Shown here in pieces: positions 1 through 21,103 of a stretch of 21,103 bases of DNA. How positions within the stretch are numbered: position 1 is the stretch's first letter; every line of letters starts with the position of its first letter. Source of the DNA: an uncultured archaeon (GTDB lineage: Archaea; Asgardarchaeota; Lokiarchaeia; Sigyniarchaeales; SOKP01); NCBI GenBank assembly GCA_964525635.1, contig CAZGJX010000081.1, positions 1-21,103 of the forward strand. The letters run 5' to 3'. Made by a program: the position numbers and the translations under genes. The notes below the pieces were generated by a model. That model was not told where the DNA came from and ran no database searches. It saw nothing but the letters and a program-made list of their open reading frames with translations.

Positions 1-410
1 ATAGCATAGAAAATAGCTTCATAAAGAAGATTGAAACTGCGACATAAAGGATTTGCACAGCTCTGTTTTATCATTTAGTATATAGCATAGAAAATAGCTT
101 CATAAAGAAGATTGAAACTGAAATTAATATATGCATATTGTCCAGAGAATTCTAGATAATATTATAGCATAGAAAATAGCTTCATAAAGAAGATTGAAAC
201 ATATCTGTAGGAATATAATCTCCTCCACTTAACGCTAGAATATAGCATAGAAAATAGCTTCATAAAGAAGATTGAAACTATTTCGTCATTATAGAACATA
301 TTGCTCCAATCTTAATAGCATAGAAAATAGCTTCATAAAGAAGATTGAAATTGAATATATACTGGGCTTGTTCCTAATTTGAATGGAGATAAATAGTATA
401 GAAAATAGCT
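1..410 (+). CRISPR. CRISPR array 1 (distal end; probably continues upstream of the window): 5 full repeats plus a truncated terminal repeat, 5 spacers of 36-45 nt
   Basis: 37-nt repeat ATAGCATAGAAAATAGCTTCATAAAGAAGATTGAAAC at 1-37, 82-118, 164-200, 242-278 and 315-351 (last base T). Half repeat ATAGTATAGAAAATAGCT at 393-410. Spacers are 44, 45, 41, 36 and 41 nt. The 3' ATTGAAAC 8-nt handle follows a CTTC-ATAAA-GAAG hairpin. This and the degenerate last repeat indicate + strand transcription. Confidence 0.98.
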
Positions 411-553
411 ATCTTTCGGGTTATGTAAAATTCATAAAAATTAAAATAGTAATAAAGTAATCTAATATATATAATGTAAACAGTGATATATTAATAGAAA
501 AATGCAGTAGTTAAGTGAATAAATATAGATTATTTATATAAGTCAATTTAATA

Positions 554-568
554 CATAAACTTTATATA
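554..568 (+). promoter_or_regulatory. Possible archaeal BRE/TATA promoter of the cas operon
   Basis: CATAAAC-TTTATATA upstream of the first cas gene. Weak evidence because the background is very AT-rich. Confidence 0.25.
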
Positions 569-700
569 TGTCCTTGCTAAAAATAATACTATTAGAGAAA
601 AATCTTCCAAAATCTAATATAAGGAATAATTTTTTGGAATAAGACATAATTAAGAAAAACTTCATTCAAAGTTTTTCAATTATTATCTGGGGTAAGTAAG

Positions 701-1978
701 ATGAATGATGAAGATAAAAAAATTATATTAATTCTTATAATAGGGACTAATCCATTACCTAACTTTATTGTTGCTAAATTTTATATATATCAAATTCGTA
801 AATTAATATTAATCTATTCTGAAGAAAACAACGTACAGGCTGGTACTGGGGACTATACCAATAGCATCCAAGAGGTATTGCCTTTGAATAATGTAGAATT
901 AGAATTAATTTCTTTAGAAGATATTAGTTCTGCCAACCGGATTCGAGAAGATCTACAAAAAAAGCTAAATATTAATCCATACGACCTTATCCATTTAAAT
1001 TATACTGGTGGAACCAAAAGTATGGTGGTCCATATCTATAATTTTATAAAAAAAAAAAATCCTAGAGCATTTTTTTCTTACCTTGATGCACGAAAGTATA
1101 AGATAGTGTATGATAATGGTGATTATTATCCTAAAAATGGTGATTTACGAGACATTATAATCCTAACTATGGACGACCTATTAAAATTACATTTATATAA
1201 GCGAAATGAGAAAACCAAAAAAAGCCCTAATTCGACCGTTCTTGATAAGTTAGATGCTCTCATAAAGAAAGACAAGATCTCGCAATTTATCCGTTGGATA
1301 GAATCAATTGATCCACTATATAAAAGAGAAGAAAAACTCCTCGAAAGAAAAACTAGATTTATCGAAAATAGTAATCATCCTTGCGTTGAGGAGGCAATAA
1401 ATAATTTTGAGAATATGTCTGATTTGGTTTTAGACATATTAAATAGTTTTCCTGAAAAAAAAAGACTTAATAAGCAAAATGATAAAAATTTGTGGATTCC
1501 AGAGGATATTATTTCAAACAAAGAATTTAAGGAAAGAATAAAAGAAACTTTTGAATTTCTAGACGGAAAATGGCTTGAATATTATATATACAATAAGATT
1601 TTATCAATTAAGACTTCTTCTAATGAAAAGATTTCAATTGGTCAATCAATTGAAGCATATAATAAAAAATCAAAAAAATTTGAACTTGATCTGTATATAA
1701 TCAAAGGGTATCAATTATTAGGAATATCAGTGACTACTATAATTAATAATGTTGGTTTATGCAAACATAAAGGATTTGAAATTATACATAGAATTAAACA
1801 AATTGGTGGAGATGAGGGGATTTCAATTCTGATCACAGGGTTGTCTAAAAATGACATCAGGAGTTTGAATGATGATTTAGAATATGCAACTGGAAGTGCA
1901 CACGGACTGGTTTTTGCTTTTGGTATAGAAGATTGGAAAGATATATCAAAAAAGATTGAAGAGGTCTTGAAATTATGA
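701..1978 (+). CDS. can2: CARF-domain cOA-activated nuclease, Can2/Card1 (DUF1887)-like type III ancillary effector
   Basis: N-terminal CARF signatures (IGTNPLPN; HLNYTGGTKSM; SYLDA). C-terminal restriction-endonuclease-like motifs (GKWLEYY, FELDL, ISVTT, CKHKGFE...QIGGDE). ATGA overlap with cas10. Confidence 0.85.
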   Translation: MNDEDKKIILILIIGTNPLPNFIVAKFYIYQIRKLILIYSEENNVQAGTGDYTNSIQEVLPLNNVELELISLEDISSANRIREDLQKKLNINPYDLIHLNYTGGTKSMVVHIYNFIKKKNPRAFFSYLDARKYKIVYDNGDYYPKNGDLRDIIILTMDDLLKLHLYKRNEKTKKSPNSTVLDKLDALIKKDKISQFIRWIESIDPLYKREEKLLERKTRFIENSNHPCVEEAINNFENMSDLVLDILNSFPEKKRLNKQNDKNLWIPEDIISNKEFKERIKETFEFLDGKWLEYYIYNKILSIKTSSNEKISIGQSIEAYNKKSKKFELDLYIIKGYQLLGISVTTIINNVGLCKHKGFEIIHRIKQIGGDEGISILITGLSKNDIRSLNDDLEYATGSAHGLVFAFGIEDWKDISKKIEEVLKL

Positions 1979-3513
1979 CACAAATAAGTGCGGTACTTAT
2001 TGATACAATTGCAATACAAGAATATATTTTTTCAAGTAATAGGTTAAAAAATAATGTTAGCGCATCTTATATTATTAGTAATATTTTTAAAGAAGAATTA
2101 AGATTAGCATTAGAAAGATGTTTTAAATCCACTTATGATTACGATATTTGGAGATCTAAACCTTCTGAGTCTATAATAAGTTCTCTTTCATTTTCCTTCG
2201 AAATAGGATATATTGGAGGAGGAAACGCTTTAATTCTTATTAAAGAGAAACTTAAGGTAAAAGAATTTATAAAGATTTTCAGTTTAATCCTTCTTCAGAG
2301 ATATCCTGGATTAAGAACAGGTTATGGATTAATTTATGATTTTGATTTCTCTAACATTAAAGATTCAATGAAAAGATTGCATTTTATTTTAAAACGCAAT
2401 AAATATAACTATTTTCCAAAAGTCAATTTACTTAAATATGGAATAACTGCGGAATGTCCAGAGTCGGGAGAAAGTGCAGAATTATTCAAAAATGATAAAT
2501 ATCAATTTATTTCTGGTGTAATAAAAGCAAAGATTGATAAAGAAATGATCGCATTGAACTCATTAAGAGAGGAATTTAGCTTTGAACTCAAAGATAAATA
2601 TACATTTACTAATGATCTTGATAATCTTGGAAAACCTGAAGGATTTAATTATATTTCAATAGTTTGTATCGATGGTAATCGTGTTGGCTCTCAAATTAAA
2701 AATTGTACATCCTTGGAAAAAATTCGAGAGACTTCAATAAAAATTGAAAATCTCTTTTTAAGAGCATTTAAAGAAATAATAAGAATAGGGTGCGTAAGGA
2801 ACATTGAAAACAAAATTATAGAGAAGGATGAAGGTTTTGAACTTATACAGGAAAATAATAAAATAATCCTTCCTATCCGACCAATTATTATAGCGGGAGA
2901 TAATATTACATTTGTATGTAATGGAAGACTTGCTTTGTACTTAACAGATTTATATATTAAATCCTTGGTTAGGCTTTCAATATCAGATAATTTTCCTTTA
3001 TCTGCTTGTGCTGGGATATCTATAGTCAAAACTAAATATCCAATTTACAGGGCATATCGAATTGCAGAAGATTTATTAAGACGTGCTAAACGGCTATCCA
3101 GAGAAGAAAAAAATTCAAATTTTATCGATTTTTTTATTTCTACGGGAGGTCTTGGAGGAAATATCCATGAGGATTTTAATAATTACTACGGAGCTTTTGA
3201 AGGAAATGCTCATTTTGGACCTTATAGAATTTCTCAAAAAATTGATGAAAAAAGTGTTATAAATCTCAAAAAAAATATTAAGCAATTTTATACATGGCCT
3301 AAAAATAAGTTGTATAATTTTAGGGAAAAACTTTACGGAAGCAGAGATGAAGCTAGAAAGTATTTGGAAGAATTAAAGGAACAAGGTTGTGTTCTACATG
3401 AATTAGATGGCACACAATACCATATATCCATTTGGGAAAATCAAAAGACACCATATTTTGATCCAATTGATTTATTAGAATTTTATCCATTAAAACTATT
3501 AGAGGATGTTTGA
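1975..3513 (+). CDS. cas10: Type III-D Cas10 large subunit, no HD domain; Palm2 motif reads AGDN
   Basis: IDTIAIQEYIFSSNRL N-terminus, YIGGGNA (Palm1), CIDGNRVG, LPIRPIIIAGDNITFV (GGDD position), LSACAGI...YPIYRAYRIAEDL. The 512-aa length fits HD-less III-D Cas10. Confidence 0.93.
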   Translation: MTQISAVLIDTIAIQEYIFSSNRLKNNVSASYIISNIFKEELRLALERCFKSTYDYDIWRSKPSESIISSLSFSFEIGYIGGGNALILIKEKLKVKEFIKIFSLILLQRYPGLRTGYGLIYDFDFSNIKDSMKRLHFILKRNKYNYFPKVNLLKYGITAECPESGESAELFKNDKYQFISGVIKAKIDKEMIALNSLREEFSFELKDKYTFTNDLDNLGKPEGFNYISIVCIDGNRVGSQIKNCTSLEKIRETSIKIENLFLRAFKEIIRIGCVRNIENKIIEKDEGFELIQENNKIILPIRPIIIAGDNITFVCNGRLALYLTDLYIKSLVRLSISDNFPLSACAGISIVKTKYPIYRAYRIAEDLLRRAKRLSREEKNSNFIDFFISTGGLGGNIHEDFNNYYGAFEGNAHFGPYRISQKIDEKSVINLKKNIKQFYTWPKNKLYNFREKLYGSRDEARKYLEELKEQGCVLHELDGTQYHISIWENQKTPYFDPIDLLEFYPLKLLEDV

Positions 3514-5698
3514 TATGGAATTAACAATAAAAATTTTATCCTATGCTTTAGTTGGATCAGGGGAAGGAACAGGAGTTTTAAATAATGATTGTATTTACGA
3601 CTCTCTTGGGATTCCATATATTCCTGCCCGAAGAATTAAGGGTATATTAAAGGAAATGTGTTATGAAGTGTGTGATATCCTTGGTATAAATAAACAAATA
3701 GTTTTAAATATTTTCGGTGAGAGTGGTTTTAAAAGAGCTAAAATTAATATTCAAAACCTTTATATCAATGATTATGGTCAAATAAAAAAAGAAATAAAAT
3801 ATTTAAGACAAAAAATGCAATATTTCAAGCTCCTTACAAAAAATAAATTAAAATCTTATTATACAACGATTAGGCAACAAATAGCAATTGATGTGAATGG
3901 GATTGCATTATCAAAATCTCTAAGAACTTATAGAGTTTTAAAACCGGGTTTACAATTTAAAACCAATTTCTCTACAAAAAAGCTAACTGAATATGAAATA
4001 GCTCTTCTTTTTTTAGCATGTATCAATTTTAGAAGATTCGGAACATTGAGAAATATTGGGTTTGGGAAAATTGAATGTGTTCTAAATACTAATATAAAGT
4101 TACAAAATGCTATTAAGATGGTTAAAGATTTCGAAAATATAGACAAAAAAATCCCTACTCGTAATAAACAATTTATTCCAAACCTTTCTGGTCATAAAAA
4201 AAGTATGTATTATGTTATAAAAACACTAAATCCAATCATTTTGAGTTCTAATAGAGGAAACTCAAATACTATTATTAGTCAAAAGATTATTCCATCTTCA
4301 ACAATAAAAGGATTACTGGCTAATTTATATATTCAAATAAGTGGATTAAATAATATATCAATACAAGATAATGAACATTTTTATCATATTTTCCTAAAAA
4401 ATGCTTTGAATTTCAACCCTGCCTATCCTTTTGAAAGTAACAAAATATTTTTTCCTCCTCCAGCATTTATTCAAGAAGAAAAAGGAAATACGAGAAATAA
4501 TATTTATAACCTTTTTTTAGATAATGTGGATGAAGAAACAATTCCATTAAATGAATTTATCAATGTAGATAATAACAATATTTTAACTTATTCACCAGAT
4601 TCTATCCAGTTTTTTCATACTGCTATTAATAGACATGCTGATAAATCAAATGAGCCAGAAATTTTTTATTATGAAGCACTTAAAAGGGATCAGCAGTTTA
4701 AGGGAACTATATACGGAGATGAAGGATATTTAGATGAATTTAAAAAGTTTTTTGGTGATAAGTTTATTGCATGGATTGGAAAATCAAAAAGTGCTCAATA
4801 TGGTAAAGTTGAAGTCTTATTTGGGAATATTGAAGATGTAAATGAAAATAATTATGTGGGTGATGAAGAATTTATTATTACAGCAATTTCACCAATAATT
4901 CTTTATAATAATTATGGTTTTCCTGAGTCTTCAATTTCACTTTTAACACAATATCTTGAGACTAAATATAACATAAAAATAAAAGAAGTAAAAGGTTTTG
5001 CGACGAAAAATTATGTAGAGCATTATGTTAATGTTTGGTATTCAAAATCTCCTAGAGATGTTGCTTTTGGAGAAGGATCCTCATTTTTAATTAAATTAGA
5101 TTCATCAATCGATGAGGACATAAATAATATACTAAATAAAATGGAGATTGAAGGATTAGGAAGAGAAAAAGAAAATGGGTTTGGGAAAATAAAAATTAAT
5201 TGGATTACAAGAAAATCTTACCAAAAACAAAGATTAGAATTAAAAGAAGATATTAAAACAACCATTCCAATCCTAAAAACTAAACCCTTAATATGGTTTC
5301 TTTTAAAAACCCAAATTATTGATGCATTTAGAAATGCAGGTTACAAACAGGTCATAATGAAGCGAGATAGTGGTTTGACTATCCCAAATAGTTTAATTGG
5401 GAGGTTAAATGGTATTTTAAATAAATCTAATGATGAAAATTCTTTAAATTCCTTTATTCTTAAAATGGATGAAAAAACTGCTCAGAAAACATTAAAAAAT
5501 GCTTTGCTCTGGAATGATTTATTAAATTTCAAAAAAATTTATTATAAAGTCTATAACAACATAGACTTCTCTGAAAATATAGCTATCGCTAATGAACTTA
5601 GTTTTTCATTAGACGATTATATATTTGAATATCTAAAAGTATATTGGGTGACATTTTTTAGATATATGAGATTGGAAAATAAAAAGAAGGGGATATGA
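3506..5698 (+). CDS. csx10: Cas7-Cas5(Csx10)-Cas11 fusion RAMP protein (type III-Dv-like)
   Basis: N-terminal Cas7 (GSGEG, D.LGIPYIPARRIKG, G-rich loop RNIGFGKI). Central Cas5/Csx10 RAMP (IPSSTIKG, IGKSKSAQYGKV, GLGREKENGFGKI). C-terminal ~130-aa helical Cas11/Csm2-like region (IPNSLIGRL...YWVTFF). Confidence 0.85.
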   Translation: MFDMELTIKILSYALVGSGEGTGVLNNDCIYDSLGIPYIPARRIKGILKEMCYEVCDILGINKQIVLNIFGESGFKRAKINIQNLYINDYGQIKKEIKYLRQKMQYFKLLTKNKLKSYYTTIRQQIAIDVNGIALSKSLRTYRVLKPGLQFKTNFSTKKLTEYEIALLFLACINFRRFGTLRNIGFGKIECVLNTNIKLQNAIKMVKDFENIDKKIPTRNKQFIPNLSGHKKSMYYVIKTLNPIILSSNRGNSNTIISQKIIPSSTIKGLLANLYIQISGLNNISIQDNEHFYHIFLKNALNFNPAYPFESNKIFFPPPAFIQEEKGNTRNNIYNLFLDNVDEETIPLNEFINVDNNNILTYSPDSIQFFHTAINRHADKSNEPEIFYYEALKRDQQFKGTIYGDEGYLDEFKKFFGDKFIAWIGKSKSAQYGKVEVLFGNIEDVNENNYVGDEEFIITAISPIILYNNYGFPESSISLLTQYLETKYNIKIKEVKGFATKNYVEHYVNVWYSKSPRDVAFGEGSSFLIKLDSSIDEDINNILNKMEIEGLGREKENGFGKIKINWITRKSYQKQRLELKEDIKTTIPILKTKPLIWFLLKTQIIDAFRNAGYKQVIMKRDSGLTIPNSLIGRLNGILNKSNDENSLNSFILKMDEKTAQKTLKNALLWNDLLNFKKIYYKVYNNIDFSENIAIANELSFSLDDYIFEYLKVYWVTFFRYMRLENKKKGI

Positions 5699-5701
5699 GA
5701 T

Positions 5702-7042
5702 ATGGATCGACTAACAAGTAAATTAATTTTACAAGGGGAAATTATAAATATTTCTCCATTGGTTATTGGAAGTAATAAAGGTGGTCTAGTAGATGTTGAA
5801 TTAATAAAAAATGAAATTGGTGATTTTTATATTCCAGCTACCTCATTTAAAGGAACTTTAAAACATTATTTATTGTTGAATTTTAAAAAGAGAGTAAAGA
5901 ATTTAGTTAATAAGTATTTAGGTTCAGAGGAAAGTGAGGGAATTTTCATTATACAAGACTTAAAAGCGATTACTTCTATGAATATAACGGTAAGGGACGG
6001 CATTGCAATTGACCAAACAAAGGGAGTTTCAAAAGAAGGGGCAAAATTCAACTATGAAATTTTAGAACCAAATACGAGATTTAAATTAGAAATAGAAATC
6101 GCTATAAATGATTCGATAAATGAGGGTGAAGTAAATAAGTTTCTAAAAACTATTATCGAGGAATTGAACGAAGGACATTTACGGATAGGGGCAATGAATA
6201 CAAAAGGATATGGCAAAATTAAATTAGATAAATTCAGTTTATTTGAATTTAATTTTCCCACAGATGGAGGAGATTGGTTTAATTATTTAATTAATAAATC
6301 CATTGATCCTAAGTTAGAAATATCGCTTAAAGATTATGATTCCTACGAATATATTAAAAATGACAAATGTATATTTAAAATAAGTTTTCAAATTAAGAGC
6401 TCTTTAATCATAGGAGCTACTCCCTCTAATCCTAATGATCCGGATAAAATCCATATACTAAGCAATGGCATACCAGTTCTAACCGGTACGTCAATAAAAG
6501 GCGCACTTAAAGCAAGAGCAATAAAAATTATTAATACGTTAGGTGGAAATGGGGATGAAATGCTAAGGGATCTTTTTGGTTGGATAGATCTTACCAATAA
6601 AAGTAAAACTAAGTATAAGAGTCGTGTTATTTTAAATGATGAAGTTATTGAAAATGTGAATAAAACTAAACATAATAGAATTAAGATTGATAGATTTACA
6701 GGAGGGACGATCATGGGTGCATTATTTAGTTCTCAACCATTATGGCATGAAAATGAAAAAATCAATATTACCTTATCGCTAAAACAAGCAAAAGAATGGG
6801 AAATTGGATTATTATTACAGGTTTTTAAGGATCTTTGGAATGAGGACTTACCCATTGGAGGAGAAATAAATGTTGGGAGAGGTTTGCTCATAGGGGACCT
6901 AATAACGATTATATTTAATAACGAAAAATTTGAGATTTCCAAGAATAAAGAAATTCTTGCAATTGTTGGAGATAAAAATAAACTTGAAAATTTTTCTCAA
7001 GCATTAATTAATGAAATTGGAGATGGAAAAAATGAAAAATGA
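5702..7042 (+). CDS. csm3: Cas7-Cas7 (Cas7-2x, Csm3-group) double-RAMP backbone subunit
   Basis: Two RAMP repeats. First: SPLVIGS...YIPATSFKG...RDGIAID...IGAMNTKGYG. Second: SSLIIG...VLTGTSIKG...RIKIDRFTGG...IGGEINVGRG. Confidence 0.9.
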   Translation: MDRLTSKLILQGEIINISPLVIGSNKGGLVDVELIKNEIGDFYIPATSFKGTLKHYLLLNFKKRVKNLVNKYLGSEESEGIFIIQDLKAITSMNITVRDGIAIDQTKGVSKEGAKFNYEILEPNTRFKLEIEIAINDSINEGEVNKFLKTIIEELNEGHLRIGAMNTKGYGKIKLDKFSLFEFNFPTDGGDWFNYLINKSIDPKLEISLKDYDSYEYIKNDKCIFKISFQIKSSLIIGATPSNPNDPDKIHILSNGIPVLTGTSIKGALKARAIKIINTLGGNGDEMLRDLFGWIDLTNKSKTKYKSRVILNDEVIENVNKTKHNRIKIDRFTGGTIMGALFSSQPLWHENEKINITLSLKQAKEWEIGLLLQVFKDLWNEDLPIGGEINVGRGLLIGDLITIIFNNEKFEISKNKEILAIVGDKNKLENFSQALINEIGDGKNEK

Positions 7043-7616
7043 TGAAAATTTATATAAAGTTGAGTCTATTCTTTCGCTTAGTAAGAAGGAAACTGGGTTC
7101 AAGGAGAGAATATCTGAAATTGTTTTGTCTAAATTAGATAAAGGTTCAATTATTTGTTGGTTAAATCATACTTTGTTATTTGGGATAATAAAAGAAGGCA
7201 ATATAAGGATATATCCAAAAGATTTACCAATTTTTGAAAAACATTTAATTCGATTAAGGGCATTTAATGAAATGGAAGAATTATATATCTGGAAAGATTG
7301 CAATGATTTTCATTATAGATATAGAATTGACAAAGATCATACAGGACAAGAACAAGATTTTATAGAAGCTCATCAAATATTATTAGGGACAAAAATAACC
7401 CCTCTTGAGAATGAATTTTCAAAAGTTTCAGAGAAAAGAGGAGTTCAGTTTATCATCCCTTCAAAGTGGCTTAGCAATAAACAAATAGATAATAATCATA
7501 AAATTGTATTAAATACACGAAATTATATAGTATATAATGATATTGGCCAAGCAAGTTTCTTTGATAGTAGATTTCTTAGTATAGGATTAGAGGAGGTAGA
7601 ATTGAATGAAGAATGA
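7032..7616 (+). CDS. csx19: Type III-D subunit Csx19 (TIGR03984-like)
   Basis: LRAFNEMEELYIWK and RNYIVYNDIGQASFFDSRF motifs, located between Cas7-2x and Cas7-insertion. ATG 7032 (GGAG upstream, overlaps the previous stop) is preferred over 7011. Confidence 0.88.
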   Translation: MKNDENLYKVESILSLSKKETGFKERISEIVLSKLDKGSIICWLNHTLLFGIIKEGNIRIYPKDLPIFEKHLIRLRAFNEMEELYIWKDCNDFHYRYRIDKDHTGQEQDFIEAHQILLGTKITPLENEFSKVSEKRGVQFIIPSKWLSNKQIDNNHKIVLNTRNYIVYNDIGQASFFDSRFLSIGLEEVELNEE

Positions 7617-9267
7617 AGCGAAATCCCCCTACAATTTTATTCCTTTAAATGATAAGGTTGTTAAAGTAGAACAACCTGATTTCGATTTTAGTGTGTATCA
7701 TAAAGATAGGTATAATGGATATTTGCGCATAAAGCTGGAAACTAAAACCCCACTTTTCATAAAAGGAGAAGAATACAATTTCTTTTCAATTGGTGATAAT
7801 ATTAAGATTCCAGGGAGTTCATTACGAGGCATGATACGATCATTATTAGAAATTGTTACATATAGTAAATTAAACTATGTTGATACTAAAAGAAGATTTT
7901 ATTATAGATGGGTAGCAGGATCATTCTCAACACTTCGAAAATATTATGCTAAAAAAATGAAAGGTGTCCAAGGAGGTTATCTATCTTTTAACACTCAAGA
8001 TGATGAATATTTTATTACACCAGCAAAATCAATGAATGGAAAGACATTTACTAAGTTTCGAGATAATTCTAAACAATTTAAGTATGAAAAACAATATAAT
8101 GGAAGTTGGAAGGTCTGGAGTGGTATGATTCAAGGTAAAAAACATAATTGGATAATTAATAAGCCAGATTTATCAATAAAAAAAATTTTTTTATCAAAAA
8201 GAGATTTGAATTGTTATATTAATGATGAAAATCGTAATTTCATTTTTGAAATTGACAACGAGAAAAAAGGATTACTTGAAATGGCTAACGATCACACCTT
8301 ATTCCCTAACGGAGTTCCAATTTTTTATAACAAATTAAAAAATTTAGTTTTATTATTTGGACATACTAAGAACTTCCGTATTCCATACCTAAAAACTATA
8401 AATAATCATATTCCAGAAAATCTATCCTCGGATCAAATTACAGACATGACTGAAGCGTTATTTGGGAAAAAAAATCAATGGCAGACAAGAATTTTCTTTG
8501 AAGATGCTGATTTACTACCAAATCAAGATAATATCTTTCTTAAAGAGAGTTCTCCAAAAATTTTAACCTCCCCTAAACCTACTTGTTTTCAACATTATTT
8601 AGAACAACCAAATAAATCTGATAAGAATAAAATCAAACATTGGGATGACTCTAACATTAAGATTAGAGGCAGGAAATTATATTGGCATAGAAATCCTCCA
8701 ATGAAAGAAAGTGAAACGTCATGGAGTGAAGGAAGTATCCTAATTGATACCCAACATATAAAAATAAAACCATTAAGGAAAGATTTAAATTTTACATCAA
8801 GAATACGGTTTGAAAATCTTTCAAAAATAGAGCTTGGTGCCTTGTTATTTGTTCTTAATTTACCAAATAATTGCTTTCACAAAATTGGAATGGGAAAACC
8901 TCTAGGATTAGGTTCGATACATATAAAAACCGAATTGTTTTTAATTGATAGAATAAAGCGATACAGCTCTTTATTTAAAGGTTTAAATTGGCAACAAGGA
9001 TTAGTCAAGTCTGATTTCAATAAGTTTAAAAATGATTTTGAAAAATTTATGCTTGATAATATAACTGAGAAAGAACGAAATAATGCAGAGGTTCTCTGGG
9101 ATACACCTATTTTAAAAACTTTAAAATTAATGCTTGACTGGAAAAATACTAATCAAAAGGACTGGTCTAAAAGAACAAAGTATTTGGATTTAAACGATTT
9201 TAAAAATAGGAGAATTTTGAAAGAACCAGAGGAAATTGTCGGTTTCAATAATCATAATCCTAATTAG
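7606..9267 (+). CDS. cas7: Cas7 with large insertion (TIGR03986-like RAMP), type III-D
   Basis: SPYNFIPL, TPLFI, IPGSSLRGMIRS, LTSPKPT..HYL, RGRKLYWH, IRFENLS..ELGALL, HKIGMGKPLGLGSI. Confidence 0.92.
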   Translation: MKNEAKSPYNFIPLNDKVVKVEQPDFDFSVYHKDRYNGYLRIKLETKTPLFIKGEEYNFFSIGDNIKIPGSSLRGMIRSLLEIVTYSKLNYVDTKRRFYYRWVAGSFSTLRKYYAKKMKGVQGGYLSFNTQDDEYFITPAKSMNGKTFTKFRDNSKQFKYEKQYNGSWKVWSGMIQGKKHNWIINKPDLSIKKIFLSKRDLNCYINDENRNFIFEIDNEKKGLLEMANDHTLFPNGVPIFYNKLKNLVLLFGHTKNFRIPYLKTINNHIPENLSSDQITDMTEALFGKKNQWQTRIFFEDADLLPNQDNIFLKESSPKILTSPKPTCFQHYLEQPNKSDKNKIKHWDDSNIKIRGRKLYWHRNPPMKESETSWSEGSILIDTQHIKIKPLRKDLNFTSRIRFENLSKIELGALLFVLNLPNNCFHKIGMGKPLGLGSIHIKTELFLIDRIKRYSSLFKGLNWQQGLVKSDFNKFKNDFEKFMLDNITEKERNNAEVLWDTPILKTLKLMLDWKNTNQKDWSKRTKYLDLNDFKNRRILKEPEEIVGFNNHNPN

Positions 9268-9327
9268 TTTATATTTTTCTATTATAAATCTAATGATAAT
9301 GATAATAATTTTTTTATCTTATTTAAT

Positions 9328-9364
9328 CCCTCTGAGAGAAAAGCTTCATAAATAAGATACATTT
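9328..9364 (+). repeat. Isolated degenerate CRISPR repeat A
   Basis: AGAGAAAAGCTTCATAAATAAGAT (9335-9358) matches repeat positions 8-31 at 21/24 ungapped, and positions 15-31 at 16/17. It starts 60 nt after the last cas stop. Confidence 0.7.
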
Positions 9365-9483
9365 TGTTTTAATTAATTTTCATTGTTATAATTTTTTGAA
9401 GTAGAAAGGATTTAAATTTTTGTATTGAATTGTTATTCATACCAAATGATAAAAAAAAATATTATTTTAATGTGGTTAAATAT

Positions 9484-11979
9484 ATGAATAAGAAATTAAT
9501 AGCTTATTATTTATTCTTAATTCTCCTGATATCTGGTTTTATTAATAACTTAGGAATAGTAAATGCATTAAATGAACCAAAATTAGCCAAAGAATATACT
9601 AATACGGAAGAACTTATATTCAAGCAAACTTGGACCAATATTGAATCTAAGGTTCAAAAACCAACTCCTCCTGATGTTTGGGATGTTATAAATAATATAA
9701 CATTATTTTCAAATCCGAATGATACAGTATATCTTGGAGATGATATTATCCCAATATCCCTAATGGGGGGTATTCATTGGACTCATATGGAAATAAACCT
9801 AACAGCTATTTTTGTTTGGGACGATCATGATCCATTAGATGCGGGTGAGATTTATGTCCGCTGGATTCCAAATTATTGGATAGGTCTTCCAGAGTATGAT
9901 ATAAATAACAATTGGCAAAATTACCAATCGATCGATGATTTAACCATTGATCATGATCTATACGTTGAGAGTTCTCATTACTCGATAAGTAGTGCCTCAC
10001 CAAGTTGGTATAACTTTACACAACCGATTACACTCTTTAATGACTCGACAATTTTAAATAATATGCTTATTGAAGTCTTTGATTATGATCCAACTTCTGC
10101 AGACGAATCTCTTGGAGGTGTGTATTGGAACTATATCAATCCAACGGATCTTGAAGGATATTGGATAATTAATCTAGAAGATGCTGATATAGCAATTACA
10201 GTAACTCTTTATGGAACTGATAATACATTTACAGCTAAAAATTTAACAGAGCTTTATCAACCTTTTCTATGTGATAATGATGATACAATTCATACTGCTG
10301 ATCCTAATGGTCTATTTGCTCGAGTAATACATGGTTATGATTCTTCAATTGGTAGAAATGCTTTTTGTATTCAATATTTATATTTTTGGAATGAAGTATG
10401 GCTTGATGGATTTTGGACGGATCAACTTATACATTATAATGATTATGAATTAGTACAAGTTTATTTAAACTTTAGTTATACTGGAGGACCTGTTGCGTAT
10501 CGATTTGTATTTGATAATCATGATTATTATACTAATTCCACAACAGAATGGCGAGATTCCATGGAATATGCAATATATGAGTGGGATACTATTGAAACTG
10601 GAATTCTGACCAAGGAAATCTCTAATTCTATTGAATTACAAACCCTATTAGGTGAGAGATATACAGCAAATTATGAATATAAAAATCTTGACATTTATAC
10701 TTCAAGTCTTTGTGGTTGTTATGGTGGAGTTATATCAATGATGTTAACAATTGAAACATATAATCATCAATTTGCTGTTGGGAATACAGGAGGAGATATT
10801 CTTGGACAATATGAAATAGCCCCATTCACAGATTCTATAATTTATAATTGTTATGGATTGTTGAATTTATCTTTTACGCAAGGAGTACATGAAATAAATA
10901 ATGAAATTATACCTAAATATGCTCCTTTTGCATACGATATATTGAATGTATTTGAAGTTCCCTACATTCATTCAAATTATGCAGATTTAATGCAACAAGC
11001 AGCTCAATTCCAGGGTAATATTCAATCTGGTGGGGGTTTTATTAATGTTGATAAAAATATAACTGTGACTATTGACATTCCTATTCAAACAACAGTTGAT
11101 CTCCCTGATATCTTAACTCCTGAAGACAGTCTTATAACAATTTTAGAATCTTTATTAGATACATCCAGTACTATCCTAACTATTGAGTATTTCTTTAATA
11201 TTACCGCAGATTATGATCTTTGGTTTATACATTATAATTTTCATACAATTATTCAAAATAAAATTGTTATAGATTTTTCTAATCCAATAATACAATTATT
11301 AAATGACTTTATTAGTTTTGTTGACGATATAGAATACTCAATATCTTTATTAAGTGGAATGTTGACTATTGAGTCTAATTTTACTCCTCAATTACTTGGG
11401 GAAATTCTTAATTGCAACATAACAGTTCATATAGATGAAATATTAAAGTACTATTATCCCCCTTTAGGTTATATTCTTAAATTCTTTTTTGATGATATTT
11501 ATTTTAAAATTAATCCTGTAATCAGCGGTTATATAGATTCAGATGTGTATTTAGGAGATTCAATACAAACACTTCATTGGGATACAACTACTAAGAATTT
11601 TAATTTGGACTTGGATATACCTGACACTAGCTATGGAAGTTCTCTTTCTCTTACTTTAGATAATTTTCGATATGGATTAAATTTTCAAGTTGGATGGATT
11701 ATTGGTTATGATACTAGTTATTTTATATCATGGCTTTTTGGAGATGGAGATGAATATCTTCTTGGGATTTGGCCGGATTTAAGTTATGATATGACAGCTC
11801 TTAATGAAGGGATTATATTAAATACTTGGGAGGCTTCGAATGGGCTTTGGAGAAAAGAAAATACAAATAATTTAGGTTCAAATATTCCTTTTGGAAATAT
11901 AATTGTGATATCTGGATTATTTATTTCAAATACCATATATATAGCCTATAAAAAGAGGAGAAAATGCAAAATAAAATAA
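9484..11979 (+). CDS. Large secreted, membrane-anchored surface protein with a C2-like segment, an NPP1/Vps62-like motif and a C-terminal TM+basic sorting tail
   Basis: Signal peptide MNKKLIAYYLFLILLISGF (ATG 9484 preferred over TTG 9430). Motifs IEVFDYDPTSADESLG and CIQYLYFW...HYNDYELVQV. C-terminus GSNIPFGNIIVISGLFISNTIYIAYKKRRK. Confidence 0.8.
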   Translation: MNKKLIAYYLFLILLISGFINNLGIVNALNEPKLAKEYTNTEELIFKQTWTNIESKVQKPTPPDVWDVINNITLFSNPNDTVYLGDDIIPISLMGGIHWTHMEINLTAIFVWDDHDPLDAGEIYVRWIPNYWIGLPEYDINNNWQNYQSIDDLTIDHDLYVESSHYSISSASPSWYNFTQPITLFNDSTILNNMLIEVFDYDPTSADESLGGVYWNYINPTDLEGYWIINLEDADIAITVTLYGTDNTFTAKNLTELYQPFLCDNDDTIHTADPNGLFARVIHGYDSSIGRNAFCIQYLYFWNEVWLDGFWTDQLIHYNDYELVQVYLNFSYTGGPVAYRFVFDNHDYYTNSTTEWRDSMEYAIYEWDTIETGILTKEISNSIELQTLLGERYTANYEYKNLDIYTSSLCGCYGGVISMMLTIETYNHQFAVGNTGGDILGQYEIAPFTDSIIYNCYGLLNLSFTQGVHEINNEIIPKYAPFAYDILNVFEVPYIHSNYADLMQQAAQFQGNIQSGGGFINVDKNITVTIDIPIQTTVDLPDILTPEDSLITILESLLDTSSTILTIEYFFNITADYDLWFIHYNFHTIIQNKIVIDFSNPIIQLLNDFISFVDDIEYSISLLSGMLTIESNFTPQLLGEILNCNITVHIDEILKYYYPPLGYILKFFFDDIYFKINPVISGYIDSDVYLGDSIQTLHWDTTTKNFNLDLDIPDTSYGSSLSLTLDNFRYGLNFQVGWIIGYDTSYFISWLFGDGDEYLLGIWPDLSYDMTALNEGIILNTWEASNGLWRKENTNNLGSNIPFGNIIVISGLFISNTIYIAYKKRRKCKIK

Positions 11980-12027
11980 ATTATTAAAATCTTTTATTCC
12001 TTCTTTATTTTTTTATTGACTCCATAT

Positions 12028-12064
12028 CGAATATAGAAATAAGGTTCATATCCAAAATTGAAAC
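12028..12064 (+). repeat. Isolated degenerate CRISPR repeat B
   Basis: CGAATATAGAAATAAGGTTCATATCCAAAATTGAAAC is 26/37 identical (ungapped) to the array repeat and keeps an intact ATTGAAAC 3' handle. Confidence 0.75.
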
Positions 12065-12171
12065 CAAAATCCAATTTTTTGTAAAAATTTTTATTAAAAA
12101 CATGAAAATATTTTTAAATGATTTTATTTAATAGTTATTTAACTTCTTAACCAAAAGAGATGGGGAATAAA

Positions 12172-12801
12172 ATGGAAAAGACAAAAGAATTTAATTTAAT
12201 AATCAAATAATTCGTATTTTTATCAGGAATTTGGTTTTTTATACTTCATTTGCAGACAGTTTCTATTTATATTATAACCGATTTACCGGGTTATTACAAT
12301 AAAGTATTATCTTTTGGATTCTTCTTTAGAGATTTAGAATTATCAGGAGTTGGTTTTGAAATTCAATTTAATGAGATTCTCAGTGCGATTTGTGTTTTTA
12401 TATTTACATTTGGATTTGTATTATCTTTCTTCTATATAAAAAGAGACGGAATATCCTTTGTAAGAAGATCCTTAAATTTAATAAGTATTTCTTTTATTTT
12501 GATTGGAGGGATAGGATTTGTTAAAAACAATGAAATCAGCCTATCTTATAAAGAATATCAACCAACAAGTGTTGTTCTATTTCTGAAAGAATGGGATATA
12601 CACCCTGTTTTTTATATTATTTTCTTAATCATAGCTTTATTATTCGTAGAATATATCATTTTAGAAAATACAAGACTCCTAACTAAAGACCGTATTAAAA
12701 CTCAATATAAAAATGGATGGAGATATTGTCGATCCTGTGGTGTAGAGATTGTTGATCCAAAAGGGGAATTTTGTTCGAAATGTGGCATCAAAATCAAATA
12801 A
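12172..12801 (+). pseudogene. Multi-pass membrane protein with C-terminal zinc ribbon; in-frame TAA at 12208-12210 (open part 12250-12801)
   Basis: GGGGA then ATG 12172 reads MEKTKEFNLIIK*FVFLSGIWFFILHLQTVS..., in frame with the 183-aa ORF. Several hydrophobic helices. C-terminal YCRSCG...FCSKCG. It could still be expressed from a downstream start. Confidence 0.65.
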
Positions 12802-12832
12802 TTCAAATTTTAAACTTCAATTTCTCTTTATT

Positions 12833-12869
12833 TTAGCATAAAAAATAGTTACTTAAAGAAAATTGTGTT
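12833..12869 (+). repeat. Isolated degenerate CRISPR repeat C
   Basis: TTAGCATAAAAAATAGTTACTTAAAGAAAATTGTGTT is 27/37 identical ungapped (27/32 over positions 2-33). Confidence 0.8.
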
Positions 12870-12959
12870 TATGAGAGAGTGATTCTGTTTTTTTATTTAA
12901 ATATAAGAATTGGAATATAAGTATAGTTTTTATAAGTATGTGTAAAAAAAAAGGATGAT

Positions 12960-13148
12960 ATGGTATCTAAAAGAGAAGTATTTACAAGGAAATGTAATTC
13001 ATGTCCTGTTCAATGCATTGGTCCTTGTATGAATCCTGAAGTAGAATCAAAAAAAGATAGCATAGTTTGGTGTAATGTGAAATTATGGATTTTAACACAA
13101 TATTTAAAAAAAAAAATTGATAATAGATTAAGTGAATCAGAGAAATGA
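12960..13148 (+). CDS. Small Cys-rich protein (CxxCxxxCxGxC...C)
   Basis: 62 aa with KCNSCPVQCIGPC. TTTTATAA TATA-like box about 25-30 nt upstream. ATGA overlap with the next gene. Confidence 0.55.
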   Translation: MVSKREVFTRKCNSCPVQCIGPCMNPEVESKKDSIVWCNVKLWILTQYLKKKIDNRLSESEK

Positions 13149-15076
13149 ATAATACTTCAAATATAGGATTAAAAGCTAGGAATTTAATAACTCTAAAGTC
13201 AATTATTCCTATTCCAAATTTCATTATTATTAATCCTGACGATCTTCTTCAAATCTATAGTACTTTAGAGATTCCAAAGAATTTAAACCCTGATAAACCT
13301 GAAGAGATAAAAAAACTATCTGAAGAACTTATAAAAAATATACATAAAATCCCTTCTGAAATATTTAATTCAATTATAAAGAAAATAAAGAATGCAAAAC
13401 TTTAATATCCCCTTATAATACGATCATGCGCTTCAATTGAGGATGTGAATATTAACTATAATGTCTTGGCAGGTATTTTTGAATCAATAGGACCAATTAA
13501 AGGAAAAAAAGAGATAGAACAAGGAATACTTGAGGTAATAAAATCTTTTTATTCTCCAAAAGCATTATTTCAAATGTTAATATTGGGTATATCGATAAAA
13601 TCTGTATTAATGGGAATCATTATCCAGGAGTACATAGATGGAGAATATTATGGTGTAATATTCTCACATAATCCTTTAACTGGAAAAAAATAATTAATCA
13701 TTGAATATTCAGAAAAACCAGAAGGAGTTACTTCAGGAAAAGGAAGAACAACTATAATATATGAATCTAAAATTGATGATACTACAAGTAATATTTATAG
13801 TCTAAATGAATCCTTAATTTCACAAATTAAAAACTATATTGGGATTTGTTTAGATTTAATGAAACATCCAATAGATATGGAATTTGTGATAAAAGATAAT
13901 GAATTATATATTTTACAGGTAAGAGAATTAATTTTACATAGTCAAAATAAAAAAAAAGTAATTCTTGATAAAAATCTTATAGATATTGCAGAAGGTATTG
14001 TATCTTCTCCTGGATTTTGTAATGGTATTGGAAAGTATATAGATTCATATTCAGAAGAAATAATAGAAAAAGTCAAAGATAATGAAATTATTCTCTCTGA
14101 AGTACTAAATTTGGGAGTATTTCCTTGGATCGCAAATGCTAAGGGATTTTGTACAATAGCATCTGGTTTTGCATCACATGCTTCTATTATTGCTCGACAA
14201 ATGAGAAAACCTATGTTAATTTCGTTAAATCTATCTAAAGATCAATTGAAATTACTTGATGGGAAGGAATTAATTATAAATGCTGGAGAATCTAAAGGAT
14301 ATCTCTTATCCAGTAATGATATTAAAAATATAATAAGTCACAAAAAGAAATCTAATTTCTATTTCTTAAATTGGACATTATCAGATTTATTTTCTTTTAA
14401 GTTAAATGAGATAAAATCGATTATTTTTAGAAATAATCACATATTATTAGTAGAGAAACCGAATGAAGTAGTTGTTTTATGTGATCCTGAAGAAAATATT
14501 TATTTAATCGATCAGGTGAAAACCTATTTTAAATCTTTATATCCTGATAAAATAATCAGATTTGGATATATAGATGAATATTATGAATTATGGCCAATAT
14601 TAGTTATATATCGTTCAGAGAAAAAGGATTTTAAATTCCTTGTTAGTATTAGAGAATTATTTGAGGATATGAAGTTTGATGAGATCAAAAACTTAATTAA
14701 GAATTTAAAGTGTGAGATCAATAAACTACACATAAACTTACAGCAAAAGATTATAAAAAGTTCCATTGACCAAATGAATGACTTATTATTCTTGTATAAT
14801 ATAATCCAACAAATCAGACTTAAATCTACAGTACTCACAGCAATTAATCGTTTATTATTTGATTTTGGCGATCGTTCTTTAAGCGAAATATTAAACCATA
14901 ATTTTGAGGATCCTGCGGTCGTTTTATCTCAATTAGAACAAGGTATTCCATTAAAAAGTCTAGGAATCCAAGATTATAAATCTTTTTCTATCATAGAATT
15001 CTATCTTAAACTTATAAAATTAAAAAATAACATGGATATTCGATTTGATGAGAATAAATTAGATCAGTATATGTAA
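13145..15076 (+). pseudogene. PEP-synthase/PPDK-family dikinase-like gene (ATP-grasp PPDK_N domain + phospho-His swivel domain + unknown C-terminal domain), broken by two in-frame TAA stops
   Basis: ORFs 13145-13405, 13445-13693 and 13859-15076 share one frame, and read-through gives continuous motifs: IGLKARNL..L, IPNFII, *YPLIIRSCASIED...AGIFES, MGIIIQEYIDGEYYGVIFSHNP, *LIIEY...EGVTSG, HPIDMEF...LYILQVR, GIVSSPGFCNG, SGFASHASIIARQMRKP. Stops at 13403-13405 and 13691-13693. A possible frameshifted tail runs to 15204. Confidence 0.88.
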
Positions 15077-15244
15077 TATATGATATGATACAGAAAACCT
15101 CTAAATTGAATAGGAAAGATTTTGGATCATGGGATATTATGCTTTTTAAAATATCTAAAATCCTTGGTATTAAGAATTATTTATTTGACTCTGAATATGA
15201 TTAATAATAGCAAAATTTCATTTCTAATAGATAATATCCATTAG

Positions 15245-15437
15245 ATAATAGAGAAAATAGTTTCATAAAGAAGATTAAAATCCAATCAATAGGTCAATTA
15301 TCTGGTAGCATTCTTCCTTTTAGATAGCATAGAAAATAGCTTCATAAAGAAGATTGAAATGATATAGTAGATTTAATTGTTAATAAATCTATTATTAGTC
15401 ATAGCATAGAAAATAGCTTCATACAGAAGAATGAAAT
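15245..15437 (+). CRISPR. CRISPR mini-array 2: 3 repeats and 2 spacers (42 and 40 nt), same repeat as array 1
   Basis: Repeats at 15245-15281 (31/37), 15324-15360 (36/37) and 15401-15437 (34/37). Confidence 0.93.
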
Positions 15438-15559
15438 ATTACAAGCATCCTATATCTATAGAATTAATATGAATCCAAGCACAACATAATCTAGGTTAAA
15501 ACATTTTATAAAATCAGAAATTATAAAAGTTAAAATGATCATAAAGATCTTGATAGCAA

Positions 15560-15760
15560 ATGACTACAAATCTTAAAAAAGAAGTTATAGCTCTAATAAA
15601 AAAGTTACCAGAAGAAGTTACCCTTGATGATATTATGTATCATCTTTATGTTAAAAAGAAGATATTAATAGGACTTCAAGAAGTTAATCAAGACAAATCA
15701 ATTCCTCACGAAGAAGTCATGGATAATGCTAAGATGAGACTGGAAAAATGGTTAAAATAG
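15560..15760 (+). CDS. Putative type II antitoxin (partner of a RelE/ParE toxin)
   Basis: 66 aa, LKKEVIALIKKLPEEVTLDDIMYHLYV...GL.....IPHEEV, typical of small antitoxins that precede ParE/RelE. It overlaps the toxin start. Confidence 0.75.
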   Translation: MTTNLKKEVIALIKKLPEEVTLDDIMYHLYVKKKILIGLQEVNQDKSIPHEEVMDNAKMRLEKWLK

Positions 15761-15843
15761 AATGGGCACCTACAGCAGAAAAAGATCTCTATGAAATAAT
15801 CGATTATATTACTCAATACTAACCTTATTTTGTTGAGGAATAA
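15748..15843 (+). pseudogene. Truncated RelE/ParE-family toxin remnant
   Basis: MVKIEWAPTAEKDLYEIIDYITQY*PYFVEE* matches the ParE N-terminus (W...A..DL.EI.DYI). TAA at 15820-15822; the rest of the gene is missing. Confidence 0.75.
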
Positions 15844-15985
15844 GTATTATTGTTTTTATTTACTTTCCTATTGACTTTAAAAAATTGGTAAAATATCGAT
15901 TATTTAAAATAAGTATATATATTTTAGAATAATCATTTCTACATATTTATTTATACAACAATATAAGATAAAAAATAAAAAGTGT

Positions 15986-16198
15986 ATGTATATGGCTTCA
16001 AAAAAAGTTTTAATTGTTCTATTGATTGGAATTTTATTATGTATATTTGGAACATTCGCACTAATTTTTAACTATGTTATCAACGCAGATATTTATGCAG
16101 GAAAACCAATAGACATAGCTAATATAATAAATATTATTGCCATAGTTGCTGGAGTACTATTAATTATAATAGGTGTTTATATTAAAAAGAAATCTTAA
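15986..16198 (+). CDS. Small two-TM membrane protein
   Basis: 70 aa with two hydrophobic helices and a basic C-terminus. Confidence 0.7.
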   Translation: MYMASKKVLIVLLIGILLCIFGTFALIFNYVINADIYAGKPIDIANIINIIAIVAGVLLIIIGVYIKKKS

Positions 16199-16242
16199 AT
16201 TAGAATTCTGTTATAAAACACAAAAATTAACAAAATTCTAAT
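16199..16242. terminator. Inverted repeat between convergent genes (possible terminator)
   Basis: ATTAGAATTCTGTT...AACAAAATTCTAAT (13/14 paired), followed by a T-run. Confidence 0.45.
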
Positions 16243-16277
16243 CCATGTTTTTTTTTTCCAAGAATAGAAAAAAAAGA

Positions 16278-16301
16278 TTTTCTAATCTAATGATTAGAAA
16301 A
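16278..16301 (-). terminator. Perfect 10-bp hairpin just downstream of the minus-strand gene
   Basis: TTTTCTAATC-TAAT-GATTAGAAAA, followed on the minus strand by a U-run. Confidence 0.5.
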
Positions 16302-16321
16302 ACATATCTACTAAAAAGGTA

Positions 16322-17014
16322 TTATATTGCTTTTCTTCTTTTAATAATAATTATCGTTACAGCAACACCTATACCAGCAATAGGAAGTGTAATTCCAATA
16401 ATGATTATTAACGTATTATCTCCCCCACTTCCTCCACCATTTGGCTCTTCCTGGACAATCAATTGTAATTCTCCAAGGGGATAACTTGCATTATATTTTC
16501 CATTAGTAACATTATAATAATAGTTATATGATCCAGCAGATAATTGAATCGAAAAATTATATATTACATAACCTATTTAATCATCATTAAATATGTTTTG
16601 TCTTTCCATTTGATATTTAACACCATTTAATGTAATTGATACTTCTATTGGAGCGGAACCATCTGCATCAGAATAATTTAAATAGAAATTAAATATAGTG
16701 GAAGGATATCCTGTTGAAAGTATAACTTCTACATTATTAATTATTGGTCCATTTAGGTTTGTAGTTGTATTTGCTAACCATTTCAATGTATTGTTAGATA
16801 GTAGGTTATTATATGCTTCATCAATGTATAGATTTGTAAAACAATCATCTGTAATCCATAGTAACTTTCCTGAACCATATTGTAAATAACTTACTGTATT
16901 CAATCCTGAAGCATCATTAATTATAGGAGTTAAATATATATTTGAACTCGATGAGATTGAGGAGGTTGGAAATGGAAATAAAATAAAAGTCAAAAAAAGA
17001 TATATAATTCTTTT
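16322..17014 (-). pseudogene. Decayed membrane-anchored surface protein
   Basis: ORF 16993-16577 continues in frame past TAA (16579-16577): NDD*IGYVIYNFSIQLSAGSYNYYYNVTNGKY...GGGSGGDNTLIIIIGITLPIAGIGVAVTIIIIKRRKAI*. A signal-peptide-like KRIIYLFLTFILFPFP lacks an ATG. Confidence 0.75.
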
Positions 17015-17376
17015 TTATTATAGTATAATTGAAATAAAATTAGTAGTAACTAGATTTAAGAAAATTTTTAAATAATTATTTTTATTTCAATTAACATTAT
17101 AGTTGGATAATATAAAGTGGATATTTTGAATAATTATTATACATCACCAAGCAAATATAATCATAATAATATTCTATCAATTAAGAATTAACATGAAAGA
17201 TAAAAATGACATAACTAAAATAATTGAAAACCTTAGTAAAACCCATAAGTATCTAAAAAATATTAAAATCTTGATTGATTTGCCAACCATATAAAATATC
17301 TATAATTACTCACTAATCCAGTATTTAGAAAAATACATATATAAAGGTTTAGTAAGAACAGAATTTTATCTAAATT

Positions 17377-18141
17377 TTATTTGTTGGAATAAGTATGTTG
17401 TCTAAAAATTTCAAATCCAATTATAACTGCTGCCGAATTAAGTGGGAGAGAAGCTAAAAATTCTCGTTTATAAGGAATTGAAAGTCGTAAATCGGACATA
17501 TTTAATATACTTCGATTAATACCTCTTTTTTCACCCCCGATCACAATAAATAATGGAGCCTTAAGATTACTTTGATATATTGATTTACCTTTATCTTTAT
17601 CAGTACAAGCAATTGTGTAATTATTAGATTTAAAGAAATTAGTCGCTGTTTCGAGATCATCAACTAACGCCATCGGCATTATTTCTGAGGTGCCTGCGGA
17701 AGATTTAATAATAATTCCATCTACATTAATCCAATTTCTCTGTTTCATAACGATTCCATCTATACCTGCAGCATATAATGATCGTATAGTATAACCAAGA
17801 TTATAAGGATCTTCAATTCCATCTAAAAAAAAAATGACACAAGGTTTCGATTTCAAGAGTTCAGGCATATTTTGGTAAGTTCTTTCACTTACAATGGCAG
17901 CAATTCCTCCATGAGTTTTCCCAATTGCATTCTCTTCAAACCATTTTTGATCCACTGCTTCAATCTTAACTTCTTTGGAATTCACTGATTCAAGTATTTG
18001 TTTGAGCGATTTTATTCTTTTTTTATTCTTTTTCCTCTGGAGTTTGGCAACATCGTAAAATATAGTCAGAACTTTACGATATTTTGAGTGTAAGACCGCA
18101 TCTACAGAGATTTTTCCCTCAATTAAAATAGAAGGTGGCAT
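17377..18141 (-). CDS. TrmH/SpoU-family RNA 2'-O-methyltransferase (RlmB-like)
   Basis: HGGIAA, LDGIEDPYNLGYTIRS..AAG, SSAG, VIGGEKRGI, IPY....SLPLNSAA (SPOUT motifs). Confidence 0.93.
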   Translation of the reverse strand: MPPSILIEGKISVDAVLHSKYRKVLTIFYDVAKLQRKKNKKRIKSLKQILESVNSKEVKIEAVDQKWFEENAIGKTHGGIAAIVSERTYQNMPELLKSKPCVIFFLDGIEDPYNLGYTIRSLYAAGIDGIVMKQRNWINVDGIIIKSSAGTSEIMPMALVDDLETATNFFKSNNYTIACTDKDKGKSIYQSNLKAPLFIVIGGEKRGINRSILNMSDLRLSIPYKREFLASLPLNSAAVIIGFEIFRQHTYSNK

Positions 18142-18355
18142 TTTCTTTTTCCTTTAATTATAAAATATGTTTATAGTTATGAAAAATGATTTTGTAAGTT
18201 CTTCCTATATCATAATGTATTAACTTTACTAATTAATTATTTATACCGAATTAAGTTTTTTCTAATATTTAATCCTTTTTCAGCATATCATGGGGATGAA
18301 GTTTCATTATACAATTTTAAATTTTGGATTTGGGAAACTTATCCGTTCTAATTTA

Positions 18356-19267
18356 TTAATTTTCCATAATAAATGGATAAAAATCTTTAATATTTTTATA
18401 GAATCTTCTATGTGGAGGATGTATATTAAGATTATCTACGATCAAGTTTTTCTTAGATATTAATTCTTTATAAGGCGAAGATATAAAGGATTGAAAACAA
18501 TTTGGGTTCTTTATTGCCGCTCGACCAATCATTATCCCTGAGATTAATGTTCTATACTTTTTTTGAAATGTCAAGGGTAATTGTTTTATAATTTTCTGGA
18601 GATCTTGGTTTGTACATATATTTCCATTAATAATTATTGGCATTTTTGTAGTAAGAACCATTTCTAATAATTCCCAATGTGGTTTAGATTTAGAGGATTG
18701 CTTTGCATGCTTAAAATTTATGATGGTAGGTTTTAACCGTGCATCTTTAATAGATTGTATTATATTTAAAAAATCCAAGAATTTATAATAGTACATTTCA
18801 TTTGAATTAAGGCCTAATAGGATCTTACAATTAATATTGAAATGATGTGAGTTAGGATCACCTAAAAAAGCTATAATAAGATCTTTTAATCTCTTTGTTC
18901 TTTTAATAAGAGCAGCGCCTTCTCCAGCAGATATTACTCTTGGATCCGGACAGCAAGCATTGATACTTACACCATAAATATTTGCCCTTTCAGGATAATC
19001 TCTACAAAATTTCTCTAAATATGTTGGAAGGTAGGAAATATCATTAATGCTATTTGTAAGTACTTGTACCCATTGGTGTTGGTTGTTAATTGAAAATGTA
19101 TCAATATTATTCCATGTTCTTTTTTTTGAAGTAATTAATTCTTTTAAATTTAACATTTCAGTATAAGAATCTGTAGCTTCTGGAAATAACGCACGAAAAG
19201 CCCAACAGCTAATATTTTTCATTGGAGCTAAATGTAATTCGATCTTACTACACCTTTTAAACTCCAT
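18356..19267 (-). CDS. dus: tRNA-dihydrouridine synthase (Dus) family protein
   Basis: LAPM..IS..AFR, YTEM, VQVL, INACCP...GEGAALIK, PIIINGNI, GIMIGRAAIKNP. Confidence 0.88.
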   Translation of the reverse strand: MEFKRCSKIELHLAPMKNISCWAFRALFPEATDSYTEMLNLKELITSKKRTWNNIDTFSINNQHQWVQVLTNSINDISYLPTYLEKFCRDYPERANIYGVSINACCPDPRVISAGEGAALIKRTKRLKDLIIAFLGDPNSHHFNINCKILLGLNSNEMYYYKFLDFLNIIQSIKDARLKPTIINFKHAKQSSKSKPHWELLEMVLTTKMPIIINGNICTNQDLQKIIKQLPLTFQKKYRTLISGIMIGRAAIKNPNCFQSFISSPYKELISKKNLIVDNLNIHPPHRRFYKNIKDFYPFIMEN

Positions 19268-19474
19268 TCTTTTTTATATGTTTAAAAAAAATATTATTGA
19301 ACATGATTTTTGATTTGTAAAATTTTTTCATATATAAAAATGTTATATTTGAAAGATATAAAAAAAGAATTTGTTATCGCAAATTAATTTTCGCCGATAA
19401 AACTCTTCTTTCATGTTCTAATCTCCATCACTTAATAGTCATTTTCAACATTAAGATCAAATTTTTTCAAATAA

Positions 19475-20068
19475 ATTATTAATTATATCCTTCCATCAAG
19501 TGGAATGTATTTTTTACTTGTTTATAGTGTAAATGCAAGTAATACTTATGATCTCGTGTGGGATGATCTCGTTTCTGGAAGTCTAGATGATAATTATGAA
19601 GAGATTGATAATATGATATCTATCTAGAACTTCTCTAGCATTGAAGGGATTTGGTTAATCACAATTAATGGAATAGGGACTCAAGCAGATTATGATTAGT
19701 ATAAAATTCAAATAACATCAGGAAGTTTAAGTTTAGTTGTAGATCTTACTTTCTTAAATTCACAAGGGAATATTGATCTTGCTATTTATGATAGTATTGG
19801 AACTTTAATAGCAAATAGCGTTTTAATAACAGTTAATGAGCTTATAGATTATATTCTTCCATCGAATGGAACATACTACATACTTGTATATGGTGCAGAT
19901 GCTAATAAAACTTACGATCTCTGGTGGGATAACTTCTCGGAAAATACTCCTCCAAATAATGATGTCCTTGGTTTTAATATATTTGTCCTTATTGGAATAA
20001 TTTTATTTACTACAATATTTTTTATAATGAAATTAAGAATTAGAATTTTTAAAATCAAGAATTTTTAG
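19475..20068 (+). pseudogene. 5'-truncated surface protein with tandem PPC (pre-peptidase C-terminal)-like repeats and a TM+basic sorting tail; two in-frame TAG stops (absent from the ORF track)
   Basis: One frame reads IINYILPSSGMYFLLVYSVNASNTYDLVWDD...DDNYEEIDN...SI*N...ADYD*YKI...GNIDLAIYD...LIDYILPSNGTYYILVYGADANKTYDLWWDN...VLGFNIFVLIGIILFTTIFFIMKLRIR. TAG at 19625-19627 and 19697-19699. Confidence 0.8.
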
Positions 20069-20162
20069 TGTTATTATAAATAAAAATATCCGATTAAATC
20101 ATTAATTTTTTTTCTTTTACATAATGAAACTCTTAAATTAATAACAATTATTTTGATTTGTT

Positions 20163-20831
20163 ATGAAAGAGAAAGTTCTTCTTTCATGGAGTGGTGGAAA
20201 AGACTGTGCTCTTACTCTGTATGAGCTAAGAAAATCTAAAAATTCAGATATAATTTCATTACTTACAACAATTACGAAGGATTATGATAGAATTAGTATG
20301 CATGGCGTACGGACAATTCTACTTGAAAAACAAGCTGAATCCTTAGGAAACCCTCTTGAAAAGATATTAATATCCAAAAATACTTCAAATGAAGAATATG
20401 AAAATAAAATGTTTATTGCTCTTAAGAAATTTTTACAAAATGGGACTTTTTCTGTTGCTTTTGGTGACATTTTTTTAGAAGATCTACGAAAATATCGGGA
20501 AAATAAATTATCTATTTTAGGATTAAAAGCTATTTTTCCATTATGGCAAAAAGACACACTAGAACTTGCGAAATCCTTTATAAGCCTCAGATTTAAGGCA
20601 ATTATAACGTGCGTGGATAGTCAATATCTTGATAAATCTTTTGTTGGAAGAGAATTTGATAAACAGTTCTTGTCCGAACTCCCCCCTAATGTTGATCCTT
20701 GTGGTGAGAATGGAGAATTTCACTCCTTTGTATATGATGGACCAATTTTTAATGAAAAAGTGCAATTTTCCCGAGGAGATATAGTCTTAAGAGAAAATAG
20801 ATTCTATTATTGCGATTTAATATTAGATTAA
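20163..20831 (+). CDS. Diphthine-ammonia ligase / MJ0570-type PP-loop ATP-binding protein (DUF71 family)
   Basis: SWSGGKDC PP-loop, SMHGVR..LL..QAE, FGDIFLEDLRKYRE, PLW, DPCGENGEFHSFVYDGPIF. Confidence 0.92.
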   Translation: MKEKVLLSWSGGKDCALTLYELRKSKNSDIISLLTTITKDYDRISMHGVRTILLEKQAESLGNPLEKILISKNTSNEEYENKMFIALKKFLQNGTFSVAFGDIFLEDLRKYRENKLSILGLKAIFPLWQKDTLELAKSFISLRFKAIITCVDSQYLDKSFVGREFDKQFLSELPPNVDPCGENGEFHSFVYDGPIFNEKVQFSRGDIVLRENRFYYCDLILD

Positions 20832-21103
20832 GCTTTCTTTCTTTATGCTTTTTATTACTTATCGGTTTGATTTTTAACTTATTCTATAATAATAGTTTGG
20901 TCATAAAAAATAATCCCTTTAGATAATTTCCCTTTATTCCTAATAATATTCTATATTTAACTTATTGAAATAGAAATATATTTTAAATTGTTTATCTTTG
21001 CTGCAGTATTCCTATATATAGTTTGGAAACTACTAAAGTTCTGTTTAAATATTTATAACGCATTAAATTTTTAAGTTTTTTCCATATCATTTCTTCTCTA
21101 TCA

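Follow-up and report, generated by a model that had tools for sequence, protein, structure and literature searches.

Decayed CRISPR repeats separate accessory gene modules at the leader-distal end of a type I-B array in a Lokiarchaeon

The DNA analysed here (21,103 nucleotides of contig CAZGJX010000081.1, hereafter the window, from an uncultured salt-marsh archaeon of the Lokiarchaeia) holds the old end of a type I-B CRISPR array, distal to the leader, beyond which accessory gene modules lie between solitary, decayed copies of the CRISPR repeat. This fossil end has probably served as a landing pad and recombination scaffold, where ordinary insertion plus recombination between repeats would account for the layout with no dedicated capture enzyme. 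The features of the window are the following.

1..351, + strand: five near-perfect 37-nt repeats with spacers of 36-45 nt, the leader-distal end of the canonical array
393..410, + strand: half-repeat, 5' positions 1-18 (17/18) of a sixth repeat at normal spacing, 3' half missing
701..9267, + strand: type III-D operon
701-1978, + strand: CARF-PD-D/ExK protein (Card1-like)
1975-3513, + strand: Cas10-like protein
3506-5698 and 5702-7042, + strand: RAMPs
7011-7616, + strand: Csx19
7606-9267, + strand: RAMP
9328..9364, + strand: degenerate repeat A, 23/37 overall, 21/24 over positions 8-31, both ends lost
9484..11979, + strand: module A, an apparently intact 831-aa protein of no Pfam family
12028..12064, + strand: degenerate repeat B, 26/37, with a broken hairpin and the 3' tag preserved
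12172..12801, + strand: module B, gene for a membrane protein with a zinc ribbon at the C-terminus, stop at codon 13
12833..12869, + strand: degenerate repeat C, 27/37, in register with repeat 133-169 of the same-genus contig G001:C190
12948..13148, + strand: module C, 3' remnant (aa 377-442, compared with G001) of a radical-SAM gene
13145..15204, + strand: module C, broken PPDK_N/PEP-utiliser gene, with an intact 685-aa copy in G001
15245..15437, + strand: leaderless mini-array, repeats 31/37, 36/37 and 34/37, spacers of 42 and 40 nt
15560..15820, + strand: antitoxin-like gene of 66 aa, with its partner reduced to a 23-codon stub

The five repeats at 1-351 succeed one another at a pitch of 73-82 nt with unique spacers, the regular spacing of a CRISPR array, and the repeat carries a visible Cas6-type hairpin and an 8-nt 3' tag. 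The leader and three identical repeats sit not in the window but on contig C240, and C240 is probably continuous with the window contig (C81), judging by the identity of the repeats. This leader is conserved across C240, G001 and G017, and an ordinary cas1-cas2-cas4 module adjoins it. A preliminary description of the window, made from its sequence, had suggested looking for nearby cas1/casposase or tyrosine recombinase genes. The former exists by the leader, cas1 and cas4 being carried by contig C197 of the same genome; the only full-length tyrosine recombinase of the genome lies on another contig, plus a fragment (hits on C14 and C211 only), and no recombinase was found in the window or in any module.

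The repeats at 9328, 12028, 12833 and 15245 are co-oriented on the + strand and begin 60, 48, 31 and 40 nt past the preceding stop, with segments of 2663, 768 and 2375 bp between successive copies. These values, like the match counts, were given correctly in the preliminary description, and our scan of the window, which detected no copy right of 15.5 kb nor on the - strand, agrees with it on this point as well. Chance matches were assessed with a position weight matrix trained on the genus copies of the repeat, the background being the 2,388 intergenic gap-strands of 100-400 nt elsewhere in the genome. Scores at least as high as those of A, B and C occurred in 5, 1 and 0 of them, confirming that equal-scoring matches are rare. 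With an independent family-level matrix, B and C were again among the best (24 and 21 positions in the genome scored at least as high, true repeats counted), and A ranked lower (54 positions). Repeat A taken alone is the weakest of the three copies; its core is the sole match of at least 21/24 in the genome apart from true repeats. Misassembly was ruled out by independent metagenome contigs from four salt-marsh runs, which cross all three junctions with 0-1 letter different. These results support the solitary copies as true CRISPR repeats that prolong the array at its leader-distal end.

The suggestion of one ancestral array holds in so far as the solitary repeats continue it. The half-repeat at 393 keeps repeat positions 1-18 and the copy at 9328 only positions ~8/15-31, so the two are complementary halves with an overlap of 4-11 nt. 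This indicates that the type III-D operon lies inside a split repeat and not between two whole duplicated repeats. No close DNA match to the operon was found among 153 other genomes of the order.

The genes between the repeats, previously taken to be apparently complete, are in part dead. Gene B, whose true start is at 12172, is interrupted at codon 13, where a paralogue on contig C25, not flanked by repeats, reads through. In module C the 62-aa open reading frame corresponds to the C-terminal 66 residues of a radical-SAM protein (442 aa), whose gene has lost about 1.3 kb compared with G001, and the PPDK-like gene is broken by in-frame stops (13403, 13691 and 15074) and ends in a frameshifted tail. 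Both gene B and the genes of C are pseudogenes. Homologues of protein A (~60% identity) lie in the variable parts of other genomes, for the most part with no repeats beside them, and the ESM Atlas returned no usable match for it. The full two-gene pair corresponding to the unit at 15560..15820 is present on contig C192, and this unit is 94% identical to a copy in G002 with no repeat immediately upstream. No terminal direct or inverted repeats longer than 12 nt (IS-like ends) were found in the window modules, and module C had no DNA match beyond its own genus or genome (154 genomes). Searches with peptide patterns through genome, metagenome and viral contigs yielded no donor, nor did an exact-pattern search find the repeat in viral contigs; with no near-identical donor for any module, the entry route of the window modules is not visible from donors.

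The same layout is found again on the downstream side of canonical type I-B arrays in genera g1 and g3, with chains in G001, G002 and G150; in G150, the best case, four toxin-antitoxin (TA) pairs each sit between repeats. Among the high-identity alignment ends, ~7 of ~26 (tallied by hand, in genomes that are kin and not independent) lie at most 5 nt from a repeat in each of the two partners, beyond which the DNA differs. Junctions at a repeat are as follows.

G001/L111: right end of module C
G001/G003: HEPN-MNT pair, 96% identity
G001: same-genome duplication beginning at a repeat, 91%
G017: same-genome duplication beginning at a repeat, 89%
G150: duplication, 91%
G001 5398/C45: homology ends at a repeat
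Window 15401/L111: homology ends at a repeat

The neighbours of module C differ among G000, G001 and contig L111, and L111 has one repeat (the last) after this module where the window has three. The shuffled order of cassettes proposed earlier as a check was encountered. Breakpoints between relatives with different module order fall at repeats, but not exclusively there, since homology also ends away from them (window 15543/G002, L111 537 and C36/G001). The pattern supports repeat-bounded shuffling of modules. Plain spacer turnover would also be expected to make homology stop at a repeat. Homologous cargo elsewhere is mostly without flanking repeats, which speaks against Cas1 insertion or a dedicated recombinase. 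The gene capture platform proposed earlier is supported as regards modules that are bounded by repeats and change neighbours there, but not as regards a dedicated capture enzyme.

Whole operons are found in the modules, their stops lying 7-60 nt away from a repeat, and TA pairs are over-represented among them. In the 26 long intervals the cargo is on the strand of the repeats in ~10, on the opposite strand in 3, mixed in 11 and without a call in 2, and module flanks span 7-1577 nt. This is not the integron pattern of mostly single, co-oriented, short-flanked genes; the separators found between modules are CRISPR repeats, and an integron integrase was absent from G000, G001, G002, G150 and G017 (best TIGR02249 score 55 bits, cut-off 265).

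Long intervals make up 2 of the 328 between near-perfect repeats and 21 of the 60 with a decayed flank (two intervals having been reclassified by hand), and long inserts are not concentrated leader-proximally between perfect repeats. One of the two, in G020, is a split spacer with a 22-bp duplication. Contig G024:C467 carries an 877-bp gene-bearing insert between repeats of 35/36 and 36/36 with no internal duplication, an arrangement that Cas1 capture would give. A search of 154 genomes gave no DNA match to the young inserts of G020 and G024 beyond the genus or genome that carries each. Given these proportions and the split spacer, capture of mega-spacers by Cas1 is unsupported; neither this mechanism nor a dedicated recombinase, both put forward in the preliminary description, is supported by long intervals that mostly adjoin decayed repeats, the lack of an integrase and a III-D operon set in half-repeats. 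Nor were empty sites or excised circles recovered: none was clean in the salt-marsh contigs, which drop rare variants, so that this does not argue against their existence. The candidate joints listed match over just 20-29 nt on a side or are of low depth, and are probably artefacts.

Shuffling without a dedicated enzyme is favoured because the III-D operon lies in a split repeat, the G020 insert in a split spacer, and few long intervals lie between young repeats. An active system is unlikely, if conceivable: in some Lokiarchaeia the CRISPR repeat would have been co-opted as the att site of a cassette system, in effect a CRISPR-derived superintegron, with Cas1, or an integrase supplied in trans by a mobile element, taking up, excising and reordering TA, defence and entire cas modules. 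Rather unlikely is the use of a short core within the repeat as attB by the integrase of a mobile element, the modules being remnants of such elements. The complementary halves at 393 and 9328 would fit it as a hybrid attL/attR pair, prophage AP1.1 of Streptococcus pyogenes offers a precedent (bioRxiv 10.1101/2020.10.09.333658), and a metagenome contig with a tyrosine recombinase carries pairs of the repeat whose 5' ends diverge (L101/L107). In repeats located after a long segment it is mainly the first 9 nt that are lost (identity of 0.65-0.72, against 0.81-0.95 elsewhere, a measure partly biased by the way repeats were detected), but such 5' decay is also expected under relaxed selection; moreover, the modules and the window lack a recombinase, and the other junctions have nearly whole repeats on both sides and not halves. 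We consider it distinctly unlikely that Cas1-Cas2 integrated occasional kilobase fragments at the leader with duplication of the repeat, useful or addictive ones being kept and pushed distally. Near-full repeats do bracket the modules at B, C and 15245 (modules A-C), as near-perfect ones do the G024:C467 insert, the cas1-cas2-cas4 module adjoins the leader, and single large pseudo-spacers have been published (SiL-E1, PMC3718332; 899 bp in S. solfataricus locus F, PMC4390879). Against this, 326 of the 328 near-perfect-repeat intervals are normal spacers and the exception in G020 represents a spacer that was split, the repeats around the III-D operon are halves, Cas4 occurs together with spacers of 34-45 nt, and random fragments would seldom yield whole operons ending so close to a repeat. 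No cas1 was detected in G150 (92% complete) or G002 (98% complete), which hold the two richest chains outside the window genome.

There is little to recommend the retention of solitary repeats and mini-arrays as RNA signals, either Cas6 cleavage sites within cargo transcripts or sources of CreTA-like RNAs repressing TA or cas promoters. In relatives the hairpin and 3' tag of first and solitary repeats are better kept than the 5' end, and mini-arrays lie just upstream of TA pairs in G000, G002, G102 and G017; in the window, however, none of A, B and C has an unbroken hairpin, the cargo beside B and C is dead, and the mini-array spacers gave no convincing self-target or promoter target in the locus or genome (scattered AT-rich seed matches, at low power). 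Equally improbable is an origin as leftovers of several separate leader-plus-array units in a defence island. This is true in part for relatives, some of whose "mini-arrays" are separate arrays with their own duplicated leaders: three arrays of G020 each have a homologous 220-540-bp leader (81-85% identity), and G150 has a duplicated leader-like 520 bp ahead of two repeats. One repeat of C36 is in the opposite orientation. The window repeats, by contrast, are all co-oriented, the half-repeat at 393 keeps the normal spacing of the main array, and the copies at A, B, C and 15245 start shortly after a stop with no similarity to the leader upstream when the window was compared with it.

The scaffold reading can be set out as four steps. 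Accessory modules from a mobile gene pool would enter the array end occasionally and by mixed routes, through insertion into a spacer or crossover at short homology within a repeat. Judging from known array biology, each insert would cut the downstream repeats off the leader transcript, and these would decay. Recombination between direct repeats, a documented cause of deletion in archaea (PMC4390879), would then remove the short spacers between them and delete, duplicate or swap repeat-bounded modules, leaving solitary repeats between modules; the breakpoint pattern is observed, and the enzyme is presumed. TA and defence modules would resist loss and accumulate, and unselected cargo such as B and C would become pseudogenes.

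On this reading CRISPR arrays may serve Asgard archaea in a second capacity: accessory genes, a whole type III-D operon among them, would gather and be reshuffled at the dead ends of the arrays. Since standard CRISPR finders miss solitary repeats, such arrangements may be widespread yet have escaped notice. Junctions bounded by repeats offer exact PCR targets for testing array-mediated gene flow. Were a dedicated enzyme responsible after all, nature would have a novel way of inserting kilobase DNA into a site of 37 bp.

Our literature search, which covered few subscription papers, found nothing relevant on repeat-bracketed cassette chains or Lokiarchaeal cases. CreTA-type mini-arrays are short degenerate arrays beside toxins. 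In the Sulfolobales, vapBC pairs are interspersed in CRISPR-Cas regions and are thought to stabilise them (PMC4390879). The window resembles both in having TA pairs packed into CRISPR-Cas islands and short degenerate arrays near toxins, but here each TA pair is bracketed by repeats and no self-targeting spacer was found. The large pseudo-spacer SiL-E1 in a Sulfolobus array (Jaubert et al. 2013, PMC3718332) and the 899-bp insert in S. solfataricus locus F (PMC4390879), for which faulty processing or spacer-guided recombination has been proposed (PMC3718332, PMC4390879), are likewise gene-bearing DNA between two CRISPR repeats of an archaeal host. Those are single plasmid fragments between perfect repeats, whereas here chains of three to six modules with decayed repeats recur, shuffled, in several genera. 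With prophage AP1.1, whose integration target is a type II-A repeat (Varble et al., bioRxiv 10.1101/2020.10.09.333658), the window would share a CRISPR repeat as integration point, a split repeat and silenced downstream spacers; unlike that case, it has no prophage or integrase, and only the 393/9328 pair looks split. Sedentary chromosomal integrons and CALINs, archaeal ones included (Ghaly et al. 2022, PMC9668308), differ in that their separators are attC sites, those found here being CRISPR repeats; here no IntI reached the TIGR02249 cut-off, and the modules reach 9-14 kb, are often multi-gene, lie in both orientations and have flanks of 50-1200 nt. They are alike in forming a chain of small TA-rich accessory modules with a repeated separator and an order that varies between relatives. 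The layout converges on the superintegron plan, with TA pairs as presumed stabilisers.

The genome that holds the window (contig C81, entire) is 4.45 Mb in size with 27% GC, and DNA of the window was matched in salt-marsh metagenomes. Seven clustered differences from the best-covering metagenome contig were seen at 3163-3198, within the Cas10-like gene. The window contains the following CRISPR features:

1-351: end of a canonical array, five repeats
701-9267: type III-D operon (Card1-like CARF nuclease, Cas10-like, three RAMP genes and Csx19)

A leader with three identical repeats was located on contig C240, which probably adjoins the window at a join absent from the assembly, and cas1 and cas4 were located on contig C197. 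In the relative G001 the orthologues of the C197 cas genes make up a type I-B operon, which terminates at the leader; therefore, the window repeats head away from the leader and all loci treated here are leader-distal. Five further dispersed repeat copies are present on contig C36 of the same genome. On this contig (23197-26037; L042/L043) cas3 lies 80 bp from a solitary repeat of opposite orientation, and the I-B cas7/cas8b genes, upstream of cas3 in G001, have no DNA match in the window's genome. The repeat-bearing island of C36 also contains, as judged by eye, IS fragments and an ORF resembling a group II intron reverse transcriptase (2654-4823), and two or three highly degenerate repeat-like sequences lie 5' of another Cascade-like operon on contig C194 (50-200).

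The coordinates, match counts, distances and segment lengths first reported for the degenerate repeats A (9328), B (12028) and C (12833) were all reproduced. A PWM scan of the rest of the genome, covering 2,388 intergenic gap-strands, found five that reached the score of A, one that of B and none that of C. A second, independent PWM, trained on eleven canonical repeat types found within the family, agreed, and A again came out weakest. Independent confirmation of repeat C comes from G001, where a clear repeat lies in register with it. The window carries no copies to the right of 15.5 kb, as previously described, and none on the minus strand. Misassembly of the junctions was ruled out, as contigs from independent runs cross them.

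The preliminary description was largely right, but needs correction on the cargo genes, taken as apparently complete, and on the repeats flanking the III-D operon. Most of the cargo is dead: codon 13 of gene B is a stop, a 62-aa ORF represents the tail of a radical-SAM gene that is otherwise deleted, and three stops and a frameshift interrupt the PPDK-like gene. The operon is bordered by complementary halves overlapping by 4-11 nt, the copy at 393 matching only repeat positions 1-18 and that at 9328 only about 8/15-31. This is suggestive of one split repeat; the same picture could also arise from two truncations that occurred independently.

Lack of flanking repeats around homologous cargo, part of what was named at the outset as counting against gene capture, holds for most homologues, but in relatives the neighbours do change at repeats. 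The surroundings of gene A homologues are repeat-free at 6 of 7 loci, and neither the gene B paralogue on contig C25 nor most TA homologues have a repeat close by. This indicates that the cargo comes from a general accessory pool. The 831-aa product of 9484-11979 belongs to a Lokiarchaeia family with 31 homologues, some with PKD domains, located in variable regions beside defence-type genes; it has no match in Pfam, PADLOC or Atlas. In the intact module C of G001 (L045:445-3827) the radical-SAM gene, coupled to the PPDK-like kinase, weakly matches the prokaryotic viperin model (PADLOC pVip, E 8e-16). This pair, possibly devoted to defence or nucleotide modification, occurs in 2 of 154 genomes of the order and is broken in the window's genome.

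The repeat family is present in 24 of 135 genomes of the host's family. Plain long arrays were found in G019, G021, G060, G061 and G063, and the window-like layout recurs in g1 and g3. The ten-repeat array of G001 leads into an AbrB-VapC-like pair and two repeats. Next come a transporter with a TA pair, then three repeats, then module C in intact form (radical SAM and PPDK-like) and one repeat; other genes then extend to a HEPN-MNT-like pair and one repeat more. G002 carries TA pairs, and also an XPB-DUF790 pair, between mini-arrays. In G150 a 19-repeat array precedes an inverted RAMP/Cas10-type operon; behind five further repeats come four TA pairs (three HEPN/MNT, one AbrB-PIN), every one of them flanked by repeats; the same region (C6 15503-26595; L074/L075) contains a duplicated 520-bp leader-like stretch closing with a perfect single repeat. 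Cargo orientation in the relatives is mixed.

Modules are shuffled at the repeats. Upstream of module C lie module B in the window, a spacer-repeat in G001 and an unrelated gene in contig L111; downstream of it lie, in the same order, the mini-array, unrelated genes and a single repeat. The L111 repeat is identical to the one at 15401, and the 110 bp after it are those that come next in the window. With repeats masked, and contig ends and G020 leaders left out, about 7 of about 26 high-identity alignment ends were found, by hand count, to lie 5 nt or less from a repeat in each partner, the two sequences differing past that point. Among them are same-genome duplications in G001, G017 and G150 that start or stop exactly at a repeat. 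Since the repeats are kilobases apart, this share is far above chance; any repeat-repeat recombination would leave it. Other ends lie away from repeats (window 15543 against G002, L111 537, C36 against G001). Insertions of IS or MITE type are common as well.

These observations probably reflect a mixed process, which fits most of the evidence. Modules would enter a neutral array end by several routes, repeats uncoupled by insertion would decay, recombination between repeats, presumably enzyme-driven, would trim spacers and relocate modules, and selection may retain addictive cargo such as the TA pairs. Co-option of the repeat as the att site of an active cassette system, driven by Cas1 or an integrase, appears unlikely. 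Rare mega-capture by Cas1 predicts that the youngest long inserts lie between perfect repeats. After removal of one assembly gap and one interval with a partial repeat, 326 normal spacers and 2 long intervals had both flanks at ≥34/36, and 21 of 60 intervals with a decayed flank were long. One of the two long intervals, in G020:C20 (L054:332-1023; also G041:C224), measures 692 bp: 7 nt and a 22-nt sequence open it, and a second copy of the 22-nt sequence plus 8 nt close it. A 655-bp unit with a 22-bp duplication thus interrupts a spacer of 37 nt. The inserted gene encodes 195 aa, and the direct repeat spans its own first seven codons; this points to single-crossover integration rather than Cas1, as if a one-gene circle had met a matching spacer. 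The other long interval, compatible with Cas1 and the best candidate for an oversized spacer, is an insert of 877 bp that carries one 158-aa gene and lies between near-perfect repeats of an active-looking array (G024:C467; L088:1163-2039); no donor was found for it. No cas1 match was obtained in G150 and G002 (92% and 98% complete, respectively), which is not proof of loss. Cas1 capture, as originally proposed, stays unproven and was judged less likely than the mundane route, long intervals being rare between near-perfect repeats; it is quite improbable.

An AP1.1-like integrase exploiting the repeat core is improbable too, if a little less so. In its favour, a contig with a tyrosine recombinase bears repeat pairs with divergent 5' ends. 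The element concerned (Ga0180438 contigs L101, L107 and L104) also has histone-fold and RHH genes, and its several two-repeat mini-arrays, of the window's repeat family, face either way and have spacers 19-45 nt long. Of the nearby genes suggested at first, cas1 was found on C197, but no recombinase in the modules; five genomes tested yielded no integron integrase. Very little probability attaches to dispersed separate arrays. Some mini-arrays of G020 and G150 do carry their own duplicated leaders, and a chain therefore need not be one array throughout; in the window, however, there is neither room for a leader nor leader similarity before A, B, C or 15245. An RNA-signal function of the repeats is just as hard to credit, with the window hairpins broken and no spacer target found.

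The mixed process resembles the working of a chromosomal integron array (PMC9668308), but the window's system falls outside that class. Single large inserts between repeats have been published for Sulfolobus (PMC3718332; PMC4390879), and in S. pyogenes a phage has been described that integrates into repeats (bioRxiv 10.1101/2020.10.09.333658); chains of repeat-bracketed modules were not reported in the literature searched. The architecture is real and recurrent, and is a variant of known array behaviour.
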